From Candidatus Latescibacterota bacterium (GTDB taxonomy: Bacteria > Latescibacterota > UBA2968), in the NCBI GenBank assembly GCA_965222605.1, contig OZ244960.1:4704001-4768000 (forward strand): a stretch of 64,000 nucleotides of DNA, written 5' to 3'. Under the pieces are notes generated by a model. The model saw only the letters and a list, made by a program, of their open reading frames with translations. It was not told where the DNA came from and searched no databases. A program made the translations under genes and the position numbers. This document shows, one piece after another, positions 1 to 64,000 of the stretch (position 1 is its first letter; each line of letters begins with the position of its first letter).

Positions 1-10
1 AGAGCAAGAG

Positions 11-217
11 ATGTTGTTCGATGCGTTTGAGAAGGCTATCGAATTGGCAGAAAAAGCAGGTTTTTCAGAGGCTGAGATTTTTCAGTTTTTTGAAGACGTG
101 ATTGATGTCCGTGCTTCTGAGCAGATCTTGGACAAAATGGATAGAACCGGAGAGAAACCAATGCCTTTGGAGGAATTCGAAGCATCAACTGGTTCGCACT
201 TACAGGGATGGCAATAA
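11..217 (+). CDS. Small acidic antitoxin-like protein (RelB/DUF6290-like C-terminus); may start upstream of the window
   Basis: Frame is open to the window edge. The EDVIDVRASEQIL...GEKPMPLEEFEA pattern is typical of type II antitoxin C-termini. Confidence 0.4.
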   Translation: MLFDAFEKAIELAEKAGFSEAEIFQFFEDVIDVRASEQILDKMDRTGEKPMPLEEFEASTGSHLQGWQ

Positions 218-226
218 ATAAAGCAG

Positions 227-490
227 TTAATGAGAGTTACTTTCATAAATACCTTCTTCCCGTTCGTCATAACGAGCATTTAGAATACTCGAAGGTCGAA
301 CGCGGGTTCCCGTCGCTTCCTTACGCTCGCGAACTCTGTGCAGCCACTCTTCAACCGAGGGCCGCGACGCGATTCGTTCCAATTCATTGCGGAGAAATGC
401 TTGCATGGACTGACGTTGGCGGGCGGCGCGAATAGCAAGTACGTCGTGTACATCTTCCGGAACGTCTTCTATAGTGATTTGTACTGGCAT
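227..490 (-). CDS. FitA-like ribbon-helix-helix antitoxin (orphan)
   Basis: MPVQITIEDVPEDVHDVLAIRAARQRQSMQAFLRNEL matches the FitA/Arc-like RHH pattern; no VapC gene follows. Confidence 0.75.
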   Translation of the reverse strand: MPVQITIEDVPEDVHDVLAIRAARQRQSMQAFLRNELERIASRPSVEEWLHRVRERKEATGTRVRPSSILNARYDEREEGIYESNSH

Positions 491-517
491 GACGGTTTAG
501 ACCTCTTAATAATGTGA

Positions 518-1645
518 TTATTTTTTCGCCTTGTCCATCAATTTTGCAAATTCGTCGAAGAGATAATCGGCATCGTGCGGGCCAGCAGAGGCTTCGGGGT
601 GGTATTGGACGGAGAAGGCGGGCAATTCGCGGTGGCGCAGGCCCTCGAGGGTGTTGTCGTTGAGATTGATGTGGGTGAGTGCTACGACTTCCCGGTCGAG
701 GGTGTTGAGATCGACGCAGAAACCGTGGTTTTGCGCGGTGATTTCGACTTTGCCCGTGCTGGCGTGCTGCACGGGCTGGTTGGCACCCCGGTGACCAAAT
801 TTGAGTTTGTACGTTTTCCCACCCAGTGCCAGGCCGAGAAGCTGATGGCCCAGACATATTCCAAAGGTGGGGCGTTCGCGGATCAATTTGCGGATGTTTT
901 CGACAGCATATGTCACGGGTTCTGGGTCGCCCGGGCCGTTGGACAAAAAGATGCCGTCGGGATCGATTTCGAGGAGTTGCTCTGCGGGTGTATCGGCAGG
1001 AAAAACAGTGATATCGCAGCCGCGATCAACGAGATAGCGCAAGATGTTGTGTTTGATGCCAAAGTCGTAAGCCGCCACGCGGTATTTGGCTTTTTGCCTG
1101 AGATGTCTGGTCTGACCGGTTTTGAGATCACAAAGGCCCTCGGCCCAGTGATAGGGTTCTGTGCAGGTGACGTTTTGCACGAGGTCGCGTCCGATCAGGC
1201 CGGGGAAGTCACGTGCTTTTTGAACGAGGCTGTCAGAATCGAGATCGATGGTTGACAGCACGCCTTTCATTGCGCCCCGAAGGCGGATATGCCGCACGAG
1301 TGCGCGGGTGTCAATGTCCTCAATGCCGGGTATGTTGTGTTCTTTTAGAAAGTCGCCGAGAGTAATGGTTGATCGCCAATTGCTGGGATATGGACAGTAT
1401 TCTTTGACCACAAAGCCAGAGACCTGGGGTTTTTGCGATTCGAAGTCGGATGGGTTGATGCCGTAGTTGCCAATGAGTGGATAGGTCATGGTTACGATCT
1501 GGCTGTTATAAGACGGATCTGTGAGGATTTCCTGATACCCTGTCATGCTGGTGTTGAAGACAACTTCTCCTTCGCATTCGGCTTCTGCGCCAAAGGATCT
1601 GCCTTTGAAAATGGTGCCGTCTTCCAATGCGAGAATCGCTTCCAT
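518..1645 (-). CDS. carA: Carbamoyl-phosphate synthase small subunit
   Basis: [37 protein letters not shown] and SVQYHPEAS motifs. Confidence 0.98.
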
Positions 1646-1658
1646 GAATGTTGTTCCT

Positions 1659-2930
1659 TTACTGTTTGTAAGTTATCCGTCCACCCAATATCGTCATTGT
1701 GGCTCGACCTTTTAATGTCCATCCGTGAAAGGGCGTGTTGCGCGATTTGGATTTGAATTGATTGGCATCTACAATCCATTCGAGATCGGGATTGATGACT
1801 GTAATATCAGCGGACTTGCCGAGGGAGAGGCTACCGCCTTCGATGCCGAGAATGCGCGCGGGTTCTGTTGTGAGTTTGGCAATTGTATCTGAGAGAGAGA
1901 GCAGGTTGGTGTGGACGAGTTTGGTGAAGATGACGCCAACGGCGGTTTCAAGACCGAGTATGCCATTGGGTGCATTGGTAAATGCACCCAATTTTTCTTT
2001 TGTCGTATGTGGCGCATGGTCTGTGGCGAGTGCGTCAATGGTGCCGTCCTGTAAGCCGGCGATTATGGCTTCGCGGTCTTCTCTGGCGCGAAGCGGCGGA
2101 CTCATTTTGCCGGCTGTGCCGAGCACGCGCACGTCTTCATCGGTCAACACAATGTGATGGGGCGAGGCTTCGCAGGTGACGGGTAGGCCCTCTGCTTTGG
2201 CTTTGCGCACGAGTTCGGCAGCGCGTTTGACGCTGAGGTGCAAGATGTGGAGACGCCCTCGAGTGTGGCGCACGAGTTCGATGTCGCGCGCGTTCATGGC
2301 GGCTTCGCCTTCGGCGGGCATGCCTTTCAGACCGAGTTCGCGGGAGACAGCGCCTTCGTGCATGTGCCCTCCGCGCGTGAGTTCAAAGACTTCTGAGTGG
2401 GGATAAACCGCAAAATCGTTGGCGGCGGCGCGTTCCAAAAGTTGGCGCATCAAGGCTTCGGATTCAATGGGGAGGCCGTCGTCGGAAAACCCAACAGCAC
2501 CTGCTTTGAGCAGGGCATCGGTATCGGTGAGTTTTTCACCCTGCATTTTTTTTGTTGCACAGGCGATGGGATACACGCGGGCATCTGCAGATTTTGCCTG
2601 TTGGGCGATGTATTGGACAATTTCTGGGCTGTCCATCGGCGGTTCTGTATTGGGCAAACAGGCTATAGATGTGAAGCCGCCGGCAGCAGCGGCTTCACAT
2701 CCGGTTTTGATGGTTTCTTTTTCGGGAAAACCCGGATCGCGCAAGTGGACGTGCATATCGATGAGACCGGGCGCAACGACCAGACCGGAGACGTCAAAGG
2801 TCTCGGCACTTGTAGCGATATGCGGTTCAATACGCGCGATGTGACCGCGCTGGATGAGCAGATCGGCTATTTCATCGCGGTTGTTGGCCGGGTCGATGAT
2901 GCGACCGTTTTTAAGCAGGAGATCGGGCAT
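1659..2930 (-). CDS. pyrC: Dihydroorotase (type I)
   Basis: [28 protein letters not shown] and SKSRNTPF motifs. ATG at 2930 chosen; TTG at 2957 is an alternative start. Confidence 0.95.
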
Positions 2931-2953
2931 TGAAAAGTTGTAAATATCCTCGC

Positions 2954-4255
2954 TCAATCTGCAAAAACGGGTTCGGGCACGCGGTCGCGGTAGGCTTCGA
3001 TGGGCGGTAGATTGCCGTCGGCTTCGGTTTCGAGGGGGCGCAGGCCAGTGAGAATTTCGAGGTCGTCGCGGATGTCGGCCTGTGCCAGATAGGCTTCAGA
3101 GGCTTCGACTTCACCCAGATCGAGCGTGTTGGGGATCCAGAGTACGCGGGCGTCTTCTGGCGCGATGAGGCCAATGGATTCGAGGGCAATGTCGAGAACT
3201 TCGGCGTCTGTGTCGCAGTGCAGCGGAATCGCACCTGCTGAAACGTGTTGCCCGGTGATGACGTTGGTATAGGTGGCGTGATAGTCGATTTTATCGACGA
3301 GGCGCCTGGTGGTAAATTCGGCCATGCCGATGCCGGTGGCGTTGCCGTGTGTGACTTCGGTGAGGTCGCGCACAAAGATGCGCAAGACGCGCGGGGTTTC
3401 GTCGCCCATTGCGCGGCGGTCGTTGCGCTTGCGTCCGATGACGTTGGTGTCCATACCCGAGCCGGAGATGTTTTTGCCCATTTCGTCGATGATGAGCAGG
3501 TCAACATCATCGAAGGGAAGCGAGGGGCACCACTCTTTGGATTTGGCCTGAAGTACTTTTTCGCGTTCTTCAAAGTCTGCCGCGGGAATGGCTTCGATGA
3601 GTGCGGTTTCGTCGTAGCCATTTTCAAGGGTGGCTATGCCAAAGGTGATGGGCATTTCCTCGCGCACGACTTTGCCGACTAAGCGCACGATTTTGTCAAA
3701 GGAGTGGTGGATGATGGCGCGGTGATATACCGAGGCGCCTTTGTGTTTGCCCAGGCCAATGAGCATCATTTTCATCAGTCCGCTTTCAATTTCGCCGGCA
3801 AATCCCGTATGCGGTTTGATGCGGTTGACCACAATGACGTGATCGGCTTCGGACGCGTGTTTGTCAAAGTAGATGGGCATGCCAAAATCCGATACGCCGA
3901 TCTGGATGACGTCCATCGACGATTTGATCGGGCAGCCCATTGCGCCTTCGGTGATGCCATATTCAGCCAGGACCTGGGTTTGTCCCTCGGCTGTGCCTCC
4001 GCCGTGCGATCCCATTGCGGGCACGATGTAGGGAACAGCGCCAATGGCTTTCATTTCTTCGACGACGGTTTTGACGATGGTGTCGATGTTGGCGACGCCG
4101 CGGCTGCCTGCGGCTATGGCGACGGTTTGACCGGGTTTGATTGTAGAACTGGGATTGATTCTGGCGATTTCATCGCGTACAGTGCCAGCGATTTCATCGA
4201 CGCGAGGAGCGTCGAAGTGTTGGCGAATGCGGAACATTTGCGGGTAAGTCGGCAT
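2954..4255 (-). CDS. LarA/DUF2088-superfamily (lactate racemase domain) protein
   Basis: AGSRG, PAMGSHGG, NRIKPHT, ESGLMKMMLIGLGK and GKNISGSGMDTN motifs. Confidence 0.8.
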   Translation of the reverse strand: MPTYPQMFRIRQHFDAPRVDEIAGTVRDEIARINPSSTIKPGQTVAIAAGSRGVANIDTIVKTVVEEMKAIGAVPYIVPAMGSHGGGTAEGQTQVLAEYGITEGAMGCPIKSSMDVIQIGVSDFGMPIYFDKHASEADHVIVVNRIKPHTGFAGEIESGLMKMMLIGLGKHKGASVYHRAIIHHSFDKIVRLVGKVVREEMPITFGIATLENGYDETALIEAIPAADFEEREKVLQAKSKEWCPSLPFDDVDLLIIDEMGKNISGSGMDTNVIGRKRNDRRAMGDETPRVLRIFVRDLTEVTHGNATGIGMAEFTTRRLVDKIDYHATYTNVITGQHVSAGAIPLHCDTDAEVLDIALESIGLIAPEDARVLWIPNTLDLGEVEASEAYLAQADIRDDLEILTGLRPLETEADGNLPPIEAYRDRVPEPVFAD

Positions 4256-4282
4256 GGTTTATCCTCCTGTTGTGATTTGCTA

Positions 4283-5443
4283 TCACATGGATTCTTCGTA
4301 AAGGGCGATCACGTCTTTTATCGTTGTTTTGCGCGGATTGACCTGAATATTGCCACTTTTCATCGCGTCTTCGGCCATGACATGGATGCCTTCGGTTTTT
4401 GCACCTGCTTCGCTCAATGTAGCGGGAATGCCCACGTCGTCGGATAGGTTTTCCACGGATTCAACGGCGAGAACAGATGCGTCAACAGCGCTCAATCCAT
4501 TGACATCTTCGCCCATGGCACTGGCGATATCGGCGAATTTTTCTGGGCAGGCGCAGCGATTGTAGGCCATGATGCGGGTGAGCAAGATCGAGTTGGCAAT
4601 GCCGTGTGGCACGCCGTAGTGACCACCGACTGGATGCGACATGGCATGTACGTTGCCCAGGCGCGTTTGTGAGAATGCGAACCCGGCCATGGTGCTGGCG
4701 ATGAGCATATTTTGCGTAGCTTCGTGGTTGTGGTCGCTGTACGCGGCTTGTCGCAGGTTTTGCGAGATGAGGCGGATCGCGTGCAGGGCCATGCCTTCGG
4801 AGATTGGATTGGACATTAGCGATACATAGGATTCAATGGCGTGTGTCAATGCATCCATTCCCGTGGCGGCGGCAATGGGTAGCGGCAATGCGACGGCCAT
4901 ATCGGCATCGAGAATGCCCACATTGGGAATGACATAGGGACCTGCGACAGTGCCTTTGAAGTGGTTGTCGTCGGTAATGACGGCAAAGGGCGTGACTTCG
5001 CTGGCTGTGCCATAGGTTGTGGGGACGCACAGGAGAAAGGGGATGGGACCGGGAACGGGTTTTTCGCCGATAAAATAATTGGTGATTTTTCCTCCGTGAT
5101 TGATGAGTACGCCCGAGGTTTTTGCCACGTCCATTGAGGATCCCCCGCCAATGGCGAGCAGGAAATCGCAATTTTCCGACTGGTATTGTGCGGCACATTC
5201 CTCGACGTTGCGGATGGGTGGGTTGGGTTCAACGCCGTCATAGATGCTGTAGGAGATGTGCGATTTGTCGAGTATTTCTGTAACGCGGGCGACAACGCCG
5301 GCCTGGACGAGGCCCCTGTCGGTGACGATTTGCGCCTTTTTCACCTGCTGTTCTTTCACAATTTGGGGGATGTTGCCAATGGTACCCCGCCCCATGATGA
5401 GGCGCGTGGGACCGTAATAACCAAAGTGATTTTGAAACGCCAC
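4283..5443 (-). CDS. Iron-containing alcohol dehydrogenase
   Basis: AIGGGSSMDVAK, PTTYGTASEVT, GMDALTHAIE and HAMSH...PHG motifs; GTG start preceded by GAGGA. Confidence 0.95.
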   Translation of the reverse strand: MAFQNHFGYYGPTRLIMGRGTIGNIPQIVKEQQVKKAQIVTDRGLVQAGVVARVTEILDKSHISYSIYDGVEPNPPIRNVEECAAQYQSENCDFLLAIGGGSSMDVAKTSGVLINHGGKITNYFIGEKPVPGPIPFLLCVPTTYGTASEVTPFAVITDDNHFKGTVAGPYVIPNVGILDADMAVALPLPIAAATGMDALTHAIESYVSLMSNPISEGMALHAIRLISQNLRQAAYSDHNHEATQNMLIASTMAGFAFSQTRLGNVHAMSHPVGGHYGVPHGIANSILLTRIMAYNRCACPEKFADIASAMGEDVNGLSAVDASVLAVESVENLSDDVGIPATLSEAGAKTEGIHVMAEDAMKSGNIQVNPRKTTIKDVIALYEESM

Positions 5444-5551
5444 GAGCAAAGTCCTCTGCGATTTTTATTTCAGCGACAGTGGTTTGGAAAGAAAATGGTT
5501 TTTGATGGCGTTGTCAATGAGATAAAGATACGTCAGTGGTGCGGCGTTGGC

Positions 5552-8521
5552 TTAAAATGATGTGCCGACACGGACGTAGTAGCCGACGCCCTCTGGATCG
5601 GTGAATCGGTATGCCACGCCCGTGCGGAGGCGGATGGTTAAATAGAAGGCGGCGTAGTCGGTGATAAGCTCGGTGCCAGCCGATAGGAGTGGGTGAGATT
5701 GCGATGTGTCGCGTCCCCAGATGTTGGCGGCGTCGGCGAAGAACGTCCAGAAGATGTGGTCGGCGTGTAGCGGCAATGCCACCAATCCGCGGTTTTCCAA
5801 TGCAAGGGGTGCGCGGTATTCCACTGATGCGGACCAGGCGCGCCTTCCCGACCGCGTCGATTTATCGTACCCCCGCACTGGAAAAGTGATCGACTCAGCA
5901 CCTCCGATGTCGAAGTATCCGTTATCACTGCCCGGTCCCCGAGATGCGCCAGCACTTGCGCGCAGTGCCAGCACGGGTGCCGCGAATTGGCGCCCCGGAA
6001 ACCAGTGTGGCAGTCTCGTGTAGGTCTTGACGGTGCCTCTGATGTCATCGACTGAGCGGTCGTTTGAAGAGCGAGCAGAGAGGTCGTGGCGTCGCCTGAC
6101 GCGGAGGGAGAACGATGTGCCGGTCGCCTGTCCCATCTGAAAGGCGTGTGAGCGGGCATTAGAGGCGGAGAAACGCACCGACAGTTCGCCCAGGGTACTG
6201 CGTGGATCGTCGAGTCGATACCGGTCCGTTGTCTGTAGCACGGAGTCCAGGACCTCCCGATCCTCTCGCACGAGCCCTCCGGAGACTGTGAGTGAGACAC
6301 TGCTCCGCGCTTTTGGTCGCGCCAGCGTCATTGATACTAAGGCACGGCGTTCCCGTTCGAGGATAAAGAATGTGTCGGGCGGGGCGTTGACGATTTCCTG
6401 CTGTAGTCTGGCGCCGTCTTCGTCCCAGTCCTGCGAGAGCGATAACCCGAGCGTGGGGTTCCCCAGTCCGCGATAGCGGTACGACAAATCGCCCGCTGCT
6501 CTTCCGGCGGAAGATGACCTGACCGGCAGGAAGACGCGGGCGCCGATCTCGTATTCGTGCCGGCGCACGAGGTCGATCCCAGAGGTGCGAGCGCCGATGG
6601 CTGTGCCGAGTACTTTAGTGCGAGGTATCGCCGTTTCTCCCTTGCGGTGAGCGGGTACTGCTATGGGGTCATTCCAGATGGGTATCCAGTAGTAGGGACG
6701 CAGGGTCTCAAGCGGCGAGTAGGCGTGCACTGGTCCTTTTGCGCGTCCGCGTGGTCTATCGCCCACGACCCCCCCGGCGATGTGTGTCGAGTCAGCGCGA
6801 AGCGCGGGTGGTGCAGTAGTGGGATTGAAGGGGATGCGTTCGATCTCCCAGCCATCGACGTGGTAACCGGAAAAGTAGAGCCAGTGCCCCGATGGATCGA
6901 CGCTGGGGTACGCTGCCCCTGTGCGGAGATTGGTCAGCATGACGGGGGGTGCGACTTGCCCGCTATCGACTTTTGACGCGAGTATGTTTGGGATGCCGCT
7001 GCGGTCAGATGCCCAGATCAGCCACTGGCCGTTGGCACTCCATGAGGGAGCGAAGTCGAGGGCGCGGTCGCGGGTCACTTCGCAGACAAGGTTGCCGTGT
7101 GCATCGAGGAGGACGATGTCGTGGTGCCCCTGAGTCCAGCGTGTCGCCGCAATCCATCGGCCATCGGGTGAGACCGCAGGGTGCGCCCAGTGGACCTCTG
7201 GATCGGGAGGGACCAGTGTCTCGATGGTGCCGTTGCTGAGATTGACCCGCGCCAGCCCATTGGTTCCCCCTCCTTCGGCGACTGCGACTGCCCAGCCTGC
7301 TGGGCCAACCGATGGGGAGGTTAAGCGGGCGCGAGTTGTTATGCGTCGCACATCACTACCCGGCGTTACGCGGTAGAGATCGCTAAATATGCGGTGGGGA
7401 CCGGCAAAGTCGAATTCTGCGAAGACGACATCTCCATCGGGGGCGAATGCGAATGTGGTGCCGCCGTTAGTCAGGGCTATGGTCGATTCGCCACCGCCAT
7501 CTAATTTGGCTGATACCAATTTGGCATCTGATCGTCCGTCTGATCGGATGTAGTACAGTGCTGAGCCATCGGGCGATACCTTTGGATGGAGCGCATAGCG
7601 GGCACCGCGGGTTAGTGCCTGCGGCTCGGTGATTGCACCGAATCTGGAGAGGCGGGAGTCCAGCACTGCCGCCGCTATCCGCTGTGTATCTGCCCACGCT
7701 TTCCACTCGCTCGTCAAGGTGGTGCCAAAGGCGTTGCGACCGGCGGCATTGAGGCGGTAGGGGATCCACTGTTTTTCCACTGCTTTGACGAAGGCTACCA
7801 GGCGGTCGCGCCCGTATTTTTGTGTCAGGTGTTCGAAGAAGAGCGATCCATAAGCATAAGGGCGCGTTCCCCCCGGCCACTGGGGTGAGTAGCCACTTGC
7901 CTGACCAATGGACTCGAACCGTCCTTCAAGAGCCGCGGTTCGCAGGACCATTTTGTAGAATGTTCCATGAACGCGCCCGGTGCCAGTCAGTGCCGATTCG
8001 TACCAGATGGCGATCCCTTCGAGCACCCACCGCGGAGTGGTGAGCGCTGGGAATGATAACGGTATCGGCACCCGTCCAAATAGCTTGCTTCTATAGCGGC
8101 CCGGGCGGTCAATGTGGAAGATGTGCGTCAGTTCGTGTACAATGGCGTATTCCAGCCAGTCGTCGAAGTAGGCAAGCCCGAAATAGTCGATAGGTGGGCG
8201 GGCGTAGATGATTATTCGGTTTGAAGGCCACACGGTTGCGGAGGCATTCGAAATATCGATGTGATCGGTTATTGCAAGGTCAATCATCCCGCGTGGCGCG
8301 GCGATGAACTGTTCGGATAGTTGGGCATGCGCCCACTCTGCACGCTCCGCTGCCCGACGTCCCAGGTCTTCGAGATGCGCGGGAAATGTGACGCGAAAGT
8401 GTTCGGTATCGAGTGTGCGCCACGATTCGTCCGGCGCAATGCGTTGTGCGGATGCCGACGCCGTGCATAAGGCGATGGTGGCGAGTATAATTTTTACTCC
8501 TACATCCATCCTCGATCTCAT
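5552..8521 (-). CDS. Secreted/outer-membrane protein: N-terminal zincin-like HExxH domain, TolB/PD40 beta-propeller, C-terminal BamA-like beta-barrel
   Basis: Signal peptide; IVHELTH...WVLEGIA; repeated PxxSPDG motifs; FPVRGY motif; terminal YYVRVGTSF outer-membrane signature. Confidence 0.8.
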   Translation of the reverse strand: MRSRMDVGVKIILATIALCTASASAQRIAPDESWRTLDTEHFRVTFPAHLEDLGRRAAERAEWAHAQLSEQFIAAPRGMIDLAITDHIDISNASATVWPSNRIIIYARPPIDYFGLAYFDDWLEYAIVHELTHIFHIDRPGRYRSKLFGRVPIPLSFPALTTPRWVLEGIAIWYESALTGTGRVHGTFYKMVLRTAALEGRFESIGQASGYSPQWPGGTRPYAYGSLFFEHLTQKYGRDRLVAFVKAVEKQWIPYRLNAAGRNAFGTTLTSEWKAWADTQRIAAAVLDSRLSRFGAITEPQALTRGARYALHPKVSPDGSALYYIRSDGRSDAKLVSAKLDGGGESTIALTNGGTTFAFAPDGDVVFAEFDFAGPHRIFSDLYRVTPGSDVRRITTRARLTSPSVGPAGWAVAVAEGGGTNGLARVNLSNGTIETLVPPDPEVHWAHPAVSPDGRWIAATRWTQGHHDIVLLDAHGNLVCEVTRDRALDFAPSWSANGQWLIWASDRSGIPNILASKVDSGQVAPPVMLTNLRTGAAYPSVDPSGHWLYFSGYHVDGWEIERIPFNPTTAPPALRADSTHIAGGVVGDRPRGRAKGPVHAYSPLETLRPYYWIPIWNDPIAVPAHRKGETAIPRTKVLGTAIGARTSGIDLVRRHEYEIGARVFLPVRSSSAGRAAGDLSYRYRGLGNPTLGLSLSQDWDEDGARLQQEIVNAPPDTFFILERERRALVSMTLARPKARSSVSLTVSGGLVREDREVLDSVLQTTDRYRLDDPRSTLGELSVRFSASNARSHAFQMGQATGTSFSLRVRRRHDLSARSSNDRSVDDIRGTVKTYTRLPHWFPGRQFAAPVLALRASAGASRGPGSDNGYFDIGGAESITFPVRGYDKSTRSGRRAWSASVEYRAPLALENRGLVALPLHADHIFWTFFADAANIWGRDTSQSHPLLSAGTELITDYAAFYLTIRLRTGVAYRFTDPEGVGYYVRVGTSF

Positions 8522-8531
8522 CGTTAGAGTA

Positions 8532-10520
8532 TTAAAAATTGTGGAAGCCGTGTCCCGAGCCGGGGAACCAGATAAGGTCTATTACCATTCCGACGCCAAT
8601 GCCTGTGCAATAGCCAATTACTGTGCCGTAAAAAAAGGGTTTTGCGCGTTCGTAGAGGCGGGGTCCGCCAAAATGGACGATGAGGAGTTTGGCCGCCCAG
8701 ACCATGAAAATGCTCAGGGCGTAATAGCGAGGTCCTGTTGTGTATTGAAATGCCAGACCCAGGGGATGCAGTGGCCAGCGAGGGAACCATGTACGCAGAC
8801 CCGCTAATAATGCGGCTATCCCTGCGCCCCAAATCCAGATGCCGAGTTTTTGGAGGTCGAAAGATGTTTTTTCGGTTTCGCCCAATGCGCGTCCAATTCC
8901 GCCAAAAATACCCAGTGGGCCTTCCCAGAGTGTCCATGACCGCAGGAAGAGCGCAGAGTCGCGATAACAATAGTAGATGATGGTGGCGGCACAGACAAAG
9001 AAGCCCATGGTGAACGCGAGAAAGACGACGCCACTCGTCCAGTGTTTGCCGCGTTCTGCGGGCACATCGTCCATAGCTTTGAGATGATGGGGCAGTACTT
9101 GCATGGTTTGAATGCGTCCGCCGCCGTAGAATACGCCGCTGTTGACCAGGTGCATCGCGGTCATTTCGCGGGTCGATAAGGTGGCTGTGCCGAGGATCGC
9201 GTTGACAAAGCCCGATCCTTTGATCCACACCGGGAAGAGGTACCCAAATCCGCTGGCGGCAATGAATTTGGAGGTCGCAAAATACGCGATGAACATCAGC
9301 AACAGATGGATAATCGCAAGGGAGAGCGACATGCCCAGGGATATGAAAAAGTTACAGAGGTACAACACGGAAATGATCAGGCCGACAACGGCGAAGCGAT
9401 AGGCGATGGGCCCATCGCCGCGTTCACCGTTTAAAGCGGTTTGCACGACATGTATCAGATGCCGCCGTGCGATCCATACAGACCAGACGACGAGCACGGT
9501 CATTGCGCCGTGGCTTTCCAGGTTGACGATCTCGCCGCCGTTGGCAACTTGTCCTTCTAACCCCACCGTAAAACCCGTGCGGTTGATCACGCCCATTTTG
9601 ACCACGGCGAACAGGCCAAAGAACCAGAAGCTGAACAGGAGGTCCAGGCTGCACAAATATCCGAGGCCAATGACCAGAGGTAAGACGCGCAAATAGACGG
9701 GTGGAAAGCTCTGTGCAACGGTCATGGATTTGGTGTTGATGCTGTCGAAGAGCGTGATGCGGGGTACGTTGGGGAACCAGAAGTTGATGATGTTCCATCC
9801 AATGATGCCCGCGGTCCAGGAAAAGCCAGCCCAGAAGATGGGGTCGCGGAAAATTTTGGGCAATGCACGTCCTTCGCCAAAGCCCTCCATGAGGTCCATG
9901 GGGAAGTTGACGAGCGGATAGGTCAAGCGCTCGGCATCGGCCCATTGCCGGTGAAAGATGGCGATGACAAAAAATCCGGCGGACATGAAGGCCAGTACGC
10001 CAGAGAACCACCATAAGACCGACGGTATCCAGCCCGTCCAGGGGACGTATTCTCCCGTGTGCAGGCCAAAATAGAAACGGTCCATGATCCAGGGCGTGGG
10101 TTCGGGAAATGCCCAGCGGGGCAGTTCATCTAAGAATAATTCTGCCCAGCGATTTTCCGGAGAAGCAAAAAAATGGGGTGCGGGCAATGCGCCGACAAAG
10201 TATCCCATCCAGCCGACGCCGGGCATCATGCCCACAATCCACATGGTGGCAAAGATCACCATCATTTCATGGCGGGAGAGCACAGATTTAGGCGCGAACC
10301 GGGCGATGATCATGTTGATCACGACCCAGAGGAGGAATCCCAGGATGAGGGCAACGGGAAAACTGGATTTAACCAGCGATCCGGCGTGGAGTACGATTTC
10401 GAGGACATTTTGGGCATAAGCCATCAGACCGGCAGTGAGCAGGCCAAGGAGGATGGATCGGCCGGTGATACGCGGGGATTCGGTCGGTTGGATTTGGGGA
10501 TCGGTTTTTGCAATAGCCAT
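8532..10520 (-). CDS. Polytopic membrane protein, DUF6785/DUF6784 family (putative transporter)
   Basis: Many hydrophobic segments; RQWADAERLTYP, WPLHPLG and GGPRLYERAKPFFYG motifs. Confidence 0.75.
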   Translation of the reverse strand: MAIAKTDPQIQPTESPRITGRSILLGLLTAGLMAYAQNVLEIVLHAGSLVKSSFPVALILGFLLWVVINMIIARFAPKSVLSRHEMMVIFATMWIVGMMPGVGWMGYFVGALPAPHFFASPENRWAELFLDELPRWAFPEPTPWIMDRFYFGLHTGEYVPWTGWIPSVLWWFSGVLAFMSAGFFVIAIFHRQWADAERLTYPLVNFPMDLMEGFGEGRALPKIFRDPIFWAGFSWTAGIIGWNIINFWFPNVPRITLFDSINTKSMTVAQSFPPVYLRVLPLVIGLGYLCSLDLLFSFWFFGLFAVVKMGVINRTGFTVGLEGQVANGGEIVNLESHGAMTVLVVWSVWIARRHLIHVVQTALNGERGDGPIAYRFAVVGLIISVLYLCNFFISLGMSLSLAIIHLLLMFIAYFATSKFIAASGFGYLFPVWIKGSGFVNAILGTATLSTREMTAMHLVNSGVFYGGGRIQTMQVLPHHLKAMDDVPAERGKHWTSGVVFLAFTMGFFVCAATIIYYCYRDSALFLRSWTLWEGPLGIFGGIGRALGETEKTSFDLQKLGIWIWGAGIAALLAGLRTWFPRWPLHPLGLAFQYTTGPRYYALSIFMVWAAKLLIVHFGGPRLYERAKPFFYGTVIGYCTGIGVGMVIDLIWFPGSGHGFHNF

Positions 10521-10669
10521 TTTTTACTCCGTATTTAGAATGCGCGTAATATACGATGCCCAAACAGAGGTGTCAAACGCATGGGGTTGTGTTTGTGAAT
10601 TTGTGATATTGGGGTTATTATGGAGGGGATAGGGACAGGTAGATCAATCTCATATTTTTCGATTTTCTT

Positions 10670-10924
10670 ATGGCACGCAAAGACATTCGGACCATTTCGA
10701 TTTTTTGTGCGAAATGCAAAACACTGCTGTACAAGTACCGCAAAGGTGGACGAGGCGGATTGGTGAAGTGTATGGTAGAGCGGATTGCCGAAGATCATAC
10801 CCGGAGGGATATGCAGTGCCCAAAATGCGGACAGGTGTTTGCGAGGTTCAAGATGTATGGTGGGCAGGCCGCGCACAAGATTATACAGGGAAAGGTTTTT
10901 ACGAAGGGTATGGCGAGGCGGTAG
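10670..10924 (+). CDS. Small zinc-ribbon protein
   Basis: CAKC...CPKC; basic, 84 aa; first gene of a co-oriented run. Confidence 0.7.
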   Translation: MARKDIRTISIFCAKCKTLLYKYRKGGRGGLVKCMVERIAEDHTRRDMQCPKCGQVFARFKMYGGQAAHKIIQGKVFTKGMARR

Positions 10925-10947
10925 GTTAAAAAAGGAGCGAAAACACA

Positions 10948-12153
10948 ATGGCTGAATTTGTGGCGAATTACGATGAAGACAAGGTGCCCGATTACACGTT
11001 GCCCGATCCGTTGATTTTTGAAGATGGGACAGAGGTCGAAAACGCGGCTATGTGGGAAAGACGGCGGGCAGAGATTTTGTCTTTGTTTGAATCTCAGGTG
11101 TATGGCAAGATGCCCGGTGCGGCGGCGGGCATGCATTTTGAGACGCGGTTTTTGAATGGGGATGCGTTGGATGGAATTTGCAAGGAAGTTCGCGTTTACT
11201 TTTCCACAGATGCGGAGCCGCAGATGGATATTTTAATTTTTTTGCCGAAAGATGCCGATGGACCCGTGCCGCTGTTTGTGGGATTGAATTTTGGGGGAAA
11301 CCATACCGTTCATCCCGATCCCGAAATCGCGTTGTCCAAGCAGTGGATGCGCTCGAAGACGGAGGGAGTTTTGGACCATCGGGCAACGGAAGCAGCGCGC
11401 GGTACGGCTGCAAGCAGGTGGCCTGCAGGGCGGATTTTGGCAAGGGGCTACGGTTTGGCTACGATTTATTGCGGCGATCTGGATCCGGATTATGACGATG
11501 GGTTTCAAAATGGCGTGCATCCACTTTTTGATAGGCAAAATGTTGGCGATGACTGGGGGTCTATCGGTGCGTGGGCGTGGGGATTGATCAGGGCGATGGA
11601 TTATTTTGAGAGCGATGAGGCAATTGATCACGCGCGGGTTGCTGTGATGGGGCATTCGCGATTGGGTAAGACCGCGCTGTGGGCTGGCGCGCAAGACGAG
11701 CGGTTTGCCCTTGTAATTTCAAATAATTCGGGATGTGGGGGTGCCGCGCTTTCCCGCCGTCGATATGGCGAAACTGTGGGGCGGATTAATACCAGTTTTC
11801 CACACTGGTTTTGCAATAATTTTAAGCGATATAATGAGCGTGAGGAAGATTTGCCCGTTGACCAGCATTTGCTCATTGCTCTGGTGGCGCCTCGTCCGGT
11901 TTATGTTGCCAGTGCAAAAGAAGATAGCTGGGCGGATCCAAAGGGGGAGTTTTTGGGTGCGAAACACGCCGATGCGGTTTATCGTTTGCTGGGAATAGAT
12001 GGTCTGGATGCTGAAAATATGCCGCGTGTTCACGAGCCGGTTACAAGTCGAATTGGGTATCATATTCGCGCAGGCGGGCACGCAGTGACGGATTACGATT
12101 GGGATCGGTATATGGATTTTGCCGATAAACACTGGCAAAGAAGTTCGACCTGA
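10948..12153 (+). CDS. CE15 glucuronoyl esterase-like (acetylxylan esterase) protein
   Basis: GHSRLGK nucleophile motif, SGCGG, HWF and LPVDQH; AAGGAG RBS. Confidence 0.88.
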
Positions 12154-12177
12154 AATTGGAACAGAAGGGAATAAGCC

Positions 12178-13230
12178 ATGGCAACTCAAACAGAACGATC
12201 TTACGCGCTTAAAGCTGTGCCGGGATTTTATTCGACGTATTCGGGTATTCAGATTGCGGCGCAAACGTCCGATAATGCGAGCGATGAGGATTTGCAGTTT
12301 ATGCGGCAACTCGATGTGGAATGGATGATGGTCAGCGTTGATGACCGCGAGAATCAGAATGCCGATTATTACAAGGCGTTGAAAGCGCGGTTTGCAAAAT
12401 ACGATTTGCAGATTTATCGCATTGCCAATCGCAGTGTACACAATATGCCCGAAGTGACCCTGAATTTGCCGGGGCGCGATGAGAAGGTCGAGGAATTTAT
12501 CACTTTTATTCGCAACCTGGGCGAGGCGGGCATTCCGTACAATACGTATGCACACATGGGCAATGGGATTTGGAGTTCGGGGCGCACAACGCGGCGCAGG
12601 GGCATGGATGCGCGGACGCTCGATATCGAGAATGCCACAGGACATTGGGATGGTCAGATTTTTGAAGGCAAATTGACACATGGGCGGGCATATAGCGAAG
12701 ACGAGCTTTGGGAAAATTACGAATATATGATTCGCAAGGTCGCGCCTGTTGCCGAAGAATCGGGTGTTTATATCGGCATTCATCCCGACGATCCCCCCGT
12801 GTATCCTCTGGGCGGGGTTCCGCGTTGTATATTTGGCAATTTTAAGGGGTACAAGCAGGCGATGGATATTGCGGATAGTCCAAATATTGGGGTGTGTTTG
12901 TGCGTGGGGTGCTGGCTCGAAGGGGGAAAAGAAGGCATGGGCGTGGATGTGATTGAGACGATTCACTATTTTGCCAGCCGCAAGAAGTTGTTTAAGGTGC
13001 ATTTTCGCAATGTTTCAAATCCGATGCCAGAGCCGTGGACAGAGACTTTGATGGACGACGGGTACCAGGATATGCATGCGGTGATGAAAGCACTGCGGGA
13101 GGTGGCGTTTGACGGGGCGATTATTCCCGATCATATCCCGCAAATTCTGGGGGGGCATCGCGCGGGGGTGGCGTATTCGATTGCCTATATGCGTGCGCTG
13201 GTTCAGGCTGTGAACAACGAAGTGGGTTGA
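12178..13230 (+). CDS. uxuA: Mannonate dehydratase family protein
   Basis: APVAEESGVYIGIHPDDPP, VHFRNV and IPDHIP motifs. Confidence 0.82.
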   Translation: MATQTERSYALKAVPGFYSTYSGIQIAAQTSDNASDEDLQFMRQLDVEWMMVSVDDRENQNADYYKALKARFAKYDLQIYRIANRSVHNMPEVTLNLPGRDEKVEEFITFIRNLGEAGIPYNTYAHMGNGIWSSGRTTRRRGMDARTLDIENATGHWDGQIFEGKLTHGRAYSEDELWENYEYMIRKVAPVAEESGVYIGIHPDDPPVYPLGGVPRCIFGNFKGYKQAMDIADSPNIGVCLCVGCWLEGGKEGMGVDVIETIHYFASRKKLFKVHFRNVSNPMPEPWTETLMDDGYQDMHAVMKALREVAFDGAIIPDHIPQILGGHRAGVAYSIAYMRALVQAVNNEVG

Positions 13231-13241
13231 TAGGGATAATA

Positions 13242-13784
13242 TTACGGTCCCTGTTTGCCCGTCGCGATGATTGTACCGGCGGGCAATAAGGTATCAAGAT
13301 GGTTTGGCAAATTGTCGCCGATGCTGTGTAGCCATGTTATGAGTTGATCGCGCAGGTCTTTTTTTAGTCGCTATTTGCGGTTGCCCACTCAGATTTTTCA
13401 TTTCGTGTGGATCGGTTTGAAGGTCGTAAAATTCGTCGATGTCTTGCGGATTCCACACGTATTTGTATCGTTCGTTGCGAATGGCGCGCACTTCAAAGCT
13501 ATAACCGTTGTAGCGGTAGTAAACGCCATGTGCGATTTGCGGCCAGTCGGACGGGCGGATTTGCGTACCGACGAGCGGGAGAAGGTTGCGCCCCTCGCGC
13601 GGTTGGTCCGGAGATGATTCGGCGCGAATGAGAGAAAAGAGGGTTTCGCCAATGTCGAGCAATGAGACATAAGCATCCTGGGTTGCAGGCGGTCAATATT
13701 CGGCGTAGGAATGTCGGCACCGAGAAAGCCAAATGCCCATGCAGGCCATTGGTCGGTGAGGATGAATAATGTGTTTTGCGCCAT
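13242..13784 (-). pseudogene. Sulfatase pseudogene with a large internal deletion and a frameshift
   Basis: The N-terminal LFILTDQ...TPNIDRL is joined near 13685 to the C-terminal VSLLDIG...EFYDLQTDPHE in another frame. The CxPxR core is absent. A second frameshift at the A7 run near 13360 restores DLRDQLITWL...GKQGP*. Confidence 0.85.
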
Positions 13785-14008
13785 GAGCATTCCCGTGTTA
13801 AAGTGTCAAGGTAGATAATGTTGCGTACAATAAACCGATCTTTGCGATATATAGCAATCTCAGATTTGCCCTTGATAGATGCACATAGAGTCACTATATT
13901 ATATCACCTCTTACTACTCCCCTGATTTGATCTGCCGCATTCTGTTTTTCTTTCCCCACATGTCCTTTCTGTAACTTTCACCTTCCAAATAAAGGTCAGG
14001 GATGTATT

Positions 14009-15889
14009 ATGGCAACGGCAACAAAATCAAGTAGTTCCAACGCTACGCAACTCAATTTGCTCTCGTCATCCAGAAGTAATAGTAAAGCCGATGGCAAGAG
14101 CAATGGTGCTCATAACTACGACGAGAGCAAGATTAAAACCCTTTCTTCGCTCGAGCATATTCGGTTGCGTACGGGTATGTACATTGGGCGGCTCGGATCG
14201 GGTGCTGATCCCGATGACGGCATATACGTTTTGCTCAAAGAGGTTGTCGATAATGCCGTCGATGAATTTATTTCGGGATTTGGCACAAAAATCGATGTGA
14301 CAATTGAAGCCAATCACGTCAGTGTGCGCGACTATGGGCGCGGCGTTCCGCTCGGCAAAATTGTCGAGTGTGTTTCTGTTATCAATACCGGTGCCAAATA
14401 CAACGACGATGTTTTTCAATTCAGCGTGGGTCTCAATGGCGTGGGTAGCAAAGCGGTCAACGCGCTTTCTACCGATTTTCGCGTGGTGGCTTATCGCGAT
14501 GGCAAGTACGCGGAGGCCAGCTTTACGCGTGGGAAACTCCTCCGGGAAAAAAAGGGCAGGACCAGCGAGCCAAATGGCTCATTTTTTGAGTTCACACCCG
14601 ATCCGGAGATTTTTGACGAATACGATTACAATTTCGAATATGTCGAGCGCCGCATGTGGAACTACGCCTGTCTCAATAGCGGTCTCACGCTCGTTTTTAA
14701 CAAACAGAAATTCGTCTCCAGGCGCGGCTTGCTCGATTTTCTCAGCCGCGAAGTCGATGATTCGGCGCTTTACGAACCCGCCTATTACAAGGGGCAATAT
14801 CTCGAATTTGCATTTACTCACACGTCCAATTACGGGGAAAATTATTTTTCTTTTGTCAATGGGCAATACACCATTGACGGCGGTACGCATCAAAGTGCTT
14901 TTCGAGAGGGCATTTTGAAAGGCGTCAATGAGTTTTACAAGAAGAATTACAGCGGCGTGGATGTGCGGGAATCCATTAATGGTGCTGTTGCGGTTAAGCT
15001 CAAAGAACCCATATTTGAGTCGCAAACGAAAAACAAACTCGGCAATACCGAAGTGCGCTCGTGGATTGTTGCTGAAACGCGCAGTGCAGTGGTCGATTTT
15101 TTACACAAGAATACCACGGCAGCGCAAACACTTCAGGAAAAGATCAATCACAACGAACGCCTGCGGAAAGAACTCAACGATGTTAAGAAGAAGGCCAAAG
15201 AAGTCGCCCGCAAAGTCGCCATCAAAATTCCGCATTTCAAGGATTGTAAATATCACAAGGGCGACAAAAAGCGCGGCGATGAATCTACTATTTTTATTAC
15301 TGAAGGCCCGTCCGCTGCCGGGTCTATGGTTTCCGCACGGGATGTGGAGACTCAGGCTATTTTTGGTTTGAAGGGCGTGCCCCTCAATGTGTTTGGGAAA
15401 ACAAAAGCAGCGATTTACAAGAATGAAGAGCTCTACAATCTCATGACGGCTTTGGGTATTGAAGACAGCGTTGAAAATCTCCGTTTCAACAATGTGGTCA
15501 TTGCCACTGATGCCGATTACGATGGTTTCCACATCCGCAACCTGCTGATGACTTTCTTCCTCAATTACTTCGAAGAACTCGTGACCTCTGGCCACGTCTA
15601 TATTCTGGAAACGCCAATTTTTCGCGTGCGCAATAGTCGTGAGACGCGCTATTGTTATAGCGAAAAAGAACGCAGTCAGGCTGTTGCCGATTTGCGAAAT
15701 CCCGAGGTTACGCGCTTCAAGGGATTGGGGGAGATCTCCCCTAACGAGTTTGGACAGTTCATCGGAGAGGATATGCGCCTGATCAAAGTCGGCGTGCGCT
15801 CTCTCGCCGAGGTTCCAACTACCCTCGAATTTTATATGGGCAAGAATACGCCCGACCGCAGAGATTATATTGTGGAGCATTTGATTTAA
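14009..15889 (+). CDS. parE: DNA topoisomerase IV subunit B (GyrB/ParE family)
   Basis: EVVDNAVDE, SVGLNGVG, FITEGPSA, IATDADYDG and TRFKGLGE motifs. Confidence 0.93.
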   Translation: MATATKSSSSNATQLNLLSSSRSNSKADGKSNGAHNYDESKIKTLSSLEHIRLRTGMYIGRLGSGADPDDGIYVLLKEVVDNAVDEFISGFGTKIDVTIEANHVSVRDYGRGVPLGKIVECVSVINTGAKYNDDVFQFSVGLNGVGSKAVNALSTDFRVVAYRDGKYAEASFTRGKLLREKKGRTSEPNGSFFEFTPDPEIFDEYDYNFEYVERRMWNYACLNSGLTLVFNKQKFVSRRGLLDFLSREVDDSALYEPAYYKGQYLEFAFTHTSNYGENYFSFVNGQYTIDGGTHQSAFREGILKGVNEFYKKNYSGVDVRESINGAVAVKLKEPIFESQTKNKLGNTEVRSWIVAETRSAVVDFLHKNTTAAQTLQEKINHNERLRKELNDVKKKAKEVARKVAIKIPHFKDCKYHKGDKKRGDESTIFITEGPSAAGSMVSARDVETQAIFGLKGVPLNVFGKTKAAIYKNEELYNLMTALGIEDSVENLRFNNVVIATDADYDGFHIRNLLMTFFLNYFEELVTSGHVYILETPIFRVRNSRETRYCYSEKERSQAVADLRNPEVTRFKGLGEISPNEFGQFIGEDMRLIKVGVRSLAEVPTTLEFYMGKNTPDRRDYIVEHLI

Positions 15890-15890
15890 A

Positions 15891-16808
15891 ATGAAAAAAA
15901 AGACCAAAGGCACATCCTCGATATTTTTGGATGACATGTCAAAAGAAAATGCCAATAATATTTATATCCGGAGCCATCGGCGGCGTATTGTATTTGGATG
16001 GTATGGCGGTAAGTTTTCGCATTTGGACTGGCTACTTCCGCTTCTTCCAGAGTGTCATCACTATTGCGAGCCGTTTGCCGGTTCAGGAGCAGTATTGCTG
16101 AATCGGGTGCCGTCCCCTGTTGAAACCTATAATGATATTGATGGTGAGGTTGTAAACTTCTTTCGCGTATTGCGCGACCAACACGAAGAACTGATAAGAG
16201 CAATAGCTTTAACGCCATTTTCCCGTGAAGAATATTATCGCGCTATTCATACAACAAATGGTGTCAGCGATGTTGAGCGGGCCAGATGCTTTTATATCAA
16301 AGCGAGACAGACAAGGACTGGACTTGCCCAAACTGCATCGCTGGGGCGTTGGGCAAACTGCAAAAATACGAGCCGTGCCGGAATGTCAGGTGTGGTATCT
16401 CGTTGGCTTGGTGGTGTGGGAGCTTTGGATGATATTGCACAACGCCTCATGCGGGTTCAGATTGAGAACCGTCCTGCGGTGGATGTGATTCGTCTTTATG
16501 ACGATCCCAAGACTTTGTTTTATTGCGATCCACCGTATTTGCATGCCACACGCGGCGATGCTAAGGCTTACGGATTTGAGATGGATGAAGGACAGCATCG
16601 AGAATTTGCAGAGGTCGTCAATGCGTGCAGCGGCATGGTCGCTGTCTCTGGCTATGAACATCCACTGATGGATAAGCTGTTCGAGCCGGAAAAATGGTTC
16701 AAGACTTTGGGGGCGCGCAAAACCATTCATTCGACTAAGGGGACTCGGCAGGAAGTGCTGTGGACCAATTATGATCCAAAAAAGCAAATGGGACTATTTG
16801 CAGCATGA
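15891..16808 (+). CDS. D12-class (Dam-like) N6-adenine DNA methyltransferase, orphan
   Basis: WYGGK, EPFAGSGAV, YNDID and YCDPPY motifs. Confidence 0.92.
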   Translation: MKKKTKGTSSIFLDDMSKENANNIYIRSHRRRIVFGWYGGKFSHLDWLLPLLPECHHYCEPFAGSGAVLLNRVPSPVETYNDIDGEVVNFFRVLRDQHEELIRAIALTPFSREEYYRAIHTTNGVSDVERARCFYIKARQTRTGLAQTASLGRWANCKNTSRAGMSGVVSRWLGGVGALDDIAQRLMRVQIENRPAVDVIRLYDDPKTLFYCDPPYLHATRGDAKAYGFEMDEGQHREFAEVVNACSGMVAVSGYEHPLMDKLFEPEKWFKTLGARKTIHSTKGTRQEVLWTNYDPKKQMGLFAA

Positions 16809-16903
16809 AGGCATTGGTTTTGAATGAACCTGATTCAGCTGTAAGTCAATCGCTCAAAGAGGCGTTTTTGGCTCTGCGACAAGTTGCTGAGAGTGGTGAG
16901 TAA
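16805..16903 (+). pseudogene. 32-codon ORF coupled to the methylase; possible stub of a lost partner gene (e.g. endonuclease)
   Basis: ATGA overlap with the MTase stop; reads MKALVLNEPDSAVSQSLKEAFLALRQVAESGE*. Confidence 0.4.
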
Positions 16904-16973
16904 ACACTGGTGTCAGTTGTTGGGTGAACCTGTGAGTTTGTCCGCTACATTTGCCAACTTGTGCCTACGGGTT

Positions 16974-16999
16974 TTTATCCTGTTTATCCTGATTCTGAC
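16974..16999. repeat. Nonamer tandem repeat (TTTATCCTG)x2 + ATTCTGAC
   Basis: Seen directly upstream of parC. Confidence 0.55.
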
Positions 17000-17019
17000 G
17001 ATTTTTTGAGGAATGAAAA

Positions 17020-18921
17020 ATGGCTTATATCGACAAGTTATTTGACCAGTATTTTTTAGAACACGCTTCCTATGTTGTGAAAGACCGCGCGATTCCCGAC
17101 ATCGACGATGGGTTTAAGCCCGTACAGCGCCGCATTTTACACGCGCTCAAAGAGCAGGATGATGGGAAGTTTCACAAGGTAGCCAATGTCGTGGGGCAGA
17201 CTATGAAATATCACCCCCACGGAGATCAGTCAATTTACGGCGCGCTGGTCAACCTGGCGAATAAAGACCTGTTCATCGATAAACAGGGCAATTTTGGCAA
17301 TATTTATACCGGCGACGAAGCCTCGGCTGCGCGCTATATCGAATGCCGGCTTACCCCGCTCGCCAAAGATGTGCTGTTCAATCCGGAAATTACCGAATAC
17401 ATTGAATCCTACGACGGGCGCAATAGCGAACCCGTTGTTTTTCCGGCGAAAATTCCCGTGCTGCTCGCGCAGGGCACCGAAGGTATCGCACCGGGCATGA
17501 CCACGCGGGTTTTGTCCCACAATTTGATCGAATTGTTGCAGGCGAAAATTGCCTATCTCCGAGGGGAGAATTTTCAGGTCTTTCCCGATTTTGCGACGGG
17601 TGGTTTTGTCGATGTCACCGAATATGCCGACGGCAATGGCAAAGTGCTCGTGCGAGCCAAACTCGATACCAAAGATCCCAAACGCATTATTGTGCGCGAG
17701 TTGCCTTTTGGCTCTACGTCTGAATCTCTTATCGCCTCTATTGAAAGTGCAGCCCGGAAAAACAAGCTCAAAATCGCGGGTATCAGCGATTATACGGGTG
17801 AGAAAGTCGAAATTGAAATTCGTCTTGCCCGGGGCGTGCATACCAAAGATACCGTAGATGCGCTTTACGCTTTTACCGATTGCGAGCAATCCATCAGCGT
17901 CAATGCCCTGGTCATCAAGGATAACCGCCCCTATATCGCTACGGTGAGCGATATTCTCAAACACAATGCCGACCGATTGGTCGATGTTCTCATGGCCGAG
18001 CTAAAAATTGAGCAGCATCAGGTGCGCGATAAGTTGCACGCCAGGACCCTCGAACAGATTTTCATCGAGAACCGCGTTTACAAAGCGATTGAGGAAGTTG
18101 CCGATTCCAAGGCGATTCACGAGGCGGTACGCAAGGGTTTGGAGCCTTTTCTCAGTACAATCAGACGCCCGGTCACGGCTGAAGACCTCGATACGCTTTT
18201 ACAAATTCCCATTCGGCGGATTTCGCTGTACGATATTACCAAAGGCAAAAAGGAAATGCGCGGGATGCGCGCGCGGCTCAGAGAAATCAGAACCAACCTC
18301 GACAATATCACGGGCTTTAGCATTGATTTTCTCGAATATCTGATTGATCAATACAAAGACAATTACCCTCGCCGTACCGAAGTTACCTCTTTTGATCAGG
18401 TGGATGCACGCGAAGTGGCACAGCGCAATCTCAAGTTGCGCTATGACAAGAAGACGGGTTATCTCGGTTATGATGTCAATGGCAACACGCTTATGGATGT
18501 GTCGCAATACGATCGCGTGCTCGTGATTCGCAAAAATGGCACTTATTCTCTGCACGAAGCACCCGACCGTCTCTTTGTGGATAAGGGTATGCTATTTTGC
18601 GATTTTGTCGATCCCGAACGGGTGTACACGGTTATCTACCGGGATAAGAAGACCAGTTATCCCTGTATCAAACGCTGTGTGCTCGACACATTTATCCTGA
18701 ACAGGGGTTACGAACTCGTGCCGTCGGGATGCCGTTTGCTCAAGCTCACAACCGACCGCGAGGTCGAGGTTCACGTATCCTATAAGCCCAAACCCCGTCT
18801 GCGTATTCTCAATGAAGAATTTGCCATTGAAGATTATGCGGTTCGCGGTAAAACCGCCAAAGGACTGCGCCTGTCATCGCGCGAGGTCAAAAGTGTTAAA
18901 TTTGTAAAGTCTAAAGTCTAA
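17020..18921 (+). CDS. parC: DNA topoisomerase IV subunit A (GyrA/ParC family)
   Basis: DRAIPDIDDGFKPVQRR, YHPHGD and catalytic AARYIE motifs. Confidence 0.93.
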   Translation: MAYIDKLFDQYFLEHASYVVKDRAIPDIDDGFKPVQRRILHALKEQDDGKFHKVANVVGQTMKYHPHGDQSIYGALVNLANKDLFIDKQGNFGNIYTGDEASAARYIECRLTPLAKDVLFNPEITEYIESYDGRNSEPVVFPAKIPVLLAQGTEGIAPGMTTRVLSHNLIELLQAKIAYLRGENFQVFPDFATGGFVDVTEYADGNGKVLVRAKLDTKDPKRIIVRELPFGSTSESLIASIESAARKNKLKIAGISDYTGEKVEIEIRLARGVHTKDTVDALYAFTDCEQSISVNALVIKDNRPYIATVSDILKHNADRLVDVLMAELKIEQHQVRDKLHARTLEQIFIENRVYKAIEEVADSKAIHEAVRKGLEPFLSTIRRPVTAEDLDTLLQIPIRRISLYDITKGKKEMRGMRARLREIRTNLDNITGFSIDFLEYLIDQYKDNYPRRTEVTSFDQVDAREVAQRNLKLRYDKKTGYLGYDVNGNTLMDVSQYDRVLVIRKNGTYSLHEAPDRLFVDKGMLFCDFVDPERVYTVIYRDKKTSYPCIKRCVLDTFILNRGYELVPSGCRLLKLTTDREVEVHVSYKPKPRLRILNEEFAIEDYAVRGKTAKGLRLSSREVKSVKFVKSKV

Positions 18922-18986
18922 AAAACGGCCTAGAGGAGTTGGGAAAAAACAAAGAAGTCTATGACATCGTTAGATGGAGAAATTTC

Positions 18987-20450
18987 ATGGAAATTGCTGA
19001 ATTAAAGCTTGAACGTGCGACAACTCTGCAAGATGAGTGCAGAAACGAAAGACACACACTGCACAGAGACTTGTTAGAAAAGAAATACGAGAGCCTGATT
19101 ACCCACAATCCAAAATTAACAAGAACCCTTGTCAGCTTTCAGGCAAATAAAAACACACCGTATTATCGATGGTTTAAGTATAAAGAAGGCTTCTCGGCGC
19201 AGATGGTCCATTATCTTCTGAACACATTGGCGGAGAAGCGGGGCGTATTGTTGGATCCGTTCTCGGGAACAGGAGCGGCTTTATTTGCATCGCAGGAATT
19301 TGGATGGGAAGCAACGGGTATTGAGCTTCTTCCTGTAGGATGTGCGATTACTGAAGCCAGACAAGCAGCCGAGCAGGTGGATATTATACGGCTAAAAAAA
19401 GAAATTGAGGCCCTGGATAGTATTGATTTTTTGACGATCAAATCCGATAGTCCTATCCAACATATCGCGATTACGAAAGGTGCGTTTTCTCAGCAGACGG
19501 AAGACCAGCTAAATGGTTATTTAACCTATTGCGAAAATCAGATTAAAGATTCTCATATTAAGAGGCTTCTTCGTTTTGCCGCTTTTTGCATTCTGGAAAG
19601 GATTAGTTATACAAGGAAGGACGGTCAATATCTCCGCTGGGATTATCGCGCGGGAAGAACGAGAGTGAAGTCAAAATTTAACAAGGGCAAAGTCTATACG
19701 TTCCCAGAGGCACTTCAATTTCAGCTCAATTTGATGGTTGAGGATCTTCTCCATGAGGACATGGACCTTTTCAAAAAGGAAAATTTGCAAAAAAAAGAAC
19801 ATGGCATCCGACTGATTCAAGGTTCCTGTCTCGAAGAATTATGTAAATTTAACGCGGGGAGTTTTAACTTTATTTTAACGTCTCCGCCTTATTGTAACCG
19901 CTATGATTACACGCGCACTTACGCGCTTGAACTGGTATTTCTCAATAAGAACGAAGAGGAAGTCAAGCACCTGCGACAGCAAATGCTATCCTGTACCGTT
20001 GAAAACAAAGAGAAAGTTGAATCGTTGAAGACGCAATATGCAGACCTGAAAAGAGAAGACTTTTTTCAAAAGGCTATTTTTGCTTTTGAAAACCATAAAG
20101 CACTTCAAGAAGTTCTATATTGGCTGAATACATATAACGGGAAAGGCCAGTTGAATAATTCGAATATTCCGCGAATGATCGCAAATTACTTCCTCGAAAT
20201 GGCTCTGGTCATATTTGAAATGAGTAGGGTGCTGAAGCCGGGTGGAAAGATCGCGATGGTGAACGACAATGTGAGGTATGCAGGAGAAGAGATTCCCGTT
20301 GATTTAATTCTTTCTGACTTTGCAGAAGCGGCGGGCTTATCCACCAGAAACATCTGGGTTCTGGGAACTGGCAAGGGAAATAGCAGTCAACAGATGGGCA
20401 AGTACGGTCGCGCAGAATTGCGAAAATGCGTGTATGTTTGGGAAAAATAG
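18987..20450 (+). CDS. Amino-methyltransferase (N4-cytosine type, M.AvaI/M.BsoBI-like)
   Basis: WFKYKEGFS, LLDPFSGTG, TSPPYCNRYDY and GNSSQQMG motifs; GGAGA RBS before ATG 18987; AT-rich. Confidence 0.88.
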   Translation: MEIAELKLERATTLQDECRNERHTLHRDLLEKKYESLITHNPKLTRTLVSFQANKNTPYYRWFKYKEGFSAQMVHYLLNTLAEKRGVLLDPFSGTGAALFASQEFGWEATGIELLPVGCAITEARQAAEQVDIIRLKKEIEALDSIDFLTIKSDSPIQHIAITKGAFSQQTEDQLNGYLTYCENQIKDSHIKRLLRFAAFCILERISYTRKDGQYLRWDYRAGRTRVKSKFNKGKVYTFPEALQFQLNLMVEDLLHEDMDLFKKENLQKKEHGIRLIQGSCLEELCKFNAGSFNFILTSPPYCNRYDYTRTYALELVFLNKNEEEVKHLRQQMLSCTVENKEKVESLKTQYADLKREDFFQKAIFAFENHKALQEVLYWLNTYNGKGQLNNSNIPRMIANYFLEMALVIFEMSRVLKPGGKIAMVNDNVRYAGEEIPVDLILSDFAEAAGLSTRNIWVLGTGKGNSSQQMGKYGRAELRKCVYVWEK

Positions 20451-20451
20451 T

Positions 20452-21426
20452 CTAAAGGTCAACCAGCCAGTTCACCAGTCTTTCGATCTGTTGCGATTTG
20501 CATAGATTTGCGACGCCAACCAGTTTGCCGTCCTGCATCCGCTGGATGATTTCCCGCGCCATTGCTTCCTCTATAGCAGCACCGATGAAAACCAGTCCGG
20601 GAGCATGCGTTGAAAAACTTCCCGCGATCCGATCAAGAGCAGTTCTTGCTGTCTTCCAGTGTTCATCCGCGCCAGCCGGATCAATACCTCCTTTTAACTC
20701 CCCACACAGGATGTAATTTTCTCGCTTGCTTAATAACGCTCTTATGTCAGTGCGTGAGCAAATAATCCTGGGCGTGCGTAAGAGAATCATATCCACATTA
20801 TTTCCCCTTGGGCCAGCAAAAGGACATTTCATATTAAAAGCGAGAATCCTACCTGGCCATTGCAAGGCACTCAAGCCACTTTCAAGGAGAACATTGATGT
20901 CTGTGCCGAGTAGATTCATGAAATTATTTATTTTTCTTTGCATATAGCTCACACCAAAACTCTTATATTTTGTCTGCATTCTCTTCAAAAGATATTCCCC
21001 GAATTTTATCTCAGCCTGTCTGCCCGTATCGTTGCGTTTGACACCTCCGAGTTGATCCCCGCAATTCAGCGCGTATCGGTACAGAATATTGTCGATTATA
21101 TCCGGTTCGAGGAAATCTTTCTTTCTTGCCAAGATGTGCCTTCTCAGGAATTTTTTCGTTTCTTCGAAACCAATAGCATTTCTGGCCTTCTCTGTCAGCC
21201 CCAATGCCCCAATGAGGATTTCTATAATCTCTTGATCTCTTTCCGTTGCATGGAGCAAATCTTCTAAATCCGATCCGATGTATGCGAGTTTTCTTTGGGC
21301 TTCAATTATTCCGCTAACAAAAGGTGATGCCAATGTGAACTGCCTCATGGATTGTTGGCGAAATCCTTCGGCAGTTTCCGCTGGGGTGGTTGTGATTTCG
21401 GATGGATGGTAATAAATGGGCTGCAT
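20452..21426 (-). CDS. Type II restriction endonuclease, AvaI/BsoBI family
   Basis: NVD...GELKGGIDPAGADEHWKTA signature carrying the D-E-K-H catalytic residues; convergent with the MTase. Confidence 0.88.
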   Translation of the reverse strand: MQPIYYHPSEITTTPAETAEGFRQQSMRQFTLASPFVSGIIEAQRKLAYIGSDLEDLLHATERDQEIIEILIGALGLTEKARNAIGFEETKKFLRRHILARKKDFLEPDIIDNILYRYALNCGDQLGGVKRNDTGRQAEIKFGEYLLKRMQTKYKSFGVSYMQRKINNFMNLLGTDINVLLESGLSALQWPGRILAFNMKCPFAGPRGNNVDMILLRTPRIICSRTDIRALLSKRENYILCGELKGGIDPAGADEHWKTARTALDRIAGSFSTHAPGLVFIGAAIEEAMAREIIQRMQDGKLVGVANLCKSQQIERLVNWLVDL

Positions 21427-21577
21427 CTGGCGTTCCTTACATTATAGGGCGAGTGATTTTTCTTGGTGAACCTCAGTTTGTCTATTAACTTGCTGATTGG
21501 TTTCATACGGCCACATGAATTATAGAAAGAATTTGGAAAAAAACAAGATTAGTGTCCTTTCAAACTGGAGAATTTTA

Positions 21578-22909
21578 ATGAGCAGTGTTGCATCTGTTGA
21601 TTTGCGCGAAGTTCGAAAGCAGGATCTGAATCACGTATGGCATCCTTTGATGCAATATGAGGGTAGGAGCGAAGACGATTTGCTCGTTATTGTGTCGGCA
21701 GATGGGTGCGAGATCACGGATTCTGAAGGAAAAACGTATCTCGATGCGTATGGCGGGATATGGAATGTCAATGTGGGGTATGGCCGGGACGAGATTGTCG
21801 AAGCTGTTCACGAACAGATGAAAACACTCGCGTTTTATCCCATGACGCAGATCAATGTGCCCGCGGCGCGACTCGCCGCGCGGTTGGCGGAATTGTCACC
21901 GGGCGATCTCAACCATTTCTATTTTGTCAATAGCGGTTCAGAGGCAAATGAAACCGCTATTAAAGTTGCGCGACAATACGGTAGGGTGACGCATCCGGGC
22001 GAGAGTCGCTATAAGATCATCTGCCGATATCACGGCTATCACGGCTTTACGATGGGGGCCATGTCTGCGACTGGTCAGGTGAGACGGCGCGCGCCGTTTG
22101 AACCCCTGGCGCCGGGATTTATTCACGTTGAATTGCCTACTGCAGATGCACATGGACCAGATGAGATCGCGCGGGTTATAGAACGGGAAGGACCCGATAC
22201 GATCGCGGCTGTTCTTGCGGAACCCGTGATTGGCGGTGGTGGCGTGCATGTCCCACCCGATGATTATTTTCCCTCTCTGCGCGATGTGTGCGACTACTAT
22301 GGTTGTTTGCTGATGTTTGATGAGGTGATCACTGGATTTGGGCGCACCGGGAAATTGTTTGCTGCCGAGCATTGGAATGTCGTGCCCGATGTGATGACGA
22401 TTGCCAAGGGCGTGTCGAGTGGGTACCTGCCGCTGGGGGCATGCGCTGTAACCGAAAAGGTCTGGTCGGCATTTCTGGGGGGCGCGGATGAAGGCAAAGA
22501 ATTTGCTCAGGTTTCCACGTATGGCGGGCATCCGGCATGTTGTGCCGCGGCGCTGGCCAATATCGAAATTCTGACCCGAGAACGGCTGTGGGAAAATTCG
22601 GAAACTGTGGGTGCGTACTTGTTGGCGCGGCTCAAAGATCTGTCATCGCCTCTTATCAAAGAAGTCAGAGGTCTGGGGCTTATGCTCGCGGTTGAACTGC
22701 AAAGCGAAGATGGGGCAGAACTGGATAGCGAGAGGACAAAAAAATTTGGCGGCGCGCTTCGAGACGCGGGTGTGATTACTGGGAAAATGAGTCATGTCAT
22801 GGTGGGGTCAGAGCCGGTATTCACACTGGCGCCACCACTGATTTTAACGGAAGAGCAAGCCGACCGAATAGCAGGTGCTTTTGTGACTGCACTGCGGGCT
22901 ATAAGTTGA
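21578..22909 (+). CDS. Class III PLP aminotransferase
   Basis: NSGSEANE, YHG, FDEVITGFGRTG and AKGVSSGY motifs; GGAG RBS. Confidence 0.95.
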   Translation: MSSVASVDLREVRKQDLNHVWHPLMQYEGRSEDDLLVIVSADGCEITDSEGKTYLDAYGGIWNVNVGYGRDEIVEAVHEQMKTLAFYPMTQINVPAARLAARLAELSPGDLNHFYFVNSGSEANETAIKVARQYGRVTHPGESRYKIICRYHGYHGFTMGAMSATGQVRRRAPFEPLAPGFIHVELPTADAHGPDEIARVIEREGPDTIAAVLAEPVIGGGGVHVPPDDYFPSLRDVCDYYGCLLMFDEVITGFGRTGKLFAAEHWNVVPDVMTIAKGVSSGYLPLGACAVTEKVWSAFLGGADEGKEFAQVSTYGGHPACCAAALANIEILTRERLWENSETVGAYLLARLKDLSSPLIKEVRGLGLMLAVELQSEDGAELDSERTKKFGGALRDAGVITGKMSHVMVGSEPVFTLAPPLILTEEQADRIAGAFVTALRAIS

Positions 22910-22931
22910 GTTAAAAAAAAAGGAAACCGCG

Positions 22932-23408
22932 ATGATCAATGCGACCCTGTGCTATGTCAAAAATGGCAATAAGACGCTGATGCTACACCGGGTAAAAAAA
23001 GAAAATGACATACACGAGGGCAAATGGAATGGTCTGGGCGGCAAAATGGAAGCGGGTGAGACGCCTGAGGAATGCGTTATTCGGGAAGTGCGCGAAGAGA
23101 GTGGTCTACAGATTCAAAATCCCGCTTTAAGAGGTGTGCTCACTTTTCCAAAATTTGATGGCACCAATGACTGGCTGGCCTTTGTGTTTACCGCGGATAT
23201 GTTTACGGGTGAACTCATTGACTCGAGCGAAGGTGTCCTGCAATGGATCGACGACTCAAAACTTCTCGATCTCAATCTTTGGGAAGGCGATAAAATTTTT
23301 TTGAAATGGTTATACCGAGATGCGTTTTTCTCGGGTAAATTTACGTATGAAAATAAACGTCTGATCGATCACGATGTTGTGTTTCACACATTTAACCCGA
23401 ACGTGTAA
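22932..23408 (+). CDS. NUDIX hydrolase (MutX-like 8-oxo-dGTPase)
   Basis: GGKMEAGETPEECVIREVREESG Nudix box; LWEGD. Confidence 0.9.
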   Translation: MINATLCYVKNGNKTLMLHRVKKENDIHEGKWNGLGGKMEAGETPEECVIREVREESGLQIQNPALRGVLTFPKFDGTNDWLAFVFTADMFTGELIDSSEGVLQWIDDSKLLDLNLWEGDKIFLKWLYRDAFFSGKFTYENKRLIDHDVVFHTFNPNV

Positions 23409-24258
23409 CTTTTTTTAGAACCTGCCGTAGATAATCCGCGTCTTCTTTTGCCCCTGCCTCCAAATTTGGTGGCGATGTTTGCGCGTAACCGACTTGACGG
23501 ATAATGGTTTCGTCAAATTTGTATTCGGTGTGGACGGATAAAGGTCCGTCAAATCCCATCTCGTGTAATAGCCCCAGGCAGCGATGCCAATCTACGCATC
23601 CTTCTCCTGCTTTTGTGAAGCAGGGGCGATAGCGCGGTGTTTGTCCCTCCTGTTGCGGCAGATAATACGCATCCTTAATTCCCACGACTGAGATATAATC
23701 CCGAATCATCGCCAATCCCATTGCCCAGTCTTCTCCATCCAGCGCGAGATGTCCGAAATCGGGGTACGCACCCACATATTGCGGGTCAAAGCCTTTGATG
23801 AGGTGCATCAATCCGGCGCAGTTGCTTCCCAGACAGGGCCCGCTGTGAATCTGATAGCACGTCTGCACGCCATATTTTTCACTCAGGACCACAATTTTTT
23901 TTAGATCTCTTCGCGCTGCATCCAGAATCTGCCAGTAATCATCGCCGGGTTGAAATTTCCAGAATCCGATTTTGAGACGGGGAATCTCTGCTTCGGCGCA
24001 GGCGATATAGTAATTTTCTATTTCCGGTGAGTTTGGATCTATTAGATTCACGGGCGCGGTGACCATAGGGCAGATCAGATCCTGGCTGCGCCAGACCTCG
24101 GCCGCTTTGGGTAGCACTTCAATTACATTATCCACGTGAACTGGATGTCCTTCGCGCACGCACAGGTCAATGCCGTCATAGCCCAGTTCAATCGCTTTCT
24201 CGCCGAGTTCAGGCACAGAATACTGAGCAAAAAATTTGGAGTTGATAATGAGTTCCAT
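23392..24258 (-). CDS. Sugar phosphate isomerase/epimerase (xylose isomerase-like TIM barrel)
   Basis: GYDGIDL, YPDFGH, GIKD and GFDGPLSVHTE motifs. Confidence 0.85.
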   Translation of the reverse strand: MELIINSKFFAQYSVPELGEKAIELGYDGIDLCVREGHPVHVDNVIEVLPKAAEVWRSQDLICPMVTAPVNLIDPNSPEIENYYIACAEAEIPRLKIGFWKFQPGDDYWQILDAARRDLKKIVVLSEKYGVQTCYQIHSGPCLGSNCAGLMHLIKGFDPQYVGAYPDFGHLALDGEDWAMGLAMIRDYISVVGIKDAYYLPQQEGQTPRYRPCFTKAGEGCVDWHRCLGLLHEMGFDGPLSVHTEYKFDETIIRQVGYAQTSPPNLEAGAKEDADYLRQVLKKVTRSG

Positions 24259-24387
24259 TTGAATGATTCCTTATTTTAGATGGGAAAATAGAAATCCGAT
24301 CTCAGAACCGGTTTGATTTCTGACCACTGACCCATTATACTGCTTATAAGGTGTATTCGGTAGTTAAAACGACATGGAGAAAATAAA

Positions 24388-25203
24388 ATGAAGACGTTGA
24401 ACGCAAAAGAAGTCGAAGCATTTAGAGAGCGGGGATACCACGTTGCGCGGGGCGTGTTTGATCGGGATGAGATTGTGCGTTTGCGCGAAGGATATGACTA
24501 TATTCTCGAACTGGCTGCGCGGACAGATCTTTCGGATGCGATTCTGCAAGGCAAAGGCCGCGAGGTGCATATTCATTTGCAGACGCCCAGGCCGATGGTT
24601 GGCCCAAAGGCTGTTCCGTATCTGCGAAAAGTCCAGTGGCCTTCTCTCATTCATCCCGCATTTGAGGAGATTCGGAATAGTGCGAAATTTCCCGCTCTGT
24701 TAGAGCCGGTGATCGGAACGTCGTTGAAGCAGTATATCAATCAGATTAATTTCAAGATGCCAGGTGGAGATATTCATTTTCCATGGCATCAGGATATTCG
24801 TCCCACGCCCGCGTTTCGCGATCAGGTGAATAATTATGTGCAGACCATTATTGTAGTGGATGAGGCGAGTGTTGCCAATGGCTGTTTACACGTTGTTCCC
24901 GGCAGTCATAAGCTGGGAAATTTGAAGGTGACGCGGTATGCAAAGGGAAAAATTGAAGAACAGATGGATGTGTCGTCGGCTGTGCCCTGTGAGGCAATGC
25001 CGGGTGATGTGGTGATGTTTACGTCTTATACAGTTCACGGCTCGGCACCAAATACGACGGATAAGCCGCGGCGTTCGTATATCAATGGATTTGTTCGCGC
25101 TTCGGCGTGTGATGTGGGAAAGTGGGCATTTCTGGAAGGAAAACCCGTTCCGATTACGAGTGATAGCGATTATCACGAGATTCGCTATGGGTCTGTCGGT
25201 TAA
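24388..25203 (+). CDS. Phytanoyl-CoA dioxygenase (PhyH) family protein
   Basis: PWHQD, NGCLHVVPGSH and HGSAPN...RR motifs. Confidence 0.92.
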   Translation: MKTLNAKEVEAFRERGYHVARGVFDRDEIVRLREGYDYILELAARTDLSDAILQGKGREVHIHLQTPRPMVGPKAVPYLRKVQWPSLIHPAFEEIRNSAKFPALLEPVIGTSLKQYINQINFKMPGGDIHFPWHQDIRPTPAFRDQVNNYVQTIIVVDEASVANGCLHVVPGSHKLGNLKVTRYAKGKIEEQMDVSSAVPCEAMPGDVVMFTSYTVHGSAPNTTDKPRRSYINGFVRASACDVGKWAFLEGKPVPITSDSDYHEIRYGSVG

Positions 25204-25220
25204 ATAAAGAGAGGTTCACA

Positions 25221-26537
25221 ATGCTTACGGCAAAAGCTGGTTGGGCGCAGTTTGATTCAACGCCGCCGCTGGGGCTGCCAATGGGCGGTCGAGGTCCGCG
25301 GTTTTCGCCCGGATCTGAGGTGCTTGATCCTCTGGTTGCGCAGGCGGTTGTTATTGAAGACCAAAAGGGTTATCGCACGGTCTGGGTCTCGATTGATATG
25401 ATCGGGATGACATGGCATGTGACGAGTCGCTTGCGCTGCGAGTTGGCTTCAATAACCGGCATACCTTTTGAAGCGATTATTGTCAATTTTTCACATACGC
25501 ACAGCGGTCCCATGTCCGGATTTGAGGGGTATGCAACGACTGTGGCTAAACCAGAAGACCTCGAGGCTTATGAAACTGATTTGCTGTCTCGCACGGTGAA
25601 AATGGTGCTCGAAGCCATCGAGAATATGCGAGAAGTCTCTATTTGTGTGCATCGCGGCACGTCTGAGATTGGGATTAACAGGCGCAGGCGGGGTGCCGAT
25701 GGAAGTATGGGGATGAGACCGAATCCGGATGGATATATGAATCGAGATCTTTGGGTGCTCGATCTCGTTGCAGAAGACGGTCGTTGTGTGCTGTTTAACT
25801 ATGGATGCCATCCGGTAATGGTTTACGGTTTTGCATGGGATGGCATTTCTGCTGATTTTCCCGGGGTCTGTCGCAATCGGCTGGTCGAATCCTTCGGCCC
25901 GAATACTCACGCACAGTTTATTCAAGGGTTTGCCGGCAATATCCGACCGCGCCGCCTCGCGGGGTTAGACGCATTTCGCAAATCTACGCCAGAGGATGTT
26001 GTTGCGACAGGTGCTCAACTCGCCGATGATGTTCTCTCGGCTATGGATGCGGGCGGTGAATTGTTGGAATTGGATCTCAATTGCGTATCGGGATTCGTGC
26101 TGGCTCCACGCGACCAAGATGCGATTCCGCCTCTTGCCCACTGGGAAACACTTGCCAAAAGCGAGGCAGAAGTGGAGCGCAATCTGGGTGCGTACTGGGT
26201 CGAGCGTTTGGGGTCTGGCATTCCGCCAGCGCGTTTTTTGCCCTGGGCGGTTGGCCTTATTCGCCTGGCTAAGGAACACACCATCGCGTGGCTTGGCAAC
26301 GAGGTGGTTGCCGAGTGGCTCCCCTTGCTGAGATCTTATCTCAATGATCCGAATCTCATTGCCTGGGGATATTGTCAGGATGGGCGCAATTATATGCCGA
26401 CAGATGCACTTATTCCCGAAGGTGGCTATGAAGTTGTCCAAGCGAATGCCTACACCAAAGCTGGCCCCGGTCCGTTCCAGGTTGGTATTGACGAGGTGAC
26501 AAAGAAGACTTTTCTCGAACTGGCCGAACGGCTGTGA
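25221..26537 (+). CDS. Neutral/alkaline ceramidase-like amidohydrolase
   Basis: SHTHSGP, INRR, NYGCHP, ISADFPG and EGGYE motifs. Confidence 0.82.
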   Translation: MLTAKAGWAQFDSTPPLGLPMGGRGPRFSPGSEVLDPLVAQAVVIEDQKGYRTVWVSIDMIGMTWHVTSRLRCELASITGIPFEAIIVNFSHTHSGPMSGFEGYATTVAKPEDLEAYETDLLSRTVKMVLEAIENMREVSICVHRGTSEIGINRRRRGADGSMGMRPNPDGYMNRDLWVLDLVAEDGRCVLFNYGCHPVMVYGFAWDGISADFPGVCRNRLVESFGPNTHAQFIQGFAGNIRPRRLAGLDAFRKSTPEDVVATGAQLADDVLSAMDAGGELLELDLNCVSGFVLAPRDQDAIPPLAHWETLAKSEAEVERNLGAYWVERLGSGIPPARFLPWAVGLIRLAKEHTIAWLGNEVVAEWLPLLRSYLNDPNLIAWGYCQDGRNYMPTDALIPEGGYEVVQANAYTKAGPGPFQVGIDEVTKKTFLELAERL

Positions 26538-26540
26538 CGG

Positions 26541-27632
26541 TTAGTTCTGATTAGATCGCCTGCGCCGTCCGCGTCGCCGCTCTTCGCGCCACCGTTCGTA
26601 TGCTTCTTCGTCAAATGTGATAACGGGGACCTCACCTCGCCACGCATTGGCAATGATGGGCATGATGCGCGATGTTGCCAATTGGAAATCCCGTCCAAAA
26701 GGTCTCGGGTTTGGAAACCATTTCCACAGCAGAGCGCCCGCAATACGCGGTTCGTTTTCAATGGCTTCAAGCGCGACGCGCCAGCACATTTCCTGTAAGG
26801 CGCGCGCGCCATCGTCATCCACGAGATATGTCCACGGTTCTGACGCTGCTTTATAAGATTGGTTGTATCCCAATTCGGTAAATACGATGTTGCGATCCAT
26901 TTTTTTAGCATAAGCTCGCAATTCTTTTACCAGACGATCCCATCCATTTCGGAGGTCGGCCTCTGTGGGGTTTTGGTTTTTCGCTATCGGGAAATAGCCC
27001 TGAATACCGATCACATCCAGGGCATCCCAGAATGGCACGCACGTGTAATCCGACCAATTCGCCGCATACGTAATCCGTCCTTTATATATTTTTCGCACAT
27101 CTGCAATCAGAGCACGCCATTCGGCTTTGCGATGCAGGGTTTTGTCCAATTCTGTCCCTACTACAAATGCATCGGCGTCTTTACAGGCTTCGGCCACGGC
27201 CAAAATCCAGGCGCGATAATCTGCCCAGAAGCGCTTCCATTCTTCCTCAGAGCGAAACGCAATTTCGCCCCGCCACTCAAATCCCGACCGCCAGTATGCC
27301 AGATGGGGCTTGATGCAAATTTTCAATCCCCGTTTGTGGGCTTCTACAATTGGTCGCGTCCAGTGCACGGGAGCCAGATCGCTGGCTCCCTCAAATCGCC
27401 TTACCCTGACCGATCCATCCTGCGAAATGCCCGCATAGGGATGGGTCGCCACCCAGTTTGCACCCAGAATTTCAATATCTCGCAGTGTTGAAACCATTTC
27501 GTCACTCGCCCAATCTCGCCCACCCCCGTGCGTTGAAATCGTAATTCCCCGCATTGGCATATCATCGTCTAATGCATGGGATTCAAACGCGGTAAATAAG
27601 CTAAATAATAGGACAAAATAATAACGAGACAT
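26541..27632 (-). CDS. Secreted glycoside hydrolase, GH113-like
   Basis: Signal peptide; VGTEL, TYAANW, GIQGYFP and FTELGY motifs. Confidence 0.8.
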   Translation of the reverse strand: MSRYYFVLLFSLFTAFESHALDDDMPMRGITISTHGGGRDWASDEMVSTLRDIEILGANWVATHPYAGISQDGSVRVRRFEGASDLAPVHWTRPIVEAHKRGLKICIKPHLAYWRSGFEWRGEIAFRSEEEWKRFWADYRAWILAVAEACKDADAFVVGTELDKTLHRKAEWRALIADVRKIYKGRITYAANWSDYTCVPFWDALDVIGIQGYFPIAKNQNPTEADLRNGWDRLVKELRAYAKKMDRNIVFTELGYNQSYKAASEPWTYLVDDDGARALQEMCWRVALEAIENEPRIAGALLWKWFPNPRPFGRDFQLATSRIMPIIANAWRGEVPVITFDEEAYERWREERRRGRRRRSNQN

Positions 27633-27650
27633 GATTGTTTTCCTTCACGC

Positions 27651-27677
27651 AAAAAAGGCGCAGTTTGTACTGCGCCT
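27651..27677 (-). terminator. Rho-independent terminator after gltD
   Basis: AGGCGCAGT/ACTGCGCCT stem followed by a T-run on the minus strand. Confidence 0.75.
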
Positions 27678-27705
27678 CCCGTTATCTATGATTTTATATG
27701 ACGAC

Positions 27706-29199
27706 TTACGGCAGGTCGGTCGATCCCATGAGGTAGCGGTCAGCTTCGCGGGCGGCACCGCGACCTTCGGCGAAAGCGAAGACAACGAGGCTCATGCCGC
27801 AGCGCACATCACCTGCGACAAAGAGACCGGGGATTTTGGTGGTAAATTCACCTTCAATGGCTTTGGCATTGGAGCGTTCGTCGCGTTCGAGTTCGAGTTC
27901 TTCCAGAATGGTGTCTTCGGGGCCGAGCCAGCCCATGGATAGGAAGACGAGATCGGCGGGCCATTCTTTTTCCGTGCCGGGCACTTCGCGGAATGGCGCG
28001 CCATTTTCTGCGGGGACCCATTCCACTTGCATGGTTTTTAATGCTTTGAGATTGCCGTTTTCATCGCCGATAAATTCCGTAGTGCTGATGAGATATTCGC
28101 GCGGGTCTCTACCAAAAATAGCGGCGGCTTCCTCTTGACCATAATCGGTTTTGAAAATGAGTGGCATTTGTGGCCAGGGGTTGCTGTCGGTGCGCGTTTT
28201 GGGCGGTTCGGGAATAATGTCGAACTGGTACAGGTTTTTGCAACCGTGGCGCATCGCCGTGCCCACGCAGTCGGTTCCCGTATCCCCTCCGCCGAGTACG
28301 ATAACGTGTTTGTCTTTGGCGTTTATATAATTGCCGTCTCCATGATTGGAGTCGAGCAGGCTTTTGGTGTTTTTGTGCAAATACTCAATGGCCTGATGCA
28401 CGCCGTTGAGTTCACGGCCTTTGATGGGCAGGTCGCGGGGCTTGAGTGCGCCAATGCAGAGCACGACCGCGTCGTATTCATTGAGGAGATCTTTTGCCAG
28501 CAGGTCTTTGCCAATTTCGGTATTGGTGATAAATTCGATGCCCGATTCGATCATGAGGTCAATGCGGCGTTGCACAACTTCTTTTTTATCGAGTTTCATG
28601 TTGGGAATACCGTACATGAGCAATCCGCCAATGCGGTCAGAACGCTCGTACACGGTAACTTTGTGCCCGGCTTTGTTGAGTTGTGCAGCACAAGAGAGAC
28701 CTGCGGGACCTGAACCCACGACGGCCACGCGCTTGCCCGTACGCTTTTCGGGTATATCGGGTGTGACCCAGCCTTCTTCCCAACCTTTGTCAATGATGGA
28801 AACTTCGATGTTTTTGATGGTGACGGCAGGTTCTGTCATGCCCAGCACGCAGGATCCCTCGCAGGGGGCTGGACAGACGCGACCTGTAAATTCGGGAAAG
28901 TTGTTGGTTTTGTGCAATCGTTCGAGGGCTTCTTTCCAGAGGCCGCGATACACGAGGTCATTCCACTCGGGAATGAGATTGTTGATGGGACAGCCAGAAG
29001 GAAAGGGTGTAGATTCGGGCAGGCGCACACCGGTATGGCAAAAGGGTATGCCACAGTCCATACACCGCGCACCCTGTTCACGAAGTTTTTCATCGGGGTG
29101 ATGATGGTGAAATTCTTCCCAGTCTTTGATGCGCTGTGCGGGATCTCTATCGGCCGGAAGTTCTCGCTGAAATTCCATGAATCCGGTCGGTTTTCCCAT
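27706..29199 (-). CDS. gltD: Glutamate synthase small subunit
   Basis: [33 protein letters not shown] and GGGDTGTDC motifs; AAGGAG RBS. Confidence 0.97.
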
Positions 29200-29213
29200 A
29201 AGTGCTCCTTTTC

Positions 29214-32200
29214 TCAAGCTTCAACTTCTACGCCTTGGCGGAATGCTTCAAGCCATGCATCTTCGCCTTTCAAACCCTCTTGTTGCGCGGTCTCATAAGC
29301 TGAGAGAATGCGCTTGTAGGGTTTGGGGAAGACTTTGATAAATTTGGGCAACATGTCATCCCAATGGACGAGGATGTGTTGCGCCACGTTGCTCTCGGTG
29401 TAGTCGGCGTGTTTGGTGATCATGCTTTTGAGTTCTTCAATGTCTTCGTGGTTTTGGACGGGTTCGAGATCGACGAGTTCGGGATTGCAGCGTATGTGGA
29501 AATCACCGTCTTCATCGAGCACATAAGCAATGCCGCCGGACATGCCGGCTGCAAAGTTGCGTCCGGTTTTGCCCAAAATGACAGCCATCCCACCTGTCAT
29601 ATACTCACATCCGTGATCGCCAATGCCCTCGACGACCGCGCTAACGCCCGAGTTGCGCACGCAAAAGCGTTCACCTGCCTGACCGCGAATGAAAGCTTGT
29701 CCATTGGTCGCACCGTAGAAGGATACGTTGCCGATGATGATGTTGTCTTCGGCTTTAAAGGTGGATCCTTTGCGCGGATAGACAATCAGTTTGCTGCCGC
29801 ATAATCCCTTGCCAAAGTAGTCATTGGCGTCGCCTTCGAGGCGGAAGGTGATACCCGGTGGTGTAAAGGCCGCAAAAGATTGTCCGGCCGATCCCTCAAA
29901 GGTGATGTCAATGGTGTCTTCGGGCAGGCCATCGGGCCCGAACCGGCGCGTGATTTCGCTGCCGAGGATGGTGCCGACCACGCGGTTAGTATTTTTGATG
30001 TCGAATTTCGCGTGTACTTTGCTGCCATCTTTTAGGGCGGGTTCGCAAAGTTCGAGTAGGATCTGGTTGTCCATGGCGTTTTCGAGACCGTGATCCTGTT
30101 CTATCTGGCAATAGCGCCCGATTTCTGGATCGGCGTCTGGTTTTTCGAGAATGGGGGACAGGTCCAGATATTTCGCTTTCCAGTGATCGGTTTTTGCCTG
30201 GTGGAGCAGGTCGGTGCGGCCAATGAGTTCATCGATGGTGCGCACGCCGAGTTGCGCCATTATTTCGCGCATGTCCTGTGCGATAAAACGCAAGAAATTG
30301 ACGACCTGGTCGGGGTCGCCCATAAATTTTTTGCGCAGTTCGGGATGCTGCGTGGCCACACCCACAGGGCAGGTATCGAGGTGGCAAACGCGCATCATGA
30401 TACAGCCCATGGCGACGAGTGCTGTGGTGGCAAATCCAAATTCTTCGGCACCGAGCAGGGCTGCAATAATCACATCGCGCCCGGTTTTGAGTTGTCCGTC
30501 GGTTTCGACTACGATGCGCGATCTCAGATTGTTGAGCACGAGGGTCTGGTGGGTTTCGGCAACGCCGAGTTCCCAGGGTAGGCCGGCGTGTTTGATGCTG
30601 GTTTGTGGCGATGCGCCGGTGCCGCCGTCAAGCCCGGAGATGAGTACCACATCGCCGTGGCCCTTGGACACGCCCGCTGCGACGATGCCTACATTAATTT
30701 CTGCGACGAGCTTGACGTTAATTCTGGCATGGTGGTTGGCATTTTTGAGATCGTGAATGAGTTGCGCCAGATCTTCGATGGAGTAAATATCGTGATGTGG
30801 CGGGGGTGAAATGAGTTCTACGCCCGGTGTGGAGTGCCGAACCGTGGCAATCCACGGATACACCTTTTTGCTGGGCAATTCGCCGCCCTCGCCAGGCTTG
30901 GCACCTTGCGCCATTTTGATCTGCAATTCTTTGGCATTGACCAGATAATAGCTGGTGACGCCAAAGCGTCCAGAAGCCACTTGTTTGATGGCGCTGTTTT
31001 TGGAATCGCCATTGGGTTCGAGGGTATAACGCGCCGGATCTTCCCCTCCTTCGCCGGTATTGCTTTTGCCACCCAGACGATTCATCGCAATGGCGAGTGC
31101 TTCGTGCGCTTCTTTGGATATTGATCCGTAGGACATGGCACCAGACTTAAAGCGTCTGGTAATCGCTTCGACGGGTTCAACTTCGTCGATGGAAATGGGT
31201 TCGCTGGCATAGTTGAAGTCCAGGAGACCGCGCAGGGTCGCCAGGTTTTTGGCCTGTTGATCGATGAGGACGGCGTATTCTTTGTACACGTCGTAGTCGT
31301 TGATGCGCGTGGCATGCTGGAGCTTGTGAATCGTAAGGGGATTAAAGAGGTGATATTCCCCACCTTGCCGCCACTGAAAATGCCCGCCCACATCGAGGGT
31401 GCTGCCATTGACTGAAATTTCGGGATACGCATCGCGATGCCGCATCAGGGCTTCTCGGGCAATGACATCGAGGCCAATGCCATCTATGCGGGAGTCTGTC
31501 CATGTAAAATATTGGTCAACGATGTTTTTTGAAATGCCAACTGCTTCAAAAATTTGAGCACCCCGATACGACTTGATGGTAGAGATGCCCATTTTGGCCA
31601 TGACTTTGACCACGCCTTTGGTCGCGGATTTGACATATCCTTTGACAGCATCGCGGTAGGAGATATCGGTCAATTGCTTTTCGGCGATCATGTCGGCCAG
31701 GCTTTCATAAGCTATATAGGGATTGATCGCCTGAGCGCCGTAGCCGATGAGCAAGCAGAAGTGATGCACTTCGCGGGGTTCTCCTGTTTCGAGAGCTATC
31801 CCGACTTTGGTGCGCTTGCCTTCTCGGATGAGGTGGTGGTGAAGACCGCTCATGGCCAGGAGCGCGGGAATGGGCGCGCGGTCTTTATCGACACCGCGAT
31901 CTGAAAGAATGAGAATGGTATAACCGTCGTCAATGGCTTTGTCGGCTTCTGCACACAATTTATGCATGGCTTTTTCGAGGCCGGCTTCGCCATCGGCCAC
32001 GTCAAAGAGCATGGGAATGGTGGTGGCTTTGAGGCCCGGGCGGTCAGCGTGGCGCAATTGCTCGAGTTCTTCGTTGGTCAAAATGGGCGTATCGAGATGG
32101 ATTTGCCTGCAACTTTCGGGTTCGGGAATGAGCAAGTTGCGCTCGGGACCAATGGTGGCGTCAGCCGAGGTGATGACCTCTTCTTTCAGGGGATCGAGGG

Positions 32201-33788
32201 GCGGGTTGGTCACCTGGGCAAAGAGCTGTTTGAAGTAGTTGTAGAGCAGGTGTGGTTTGTTAGACAATACCGCCAGGGGCGCGTCGTTGCCCATTGATCC
32301 GACGGGATCGCGCCCGATTTTGGACATGGGGCCAACAAAAATTTTGAGGTCTTCAAACGTGTAGCCAAAAGCCTGTTGCCGCGTGAGCACTTCGGCGTGA
32401 TTTGTAGGGGGTGCAATAGGTGCGACTGCGGGCAGGTTTTTGAGTGGAATGAGATGGTCGTCGAGCCATTGCTGGTAGGGATATTCGGAGACCATTGACT
32501 GTTTGACTTCGTCATCGGAAATGATGCGGCCCTTTTTTGTATCGACGAGGAGGATGCGACCGGGTTGCAATCGACCTTTGTAAGCGATGCGCTCGGGTTC
32601 TAATTCGCAGACACCCGCCTCGGAACTGAGGATGAGCAGGTCGTCTTTGGTGACGTAATAACGCGAAGGACGCAAGCCATTGCGGTCGAGGCAGGCACCC
32701 ACGACTTCGCCATCGGTAAAGCCAATAGAAGCCGGGCCATCCCAGGGTTCCATGAGACAGGAATGGTATTCGTAGAAGGCGCGCCTTTCGGGACTCATAC
32801 TCTCGTGATTTTCCCAGGGTTCGGGAATCATCATGACGGCTGCGTGCGCCATTGAGCGGCCAGATAGAGACAAAAATTCAAAACAGTTGTCAAAGATTGC
32901 GGAATCCGAGCCGTCTTCGTAGAGTATGGGAGATATTTTTTGTATGTCGTCGCCCCAAAGCTCTGAAGACAGCATGGCCTGTCGGGTTTTCATCCAGTTT
33001 TGATTCCCGCGCAGGGTATTGATTTCACCGTTGTGAATGAGGTAGCGATAGGGGTGCGACCGTTCCCAGGAGGGAAAGGTGTTGGTGGAAAACCGGGAAT
33101 GCACGAGGACAATCGCGGCTTCCATGCGATGATCTTGCAGGTCGGGATAAAATTCGGGCACCTGCATGGGCGTGAGCATGCCTTTGTACACAATGGTGCG
33201 CGACGACAAGCTGGAGATGTAAAAATTCTCGTCGTGTCCGGCATAGCGGATAGTATTGGTGGCGCGCTTGCGAATGACATAGAGTTTGCGTTCAAATGCC
33301 ATTGGGTCGGGCAAGTCGGCACTGCGATCGATAAAAATTTGCCACACAACGGGTTCACAGGATCTGGAGGTGAGGCCCAGATAGAAGTTGTCGGTAGGCA
33401 CTTTGCGCCAGCCAAGGACTTTCTGCCCCTCTTCTTTGACAATATCCTCAATGATTTGACGCGTTTTTCGGCGAATGGACCGATCCTCGTCATCGGTCAT
33501 AAAAATCATGCCGACACCGTAGTGACCGGGATCTGGTATATCGATGCCAACTCCATTGCAGGCGTGTTCAAAGAATCGGTGTGGAATTTGCATCAAAATG
33601 CCAGCGCCGTCGCCCGTGTTGTCTTCGGCGCCGCGTGCGCCCCGGTGGTCGAGACAGACAAGGGATTCGAGGGCCATTTTGACGATCTGGTTGGATTTTT
33701 CGCCTTTGATATTCACGACAAATCCAATGCCACAGGCGTCGCGTTCGTATTTGGGATTGTAGAGTCCGTGCTTGCGAGGATATGCCAT
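29214..33788 (-). CDS. gltB: Glutamate synthase large subunit
   Basis: [39 protein letters not shown] and GXGXG C-terminal domain. Confidence 0.98.
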
Positions 33789-33805
33789 AAAGTATATTCC
33801 TTTTG

Positions 33806-33829
33806 AACGGGGCTGGACATCGCCCCGTT
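33806..33829 (-). promoter_or_regulatory. 8-bp hairpin immediately upstream of the gltB Shine-Dalgarno
   Basis: AACGGGGC-N8-GCCCCGTT. Confidence 0.45.
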
Positions 33830-33862
33830 TAACACCGCTTCACGCTTTGATCACAGGGCGCG

Positions 33863-33896
33863 AAAATGCCAGAACCGCGATCCGGCCCTGGCATTT
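33863..33896 (-). terminator. Terminator-like hairpin after the ferredoxin gene
   Basis: AAATGCCAG...CTGGCATTT stem. Confidence 0.55.
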
Positions 33897-33922
33897 GAAA
33901 ACCGGTTGTTTCAATTCAGACG

Positions 33923-34186
33923 CTAATCAAAAGCGACTTCATTGATTTCGATGTACTCTGTCCATTCGTCGGGCGTGTCTTCTTCGGCGAAGATCGCTTC
34001 AACTGGGCATTCGGGTTCACAAGCTCCACAGTCGATGCACTCTTCGGGATGAATATAGAGCATATTGAGACGTTCATCTTCCGGCAAATCGGTTGCGTCG
34101 GGTTCGTAGATGCAGTCCACTGGACAGACTTCCACACAGGACCTGTCCATAACATCAATGCATGGCTCGGCAATAATATAGGCCAT
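33923..34186 (-). CDS. FdxA-type dicluster ferredoxin
   Basis: MAYIIAEPC...CVEVCPVDC...[12 protein letters not shown]; GGGGAA RBS. Confidence 0.93.
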
Positions 34187-34239
34187 TTTTAATTCCCCTT
34201 CCTTACAATTGCGAATCTCATTCGATATTGGTCTTGCCA

Positions 34240-34267
34240 AATATACTTATTTGGTTAGCTTTGTCAA
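34240..34267 (-). promoter_or_regulatory. Sigma70-like promoter for ferredoxin
   Basis: TTGACA-N16-TATATT. Confidence 0.5.
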
Positions 34268-34320
34268 GTATTGTAAGTTAAAATTATGATTGCAGATACA
34301 CAAAAGAAGAATTTTTACTT

Positions 34321-34884
34321 TTAGGACAGATTTTCGAGGAGTTTTGCGACAGGCCAATCGCCCTCGGCGCGAATGTCGAGGGTGAATCTTTGCCTGGTAT
34401 CTTTTCTCCGTTTGGCAATCACCTCTGAACCGTCGTAAAGCTGGTGTAAAAACGCCTGCAGGTCGTCATTTATGGCGTTGTGCGTGTTTTTGGTATTAGG
34501 GGCATTGAGGCGGTCGTTGAGGATGAGCCTGAGTTCATTTCCCTGGAACACGACCGCTTCTTCTACTTCGAGTCGCCGACAGGTTTCACAGGCCGCGCGA
34601 ACCGCAGCAGATAATTGCTGTGCAAAACCACCTCCGTTGGGTTGCTTGCGGTTGTAGAGCAGGCCGCGTTTTGCGTCTGTGTCATCAATACTGATGTCGT
34701 ATTCGTGACCAAGGAGCAGGGTTACAGGGCCATTGGGTACGTGACTGTAATCGGCTACGTCGAGTAGCACATCTGACCCATTGTGTGCAGAAATCCAATT
34801 GTTAAAGGTTTTAAACCATGTTTCAGGCGCGATATTGTGCCCCTGATCGAGATAAAATTTGACACTGATTTTATGGGTTGGCAT
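34321..34884 (-). CDS. Conserved hypothetical protein downstream of the nitrite/sulfite reductase
   Basis: 187 aa ORF with LLDVADYSHV...GP and NDRLNAPN segments; co-oriented with the reductase. Confidence 0.7.
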   Translation of the reverse strand: MPTHKISVKFYLDQGHNIAPETWFKTFNNWISAHNGSDVLLDVADYSHVPNGPVTLLLGHEYDISIDDTDAKRGLLYNRKQPNGGGFAQQLSAAVRAACETCRRLEVEEAVVFQGNELRLILNDRLNAPNTKNTHNAINDDLQAFLHQLYDGSEVIAKRRKDTRQRFTLDIRAEGDWPVAKLLENLS

Positions 34885-34917
34885 AAATGACTCGTTAATA
34901 TGGAAACAGGAGGCTAA

Positions 34918-37140
34918 TTACACCACATTCATTTGACCATAACAGGCATAGGCTTCTTCGATGAAGAGTTGCGCTTCTTCAACGACCTGGTGGGCAATGT
35001 CGCGGGTGTATTCGGCAACTTCCTCTTCGTGAACGCGGAAGAGATAATTGGCAAATTTTGCGCCGGCAAACTGGTTGTAGAACAACTCGGTATCGCAAAA
35101 GCGCGTGCGAAATTCTTCGACAATGGCATCTTCGGGTACGTCGAGAAACTGCGTTTTGACCAGTGCTTTGGCGGCGTGCAACATGGCGTTGAAAGCCGTT
35201 TTGTACGCGGCTTCGTAGTCGCCTTCCTCCAGGTGAATCTGCGATTCAAAGGATTCGGTTTCGCAGCCAGACAGTTCAAATTGCACCAGTGAAACCACTT
35301 CGCCAGCGCATTCGCCTTTGCCCATATCGCCGATGGTAAATTCGCGTATGTCGCCCCAGTCCGTATAGTAGGAGGCGTCGATTTCATGTGCGGGAACTTG
35401 CGTGAGGCCCTGAAGCAGTTCTTTGACGTCTTTTTTTCCGATGCGCTGAATATAGGCCTGGAAGCTTTCGTCTTTTTCGCGGTTTTCAACGTAATCGCCG
35501 GTGATGCGTTCGATGACGGCCGGAATATTTTTTGAAGGGATAGCACCCATGGCCAGGCCGTAAGAGGCCGCATTTTCGGTCCATTGTCCGCCGAGTACGA
35601 CCTGGAAGTGCGGCACGGTATAGCCATTGATTCTTCGGCTGTTGCCGTAAAAGCCGAGATCGGCTACGTGGTGTTGACCACAGGAGTTAAAACATCCGCT
35701 GATTTTGATGCGGAAGTTTTTGATGGCGTCGTCGAGTTGGAGATTCTGTTGCGCCAATTGCGTTCGCAACTCCGCTGCGAGACCTCGCGACGAGGAAATA
35801 CCCAATTTGCAGGTGTCGGTGCCCGGGCAGGCGGTGACATCGACAATGGTGCCAGCTCCGGCTTCGGCCAGCCCCAGTTCACAAAGGTCATTGTAGAGTG
35901 AAATGACATCGGATTCGCTGACCCATCGAAAAATGATGTTTTGCTCGACGGTGGCGCGAATGGTGTCTTTGACGTATTTGCGCGCGATATCGGCCAGATT
36001 TTTCATCTGTTCGGATGTGATATCCCCCAGAGGTAGGCATATTGTTGCGACGACATAGCCTTCCTGCCGTTGTTTGTAGATGTTGGTTTCTGCCCAGGCA
36101 TCAAAGGCTTCGGGACGCATAACCCCATTGAGGGGGGCAGCGATTTTGAGGGGTTCTTCCCCGTAGGCATCCAGGTCATCGAGATAGGCTGTCCACGCGG
36201 GGTCTTCGGGCAGGATTTTGCGTTCTTCTTTGACCAGGCGAGCAAATTCTTCGATGCCGAGTTTGGCGACGAGAAATTTGATGCGCGCACGGGCGCGATT
36301 TTGTTTTTCACCCAGGCGAGCAAAAACGCGGCATATTGCCTGTGCTGTGGGCAGGAGTTCTTCGGGGGGTAGAAATTCCGAGTAGAGCTTGGCCTGGTGG
36401 GGCACGGCGCCCAAACCGCCGCCGACGTAGGTTTCGAACCCGCGTTTGCCGTCTTTGATGCGTGCGATCATGCCCATGTCGTGCATGCTGGTCAAACCGC
36501 ATGCTTCCTGGGCGCATCCGGAAAAGGCGATTTTGAATTTGCGACCAAAGTCCTGGCAGTCGGGATGCCCAAGAAGGAATTGGGCGAGGGCATGAGAATA
36601 CGGCGTGACATCGAATGTTTCGGTGTGACACACACCCGAAAGCGGACAGGCCGTGACATTGCGGATGGAGTTTCCGCAGGCTTCGCGGGTGGTGATGCCC
36701 ACGGAGGCGAGGCGGCGCATGAGGTCGGGTGTGTCTTCGATGTGTACGTAGTGTATTTGAATATCCTGGCGGGTGGTGATGTGCAATATGCCGTCAGAAT
36801 ATTCTTCGGCTATGTCGGCCAAGACTTCCATTTGATCGGTGGTCAGGCCGCCATAAGGGATTTTGATGCGCTGCATACCCGGCGCATCCCAGACCGTGTC
36901 TGGCCCTTTGAAGAGGTCGCCGCTGGGATAGTGAAGGGGTTTGGTTATTTGACCGTCAAAGCGTTGCCCATTGTCGTATCGCTGGCCGTAAACACCGCGG
37001 CGAAGACGGGTTTCGGCAAAGACGCGGTCGTCAATTTGGCCCTGTTTTTTTTGTTCGATCTGCGCTTCAAACGTATCGATTTCGGTACTTAGATCTTCCG
37101 GGATCAGATCGCGCAATTCTTCTTTCCAATTCGCGTTCAT
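34918..37140 (-). CDS. Ferredoxin-dependent siroheme nitrite/sulfite reductase with C-terminal HEPN-like helical domain
   Basis: HITTRQ, RKFKIAFSGC, ACPGTDTCKLG and ISGCFNSCGQH motifs; C-terminal AFNAMLHAAKAL. Confidence 0.88.
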   Translation of the reverse strand: MNANWKEELRDLIPEDLSTEIDTFEAQIEQKKQGQIDDRVFAETRLRRGVYGQRYDNGQRFDGQITKPLHYPSGDLFKGPDTVWDAPGMQRIKIPYGGLTTDQMEVLADIAEEYSDGILHITTRQDIQIHYVHIEDTPDLMRRLASVGITTREACGNSIRNVTACPLSGVCHTETFDVTPYSHALAQFLLGHPDCQDFGRKFKIAFSGCAQEACGLTSMHDMGMIARIKDGKRGFETYVGGGLGAVPHQAKLYSEFLPPEELLPTAQAICRVFARLGEKQNRARARIKFLVAKLGIEEFARLVKEERKILPEDPAWTAYLDDLDAYGEEPLKIAAPLNGVMRPEAFDAWAETNIYKQRQEGYVVATICLPLGDITSEQMKNLADIARKYVKDTIRATVEQNIIFRWVSESDVISLYNDLCELGLAEAGAGTIVDVTACPGTDTCKLGISSSRGLAAELRTQLAQQNLQLDDAIKNFRIKISGCFNSCGQHHVADLGFYGNSRRINGYTVPHFQVVLGGQWTENAASYGLAMGAIPSKNIPAVIERITGDYVENREKDESFQAYIQRIGKKDVKELLQGLTQVPAHEIDASYYTDWGDIREFTIGDMGKGECAGEVVSLVQFELSGCETESFESQIHLEEGDYEAAYKTAFNAMLHAAKALVKTQFLDVPEDAIVEEFRTRFCDTELFYNQFAGAKFANYLFRVHEEEVAEYTRDIAHQVVEEAQLFIEEAYACYGQMNVV

Positions 37141-37195
37141 AATATACCACCTGTGGCGGAGATTTTTGGTTGAGCAGGATCAAAAATGAATGTGA

Positions 37196-37223
37196 AACTT
37201 AGTGTATTATGGGGATTTGTCAA
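37196..37223 (-). promoter_or_regulatory. Sigma70-like promoter for the reductase
   Basis: TTGACA-N16-TAAGTT. Confidence 0.4.
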
Positions 37224-37249
37224 GGGTAAAAGGTAAGACGTAAGAGGCA

Positions 37250-38260
37250 TTATCCCCCGATTTGATACATTTCGATTTTGCGAGTTGCAGGGGTGTGATT
37301 AGAGCGGATTTCGGAGTAGCGGTCTGTGCGGCGGCGCCATATCCGGGCGATCTGGTCTCGCAGATGGGCGTTGGACGCACCTCGTCTCAGGCCATCGCGC
37401 AGATCTGTTCCCTCTGAAGCGAAGAGACAGGTGTAGAGTTTGCCGTCGGTGGATAAGCGCGCGCGCGTACAGTCGCCGCAAAAGGGCTGCGTGACAGAGG
37501 CGATGATGCCGATTTCACCGCCGCCGTCGAGATAGCGATAGCGTTTTGCGACTTCGCCTGTGTAGTTGGGGTCGAGGGGTTCGAGAGGTAAGATAGTGTG
37601 AATGCGGTCGATAATTTCTGTGGCGGGCACGACCTGATCCAGATTCCAGTTGTTGCGATTGCCCACGTCCATAAACTCGATGAATCGCAGGATGTGTCCC
37701 GTGTTGTGGAAGTGTTGTGCGAGGTCGATAACGAGGCGATCGTTGATGCCTTTTTGAACGACTGCGTTGATTTTTATGGCCTGAAAGCCCGCCTTTTCAG
37801 CCGCGCGGATGCCTTCGAGCACGCGCTCGGTGCCATGGGTGCGACCGCTCATGCGATTAAATGTCTGGTCGTCAATCGCATCGAGGCTCACGGTGAGCCG
37901 GTTCAGGCCGGCGTCTTTGAGGCCCTGCGCTTTGTCGGCGAGGAGATAGCCGTTGGTGGTGAGGGTGAGGTCTTGAATACCCGAGATCTGCGACAGTTTG
38001 GCGATGAGGGTTTCGAGGTCTCGGCGCAGGAGGGGTTCACCGCCGGTGACGCGAATTTTGGTGACGCCGAGATCGACAAAAATTCTGGCGAGGCGGGTGA
38101 TTTCTTCAAAGGTGAGGATTTCTGCTTTGGGAAGAAATTCGTACTTTTCGCCAAAAATCTCGGCAGGCATGCAATAGGGACAGCGAAAATTGCATTTGTC
38201 GGTGACCGAAATACGCAGGTCGCGGATGGGGCGTTGCAAGGTGTCGAGGAGATCGGACAT
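37250..38260 (-). CDS. moaA: GTP 3',8-cyclase (molybdenum cofactor biosynthesis)
   Basis: LRISVTDKCNFRCPYC, FCGDCTRARL and terminal MYQIGG motifs. Confidence 0.97.
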   Translation of the reverse strand: MSDLLDTLQRPIRDLRISVTDKCNFRCPYCMPAEIFGEKYEFLPKAEILTFEEITRLARIFVDLGVTKIRVTGGEPLLRRDLETLIAKLSQISGIQDLTLTTNGYLLADKAQGLKDAGLNRLTVSLDAIDDQTFNRMSGRTHGTERVLEGIRAAEKAGFQAIKINAVVQKGINDRLVIDLAQHFHNTGHILRFIEFMDVGNRNNWNLDQVVPATEIIDRIHTILPLEPLDPNYTGEVAKRYRYLDGGGEIGIIASVTQPFCGDCTRARLSTDGKLYTCLFASEGTDLRDGLRRGASNAHLRDQIARIWRRRTDRYSEIRSNHTPATRKIEMYQIGG

Positions 38261-38263
38261 TGG

Positions 38264-38295
38264 AATTAAAAATTAAAAATTAAAAATTAAAAATT
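38264..38295. repeat. Heptamer tandem repeat (AATTAAA) x ~4.6
   Basis: Seen directly; ends 3 bp before the moaA ATG. Confidence 0.9.
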
Positions 38296-38341
38296 GATGT
38301 CGCGATTGATCATTGTTTGGCAAGAGACTTAAAATAGCCGC

Positions 38342-39352
38342 TTAGAATTTCAAGATGGTCCACACGGGCACGTGATCCGAGGCAAAGTCGCCGCGTCTGG
38401 TATAGACGATTTCATCGCCGGAGAAGCTGATGCGCGAGCGAGTGCCCTTCACGGCTTCGGCGTGGGTGAAAACGCCCGATGAGAGGACGTGGTCCTTCAG
38501 GTTTTGGGATACGAGGATTTGGTCACAAAGGATCGCTTTGACTTTGACGTCTTGCGCAAAATTGTGGGGTTTTCCCCGCCATTTGTTATTCTCTGCGCGG
38601 GCACCCGAGACCATGGGATCGAAGGTATCGCTTTCGACTTTTTCGTAGAGATCATGGTATCCATAAGAACAATAGTCCCGCGCCAACATGGCTTCGGATG
38701 TGTTGTGGAGAAACGCATCGGGCACCTGGTCGATTCCGGGAAGTGCGTCGGGATTGCCGTATTCGAGAATGTTGAGCGAGCGGTCGTCGGGATTGTCGTT
38801 GAAATCGCCGAGCAATACAATGTGGTCGTATTTCACGCGGCTGGTGAGATAACTCATGGTCGCGCTATCTTCTCTGCGCGCGTTGGTTTTGTCGCGCCCA
38901 CCCGATCGCGATTTGGCGTGGTGAACCAGAACAATTAAGCGGCGGCCATATCCATCGACATAAGCCTGGAGCAAGTCGCGCTTTCGGGGAAATGCGTGGT
39001 CGTGTACTTTTTCTGGAAAGACCATTTTCAGATCGGTAATTTCAAATGGCTCGCGCACGGCTATGGCGAGTTCCTGGAGTTCTTCGGGATCATCGAGCAT
39101 GCCAATGGTATAGTTGTCGGGCAAAATGCGCTCGAGCGCAGATTTCGATTGGATTTCCTGAAAGCCGATGATGTCTGCATTGAGTTCGCGCATAACTGTT
39201 TGCAGGCGTTCCTGTCGCGCGTCGGAAATGCCATCGTCGAGCCAATAGATATTGTAAGTCGCAATCTTGATCTCGGCGGGCTGTGGGCCACACGCAAAAA
39301 ATAGAAGCAGAATCAGGGAGGCGAGATATGTTTTCCACACTCGTTTTTGCAT
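38342..39352 (-). CDS. Endonuclease/exonuclease/phosphatase family lipoprotein
   Basis: Lipobox LFFAC; ATYN, GFQE, LGDFND and SDHVPV motifs; GGAG RBS before ATG 39352. Confidence 0.85.
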   Translation of the reverse strand: MQKRVWKTYLASLILLLFFACGPQPAEIKIATYNIYWLDDGISDARQERLQTVMRELNADIIGFQEIQSKSALERILPDNYTIGMLDDPEELQELAIAVREPFEITDLKMVFPEKVHDHAFPRKRDLLQAYVDGYGRRLIVLVHHAKSRSGGRDKTNARREDSATMSYLTSRVKYDHIVLLGDFNDNPDDRSLNILEYGNPDALPGIDQVPDAFLHNTSEAMLARDYCSYGYHDLYEKVESDTFDPMVSGARAENNKWRGKPHNFAQDVKVKAILCDQILVSQNLKDHVLSSGVFTHAEAVKGTRSRISFSGDEIVYTRRGDFASDHVPVWTILKF

Positions 39353-39410
39353 GTAATTCTCCGAATAGGGAATAGGTATGGCTATCTGCTTCATAATATA
39401 CACGATTGCG

Positions 39411-39449
39411 AAAAAAATAAAAGGGCGACGGTATAAACCGCCGCCCTTT
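39411..39449 (-). terminator. Rho-independent terminator after smc
   Basis: AAAGGGCGGCGGT/ACCGTCGCCCTTT stem followed by a T-run. Confidence 0.8.
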
Positions 39450-39471
39450 GTACATTGTCTGAGGTCGGGAA

Positions 39472-42400
39472 TCAATCGTCATCTGCGGGTTGTGCCACGG
39501 CTTCGGCGAACGAGGCGATATCATTGACCTGGTTTTCGCTATTGTTGGACATTTTGACGGAAACGAGCCTGGAGACGCCGGGTTCTTCCATGGTTACGCC
39601 GTGCAGGATTTCGCCAGATTCCATCGTCCCTCTGTTGTGGGTGACAACGATGAACTGCGACTGTTCGGAGAATTTTTTGATGACTTTGACAAAGCGCGCG
39701 ATATTGGCATCATCGAGGGGCGCATCGACTTCGTCGAGGACGCAAAAGGGACTGGGTTTGACCAGATAAATTGCAAAGAGAAGGGCAATGGCCGTCAGCG
39801 CGCGTTCGCCACCCGAAAGCAGGTTAATGCTCTGAAGGCGTTTGCCCCATGGCCGGGCTGTGATGATGATGGGGGCCTCGAGGGGATCTTCTTCGGGCGG
39901 CATAGTCAGGTCGGCTTCGCCGCCTTCAAAAAATTCCTGGAATGTGTTCTGGAAGTTTTCTCGAATGCTACCAAAGGTATTGAGAAAGCGCTGGCGCGCC
40001 GTGCGATCGATACGCGTGATGGTGCGCTTGACAATTTCTTCGGCCTCCAAAAGGTCGTCGCGCTGTTGCGTGAGAAATTCAAGACGTTCTTTTTGAACTT
40101 CGTACTCTTCGAGTGCTGCCAGGTTGACAGATCCCATGCGCCGCATACGCTCTTGCAGTTCGTGGGTCTTTTTTTCGGCCATATCCGCGTTAAATTCGGG
40201 ATCTCGAAAACGTCCCTGTTCGGCAATAGCGACTTCGTAATCTCGTTTGAGGCGTTCGATAATCCCTTCGCCGCGCTCTTTGATGTGCGCCATGGCGACC
40301 TGAAGTTCGCTTAAACGCTCGCGGTGTTGTGTTGTGCGGCGGTTCTTTTCGCGCAATTTTTCTTCAATGGCACGCGCCGCCATCACGATTTCGTGTTGTC
40401 TGCGTGCTTGTGCATCGCGTTTGTGTTCAATGTGGGATTGTTGCTTGTGCAGGACTTCGAGTTCGCCGGACGCTGTTCCGATGCTTTCTTCGCGTTCTCG
40501 TTTGCGGTCTTGGCTCTCATCAGCCTCGGCGGACAATCGCTCGATTTCGCGGGAAATGGCTTCGTGCTCTCGACCCTGGCGCACGGCTTCATGTGCGAGG
40601 CTTTCGATGCGTTCTTTCAAAGAAGCGATTTCCACGCGCACAGCGGCGACGCCATCTTGAAGTACGCGCCGTTGGTTTTCTTTTTCGCGCAAGTCTTCAT
40701 CCGCACGGCGAACTATATCTTCGAGGGTCTCGCGTTTGGCATCGAGCTTTGTTTGTTCCTCCTCTGCCTGGGAAATCAAATGCATCAATTCGCTTTCGCG
40801 CTCGGCAAGTTGTGAGGTCTCCTGGTCGAGTTCTGTCACTGCCCGAGCCTGGCGTTTGGCTTCTGTTTCGGCATTTTGCCGGTCTCTTTGAAGGCCCGCG
40901 CGGCGGTTGTGCAAATCGGCCAATGCGTTATCGCATGCCTCAATTTGCGCGAGGTGTTTGTCGAGCGTTTTGAGCGTGCGTGCCACTTGTGTTTCGCGCG
41001 TTTTGAGCTTGGATTGGGCGGATTTTATAGCCGACTGAAGGTCGTCAATTTGTTGCTGGCGACCGATGAGGCCCGATTCTGAGGTTGCATCTGCGCCGCC
41101 GTAAACCGTGCCATCAGCAGAAAAAACTTCGCCGCTGAGTGTCACAATCTCAGCGCCTTTGGCATGCAGGTCTCCACTGTGAACAAGCGCGGTTTGTGCA
41201 TCGCTTACAATCAAGGTGTGGCGCAACAGCGCGGATACGGCACCGTGTACATCGCGCTGTGGGTTTAACAGATCGCTTGCCAGCCCGACAATCCCTTCTC
41301 CTTTGGGGACTTCGCAAGGTGTGCCATTGGTAGAGATGACGCGTTCGAGGGGCAAAAATGCGGCTGCGCCGTGCTCTCCTTGTCTGAGAAAATCAATGGC
41401 CCAACGCGCGTCGTCGGTATTGCGTACGATTAGACATTCCAGTGCCCGTCCCAGCGCGGCTTCAATGGCGGTGACATATTCGGGATTGACATCAACCATG
41501 TCGGCGACTACGCCCTGTATGCGATTGGAAAAAGGCGAATCCACGGCCAGAGCGCGCACGCCTTTGGAATAGCCTTCAAAGCCTTCTCTCAGTTTTTGGA
41601 GGAGGGCGATTCGCGCCTGGTCGGCTTCGATATTTGCGCGCAAGCGGTTGCGCGATTCGATTTGTTCGTCTCGCTGGGCAATACAGCGATCTCGCCCTGC
41701 GATCTGTTGCTGACGCTCTTCTGTGTGTTGGGCAATTTGACCTTCAACTGCGGCGATTTGTGCCGCGGACTGATTGGCGATTTCGTCGGCTTCCTGGCGG
41801 CGCGCAGCCACGCGCTCAATATCCTGGGTCAAACGCGCCTGTCGCTGCACGATGCCCTCGCGCTCGGCCTGCATGCGCTCGAGGCCCTTGCCCTGATCGC
41901 TGCTTTGGCGCAACTGGTTCATCAACTGAGATTTTTGGGCATCGACTTGTGTGCGCTGTGTGTCCAGATCCCGGATTTCCGCTTCGAGTTTGGCGGTTTC
42001 CGCTTCGAGCTTTGCTTCTGCGGCTTCGAGTTTTTTGGCGGCTTCACGCCTGTCTTGTTCTGCGGCTATTTGGCCTTTTTGGGCGCTGTCGAGACGCAAT
42101 TTGAGCGATTTTTGCTGATGCGCGGCGCGTTCTAAAAACGCCTGAATGCTGCGTACCTCTTCGCGTGCAACGAGTATTTCGCTGTCTTTGCCGTGTACGC
42201 GCTCGATGTGTTGCGATAGCTCGATATTGACCTCGGCCAGTGCGCGGTCCTGATCGGTTAGTTCGACGCGCATTTCTTCGAGTTGGGCTTCGAGGGTGGT
42301 CATGTTGGTTTCTGAAATTTCGATGTCTTCTTTGAGGAAGACCATTTCCTCGCGCATCGGCCCAGACTGGTCGGCCAGATCGAAGTATTGGAATCGCGCC

Positions 42401-43086
42401 AGTTTGATTTCGAGGTCGCGCAATTCATCAGATAGTGTTTTATAGAGCCTGGCTTTGCGCTCTTGCCGCTGTAACGATGCGACCTGGCGTTGGATTTCTC
42501 CGAGCCAGTCTTCCATTCTCTGCAGGTCTTGTCGCACGGCAATGAGCCGATTCCACGCAGATCGTCGTCGGATTTTATACCGCGTCACACCGGCGGCTTC
42601 TTCAAAGCACCGGCGGCGTTCTTCGGCATTGTCGCTGATGATCTCATCCACCATACCCTGTTCAATAACATAAGAAGACTGCGTGCCCAGCCCGGTGTCC
42701 ATCAGCAAGTTTTGAATGTCTTTCAGGCGGCACGGAATTTTATTGAGCAGGTAGTCGCTTTCGCCGGATCGGAACAAACGGCGGGTAATGGTGACTTCGG
42801 AAAATTCGGTGGGCAAAACTTTTTTGGAATTATCGAGTGTGAGCGATACTTCGGACATACCGAGGGGTTTGCGCGAGCGCGTACCGGAAAAAATCACATC
42901 TTCCATACTGCCGCTACGCAAAGACCGGGGGCGCTGTTCGCCCAATGTCCAGCGCAGCGCATCAACCACATTGGACTTGCCACAACCATTTGGCCCCACA
43001 ATACATGTAATGCCTTTTTGGAAGGGCATGTCGAGCTTTTGAGCAAAGGACTTAAAACCCAGTGCTTGCAAACGAGTCAGGTGCAA
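39472..43086 (-). CDS. smc: Chromosome segregation protein SMC
   Basis: GPNGCGKSN Walker A, coiled coils, hinge, LSGGE and LDEVDAPLD; TTG start with AGGAGG RBS. Confidence 0.97.
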   Translation of the reverse strand: MHLTRLQALGFKSFAQKLDMPFQKGITCIVGPNGCGKSNVVDALRWTLGEQRPRSLRSGSMEDVIFSGTRSRKPLGMSEVSLTLDNSKKVLPTEFSEVTITRRLFRSGESDYLLNKIPCRLKDIQNLLMDTGLGTQSSYVIEQGMVDEIISDNAEERRRCFEEAAGVTRYKIRRRSAWNRLIAVRQDLQRMEDWLGEIQRQVASLQRQERKARLYKTLSDELRDLEIKLARFQYFDLADQSGPMREEMVFLKEDIEISETNMTTLEAQLEEMRVELTDQDRALAEVNIELSQHIERVHGKDSEILVAREEVRSIQAFLERAAHQQKSLKLRLDSAQKGQIAAEQDRREAAKKLEAAEAKLEAETAKLEAEIRDLDTQRTQVDAQKSQLMNQLRQSSDQGKGLERMQAEREGIVQRQARLTQDIERVAARRQEADEIANQSAAQIAAVEGQIAQHTEERQQQIAGRDRCIAQRDEQIESRNRLRANIEADQARIALLQKLREGFEGYSKGVRALAVDSPFSNRIQGVVADMVDVNPEYVTAIEAALGRALECLIVRNTDDARWAIDFLRQGEHGAAAFLPLERVISTNGTPCEVPKGEGIVGLASDLLNPQRDVHGAVSALLRHTLIVSDAQTALVHSGDLHAKGAEIVTLSGEVFSADGTVYGGADATSESGLIGRQQQIDDLQSAIKSAQSKLKTRETQVARTLKTLDKHLAQIEACDNALADLHNRRAGLQRDRQNAETEAKRQARAVTELDQETSQLAERESELMHLISQAEEEQTKLDAKRETLEDIVRRADEDLREKENQRRVLQDGVAAVRVEIASLKERIESLAHEAVRQGREHEAISREIERLSAEADESQDRKREREESIGTASGELEVLHKQQSHIEHKRDAQARRQHEIVMAARAIEEKLREKNRRTTQHRERLSELQVAMAHIKERGEGIIERLKRDYEVAIAEQGRFRDPEFNADMAEKKTHELQERMRRMGSVNLAALEEYEVQKERLEFLTQQRDDLLEAEEIVKRTITRIDRTARQRFLNTFGSIRENFQNTFQEFFEGGEADLTMPPEEDPLEAPIIITARPWGKRLQSINLLSGGERALTAIALLFAIYLVKPSPFCVLDEVDAPLDDANIARFVKVIKKFSEQSQFIVVTHNRGTMESGEILHGVTMEEPGVSRLVSVKMSNNSENQVNDIASFAEAVAQPADDD

Positions 43087-43287
43087 TGAAAACCTCCTAC
43101 TCGAATTCTTCTAAGAGCATAAGACGCGAAAGAACAAGGGGATATGGTAATACAAATCAGGATCCCCGTGTGTCAAAACCCGATGGGGAAAAATAGGGGA
43201 TGCACTTTTGGACCGCATTTATACACAGCAGTCTGGGGAGATTTGGGGGACTACATTTTGTGGAGGGGAAGGCTGTTATATGTCGCT

Positions 43288-43316
43288 ATAATACTATATC
43301 TTGTGGCAGTCGTCAA
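43288..43316 (-). promoter_or_regulatory. Sigma70 promoter for smc
   Basis: TTGACG-N17-TATTAT. Confidence 0.6.
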
Positions 43317-43327
43317 GGGTAAAAAAT

Positions 43328-43353
43328 GGGGGTGGTGCCCCCGTGCCCGCCCG
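43328..43353. repeat. REP-like GC-rich palindrome remnant
   Basis: GGGGGTGGTGCCCCCGTGCCCGCCCG between divergent promoters; single copy in the window. Confidence 0.35.
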
Positions 43354-43383
43354 TTGGAGGTGCGGAGTGGGGTTCTTTGGCGA

Positions 43384-43412
43384 TTGACATTATATTAGAG
43401 TCAGTCTAATTT
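43384..43412 (+). promoter_or_regulatory. Sigma70 promoter
   Basis: TTGACA-N17-TAATTT. Confidence 0.6.
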
Positions 43413-43464
43413 AAGCAGGGCGTTTCTTACCTGTGCGACATTTTCTTAAAAACAGGAGTTTTTT

Positions 43465-44595
43465 ATGCCGAATTTACACGGTGAAAAAATTGTTCGGATT
43501 GAAAAAGTGGTTATGAAATTTAAGCGGCCCCGCTTGATCGGACGCAATGCGCGTATTGGCGTTCACGGGGATGTGGTGACGGATCCCGTGGTTCGCATTC
43601 ATACAAGTAGCGGTGCTATTGGCGTTGGGTGGTCGCGGTTGGGTCGGGAAGAAGCCGAGGTATTGGTGGGCAAAACTGTGGGGGATGTGTTCCAATTGCC
43701 GGGGGGATCAAACGAAGCTGGAACAGCGATTGATTTGCCTCTGTGGGATTTGGCGGCCAAATTATCGGACCAGCCATTGTACAAACTCCTGGGTGCTCGG
43801 GGGGCGCGTGCGGTCGAGTTGTACGATGGCTCGGTTTATATAGACGATCTGGATGCTTCGGACGAAGAGGCCGTGGAGATATTTCGGGAAGAAGTCAAGA
43901 CCGGACACGATTACGGGTATAAAAATTTTAAAATTAAAATTGGTCGCGGCGCGCGATGGATGCCCGTTACAGAAGGTACAGATCGAGATGTTCTGGTTAT
44001 TCACACTGTTCGGGAAGCCGCTGGTGAAGATGCAAAAATACTCGTTGATGCAAATAATGGTACGACGCTCAATATTGCCAAGGACATTCTTGAGCGTTGT
44101 GAAGATGTGGGGATTTACTGGTTTGAAGAACCGTTTCCCGAAGATGGAGCTTTTAACGAAGATTTCAAGCAATTTATCATCGAAAAAGGATACGGTACCC
44201 TCGTAGCAGATGGGGAATCAGGTCCTCCGCCTCCCAGTTATTTTGATATGGTCAAAAGGGGATGGATCGATGTGGTACAACACGATTTTCGCGCCAAGGG
44301 GCTTACGTGGTGGCGCGAGACTGCCGCGATGATTGAACCGTGGGGCGGCCAATGTGCTCCTCATTGCTGGGGTAGCTTGATCGAGCGCTATGCCCATGCG
44401 CATTTTGCCGCTTCAGTCCCCCATTTCTCGCTTCAAGAAGCCGCTCCCGCAGATATGCCGGGCATTGTGCTGGATGGCTGGCAGATGCAGGATGGATGTT
44501 TGATTGTGCCAGATACGCCGGGCACGGGATTTGACCTCGAGGCAGATGTGATTGAAGAGGGCGTGAAACGAGAAGATGGGTTCAGGGTTGGATAA
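43465..44595 (+). CDS. Mandelate racemase/enolase-superfamily enzyme
   Basis: LWDLAAK...PLYKLLG, FKIKIG, LVDAN, WFEEP and ADGE motifs. Confidence 0.9.
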   Translation: MPNLHGEKIVRIEKVVMKFKRPRLIGRNARIGVHGDVVTDPVVRIHTSSGAIGVGWSRLGREEAEVLVGKTVGDVFQLPGGSNEAGTAIDLPLWDLAAKLSDQPLYKLLGARGARAVELYDGSVYIDDLDASDEEAVEIFREEVKTGHDYGYKNFKIKIGRGARWMPVTEGTDRDVLVIHTVREAAGEDAKILVDANNGTTLNIAKDILERCEDVGIYWFEEPFPEDGAFNEDFKQFIIEKGYGTLVADGESGPPPPSYFDMVKRGWIDVVQHDFRAKGLTWWRETAAMIEPWGGQCAPHCWGSLIERYAHAHFAASVPHFSLQEAAPADMPGIVLDGWQMQDGCLIVPDTPGTGFDLEADVIEEGVKREDGFRVG

Positions 44596-44601
44596 TGAGC
44601 T

Positions 44602-46413
44602 ATGAACAAAGAATCGGGAACACTTGAAGAATTGCTGAACACACGCGTGGTTCTTGAACTGAAGAAGCTCGCGCGTTTGTTAACCGGCGTGAAACTGCCC
44701 ACGCGCAAGGCGGATATTATTGCTATTATTGTGCATGAGATGACCGAATACACACGCGATTATTGGGATATGCTGGATGATCTGCAACAAAAAGCCGTGG
44801 CAGAAGCACTTTACGCGCCGTGGTTTGACGAAGAAGGATTTTGCGCCAAATATGGCGCAGAGCCAGATTGGGGAGATACGCCCCGTTGGTCCCAATATAT
44901 TCATGAGCCATCGCTGCTCAACCTGTTTATTCTAAGTGGCAGCCGCTATGGTTATTACGGCGGTCAAAAGGTGGTGCCCGATGATTTGAAAGTTATATTA
45001 AAAAAATTTGTGCCCAGGTCGCCGCCTGCAAAATTGTGCGTTGAAACAGAACGCCCGGAACATGTAGAAATTCCCCAGTATAATTTTTTGACGAGTAAAG
45101 AAAAAATAAAACAAATTCCGCTTTATCACGCCGATACCGAGCAAACAGCACAGGAAGATCTGGTGTCGGTATTGCGGTTGGTTGATGCGGGAAAAGTGCG
45201 GGTGAGTGAGCGCACCGGACGGCCATCAGCAGCCACTGTTCGCATCATTGGCGAGGCCCTTTGGGGTGGTGATTTTTATCCAGACCGCGAAAAGCGCGAC
45301 AAATGGGAAGAATTGCCGGGACCGATTAAAGCTCATGCGTGGCCGATGCTAATTCACGCGGCAAAGTTGGTGCGTTTGAAAAGCGGCAAGTTGCACTTGA
45401 CGCCTGCGGGGCGAAAGGCATTGGCCGCGCCACCTCACGAAATAATTAAGACGCTGTGGCAGGTGTGGCTCAAAAATGCAAAGACAGATGAGTTGCAACG
45501 GGTAAGTGCCATTCGCGGGCAGACCACTGTGGATGGGAAATCGGGCCTGACATCTCCGGTAAAGCGACGCGATGTGATTGTCAAAGCACTCAGAGCATGC
45601 CCTGTCGAAAAGTGGTTCGGTTTTGATGCCTTTTGCAATTTTATGCGTGCGGCGAGCTATTTGCTAATTGTGTCAGATGAGCCGTGGGAACTTTATATTC
45701 AAGATGAGTATGGGCATTTGACCGATGGCTGGGGGTTGTTGGCTTCTCAATATACACAGGTCTTGCTTTTTGAATATGCCGCGACATTGGGGCTTATAGA
45801 TGTGGCCTATATCGATCCGGTGGATGCGCCCTTAGATGTAGATTCCGCGCCAGATATTGATTTTTTAAGTCGCTATGATGGGTTGATGTATTTGCGTATC
45901 AATGCGTTGGGGGCTTTTGGTTTGGGGCGGAAGCGGTCTTATAAGCCTTCGAAAGTGGAGATTGAACATGTGCTCAAAGTGTTGCCCAATTTCGATGTGG
46001 TCGCATTCAAGCCCTTGCCTTTGGGCGATCAACTTGCACTGGAACAATTCGCCGACAAGACTGCTGACAGCGTGTGGACCATTCGGCCCGAACGGATGCT
46101 CAAAGGTCTGGAGAGTGGGCAATCACTCGACCACATGCAGTCATTTCTGAAGCACAAAAGCGGTGAGGATTTGCCTCAGCCTGTGGCTGTGCTATTTGAC
46201 GATATGGCCGATAAAGTATCGCGTTTGAGTGCGAAAGGCACGGCGCATTTGGTTGAGGTGACAGATGCTGAGACCGCACAGTTTCTCGCACATGACCGAG
46301 GCGTGAGCAAACACTGCTATCTGGCCGGTGACCGCCAACTTGTCGTGCCGGAAAAATCTCTGACAGCATTTCGCAATGCACTGAGGAAAATTGGATATAT
46401 ATTGCCGAAGTGA
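44602..46413 (+). CDS. Helicase-associated domain protein (XPB-partner / Helicase_C_3-like)
   Basis: C-terminal VLPNFDV...LEQFAD...FLKHKSGEDLPQPV...FRNALRKIGY pattern; no Walker motifs. Confidence 0.7.
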   Translation: MNKESGTLEELLNTRVVLELKKLARLLTGVKLPTRKADIIAIIVHEMTEYTRDYWDMLDDLQQKAVAEALYAPWFDEEGFCAKYGAEPDWGDTPRWSQYIHEPSLLNLFILSGSRYGYYGGQKVVPDDLKVILKKFVPRSPPAKLCVETERPEHVEIPQYNFLTSKEKIKQIPLYHADTEQTAQEDLVSVLRLVDAGKVRVSERTGRPSAATVRIIGEALWGGDFYPDREKRDKWEELPGPIKAHAWPMLIHAAKLVRLKSGKLHLTPAGRKALAAPPHEIIKTLWQVWLKNAKTDELQRVSAIRGQTTVDGKSGLTSPVKRRDVIVKALRACPVEKWFGFDAFCNFMRAASYLLIVSDEPWELYIQDEYGHLTDGWGLLASQYTQVLLFEYAATLGLIDVAYIDPVDAPLDVDSAPDIDFLSRYDGLMYLRINALGAFGLGRKRSYKPSKVEIEHVLKVLPNFDVVAFKPLPLGDQLALEQFADKTADSVWTIRPERMLKGLESGQSLDHMQSFLKHKSGEDLPQPVAVLFDDMADKVSRLSAKGTAHLVEVTDAETAQFLAHDRGVSKHCYLAGDRQLVVPEKSLTAFRNALRKIGYILPK

Positions 46414-46459
46414 AGATATACAAGCGGCAGACTGGTGTGACCGCTGGAGTGATTGAGAT

Positions 46460-46780
46460 ATGAATGTAAAAATAAAATCTGTTCTCGATATATTGCGTCA
46501 TCAATTTGAAATACTTTATGGTGATCGACTGGCGCACATGGTTTTATTTGGTTCGCGTGCCCGCGGCGATGCAGAATCCGATTCAGATATTGATGTGCTT
46601 GTTGTATTCCATGGACCTGTAAATGCTGGTGAGGAAATCAAGCGAACCGGTGGGATTGTGTCCGATCTTTGTTTAGAATATGAAGTAGTGATCAGTTGTG
46701 TGTTCATGGATCGCTATCGCTATAAAAACAAACAAGGACCACTACTTCGAAATATCCGCAAAGAAGGCGTTGCGTTATGA
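46460..46780 (+). CDS. Minimal nucleotidyltransferase (MNT/MntA-type antitoxin), orphan
   Basis: LFGSRARGDAESDSDIDVLVV and terminal NIRKEGVAL. Confidence 0.9.
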   Translation: MNVKIKSVLDILRHQFEILYGDRLAHMVLFGSRARGDAESDSDIDVLVVFHGPVNAGEEIKRTGGIVSDLCLEYEVVISCVFMDRYRYKNKQGPLLRNIRKEGVAL

Positions 46781-46793
46781 AGGAGGTATAGAC

Positions 46794-47825
46794 ATGACAT
46801 TTCCAGGATCAGAATGGGAGATGAGACCGCCCGGCGATCTCGGGTTTGACGGGGAGAAACTCGCACGGGTGCAGAGGTGGCTGCTCGAGGTGGCGGGTGA
46901 CAGGCCCTTTCAGGTGGGGATTGCGCGTTACGGGTATCTCGCAGCAGAGTGGCGGCAAGGTGTCGCGGCGGATTCGATGCACTCGCAGGCGTCTGCAGCA
47001 AAGTCGTATTATTCGACGCTTCTGGGCATTGTGGTAGCGGAAGGCAAGTTGTCTTCGCCAGATGAAAGAGTTGTTGATTACTTCCCTGAGATGATGGATG
47101 TGGGGGAGCAGGAGGGTCCAAAGCCCGGGCGGTATGCGTTTGAAAAAGATCGCGATGTTACCTTTCGACATTTGATATGCAATGTGTCGGGCTATATGAA
47201 GCCGGGGGAGAAACCGGGCGAGGTTTTTCACTATCAGACTTATGGGATGAATATTCTCACCCACGCAATGGCTAAAATTTACGGGTGTTACGATGCAAAT
47301 GATCCCGAGGGTTCACCGGGATGTGGGAAGGTGATAGGAGAAAAGTTGCGCGATCCAATTCGCGGGACCTGGACGCATTCGCATTCCAATTTTGATCTGT
47401 GGCCCAGTGCGAGATTAAATATCTTCGGGTATTACACGCAGGTGCATACCACATTGCGAGATCAATTGCGGGTGGGACATTTGTGGGGCAATTACGGCAA
47501 TTGGAATGGGGTTCAGGTTGCGCCGGAAAATTACTTGCGCGAGGCAACGGTGACGAATGATTTTATTCTGGAAAACGAACCCGAAGAGAACTGGAAATAC
47601 GGGCACGGGTTCTGGTGCAATGACCGCGGGATGCAGTGGAAAGATGCACCGAGAGACTCTTTTGCCGCATCGGGCGCAGGTGCGAAGCATATTTGGATGT
47701 GCCCGCGATTGGGGCTGGTCATCGCGCAAAATCCAGGGCTGTGGGATCAGTTCAGGGAAGAGCAAGATAAGATCGGGAGCCAGAATGAGGTGATTGCGCG
47801 AATTGTGAATGCGGTGAAAGAATAG
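46794..47825 (+). CDS. Serine hydrolase, beta-lactamase/NylB family
   Basis: SAAK (SxxK), TFRHL, PGEVFHY and YGHGFW motifs; AGGAGG RBS. Confidence 0.85.
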   Translation: MTFPGSEWEMRPPGDLGFDGEKLARVQRWLLEVAGDRPFQVGIARYGYLAAEWRQGVAADSMHSQASAAKSYYSTLLGIVVAEGKLSSPDERVVDYFPEMMDVGEQEGPKPGRYAFEKDRDVTFRHLICNVSGYMKPGEKPGEVFHYQTYGMNILTHAMAKIYGCYDANDPEGSPGCGKVIGEKLRDPIRGTWTHSHSNFDLWPSARLNIFGYYTQVHTTLRDQLRVGHLWGNYGNWNGVQVAPENYLREATVTNDFILENEPEENWKYGHGFWCNDRGMQWKDAPRDSFAASGAGAKHIWMCPRLGLVIAQNPGLWDQFREEQDKIGSQNEVIARIVNAVKE

Positions 47826-47838
47826 AGAGGAGCCAAAG

Positions 47839-49161
47839 ATGGATGCAAAAACCAAAAAATTACAGGTCGATCAGGCTGTGAAATCTCAATCGCGGCGGGC
47901 GTTTAATCTGTCGCGGAGTATTCACGGCTGGGCTGAGCGACCGTTTCAGGAATACGAGTCGTCGAAGGCATTGGCGGCGTATTTGGAGGAAAACGGATTT
48001 CAAATTGAATTTCCGTTCAAAAATATCCCGACGGCTTTTCGCGCTATATGGGGCACGGGCAAACCCACTATTGGCATGTTGGGCGAGTACGATGCATTGC
48101 CCAATTGCGGTGCCGAGGAGGGTACCTGGGGCCACGGCTGAGGTCACAATCTTTTGGGCGTTGCCCCGGCCGCAGGTGCGGTTGCTGCAAAAACAGTGTT
48201 GGAAAATTTGAATTCGCCCGGCCAGATCATTTATTATGGCTGTCCGGCTGAAGAAACCCTGGCGGGCAAGGTGTATATGGCCCGCGATGGCGCGTTTCGA
48301 GATTTGGATGCGGTGCTGGCATGGCATCCGGGATCGAGTACGGGCGTCAACAATTATGGCGGCTCGTCACTGGATTCGCTGGTCTATGAGTTTTTTGGCA
48401 AGACGTCTCACGGCGCGAGTGCTCACAATGGGCGCAGTGCATTGGATGGGGTGATGTTGATGGATGTTGCGGCGAATTATTTGCGCGAGCACGTTCCCGA
48501 AAATGTGCGTATCCACTGCGTGATTCGAGAGGGTGGGGACGCGCCCAATGTGGTTCCTGCCTATGCGAAGGTGTGGTACTATGTGCGGGGGAAGGATCGC
48601 GCACAGGTCAATGAGATACGCAAGCGATTGACCAAATGCGCTAAGGGTGCGGCGATAGCCACGGAGACGACTATGAAATGGCATCGGATTACGGCAGTGT
48701 ACCCGCGCTTACCAAATGATGTCATGTGCAAAGCCGTGAGCCAAAATCTCAAATTATTCGGCCCGCCGCGCGCGTCGAAAAAAGATAAGGAACGGGTGCA
48801 GGCACTGGGATACAAAGGTGAATTTGACGGAAAGATCAAAAAGGGCAAGGGGTCACAGGGGCGCGGGTCTTCGGATGAAGACAATGTGTCGTGGCTGGCA
48901 CCGATGGGTCGGTTTCAGATGGTGTGTTATACTAAAGACACGCCGGGCCATCACCGCGATATGACCGCACAGGCGGTAATGCCTTATGCCGAGCGCGCGG
49001 TTTTGCAAACGGCCAAGGTGTTTGCCGGGTCGGCTATTGATCTGATTTTGGATAAAAAGTTGTTACAAGCAGCGCGTGCGGAATTTAAGAAGGGGACGAA
49101 GGGGTTTAATTACGATCCGCTGATTAAAAAAAATCAGAAGGTCCCCGTTGACCCTCCGTAG
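47839..49161 (+). CDS. M20D amidohydrolase (AbgB-like), 440 aa with in-frame TGA at codon 101 (probable selenocysteine)
   Basis: ORFs 47839-48141 and 48154-49161 are in the same frame. Read-through gives GEYDALP...WGHG[TGA]GHNLLG...GCPAEE...WHP...GRSALD...APNVVP, with TGA at the H-x-C-G-H Cys position. Confidence 0.85.
48161..48190 (+). promoter_or_regulatory. Candidate bacterial SECIS hairpin
   Basis: TTGC-cc-CGGCCGC-[AGGT]-GCGGTTG-ct-GCAA, starting 20 nt after the in-frame TGA. Confidence 0.55.
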
Positions 49162-49174
49162 AAGGAGAAAAGAT

Positions 49175-50167
49175 ATGAAAGCAGAAAGATTAATATGTAC
49201 AGATATCCGGCGGATTGAATTGGAGAGCTTTGATTTGCCGCGCGTGCCAAACCACGGTGTTTTGGTGCAAAACGATTATACCGCTGTGAGCGTTGGCACG
49301 GAAATTTACAATTATGCACACGGGGGTGAACCGTCGCGTGCGAGAACATTTCCGCAGCCAACGGGATATTGCAACACGGGTGTGGTGCTCGAGGTGGGCA
49401 AAGATGTGAAGGGGATCAAACCCGGTGATCGCATTGCCGCGCAGGGCAATCACGCCAGTCATGCGGTCATAAGCGGGAATTTTTTCAAAGCTCCTGAAGG
49501 CGTTTCGCCCAGGTCCGCTGCTTTTATGGTTATGTGTGCTATTGCCATGCACGGGCACCGGGTTGGTCGTCCAGAATTGGGCGAGGCTGTGGCAATTACT
49601 GGTATGGGTATTGTGGGGCAATTGGCAGCGACCTTTGCGCGGCTGGCTGGCGCGCTCCCGGTTATTGCGATTGATCTGGATGATTTCCGGTTGGGTAAAG
49701 CCGGGGACCGGGGGGCAGATGTTTGTATTAATCCCAATGCTGAAGGGGATGTCGCCGAAGCATTGCGCCAGCATTGCGTGGGAGATGGTGCCGATCTGGT
49801 CGTTGAAGCAACGGGCATTTCCTCAGTTTATCCCATGGCGTTGACCTTGCCGCGGTTGGGTGGCCGTCTGGTCGCGCTGGGATCTCCACGGGGTACTGTG
49901 GAAGTGAGTTTTTTGCCCGAGATTCACTTGCGCGAGATCACGATTCTGGGCGCGCACCAGCCCAAAACGCCGGATAATGACCATATTTATTATCCCTGGA
50001 GCAAGCGCAGAGATCGCGAGTTGGTTTTGCGTTTGATGGCTGCGGGCAAATTGCCCATTGAAGATTTAATTACCCATGTCGCCAATCCCGCCGATTGCCA
50101 GGCCACCTACGACATGCTCGCCGATAATCCGAGAGAAGTGTTGGGGGTGGTATTTGAATGGGCGTGA
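49175..50167 (+). CDS. Zn-binding/MDR-family dehydrogenase
   Basis: VSVGTE, GYCNTGVV, GMGIVG and VEATG motifs; AAGGAG RBS. Confidence 0.9.
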   Translation: MKAERLICTDIRRIELESFDLPRVPNHGVLVQNDYTAVSVGTEIYNYAHGGEPSRARTFPQPTGYCNTGVVLEVGKDVKGIKPGDRIAAQGNHASHAVISGNFFKAPEGVSPRSAAFMVMCAIAMHGHRVGRPELGEAVAITGMGIVGQLAATFARLAGALPVIAIDLDDFRLGKAGDRGADVCINPNAEGDVAEALRQHCVGDGADLVVEATGISSVYPMALTLPRLGGRLVALGSPRGTVEVSFLPEIHLREITILGAHQPKTPDNDHIYYPWSKRRDRELVLRLMAAGKLPIEDLITHVANPADCQATYDMLADNPREVLGVVFEWA

Positions 50168-50185
50168 ACCCGCCTGCTAAAATTA

Positions 50186-50228
50186 AAATCCCCATCAGAT
50201 ATGATTCTGATGGGGATTTCTACTTATG
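50186..50228. repeat. 43-bp palindromic repeat, copy 1 (terminator-like)
   Basis: AAATCCCCATCAGA-tatgat-TCTGATGGGGATTT + CTACTTATG. Confidence 0.85.
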
Positions 50229-50264
50229 TGCATAGACAAGCAGGTTGGTGTCAATGGCAAACAT
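50220..50264 (-). pseudogene. Truncated VapC/PIN toxin (14 codons)
   Basis: MFAIDTNLLVYAHK* matches the PIN N-terminal DTN motif. It starts 2 bp after the antitoxin stop, and its stop codon lies inside the repeat. Confidence 0.8.
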
Positions 50265-50266
50265 AA

Positions 50267-50470
50267 TCAGTTTATTCGTTCGTTATACAGTTGATCGCGA
50301 TCTGCATGAACCTCTGCACCCAGGCTGAATTTACGCACGGTGAACATTTTTTTTGGTGCAGGCGAGGTTGTCTCTATGTCCTTCTTCAGAGACTGGAGAA
50401 GGAGCTCAATCAAATGGAGACGCTCTTCGACTGATGCCTCTTGAATTTCCCGAAGCGTTAGGCGTAGCAT
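50267..50470 (-). CDS. Antitoxin-like protein (partner of the truncated VapC)
   Basis: 67 aa, SVEERLHLIELLLQSL...DRDQLYNER; directly upstream of the PIN stub. Confidence 0.7.
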   Translation of the reverse strand: MLRLTLREIQEASVEERLHLIELLLQSLKKDIETTSPAPKKMFTVRKFSLGAEVHADRDQLYNERIN

Positions 50471-50497
50471 TTGGATGGATTTAACCCCTGAAAAAAT

Positions 50498-50540
50498 AAA
50501 TCCTCGTCAGATGTGATTATGACGGGGATTGTTACTTATG
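50498..50540. repeat. 43-bp palindromic repeat, copy 2
   Basis: AAATCCTCGTCAGATGTGATTATGACGGGGATTGTTACTTATG; 36/43 identical to copy 1. Confidence 0.85.
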
Positions 50541-50559
50541 CCACAAAATGTCAATCTCA

Positions 50560-51309
50560 TTATGTTGATGCACTACGAGGTAAATTATAAGGAATCCACT
50601 CCCATACCGATTGCCCGTTGTGCAATACTCTTATGCCACCGAACCTGGATAAGTCCGCTCTTGACTTATCGGTGACCCACTCGAATACAAAAGGGTATAA
50701 ATTCCCGTAGAGTTCCTTAAACTCATCAGTGACAGGGTGCGGCACTTTAACGCAGTCGGTGCTTGCATCTGAACCAAATTCTGCTCGCAATCGTCGTTTA
50801 CTTGCCGCGCTGAGTTCAAAATACCGATATTCCTTGTCCTGTATTTCAATAATTTCAAGGGGTGGTGGAATTGGAATGTTTTGACGATTGAAATTGCGAA
50901 ATAGCTCGATAGCCGCATTATAAAGTTGGTCGAAATTTTCGTGTATTTTGGCCCTTTCACCCTGATTCACAGCGAAATCTATCGCGACCCAGCCAAGCGT
51001 TAGCCTTGTTCGGAGTGAGTGAACAGATTCGCGGAATTTTGAAAGTGCTGTTTCAAGTTCAAGCTCAAAAAAATCATCGGGAAATACAATATCAAGAAAG
51101 CATTCTACTGCATTTCCACCTGGTTTAATATCTGTACGATACATTATCTGAGTACCGAGGTTTCTCGATGTAATATCCTCAAGGTCTGGAGGATTCCAGG
51201 CCGGATCTTGTCGATCTGTACCGTGTTTATAGAGGGCGCCATTGATTCCGCGCTCAGCCTGGCGCGAAACTACTCTGTGAACGGTTAAGTACATATCAAG
51301 CGGCATCAC
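50560..51309 (-). CDS. Hypothetical protein (AT-rich island)
   Basis: 249 aa ORF overlapping the upstream gene's stop. Confidence 0.7.
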   Translation of the reverse strand: MMPLDMYLTVHRVVSRQAERGINGALYKHGTDRQDPAWNPPDLEDITSRNLGTQIMYRTDIKPGGNAVECFLDIVFPDDFFELELETALSKFRESVHSLRTRLTLGWVAIDFAVNQGERAKIHENFDQLYNAAIELFRNFNRQNIPIPPPLEIIEIQDKEYRYFELSAASKRRLRAEFGSDASTDCVKVPHPVTDEFKELYGNLYPFVFEWVTDKSRADLSRFGGIRVLHNGQSVWEWIPYNLPRSAST

Positions 51310-51673
51310 GTATAGGGTTATGAGGATGGTTTACGAAGTCATTCTCTGTATGCGGCATTTCACTCTGAGGTCGAACAGTGGTAATACATTGATCAGAGAT
51401 AATACATTTAGCTATGACTGTACTTCCCAGTGTAAGCTTAAACGGCTTGAGAGGAGGAAGTTCTGTAAAGGGAGCTTTGGGAGAGAGAAATGATATCCAG
51501 GCCAGTGATATTCCGCTTTGATCCGGTGGGTGCAAGAGGTCCGCATGCATTGACCATGGGCCCACATCTTCATTGTTGTCATTCAGATGTGCCTCGGCAG
51601 TTAGAAACACTGTCGGCCAAAAGTCTTGCAGTTCTGGAGAAAAACGTATCTTTGCAAAGAGCTTTTGCTTCAT
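51296..51673 (-). CDS. Putative immunity protein with EF-Tu domain III-like beta-barrel pattern
   Basis: PWS...AWISFLSPKAP...L...FKLTLGSTVIAKCII; ATGA overlap with the upstream toxin-like gene. Confidence 0.5.
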   Translation of the reverse strand: MKQKLFAKIRFSPELQDFWPTVFLTAEAHLNDNNEDVGPWSMHADLLHPPDQSGISLAWISFLSPKAPFTELPPLKPFKLTLGSTVIAKCIISDQCITTVRPQSEMPHTENDFVNHPHNPIRDAA

Positions 51674-52047
51674 AGCGTCACCTCGAATAGTTTCGCGCCT
51701 TCTAATTGGTCAAAACGAGCAAAGTAGCACGCTCCGATGTCATCAGTTCTTGCACCAATAAAATATATTTCTTTTGCAACTATTGCAGACAAGCGCACTT
51801 CTAAGACAAATCCTATCTCCTGTTCAAAACCTTTATCCATTTTCAGTTGTCCCCATTTTAGTGCCAGTTCTGGCATGGTGGTGAGGTGTTTGCCGAATTC
51901 CGTACCGCCCAGTTTCGGTTCAAGACGACGAGAGCCTCTTACACTTTCAAGCTCTGCTTTGCTGACTCGCCGAAAGAAGACTGCTTCATTCCGGTCAATC
52001 CGATAGCTGGATGGTGGGTTATTGGGTACCGGCCGCTTCTGGGGCAT
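51670..52047 (-). CDS. Stand-alone Rhs C-terminal-like toxin domain (putative ART fold)
   Basis: FRRVSKAEL...GKHLTT...ALKWG...DDIGACYF resembles Rhs-tip domains of the YRAVSxAE...GKxF...A.xWG...DGIGPAY type. Confidence 0.55.
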   Translation of the reverse strand: MPQKRPVPNNPPSSYRIDRNEAVFFRRVSKAELESVRGSRRLEPKLGGTEFGKHLTTMPELALKWGQLKMDKGFEQEIGFVLEVRLSAIVAKEIYFIGARTDDIGACYFARFDQLEGAKLFEVTL

Positions 52048-52196
52048 AGGTGTGAGTTGTGAGAAATTGTCTTAGGACTTCAAATTCAGCGTATCTCATC
52101 GTAGCCTGTGTAAAAATATATCCATATAGAACTGATAAGTCCAGTAGGGATTTGAGAATATAGACTCAATGGCAATCCGTTACATGGCTTTTTTCT

Positions 52197-52225
52197 TTGA
52201 CAACTCGCTTTTGGGGCGCAATTAT
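52197..52225 (+). promoter_or_regulatory. Sigma70 promoter for rraA
   Basis: TTGACA-N17-AATTAT. Confidence 0.5.
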
Positions 52226-52278
52226 AGGGGTTGTAAAAATGCGGAGTCACTGTTGAAAAATATTTTAAGAGGTGATTA

Positions 52279-52776
52279 ATGGCTTTCAAAACTACTGATT
52301 TGTGCGATGAACACGAAACCGATCCAGCACTTCAAGTTGCTGAGCCGATATTTAATGACTATGGCGGCGTCACGGCATTTTGCGGTCCGATTGCCACAGT
52401 TAAAGTGCGCGAAGACAATGTGCTCGTGCGCCAGATACTCGAAACGCCGGGCGAGGGGCGCGTACTCGTCGTCGATGGCGAGGGGTCGACGTGGTGTGCG
52501 CTTTTGGGGGATATGGTCGCTGAAATCGCCAGCGACAACGGCTGGTCGGGGGTTGTCATAAATGGTGGTGTGCGCGATGTGTCTGAAGTTGCGAAAATCG
52601 ATATAGGTGTCAAAGCGCGTTTTGCTGTGCCGCGCCGCAGCCGAAAAGAAGGTCAGGGCCGACAGGATACGCCTCTTGCATTTGCCGGTGTCACCTTTCT
52701 TCCGGGCGATTATCTCTACGCCGATGAAGATGGGATCTTGATTGCCACGAGAGATTTATTAGACGCGCAGGTGTAG
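52279..52776 (+). CDS. rraA: RraA family protein (HMG/CHA aldolase-like)
   Basis: TTDLCD, EDNVLVR, VLVVDGEGS, ALLGD and GVRD motifs. Confidence 0.92.
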   Translation: MAFKTTDLCDEHETDPALQVAEPIFNDYGGVTAFCGPIATVKVREDNVLVRQILETPGEGRVLVVDGEGSTWCALLGDMVAEIASDNGWSGVVINGGVRDVSEVAKIDIGVKARFAVPRRSRKEGQGRQDTPLAFAGVTFLPGDYLYADEDGILIATRDLLDAQV

Positions 52777-52820
52777 CCGTACCTCGACCCGCAAAACAAC
52801 CTCACACTATGGAGACAACT

Positions 52821-54188
52821 ATGCCGCAGACAGATCGACCGAATATTTTATTTATTATGGACGACCAGCATCGTTTTGATTATATGGGTTGTGCAGGTGC
52901 TGATTTTGTTCGCACGCCCAATATTGACCGCCTGGCAAAGCAGGGGGTACACTTTACTCAATGTACGACAAATTGTCCGGTTTGCGCGCCTTCGCGCATA
53001 GCACTGGCTTCTGGGATGCAGCCTTCGCGCCTCGGGTGCGTTGGGAACAATTGCTTCTTGCCTCGTAGCCAACCGACTTATTACCAGCAATTGCGCGATT
53101 ACAATTATTACGTGGGTTGTGTGGGCAAGCTCGACCTGGCCAAACCCGATGGGTATAATGGACGCGATGGCGACAGGCCCGCTACGTATATGTGGGGCTT
53201 TACCCATCCGGTCGAATGCGAGGGCAAAATGCACGCCGGACATTCCAAAACACCGCAGGGGCCTTATAACCACTTTTTGGAGGAAAAAGGGTTGCTCGAT
53301 GCTTTTGTCGATGATTATACCCGTCGCTCCAAAGAGGGTTATCACGCCTCCTGTCACGATTCGGTCTTGCCCACCGAAGCGTTTGAAGATGTGTATATTG
53401 GGCAGCGATCTGTCGAGTGGATTGAGAATATCCCGGGGGATTTCCCCTGGCATTTATTTGTGAGCTTTGTAGGACCCCACGATCCTTTTGATCCGCCAGC
53501 CGAATACGGCGAGAAGTACCGCGATGCAGAGATGCCACCCGCCACGCCTGCAAATTTGCCGGGTAAACCCTCGTACTTAAAAGATCGCGTGAAAGACGTG
53601 ACTCCCGAAAAAATCGCGGAGACCCGACGGCAATATTGCGCGGCAATTGAGGCGATTGATGATCAGATCGGTGAGATGCTCGCGGCAGTTGAACGGCGGG
53701 GGATGACTGATAATACGTATGTCATCTTTTCCAGCGACCACGGAGAAATGCTGGGCGATCACGGTTTGTACACCAAAAGCGTGCCTTATGAAGCATCGGT
53801 ACACGTTCCTCTCATTGTTGCGGGACCCGGCATTGAAGGCGGTCGCGTCTCAGATGCTCTCGTTGAACTCATTGACATGAATCCAACGATATGTGATCTT
53901 GCCGGCGTCCCCCCGCTTTCGGATATCGACGCGCGATCAATTGGCGCGGTTCTTCGCGGAGAGGCAGAGGAACACCGCACGGAAACTGTGAGTGGCATAC
54001 AAAATTTCAGGTGTATCCGCACGCGCGAGCACAAATTGGTCGAGAACTATAACGATGTTACGGAACTCTACGATTTAATCGCAGATCCTGCGGAAGAACA
54101 CAATATCGCCGAACAGGAGCCAGAGGTGAGGCGCGAATTGTCTCGCCGTCTCTCAGCGCGTTATTTAGAAGGCACCTGGTATCGGTAG
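52821..54188 (+). CDS. Formylglycine-dependent sulfatase
   Basis: PNILFIMDDQ, CAPSR, PHDP and SDHGEMLG motifs. Confidence 0.95.
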   Translation: MPQTDRPNILFIMDDQHRFDYMGCAGADFVRTPNIDRLAKQGVHFTQCTTNCPVCAPSRIALASGMQPSRLGCVGNNCFLPRSQPTYYQQLRDYNYYVGCVGKLDLAKPDGYNGRDGDRPATYMWGFTHPVECEGKMHAGHSKTPQGPYNHFLEEKGLLDAFVDDYTRRSKEGYHASCHDSVLPTEAFEDVYIGQRSVEWIENIPGDFPWHLFVSFVGPHDPFDPPAEYGEKYRDAEMPPATPANLPGKPSYLKDRVKDVTPEKIAETRRQYCAAIEAIDDQIGEMLAAVERRGMTDNTYVIFSSDHGEMLGDHGLYTKSVPYEASVHVPLIVAGPGIEGGRVSDALVELIDMNPTICDLAGVPPLSDIDARSIGAVLRGEAEEHRTETVSGIQNFRCIRTREHKLVENYNDVTELYDLIADPAEEHNIAEQEPEVRRELSRRLSARYLEGTWYR

Positions 54189-54197
54189 GAGGGAATC

Positions 54198-55181
54198 GTG
54201 AAATACACCAAACTCCCCGGTACGGATATCGATGTCTCTGTTATTGCTCTGGGCTGCTGGCCTTTTGCTGGTGGTGATGTTTGGGGAGAGCAAGACGACG
54301 ATGTATCTATCGCGACGGTGCATGCCGCGCTCGATGCGGGTATCACTTTTTTTGATACGGCAGAAGGCTATGGCAAGTCCGAACGCGTGCTCGGGCAGGG
54401 TCTCAAAGGTCGTCGGCAAGACGCGGTGATCGCCACCAAAGTTGGAGGTGGTCATCTTTCATCCGATGATTTGCCCAAAGCCTGCGAACAAAGCCTGAAA
54501 AATCTGCAAACAGATTATATCGATTTGTACCAAATTCATTGGCCCAATCACAATATTCCCATCGCAGAAACAGCAAGCGCGCTTCAGCGTCTCCGCGATC
54601 AGGGAAAAATTCGGGCCATTGGCGTTTGCAATTTTGCTTGCGGCGATCTGAGTGACTTGCTCGCTGTTGCCGATATTGTCACCAATCAGTTGTCCTTTAG
54701 CTTGCTCTGGCGCGTTATTGAACGCGAGATTCAACCGATGTGTTTGGAAAACAATATTGGCATTATCTGTTATAGCCCACTGATGCAGGGGTTGCTTACC
54801 GGACGTTATGCTTCTGCGGATGACGTGCCAGATGGGCTGGCGCGAACGCGCCTGTTTGCGAGTGATCGCCCCATGTCCAAACACGGCGAGGAAGGCTGTG
54901 AGGCCGAAGTGTTTGACGCGCTGGAAAAAATTTGCGCTGTCGCCGATGAAGCAGGCGTTGCAATGGCCGAGATTGCCCTTGCCTGGGCACTACAACAACC
55001 CGGCATTACATCGCTTCTGGTAGGCGCGAGAAATCCCGATGAAGTGCAATGGAATCTTCCTTCGGTTGATCTCATATTGCCAGAAGAGATTCTGCAATGC
55101 TTATCTGAAATTACAGAAGGTGTTAAAGACAAACTCGGCAATAATCCCGATATGTGGATGTCGGAGTCGAGGATGAGATAG
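54198..55181 (+). CDS. Aldo/keto reductase
   Basis: FFDTAEGYG, IATK, IDLYQIHWP and YSPLMQG motifs. Confidence 0.95.
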   Translation: MKYTKLPGTDIDVSVIALGCWPFAGGDVWGEQDDDVSIATVHAALDAGITFFDTAEGYGKSERVLGQGLKGRRQDAVIATKVGGGHLSSDDLPKACEQSLKNLQTDYIDLYQIHWPNHNIPIAETASALQRLRDQGKIRAIGVCNFACGDLSDLLAVADIVTNQLSFSLLWRVIEREIQPMCLENNIGIICYSPLMQGLLTGRYASADDVPDGLARTRLFASDRPMSKHGEEGCEAEVFDALEKICAVADEAGVAMAEIALAWALQQPGITSLLVGARNPDEVQWNLPSVDLILPEEILQCLSEITEGVKDKLGNNPDMWMSESRMR

Positions 55182-55256
55182 TTTTCCGAAACAAATTTTA
55201 CTCGTATTTGTCTCATTTTTTAGATACGCTACGGTAGAAAAGATCAGGAGGCTCTC

Positions 55257-55604
55257 ATGGCTCATCTTCAGATTGACGACCCAGAAACATTTTTTCGCAT
55301 CTTTGCAGATCTTTTGGCTGCTGGCGAAGACGACAAGCACATGGCTCGAAAACTGGGATGCTCGCGGGGCGAAAGCAAGCGCAGGCGGCAGGTGTTTCAA
55401 AAAGGGGGCATTGTGACGAAAGACGGCGTGTCAAAAGAAAAATTAGATGCGTGGCTGTCTTCAAATGACGGTCAGCGCGCACAGCGCCAGTGGGAAGCCC
55501 ATCACAGACGACAACAGGCCCTGGGGGCAACGGGTACCAAACCACAAAAGGGATTTCGCAGACAGCCCGAGGTCAAACGCGGTTGGTCGCGGCAAAAGAT
55601 TTGA
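55257..55604 (+). CDS. Small basic hypothetical protein, possible HTH
   Basis: AGGAG RBS; HMARKLGCSRGE segment; followed by a terminator. Confidence 0.6.
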   Translation: MAHLQIDDPETFFRIFADLLAAGEDDKHMARKLGCSRGESKRRRQVFQKGGIVTKDGVSKEKLDAWLSSNDGQRAQRQWEAHHRRQQALGATGTKPQKGFRRQPEVKRGWSRQKI

Positions 55605-55629
55605 GGTAACAATATTAGTTTGGGATTAC

Positions 55630-55663
55630 AAAAAAGGCCGATGGGCGATGTCCATCGGCCTTT
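55630..55663. terminator. Bidirectional terminator
   Basis: AAAGGCCGATGG...CCATCGGCCTTT between convergent genes. Confidence 0.8.
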
Positions 55664-55686
55664 CATATTTTTTAGATCGTTCATCG

Positions 55687-56655
55687 TTAATCGCGTTTCA
55701 AGTCCAGCCAATCGAGCTCTTCTTGCGTGAGTTTCAAATTGAGGGCTTCGATATTGGCTTTGCACTCATCGGGATGGAATACGCCGATTAGTGAAAAGAG
55801 ATTCAGGGGCTGATTCAGATTGAATGCCAGCGCGATTTGTGGCACGGTCAGTCCTTTTTCTTTTCCCAGTTCTCCCGCGCGGTCCAGGCGTTTGAAGTTT
55901 TGTTCGTAACAATAGGCTTCGACACAGGAACCCGGTAGATTTGCTTTGTAGTCTTCATAAGTTTCGCGCGTAAATCTGCCAGAAAAAAATCCCTGTGCCA
56001 GGCTCGACCAGGTAAACAGGGGCATGTTTTGTTCTGCGTACCACGCCCGGTCCGCCTCGTTGTATGGCCCACTGATGCTGATACAGCCTCTCCAGGGTTC
56101 TTTAACCTGTTCTGCAAGGCTGTAATTGGGGCTGCTCACGGTGAATGGTTCCAGATTGTGCTTATATGCGTATTCATTGGCTTCCTGTATGCGCGGCACG
56201 GTCCAGTTCGATCCGCCAAATAGTCCGATCCGGCCTGCTGCTTTGTGTTCGTTTAATATCTCTACTATTGGTCCAACTTCAACATTGAGATCATCGCGGT
56301 GTAATACATAGATGTCGATAAAATTCGTTCGGCAACGCTCTAATGAAGTGGTCAGATCGGCTGTAATATCAACTGGTGTGACTTTATTTTTGTTTCCACT
56401 GTGATGTGCGCCCTTTGTTAAGATGACGGCTTCGCCGAACAGGCCGCGCTCGTCGAGCCATTGCCCCAAGACGCGCTCACACTGTCCACCGCCGTAAATA
56501 TACGCACAATCAAAGCCGTTGACGCCGAGTGCCCACACGCCGTCTAACAGGTCAAATGATCCTTGCAGGTCGTCTTCGCGCAACATCATTGTACCTTGCA
56601 AAATACGCGAATTTTTTTTGTCCATTCCTTCAATTTTGCCGTATTCCATTGGCAT
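55687..56655 (-). CDS. Aldo/keto reductase
   Basis: FDCAYIYG, LTKG, IYVLHRD and WSSLAQG motifs. Confidence 0.92.
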   Translation of the reverse strand: MPMEYGKIEGMDKKNSRILQGTMMLREDDLQGSFDLLDGVWALGVNGFDCAYIYGGGQCERVLGQWLDERGLFGEAVILTKGAHHSGNKNKVTPVDITADLTTSLERCRTNFIDIYVLHRDDLNVEVGPIVEILNEHKAAGRIGLFGGSNWTVPRIQEANEYAYKHNLEPFTVSSPNYSLAEQVKEPWRGCISISGPYNEADRAWYAEQNMPLFTWSSLAQGFFSGRFTRETYEDYKANLPGSCVEAYCYEQNFKRLDRAGELGKEKGLTVPQIALAFNLNQPLNLFSLIGVFHPDECKANIEALNLKLTQEELDWLDLKRD

Positions 56656-56659
56656 GATA

Positions 56660-57646
56660 TTATTCCCTTTCCATCGGATATTTCAATCCCCATTGTTCTC
56701 GAATTGCGTCCAGTGTCTGCATATTGGCAAGCGTATCGTCGTGTGACATGAGATCGCTTTCCAGCTTGCCTTCTCTTACGCAGCGGGCCACCTCGGCGGC
56801 TTCACACTCGTATCCGTTTCCAGCGCATTCCAGTGTTATGACTTCCTCTTTGCCGCCGGCGGACAGGGTTGCCGTGCGTCCATCCCAAAACTGCGGCACT
56901 GTAATCATGCCATCTGTGCCCAAAATTTTTGCCTCGTGTGGTGTTTTGATTCGCACACCGCACGAAATCAATGCGAGTTGCCCTTTATCGTAGCCAAATA
57001 CCATAGCCGCCTGTTCATCTACTCCGGTCTCGCCAATATGCGCCTGGCTTGAAATGGTGGCAGGTTGCGTATCGAAGATCATGGACGCATAAGAGATGGG
57101 ATAAATCCCAATATCGAGCAGTCCGCCGCCACCGAGCGCGAGATCGAACAAGCGACCTTCGGGATTGAGGCGGGCGCGAAATCCAAAATCGGCATATAAC
57201 ATTCGCACCTCGCCAATTGCGCCGTCTGTGACCCACGCCTTTACCTGTTTGGTAATGGGCAAGAATCGGGTCCACATGGCTTCCATCAAAAACACGCCTT
57301 CACTGCGGGCGACTTCGATAACTTCTCTGGCTTCGTGCTGGTTGATTGTAAATGGTTTTTCGCACAACACGGGCTTGCCCGCTTTCAGGCATAAGATACT
57401 GTGCTCTTTGTGAAAGGGATGGGGCGTTGCCACATAAACCGCATCGACTTCTGGATCTTCGGCGAGTGCTTCATAAGAGGCGTGGCGATTGGGTACATCA
57501 TACGCGTCGGCAAAGGCGTCGGCGCGATCCTGGCTGCGCGATCCCACGGCTACGAGTTGTGCATCGTCGAGTGCACGCAATCCCGTGGCAAACTTATGTG
57601 CAATACTGCCGGGGCCGATAATGCCCCAGCGAAAGATATCACCCAT
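56660..57646 (-). CDS. Gfo/Idh/MocA oxidoreductase
   Basis: WGIIGPGSIA, LCEKP and GGLLDIGIY motifs; true start MGDIFRW with GAGGA RBS. Confidence 0.93.
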   Translation of the reverse strand: MGDIFRWGIIGPGSIAHKFATGLRALDDAQLVAVGSRSQDRADAFADAYDVPNRHASYEALAEDPEVDAVYVATPHPFHKEHSILCLKAGKPVLCEKPFTINQHEAREVIEVARSEGVFLMEAMWTRFLPITKQVKAWVTDGAIGEVRMLYADFGFRARLNPEGRLFDLALGGGGLLDIGIYPISYASMIFDTQPATISSQAHIGETGVDEQAAMVFGYDKGQLALISCGVRIKTPHEAKILGTDGMITVPQFWDGRTATLSAGGKEEVITLECAGNGYECEAAEVARCVREGKLESDLMSHDDTLANMQTLDAIREQWGLKYPMERE

Positions 57647-57663
57647 TATTGATCCTCTTCTGA

Positions 57664-58392
57664 TTATGAGGTTGAAAATAGAACATACAAAATCATGCGT
57701 ACGGCGAGCAGTGTTACCAGCCACCTTAAAAGTACGCGAAAATGGTGCTCGGGTACGCGCCCGCGGATCAGCGTTCCCAGGTAAGACCCAAGCGATGCCG
57801 AAACGATCATACCAATGACCAATTTCCAATACGGTGCAAAGGCAAAACCCAAAAACCCAAATGTCAAAATTTTCATTGTATGGCTCGATGCCATCTGAAC
57901 CGAATGCGTGATTACCGTGCGATCGCGGGGCAGGTTTTCTCGCAAGAGAAATGGCATATTGAGCGGACCACTTACGCCAAAAAACAGAGATAAAGCCGTT
58001 TGAAAAGCACCCAGAAGTGTAAATTTTGCGGGTAAATCGGGCGCGCGGAAAAATTTGGGCATCCAGGTGATGATCAAAATAAAAATACCCAAAAAGAGGG
58101 GCATGGTTTCCCATTCAAAGTAGGCAATAAAACGGGAACCCAACACGGCGCCAATCACTGTTCCGATTGCGTATTGTCCCACAAGACGCCATGCTGTATG
58201 CTTGAGGCCAAAGAGAGAGCGGCTCAAATTACTGGCAATTTGCACCAGTCCGTGAACCGGGATAATCGCCGCTGCGGGGAGGAAACCCGGCATAATCGCA
58301 ATGAGGACAACGCCGCCGCCAACGCCGCCAACAGCCGCGATCATCGATGTTATACACGCCGCCCCGATCAAAAACCAATCCGCTATTGCCAT
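57664..58392 (-). CDS. TauE/SafE sulfite exporter family protein
   Basis: GVGGG N-terminal motif; about 8 hydrophobic segments; downstream of a sulfatase. Confidence 0.85.
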   Translation of the reverse strand: MAIADWFLIGAACITSMIAAVGGVGGGVVLIAIMPGFLPAAAIIPVHGLVQIASNLSRSLFGLKHTAWRLVGQYAIGTVIGAVLGSRFIAYFEWETMPLFLGIFILIITWMPKFFRAPDLPAKFTLLGAFQTALSLFFGVSGPLNMPFLLRENLPRDRTVITHSVQMASSHTMKILTFGFLGFAFAPYWKLVIGMIVSASLGSYLGTLIRGRVPEHHFRVLLRWLVTLLAVRMILYVLFSTS

Positions 58393-58399
58393 GCACTCA

Positions 58400-59836
58400 T
58401 CACCAGGTTATATAATGGGTTACAGACTCGCCCCGTTTGGCGGTAAAGCGATCGTATTTCGGATGGATAAAATCTTCGGTCGCATCCATGTGGGCGTAAA
58501 AAGCCCGCTTCATTTCTTCCCTTTTTTTCGGTTGGGCATCGTATAGATTGTCCAGTTCATCGGAGTCGTCAATTAGATTGTACAGCTCGCCGTAATTTTT
58601 TGTCGGATAGTGAATATATTTCCATTCTCGCGTGCGGATGCAGCGTTTATCGACCGCTTCGGCAAAGATTATGTCTCGTATTTCCGATTGTTCGCCGTTC
58701 ATCAGCGGCGACAAATCCATGCCCTGCACGCATTCGGGCGCATCAAAACCCGCTAATTGCGCCATTGTGGGAAATAGATCTACGGTTTCGGTCAGTGCAT
58801 CGCAATCGCCGCCTGCACGACCGGGCACGGCAATAAAACACGGTATGTGTAACATGCAATCGAGGAGAAATGGTGCTTTAGCCGGGATACCGTGATCGCC
58901 TAAAAATTCACCGTGGTCCGATAGAAAAACCACGATGGTCTCATCCGCTACGCCCTTTTTCTCTAATGTCTCGACGATCAGGCCCACCTGATGGTCAATT
59001 TGGGATACCATGCCGTAATACGCTGCCTTCATCTTGCGGAATGTTTCATCGGAAGCCTGGTCAAACCCGCGGTATTTGTGGTGTTCTGCTTTGAAATACA
59101 AACCGTATTCAGGCGGCTTTTTTGCGATGTCGTCTTCTGCGCGTCGAAAGGGGGGCATTGCATTGGGATCGTACATGTTTGCAAAATGCCCAGAGGGAAC
59201 ATAAGGATGGTGAGGTCCGTAGAATCCCACCCATAAGAAAAAGGGATTACTCGTATCCAATCCTTCGAGGTATTCAATGCTTTTCATTCCTACATAGGCA
59301 TCAATGTGGCAATCTTCGGGGAGATCGGATGGCACGGCACCGAGGTTTTTGCGAAAATTGGGCAGGGCGTATCCCGTTTTATATTCGTATCCTCGATCGC
59401 GAACATATTGCTCAAATGGATTGGGATCCGTGACTGTATAATTCCCATCTGCGCGCTCTTTCCATCCCCGCCGTATTCCCACAGCGTCCATGTGATCGAG
59501 TATCTGTCGAAAACGCTGCTGTCCAATGCCGTGTTTGCCCACACCGGCGGTTGTATAGCCCTGGTTTTTGAATGCTTCTACCATTGTAATTTCATTTTCG
59601 TTGAGCTTTGAACCGTTCCATTTTACGCCGTGATTTTTTGGATAACGTCCGGTCATAAATGTCGCACGCGACGGTGAACATACGGGATTTTGTACAAAGC
59701 AGTTTGAAAATCGCGTGCTCCTCTCGGATAGGGCGTCAATTGCAGGCGTTTGTATGACGCGATCCCCCGTGCATCCCAGCGTATCATATCGCAAATGGTC
59801 TGTCGTAATAAATAAGATATTGGGCTGTTTAATCAT
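58400..59836 (-). CDS. Formylglycine-dependent sulfatase
   Basis: PNILFITTD, CSPSR, PHHP and SDHGEFLG motifs. Confidence 0.95.
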   Translation of the reverse strand: MIKQPNILFITTDHLRYDTLGCTGDRVIQTPAIDALSERSTRFSNCFVQNPVCSPSRATFMTGRYPKNHGVKWNGSKLNENEITMVEAFKNQGYTTAGVGKHGIGQQRFRQILDHMDAVGIRRGWKERADGNYTVTDPNPFEQYVRDRGYEYKTGYALPNFRKNLGAVPSDLPEDCHIDAYVGMKSIEYLEGLDTSNPFFLWVGFYGPHHPYVPSGHFANMYDPNAMPPFRRAEDDIAKKPPEYGLYFKAEHHKYRGFDQASDETFRKMKAAYYGMVSQIDHQVGLIVETLEKKGVADETIVVFLSDHGEFLGDHGIPAKAPFLLDCMLHIPCFIAVPGRAGGDCDALTETVDLFPTMAQLAGFDAPECVQGMDLSPLMNGEQSEIRDIIFAEAVDKRCIRTREWKYIHYPTKNYGELYNLIDDSDELDNLYDAQPKKREEMKRAFYAHMDATEDFIHPKYDRFTAKRGESVTHYITW

Positions 59837-59844
59837 CGCATACC

Positions 59845-60585
59845 TCATAGCAGATCATTACTTAAAATTGTTGGGCACCAGAATTTTTCAATATACGAGA
59901 TTACCAATTGTGTGCCCGCTTCATGGCTCACATAAGGCGGCTTTGCCGGGTTGTACATCGCATCGGTCAAATCTCGAATTAGCGCGACCTGGATGCCCCA
60001 GCGCGTCATTTGTTTGATTGCAAATGTGCGATGCAATACACACATGTTGGTATGCACGCCCATGATGAGCATTTTGTCGATTTCCCGGTGCTGCATATAA
60101 CTATAAATTTCTTGTCCCTGATCGGAAATAATATCCCGTTTCTGGTCAATATCTATCCCTGCGTGTTGCCGCGTCCAGACCTGCGTATTGATTTTTTTAG
60201 GATCTTCCCCTGTGTCTGACCCGCCATCCGAATCATCGATTGGCAGTGGGGGATCAGAGTGATCCAGATTTTCAGGCGGTTCAACGGATGGGACATCCAA
60301 TACCCGTCTCCGCGCAGGCGTGTTGGCATAAACATCGAGCGTGCCCGAGGGGGCGTGAATAATGGTTATACCTTGCTTTCGCGCGCTTTGCACAACGGCG
60401 TTCATGCGGGGAATCATCGCTTCTAATCGCTCGACCGCACCGCGACACCAGTGGTTGTTCCACACATCGCATAACAGCAGGACTGTTTGCTCGGGAGGCC
60501 AATAGATCCGTTCTGTTATTGTTTCCCAAACCGTATGTTCACTGTCATCCCACAATAAGGACTGCCTCTGCATGGTCAAGTTCAC
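59845..60585 (-). CDS. Isochorismatase-family cysteine hydrolase
   Basis: LLCDVW and GVHTNMC motifs; AGGAGG RBS. Confidence 0.85.
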   Translation of the reverse strand: MNLTMQRQSLLWDDSEHTVWETITERIYWPPEQTVLLLCDVWNNHWCRGAVERLEAMIPRMNAVVQSARKQGITIIHAPSGTLDVYANTPARRRVLDVPSVEPPENLDHSDPPLPIDDSDGGSDTGEDPKKINTQVWTRQHAGIDIDQKRDIISDQGQEIYSYMQHREIDKMLIMGVHTNMCVLHRTFAIKQMTRWGIQVALIRDLTDAMYNPAKPPYVSHEAGTQLVISYIEKFWCPTILSNDLL

Positions 60586-60618
60586 GATACACCTCCTGTA
60601 TTAGCGGTCAGCCGCTTC

Positions 60619-61413
60619 TCAATACCTCACATCAACCAGCCACGCGCTTTTGGGATTTTTTTCCCAGTGTTGGCGCAGTACCTGTTCGTTTGGGCAAAAT
60701 TCACCGCGATAGGCGACTCCACCATGAGAAATATTAAAGCTCATGGCGACTTCATCTTCGCCCGCATCAACCCAGTGGGGCGTTAATAACTGGTTCCACA
60801 GCAAATCGCCGGGCTGCATGTCATAGGTCAAAATATCTGTCGGATCTATTTGGGGGATATCAATGCGCGTAACGCCCGTTCGATTTTCCACGAGTTTCTG
60901 AACAGGTTCGCGTTTTTCCGGTTCTAAAAACCCGTGAAAGTGTTTTTCCCCATAAACTTGCCACGCGAGTACATGCGAAGAATCTGCATGATAGGTTGAG
61001 CTACACCCTTTTCCAGAGATAAAAATAATGGGATAACATCTTTGCCACGTAAATCCGAGTTGAGACAGGAATGTGCGCCAGGGAACCATCACACATTCTT
61101 GAAAGTGTTCGAGGAATTGTCCCGCGCCATAAAAATTTTGCAAATGAAAATGCGCCAGACTAATCGGCATTTCGACGGCTTTTTCTATGGGGGCAGTCTT
61201 AAATTTTTCGACCAGAGCATTTTGCTCTGCATCGCTCAAGCTGTCATCTAAAAATTGAATACGGGCCTCGGAATCGCGCCGCAAAATATCTATAACTTCT
61301 TCGACGGACCTGAGTGGCATTTCAAATTTGAACAACTCAGAATCGATAAGAAAATTTCGCTCGCCATTCCAGAACTGGCGAAAATCGTCTGCTGTCCTGG
61401 CAATCAGGTGCAT
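60619..61413 (-). CDS. JmjC/cupin-like 2OG-Fe(II) protein
   Basis: YHAD (HxD), WQVYGEK and PGDLL...PHWV motifs. Confidence 0.75.
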   Translation of the reverse strand: MHLIARTADDFRQFWNGERNFLIDSELFKFEMPLRSVEEVIDILRRDSEARIQFLDDSLSDAEQNALVEKFKTAPIEKAVEMPISLAHFHLQNFYGAGQFLEHFQECVMVPWRTFLSQLGFTWQRCYPIIFISGKGCSSTYHADSSHVLAWQVYGEKHFHGFLEPEKREPVQKLVENRTGVTRIDIPQIDPTDILTYDMQPGDLLWNQLLTPHWVDAGEDEVAMSFNISHGGVAYRGEFCPNEQVLRQHWEKNPKSAWLVDVRY

Positions 61414-61509
61414 TGTTTGCTCCTGTGGTTAAGTGAGGAGTTAGCCCCTTTAACATACATCATCGCACAAAGAGATTCAAGCGATCAAGATAGGGCGGCA
61501 TGAAGTTAC

Positions 61510-61538
61510 TTGACAGTAAATTTTCTTGTATTCATTAT
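61510..61538 (+). promoter_or_regulatory. Sigma70 promoter
   Basis: TTGACA-N17-CATTAT. Confidence 0.55.
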
Positions 61539-61571
61539 GTACTATCAATTCCCACATATAGGAGGCTCAAG

Positions 61572-62795
61572 ATGAAAATCACCGATATTGAAGTCATCCC
61601 GATTGCGATGCCATTGGCAAAACGCTACGATAACCATCACGGACGCACGCGTATGTACGATATCGATCAGCATGTGGTGGTCAAAATCCATACGGATAAT
61701 GGCTTGATTGGCTATGGCGATTACGAAGACCGTTCTGCAATTGCGTCCGAGGAAATCGAGCCGTTGATTGGCCGCAATCCCTTTGACTTTTTGCACAATA
61801 ATTTCAATATGGCTCTTGGCATGGCGCTCTACGATGTTATGGGTAAGTACCTCGAAGTGCCTGCCCATAAGCTCCTGGGGCAAAAGGTGAGAGATGCAGT
61901 ACCTGCGGCGGCATGGACGCGGCCCTGCCCGCCCGAAGTGTTTGCCGAAGAGATCCAGCGCGCTGTCGATCAGGGGTATCGCATTTTCAAAATGCACTCC
62001 GACGTGCGATATGATGTTATTGAACAAACGCGAGCCGCTGCCGAGGTCGCGCCATCGGGCTTTAAGCTCCACTGGGATTTTAACCACAACCGCACGATGG
62101 GTGTTGTGCTTCCCATTGTTGCCGAGCTCGAACGCAATTATCCGGTGGTCGGTTTTATTGAAGACCCACTGCCCTGGGCCGATATTGATGGTTGGCGCAC
62201 ATTGAGACAAAAAACGCAACTGCCCCTTATTATGCACAATCCCCAACTCGGCGGTATGCAGGAAGTCTTACACGGCACTGCTGATATTTACATGATTGGT
62301 GGCCGCATTGGCGATACCATGCAAAAGGGATTTGCGTACGGTCAGGCCAATATCCAGACGCTTCTCCAGCAATCGGGCAATACCCTGATGAAGGCTTTTA
62401 CGTTGCATCAGGCGGCGGTCTTGCCCACGGCAACTGCGCATATTATCACCCTGGACGATCAATACGAAGACGATATTACCACATCACAACTGCTACCGAC
62501 CGAAGGCTTTTGTCGCGTGCCCGAGGGTGCGGGGCTCGGTGTTGAGGTCGATGAAGAGAAACTCAAGCAGGCCGCCCAACGCCAACACATTCCCAAACTC
62601 GATTTCATTGGCGTGATTCATTTGCCTTATGGACGCAAGTATTATACTCCCGGAGAACCCAATGTTCAAAATCTTACGGGCTTTGAAGAAGGCGCGTTGC
62701 GCGGTATCCATTTCGAACGCCTCGTCCAGGATGAATCTCCCGACTTTGAGCGCGTTCAAAAGCGGCTCGAGGAGGAGGGGCCATTTATTGAATAA
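61572..62795 (+). CDS. Mandelate racemase/muconate lactonizing enzyme family
   Basis: MKITDIE, MALYDVMGK, FKMH, DFN, IEDP and GLGVEVDE motifs; AGGAGG RBS. Confidence 0.9.
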   Translation: MKITDIEVIPIAMPLAKRYDNHHGRTRMYDIDQHVVVKIHTDNGLIGYGDYEDRSAIASEEIEPLIGRNPFDFLHNNFNMALGMALYDVMGKYLEVPAHKLLGQKVRDAVPAAAWTRPCPPEVFAEEIQRAVDQGYRIFKMHSDVRYDVIEQTRAAAEVAPSGFKLHWDFNHNRTMGVVLPIVAELERNYPVVGFIEDPLPWADIDGWRTLRQKTQLPLIMHNPQLGGMQEVLHGTADIYMIGGRIGDTMQKGFAYGQANIQTLLQQSGNTLMKAFTLHQAAVLPTATAHIITLDDQYEDDITTSQLLPTEGFCRVPEGAGLGVEVDEEKLKQAAQRQHIPKLDFIGVIHLPYGRKYYTPGEPNVQNLTGFEEGALRGIHFERLVQDESPDFERVQKRLEEEGPFIE

Positions 62796-62800
62796 AAATA

Positions 62801-62832
62801 AACAGGACATCTCCATAAAGAAATGTCCTGTT
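62801..62832. terminator. Hairpin between convergent genes
   Basis: AACAGGACAT...ATGTCCTGTT. Confidence 0.65.
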
Positions 62833-62858
62833 GCGCGTTGGATGATCGGTCGCCCTGA

Positions 62859-63263
62859 CTATACCTCTAATCTTTCGCCAGTATTTTCTTCGTGTTCATT
62901 GGCGATGACGTAATAGACAAGGTCCTCGGTATCACTTCCATTTCGAATGCGATGGCGCGTACCTGCGGGTTGCATCATGCAATCACCGGCAACGGCTTCA
63001 ACTGTCTCTCCATTGCGTTGCACGATTGCCTTTCCCGATACGATAATAAAAAACTCCCACCAATGACTGTGTGCGTGAACAGGACAGGGACGCGCTCCCG
63101 GCGGCACGCGAGTCAATTCGACATCAAACGGATGGGGGGTGTCTTCTGTGTTGCCCAGTGCGACCGATATATGCTGGCGATAGCGTTCATAGTTGCCATC
63201 TTGCCATTGCCATATCTGATGTTCTTCGGGCACATCTTTGAGGTTAACTTTCCAGTTTGACAT
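62859..63263 (-). CDS. Cupin domain protein
   Basis: PVHAHSHWWEFFIIVSG...PAGTRH. Confidence 0.85.
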   Translation of the reverse strand: MSNWKVNLKDVPEEHQIWQWQDGNYERYRQHISVALGNTEDTPHPFDVELTRVPPGARPCPVHAHSHWWEFFIIVSGKAIVQRNGETVEAVAGDCMMQPAGTRHRIRNGSDTEDLVYYVIANEHEENTGERLEV

Positions 63264-64000
63264 ATTTTTTCCTTTTTTTAAAAAATCGATCTACATCACG
63301 AGGTGGCGTGGTGGCGAAAGATACGAGGATGAGAATGAGGGCGGAAACAGGGACGATAATACCGGCGGGGATCAGGCCGGTTCCACCAATACTGTAAGCG
63401 CCTTCTACATTCAGGGAATTGGCATAAAAAAATAGCCATAGACCAATCACGCTCAGAATTGCCGCGGCTGCGCCCTGCTTTGTGCTGCGTTTCCAATACA
63501 GCGCGCCGACGAATACGGGCACCAATCCCGCGAAACCCGTGAGTGACCATGCGCCGAGTTCAAAAATTGACCGCGTTGTAAATAGCGATGCGACAAAGGC
63601 CAGGACGAGAAATGCTGCGACAAATAGGCGTCCAAACAAGACTTGCTGTTTTTCGGATAACTGATTGTCAAAACCGTAAAATCGCACAATATCTTCGGTA
63701 AACATCGCGCCCAGGGCAAGAGTTTGAGAGTCGAGCGAAGACATAATTGCCGCAAAAACACCTGCCGCCAGGCACCCTGCCAGCACGCCGCCCGTATGTG
63801 CCAGAATTAATTCAATCAGAATGGGGCCGTTCAGCGGTGCCGTGAAATCGATGCGACCGACCATTCCCAGGGTGACACTGGGCACCCACACGGCGGCGAT
63901 ACACAGGGGATAGAATACAATAGGCGTTTGAAATGACCGCGCGGTTCGGGCGGAAAGCCAATGGCCGTAAATATGGGGAAATGCCGCAACACTGATAGGT
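63244..64000 (-). CDS. Sodium:solute symporter family protein (5' end outside the window)
   Basis: AAIMSSLDSQ, GRLFV and ALYWKRST motifs. Confidence 0.88.
   Translation of the reverse strand, partial: PISVAAFPHIYGHWLSARTARSFQTPIVFYPLCIAAVWVPSVTLGMVGRIDFTAPLNGPILIELILAHTGGVLAGCLAAGVFAAIMSSLDSQTLALGAMFTEDIVRFYGFDNQLSEKQQVLFGRLFVAAFLVLAFVASLFTTRSIFELGAWSLTGFAGLVPVFVGALYWKRSTKQGAAAAILSVIGLWLFFYANSLNVEGAYSIGGTGLIPAGIIVPVSALILILVSFATTPPRDVDRFFKKRKKYVKLES

Follow-up and report, generated by a model that had tools for sequence, protein, structure and literature searches.

Among described enzymes, the closest counterparts of the protein considered here belong to the Acy1L2/AbgB branch of the M20D family, namely HmrA of Staphylococcus aureus (3RAM) and human PM20D2 (7YH4, 8ZEL), which match it by sequence at E-values of 1.5e-40 and 2e-39, respectively. 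The three proteins have in common the G-H-x-C-G-H-N motif and a catalytic domain with an inserted dimerisation domain, but HmrA and PM20D2 carry Cys where the gene under study has UGA, share only 26–27 % identity with its product, and are without the 7-residue loop that bears Cys90 of that product. HmrA acts on Met-X dipeptides, according to the part of PMC9486568 that was available, and PM20D2 is a beta-alanyl-lysine or Xaa-Arg dipeptidase (beta-Ala-Lys in the titles of the PDB entries); neither substrate has been shown for the present protein. The Cys of the M20D motif H-x-C-G-H is described as bridging two zinc ions in a review sentence on CsAga (PMC11511702, available in part). Sapep was considered as a further Cys-bridged M20D example and dropped, since the accessible part of PMC2937973 presents the enzyme as PepV-like, with no cysteine among its active-site residues. 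Escherichia coli AbgB, to which the present protein is about as close as it is to HmrA and PM20D2, aligns over the full length with 34 % identity (E 2e-80) and has an identical GHGCGHNLLG segment, encoded with Cys and not UGA. The E. coli gene belongs to an abgA-abgB-abgT locus, whereas the M20 gene studied here is flanked by genes of the beta-lactamase and zinc-type alcohol dehydrogenase families; abgA and abgT partners are absent beside it, as judged at this locus only, and E. coli AbgA matches the protein only at E 4e-4.

Selenocysteine (Sec) ligates the metal in [NiFeSe] hydrogenase (Ni) and in formate dehydrogenase (Mo/W). A metal-binding Sec has also been predicted for SaoB, SaoP and SaoL (bioRxiv 10.1101/2022.07.06.499078, of which part was available). 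In each of these enzymes a selenolate replaces a thiolate as metal ligand, as is proposed for the present protein, but their metals serve redox or organometallic chemistry, whereas the site considered here would be a di-metal centre for Lewis-acid water activation, with Sec as the bridging ligand. The first-pass annotation of this DNA had proposed Sec as a metal ligand in a hydrolase; Sec-metal ligation itself is not new, and what remains new, within the searched literature, is its occurrence in a hydrolase. SelD, peroxiredoxins and formate dehydrogenase share with the present case an in-frame UGA where Cys is otherwise conserved, relatives with Cys, the selABCD genes and a hairpin just downstream of the UGA, which in the present gene is only predicted; these are the criteria of published selenoprotein searches (deep-Sep, PMC12013277, available in part). 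The enzyme described here differs from the known bacterial selenoproteins of such Sec/Cys pairs in that it is predicted to be hydrolytic and not redox-active. No M20, amidohydrolase, peptidase or hydrolase selenoprotein was found in the available main texts of PMC13188914, PMC13326102, PMC12013277, PMC9312934, PMC2398784, PMC1976440, PMC5029168 and bioRxiv 10.1101/2022.07.06.499078, the supplements of deep-Sep, BSepDB and GOS, whose tables could list the family, being excluded.

The gene lies in a window of 64,000 nucleotides, the whole stretch of DNA that was analysed, taken from a Candidatus Latescibacterota genome that consists of one 6.34-Mb contig. Translation of positions 47839–49161 on the forward strand gives a single frame of 440 sense positions followed by a terminal TAG at 49159–49161, and its sole internal stop is a TGA at codon 101, in the context GGC CAC GGC TGA GGT CAC AAT CTT TTG (G-H-G-*-G-H-N-L-L, preceded by W). 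The features discussed below are as follows, in window coordinates.

46698..47825, + strand: upstream neighbour, a beta-lactamase-family serine hydrolase (Pfam PF00144, E 6.9e-14), ending 13 nt before the start of the M20 gene.
47827..47832, + strand: Shine-Dalgarno-like GAGGAG, 6 nt before the ATG of the M20 gene, read from the sequence.
47839..49161, + strand: whole coding sequence of the predicted Sec-containing M20D amidohydrolase of AbgB/HmrA/PM20D2 type, 440 residues, TAG included (single frame, TIGR01891, AF2, Foldseek).
48139..48141, + strand: UGA, predicted Sec codon 101, at the invariant Cys of H-x-C-G-H (TGA conserved in orthologues, Cys in homologues).
48154..48184, + strand: predicted SECIS region with frozen synonymous sites, about codons 106–115 (third-position entropy).
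48156..48166, + strand: hairpin H1, GGGC[GUU]GCCC, starting 14 nt after the UGA, pairs invariant.
48167..48184, + strand: hairpin H2, CGGCCGC[AGGU]GCGGUUG, a 7-bp stem with a GG-containing loop (pairing conserved; likeness to the selD hairpin).
49175..50167, + strand: downstream neighbour of the zinc-type alcohol dehydrogenase family (Pfam ADH_zinc_N and ADH_N), starting 14 nt after the M20 stop; every NCBIfam match is below its cut-off.

Mechanical gene calling divides the M20 gene into two open reading frames, 47839–48141 (100 aa, ATG) and 48154–49161 (335 aa, TTG). The first-pass annotation had read these as one frame broken only by the TGA, with both halves intact, and retranslation agrees; all five motifs that it named are present in the translation (GEYDALP at residues 82–88, GCPAEE at 134–139, WHP at 162–164, GRSALD at 198–203 and GHH at 370–372). 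The adjacency of the M20 and beta-lactamase-family genes is conserved only inside the genus, and that of the M20 and alcohol dehydrogenase genes mainly so; the neighbourhood is therefore a weak clue to the substrate.

The protein scores 197.2 bits against TIGR01891 (cut-off 153.75) and 30.4 bits against Pfam M20_dimer (cut-off 21), while the Pfam Peptidase_M20 model gives no match at E 0.001. The TIGR01891 score, together with the identity to E. coli AbgB, bears out the earlier assignment as an AbgB-like M20D protein, and the JGI name for Cys-type homologues is 'aminobenzoyl-glutamate utilization protein B'. An AF2 model (pLDDT 94.2, pTM 0.92) has a two-domain fold, with a catalytic domain and an inserted dimerisation domain, and its top Foldseek matches are all M20D structures, among them HmrA (3ram_A, TM 0.82/0.92, rmsd 2.0 A) and PM20D2 (8zel, E 6.5e-36); CsAga (6slf) is also matched in fold (E 2.9e-23). 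The residues H99, (U/C)101, H103, E138, E139, H163, H371 and H372 are invariant in all 47 Sec-type proteins, and all are invariant columns of the alignment A2. We take His103, Glu139, His163 and His371/372 to be the expected metal ligands and Glu138 to be the general base, by inference. Residue 101 aligns with the Cys of HmrA, PM20D2 and ILL2, which supports the earlier view that the UGA stands at the metal-bridging Cys, to the extent possible without a structure of the protein itself.

The internal TGA is widely shared. Among 52 matching relatives, 49 have an M20 orthologue with exactly one TGA, and in all 49, checked codon by codon and down to 70 % protein identity, it is codon 101, an agreement far beyond chance. 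Across the phylum, an orthologue with exactly one TGA occurs in 55 of 168 genomes, counted at species level and distributed over three families, and the TGA form is also found in 2 metagenome contigs. Among more distant homologues for which DNA was readable, the codon is TGC or TGT in 50 of 80 loci from genomes, none of them above 66 % identity, and in 57 of 59 from metagenomes, at no more than 70 %. The TGA is not peculiar to this assembly; a TGA confined to it would have told against the first-pass reading. At the protein level, the motif is matched by 84 of the best 120 proteins listed, all with C at the place of residue 101, and C101, H99 and H103 are invariant in all 60 rows of A2. Sec and Cys forms reach 83 % identity to one another; the nested Cys forms are P0002–P0004, of which P0002 stands at about that level. 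The gene is exactly 1323 nt long in 47 of 49 cases, 203 of the 440 positions are invariant among the 47 Sec-type proteins, and selection is not relaxed beyond the TGA, as the median dN/dS is 0.070 on the upstream side, from 21 pairs, and 0.089 on the downstream side, from 20. Contigs from an independent DNA run and from two RNA-library runs span codon 101, with no difference at 48139–48141 among those listed; the runs are stored as contigs, the best-matching one, X1, contributes only a single short piece, and 10 further differences lie outside those listed. Such contigs can attest presence only, and those from RNA libraries are no proof of transcription. In the explanation that we prefer, the Sec form was derived from a Cys form within the Latescibacterota, with Sec/Cys exchange more than once.

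If Sec is inserted at codon 101, it need not be a metal ligand, or not only that: it could form a reversible selenenylsulfide with Cys90 or Cys135 and serve as a redox switch for the metal site, turning it on or off, or shield that site from irreversible oxidation. Known selenoproteins are mostly redox proteins, according to the parts of PMC9312934 and PMC13188914 that were available, and both partner cysteines, Cys90 in its subfamily-specific loop and Cys135 in GCPAEE, are invariant in the 47 Sec-type proteins. In A2, Cys90 is likewise invariant and Cys135 occurs in at least 90 % of the rows, and the Cys90 loop is an alignment gap in HmrA and PM20D2. Yet the two cysteines are equally conserved in the Cys-type enzymes and hence are not tied to Sec, and all the other expected metal ligands have been retained. 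We consider such a switch unlikely, although it survives better than the other alternatives, and prefer Sec101 as a metal ligand; granted that residue 101 is Sec, this role is likely, and we hold it with good confidence, on homology alone and with no structure to support it.

The source genome is equipped for Sec insertion. The first-pass annotation had named selA, selB, selC and selD as genes to be sought, and all four are present above curated cut-offs: selA (576 bits) with selB adjacent (387.7 bits), a tRNA-Sec gene (selC; 73.3 bits, with the gathering score at 47, called tRNA-SeC (tca) by ARAGORN), and, adjoining the latter, a selD (365 bits) that has an in-frame TGA of its own and is itself Sec-containing. 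In the wider sample, selA was detected in 48 of the 49 genomes with the TGA-form M20 gene, and was not found in G059, a genome that carries the Cys form. TGA terminates 477 of the 1161 open frames of at least 500 codons in the source genome, and the code has therefore not been reassigned. A crude genome-wide scan for further UGA read-throughs yielded 361 candidates, mostly noise, and missed selD, and so does not amount to a selenoproteome; four of its candidates were run against Pfam, of which L214 and L215 are AhpC/TSA genes, L216 belongs to no family, and L217 is a pair of adjacent genes.

The RNA just 3' of the UGA was examined for a SECIS-type signal. Folding stability alone is unexceptional, as the 81 nt after the UGA have a minimum free energy of -25.2 kcal/mol (z-score +0.47) and 140 of 200 shuffled sequences fold at least as well. 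Because stability is no better than in shuffled sequences, conservation at synonymous sites was used as the test instead. Third-position entropy is lowest in the eight-codon windows that start at codons 106 and 107, at 0.205 compared with a median of 1.212 over 433 windows. This synonymous freeze, at codons 106–114, is present only in TGA-bearing genes, and Cys-type homologues show free variation at these codons: Gly107 is GGC in all 41 Sec-type segments and is written with four codons in the Cys type, and Ala111 and Ala114 behave likewise. This SECIS-type signal, which the first-pass annotation could not see, also speaks for the selenoprotein reading.

Two adjacent hairpins can be placed on the frozen sites. 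In H1, all 4 pairs are invariant in the 42 distinct sequences, and in H2, 99.7 % of cells are paired, with G-C replaced by A-U at one pair in 3 sequences and C-G by U-G at another in 16. Together H1 and H2 are 99.8 % paired, against 35–63 % when the pairing is slid. H2 resembles the selD hairpin of the same genome, AUCCAGC[GGU]GCUGGAU, and hairpins with such GG-containing loops lie downstream of the UGA both in selD and in two AhpC/TSA genes of the source genome; these start 13–15 nt after the UGA, and H2 starts 25 nt after it. The element varies so little that it shows almost no covariation: only one pair of H1 and H2 has double changes, a score that 56 of 500 shuffles reach, and the structure given by RNAalifold has none. 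That structure is a long stem enclosing the UGA, mutually exclusive with H1 and H2 and 99.3 % paired, and since it pairs equally well the exact fold of the SECIS remains unsettled. We favour H1 and H2, as a judgement and not as a result, because they account for the lack of third-position variation at alignment columns 27, 30 and 45, all of which the long stem leaves unpaired, and because the GG-containing loop resembles those of the selD and AhpC/TSA hairpins. No Rfam family matches the SECIS region, where only chance-level scores were obtained. Of the two hairpins, H2 is most likely the SelB-binding element; that H1 serves as a folded spacer, or else as a SelB site, is an inference.

These observations also bear on the possibility that the UGA is decoded as one of the standard amino acids (Trp, Cys, Gly or Arg), whether under a reassigned code or through a suppressor or near-cognate tRNA. 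There are no protein data against it, and Cys is functional at position 101 in homologues. It is set against a genome in which TGA is a normal stop and the Sec machinery is complete, and against a synonymous freeze 3' of the codon that is confined to TGA genes, as SelB-dependent decoding predicts; moreover, a single mutation would give the Cys codon TGC, which relatives do use. We regard this reading as very unlikely, and decoding of UGA codon 101 as Sec as very probable, with the reservation that insertion is inferred in the absence of selenium labelling or of a peptide.

Termination at the UGA would leave a split or truncated gene, with a 100-residue N-terminal peptide, a separately initiated 335-residue protein, or both. 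The first-pass annotation had held that the downstream half has no ribosome-binding site of its own, and this is true only in part: in the source genome the TGA and the GG that follows it create a GAGG, which precedes the TTG at 48154 by 10 nt, but no start codon is conserved there, because among the 41 distinct Sec-type segments 24 have CTG at this codon and 17 have TTG. Public gene callers begin 335-aa fragments at this TTG (P0018 starts MGVAPAAG), and fragments of 294–336 aa make up 18 of 120 proteins listed, including P0018, with 217 member sequences, and P0121, which NCBI names 'peptidase dimerization domain-containing protein'. A protein begun at codon 106 would lack the opening strands of the catalytic domain as well as H99, residue 101 and H103, and the conservation of frame and length described above, as well as purifying selection on the first 100 codons equal to that on the remainder, also speak against separate products. 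A split gene is thus scarcely tenable, and the continuous Sec-containing frame is retained. When an in-frame stop appears in a lone assembly, the usual cause is a pseudogene or a mistake in assembly or sequencing, but with the TGA present in three families and in metagenome contigs, no difference listed for the codon in the three further runs, and dN/dS of about 0.07–0.09, this explanation is refuted as far as sequence data allow.

The material as a whole is probably best explained by a single gene whose product is a cytoplasmic M20D metallo-amidohydrolase or dipeptidase of 440 residues, with a metal-ligating Sec at UGA codon 101, a reading that we hold with fairly good confidence and for which there are no activity data. 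The first-pass annotation had likewise proposed a 440-aa selenoprotein, and every attempt at refutation that was made came out in its favour. By the standard bacterial pathway, which is inferred here, SelD would provide selenophosphate and SelA would convert Ser-tRNA-Sec to Sec-tRNA-Sec, which SelB-GTP would deliver on recognising the mRNA hairpin just 3' of the UGA. The recognition element would lie at 48154–48184 and would most likely be H2 at 48167–48184, with its RGGU loop, H1 at 48156–48166 acting as a small folded spacer. In the protein, Sec101 would substitute for the Cys of H-x-C-G-H; since that Cys is described as bridging both catalytic metal ions in M20D enzymes, the selenolate would ligate a hydrolytic, non-redox di-metal centre. 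The substrate may be a dipeptide or an N-acyl amino acid, which is a guess.

To our knowledge, Sec serves redox chemistry in almost every known selenoprotein, and the few with metal-bound Sec are also redox enzymes. We lean, with some reserve, towards seeing in the present protein the first selenoenzyme in the searched literature in which Sec bridges the di-metal centre of a hydrolase (a metallopeptidase or amidohydrolase), long kept in one Latescibacterota class with several exchanges for Cys, where selenium may tune Lewis acidity, metal choice or resistance to oxidation, and where a two-hairpin SECIS would use H1 as the spacer that sets the usual distance from the UGA. Since Sec and Cys forms as much as 83 % identical exist, the benefit of selenium can be tested directly, be it in metal preference, the pKa of the bridging ligand or resistance to oxidation. 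Public data mis-annotate the M20 gene as truncated fragments, with 217 member sequences in one fragment cluster, and the correction concerns a gene that roughly one in three of the Latescibacterota genomes sampled carries (55/168). If Sec does bridge the metals of a hydrolase, selenium would have been selected also to tune a Lewis-acid metal site.

Translation of positions 47839-49161 of the forward strand yields 440 sense positions in a single frame closed by TAG, and its sole interruption is the TGA codon at 48139-48141, flanked as G-H-G-(TGA)-G-H-N-L-L. A mechanical ORF listing gives a 100-aa ORF from the ATG at 47839, with GAGGAG 6 nt upstream, and a 335-aa ORF from a TTG at 48154. The first-pass annotation had regarded these as one frame interrupted by TGA alone, and the translation bears this out, while every protein motif that it listed is present in the read-through product. 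At present the TGA-containing form of this M20D amidohydrolase is annotated as C-terminal fragments. Among the best 120 entries in the protein database, 18 are such fragments (294-336 aa, 75-93 % identity); a single one of them comprises 217 member sequences, and another carries the NCBI name 'peptidase dimerization domain-containing protein [Candidatus Latescibacteria bacterium]'. The gene is flanked by a beta-lactamase-family serine hydrolase gene upstream and a Zn-ADH gene downstream, an arrangement kept within the genus only. Neither abgA nor abgT is adjacent among the neighbour genes examined, and the neighbours do not fix the substrate. A 603-aa ORF (44602-46413, forward strand) between an enolase-superfamily gene and the beta-lactamase-family gene is found upstream in some genus members only; it has a sub-threshold match to Pfam Helicase_C_3 and belongs to no NCBIfam family.

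The TGA is a conserved feature of the gene. When 61 related genomes were searched in all six frames, the gene was located in 52, with exactly one TGA in 49 and none in three. When all 49 TGA genes and the closest stop-free one were cut out, the TGA proved to be codon 101 in every one of the 49, inside W-G-H-G-(TGA)-G-H-N-L-L-G, with protein identity ranging between 100 % and 70 %; in genome G059, whose homologue is 66-67 % identical, the codon is TGC. Thus the TGA is not peculiar to this assembly, which would have counted against the selenoprotein proposed at first pass, and TGC or TGT occupies the codon in more distant homologues. Of the 168 genomes of the phylum, 59 give a match at E <= 1e-100; one TGA is present in 55 of these and no stop in four. 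The 55 belong to three families, with 31 (the genome studied here included), 18 and six members. Four MAG records, L096, L097, L100 (titled Gemmatimonadetes) and L101 (titled Planctomycetota), also carry the TGA form; L101 has contig coordinates identical to those of G116, a genome placed in the same phylum as ours, so that record titles and genome taxonomy disagree. Contigs of X3, an independent DNA run, cover codon 101 (a 2123-nt piece with six differences), as do contigs, about 96 % identical, of the metatranscriptome-library runs X15 and X16. Among the differences listed for these three runs, a listing that leaves out ten, there is a change at 48147 (His103 CAC to CAT) and none at 48139-48141. 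These are assembled contigs rather than raw reads, and those from RNA libraries are no proof of transcription. The X15 variant of 47839-49161 lies on one 6208-nt contig, and two small-share RNA runs (among X15, X16, X19 and X20) are labelled sponge metagenome, from which no habitat is claimed.

The segment downstream of the TGA is not decaying. Median dN/dS against the gene studied, calculated by NG86 from pairs with unsaturated dS only, is 0.070 upstream (codons 2-100, 21 pairs) and 0.089 downstream (codons 102-440, 20 pairs), and the relaxation that would have refuted the first-pass proposal is absent. In 47 distinct 440-aa proteins of the TGA form, 203 positions are invariant, 40 before the TGA and 162 after it.

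The genome, assembled as one contig of 6.34 Mb (completeness 98.7 %, contamination 5.4 %), contains all four of selA, selB, selC and selD. The tRNA-Sec scores 73.3 bits against a gathering score of 47 and is identified by ARAGORN as tRNA-SeC with anticodon tca. Its gene lies directly downstream of selD (365 bits), while selA (576 bits) adjoins selB (387.7 bits). Of 1161 open frames that are 500 codons long or longer, 477 end in TGA, which is therefore an ordinary stop, and a reassigned code is excluded. Among relatives, selA was found in 57 of 61, and in 48 of the 49 TGA-form genomes, the exception being G012 (91 % complete, 430 contigs). Neither the Cys-form genome G059 (86 % complete) nor its genus mate G055 yielded a selA. 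Since these genomes are related and incomplete, this co-occurrence counts as consistency rather than as a statistical test. Other in-frame UGA codons in the genome occur as follows:

G000:C1:3613020-3614142, selD (L009, L001), one in-frame TGA, adjoining the tRNA-Sec gene
G000:C1:2204259-2204693, forward strand, AhpC/TSA-family gene with in-frame TGA (L214)
G000:C1:113041-113610, reverse strand, AhpC/TSA-family gene with in-frame TGA (L215)
G000:C1:4309886-4312132, reverse strand, D-glutamate cyclase-domain ORF ending in TGA with a sulfatase continuing in frame (L217)

The selD of this genome, with its site S-C-G-G-(TGA)-A-S-K, is itself a selenoprotein gene. In the two AhpC/TSA genes the TGA falls at a peroxidatic-Cys position (T-G-G-(TGA)-T) in one and in a W-(TGA)-P-H-C motif in the other; each aligns to a Cys of paralogues in the same genome and has a hairpin 14-15 nt downstream. 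Both are probably further selenoproteins, a judgement from their sequences to which conservation in relatives does not contribute. L217 is read instead as two adjacent genes, without a comparison with relatives for the fused form.

Nucleotide conservation 3' of the UGA points to a recoding signal. In 8-codon windows, third-codon-position entropy reaches its minimum for the gene at codons 106-114 (0.205, the lowest of 433; median 1.212), a stretch that varies freely in Cys-type homologues encoding the same residues. Gly107 is GGC in all 41 distinct Sec-type segments, against GGC/GGT/GGG/GGA in 51/20/16/9 Cys-type ones; Ala111 is GCC in 41/41, against GCG/GCC/GCT/GCA in 10/9/2/1 of the 22 closest Cys-type segments; and Ala114 is GCG in 41/41 but mixed in the Cys type. 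We judge this control decisive: the synonymous freeze belongs to the TGA genes. Just 5' of the UGA, the Gly100 codon (48136-48138) is GGC in 37 of 41 Sec-type segments and any of four codons in the Cys type, which could be a recoding context effect or reflect pairing in the alternative long stem described below. Two hairpins can form within the frozen stretch, 48154-48184:

48156-48166, small hairpin H1, GGGC[GUU]GCCC
48167-48184, 7-bp hairpin H2 directly after H1, CGGCCGC[AGGU]GCGGUUG

Over 42 distinct sequences, 99.8 % of cells in these hairpins are paired, against 35-63 % with the 3' partners slid. One G-C pair becomes A-U in three sequences and one C-G becomes U-G in 16; compensatory changes are almost absent, and the covariation score is matched by 56 of 500 shuffles. 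An alternative long stem enclosing the UGA, mutually exclusive with H1 and H2, is 99.3 % paired with no double changes. The stability of the region after the UGA is unexceptional (z +0.47), no Rfam family matches the recoding region, and evidence for any exact predicted fold is weak. The loop of H2 resembles those after the UGA of selD (7-bp stem, GGU loop, starting 13 nt past the UGA) and of the two AhpC/TSA genes (6-7-bp stems, GG-containing loops, starting at 14-15 nt), but H2 starts at 25 nt, and H1 exactly occupies the extra 11 nt. H1 may thus be a folded spacer and H2 the SelB site, inferences without experimental or binding data.

Homologues with Cys at this position are widespread. In species-representative genomes, 80 homologous loci comprise 30 with TGA, none below 73 % identity, and 50 with TGC/TGT, none above 66 %, the latter in Verrucomicrobiota, Planctomycetota, Kiritimatiellia, Chloroflexota and others. 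A metagenome scan gave two TGA and 57 TGC/TGT among 59 loci, having used Cys-containing peptide patterns and hence being biased against TGA. When the tree is built from genome-derived sequences alone, the 56 Sec rows group in one clade (SH-aLRT 98). Unexpectedly, full-length Cys forms of up to 83 % identity exist (P0002-P0004), and with 48 metagenome proteins included, Cys forms fall within the Sec clade; five Sec/Cys changes are needed, at least three of them forced by well-supported branches. The nested full-length proteins, at 70-83 % identity, include P0002, P0003, P0004, P0010, P0013, P0015 and P0021. A single Sec clade is rejected by the AU test (p 0.0084), somewhat too strongly because the group was chosen after inspection of the tree. 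The nesting implies repeated Sec/Cys exchange, as is usual in selenoprotein families, and Cys at residue 101 is evidently functional.

The read-through protein matches NCBIfam TIGR01891 'amidohydrolases' at 197.2 bits (cut-off 153.75), and in Pfam, at default threshold, M20_dimer only. The closest solved structures by sequence are HmrA (3RAM, E 1.5e-40) and human PM20D2 (7YH4/8XZC, 2e-39), with ILL2, 4EWT and YxeP next, near 1e-7. Alignment with E. coli AbgB spans the full length at 34 % identity, and the GHGCGHNLLG of AbgB is the same; AbgA matches at E 4e-4 only. An AF2 model from 60 homologues (pLDDT 94.2, pTM 0.92) aligns structurally with HmrA at TM 0.82/0.92 (rmsd 2.0 A), and its fold matches include PM20D2 (E 6.5e-36) and the Corynebacterium N-acyl-glutamine aminoacylase 6SLF (2.9e-23). 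The N-terminus has no signal-peptide-like segment, residues 3-31 being helical in the model, so the enzyme is probably cytoplasmic. Residue 101 aligns to the Cys of G-H-A-C-G-H in HmrA, PM20D2 and ILL2, and together with H99, H103, E138, E139, H163, H371 and H372 it is invariant in 60/60 homologues and in 47/47 Sec-type proteins. A Cys that bridges two zinc ions is described for M20D enzymes in a review passage on CsAga (PMC11511702). The putative identity of residue 101 as this metal-bridging Cys, like the other ligand assignments, rests on homology and general knowledge of M20 enzymes and not on distances in the model.

A full-text literature search found no link of selenocysteine to M20, amidohydrolase, aminoacylase, dipeptidase or aminobenzoyl-glutamate enzymes. 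The terms amidohydrolase, M20, peptidase and hydrolase are absent from the main texts, though supplementary tables may differ, of a 2026 prokaryotic selenoproteome review (PMC13188914), BSepDB (PMC13326102), deep-Sep (PMC12013277), a 2022 review (PMC9312934), the GOS study (PMC2398784), the Olavius symbiont study (PMC1976440), a 2016 comparative study (PMC5029168) and the Haft preprint (10.1101/2022.07.06.499078). The deep-Sep study reports nine new selenoprotein families in 20 genomes (PMC12013277); new families are still found regularly, and one more is unsurprising in itself. By all standard computational criteria, and without selenium-incorporation data, the M20D gene is very probably a genuine, conserved and mis-annotated selenoprotein gene. 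Granted selenocysteine, it is likely, by inference, to serve as a metal ligand. The unusual part is the chemistry that this would imply, namely a di-metal hydrolase with selenocysteine where the Cys bridging the metals would otherwise stand.
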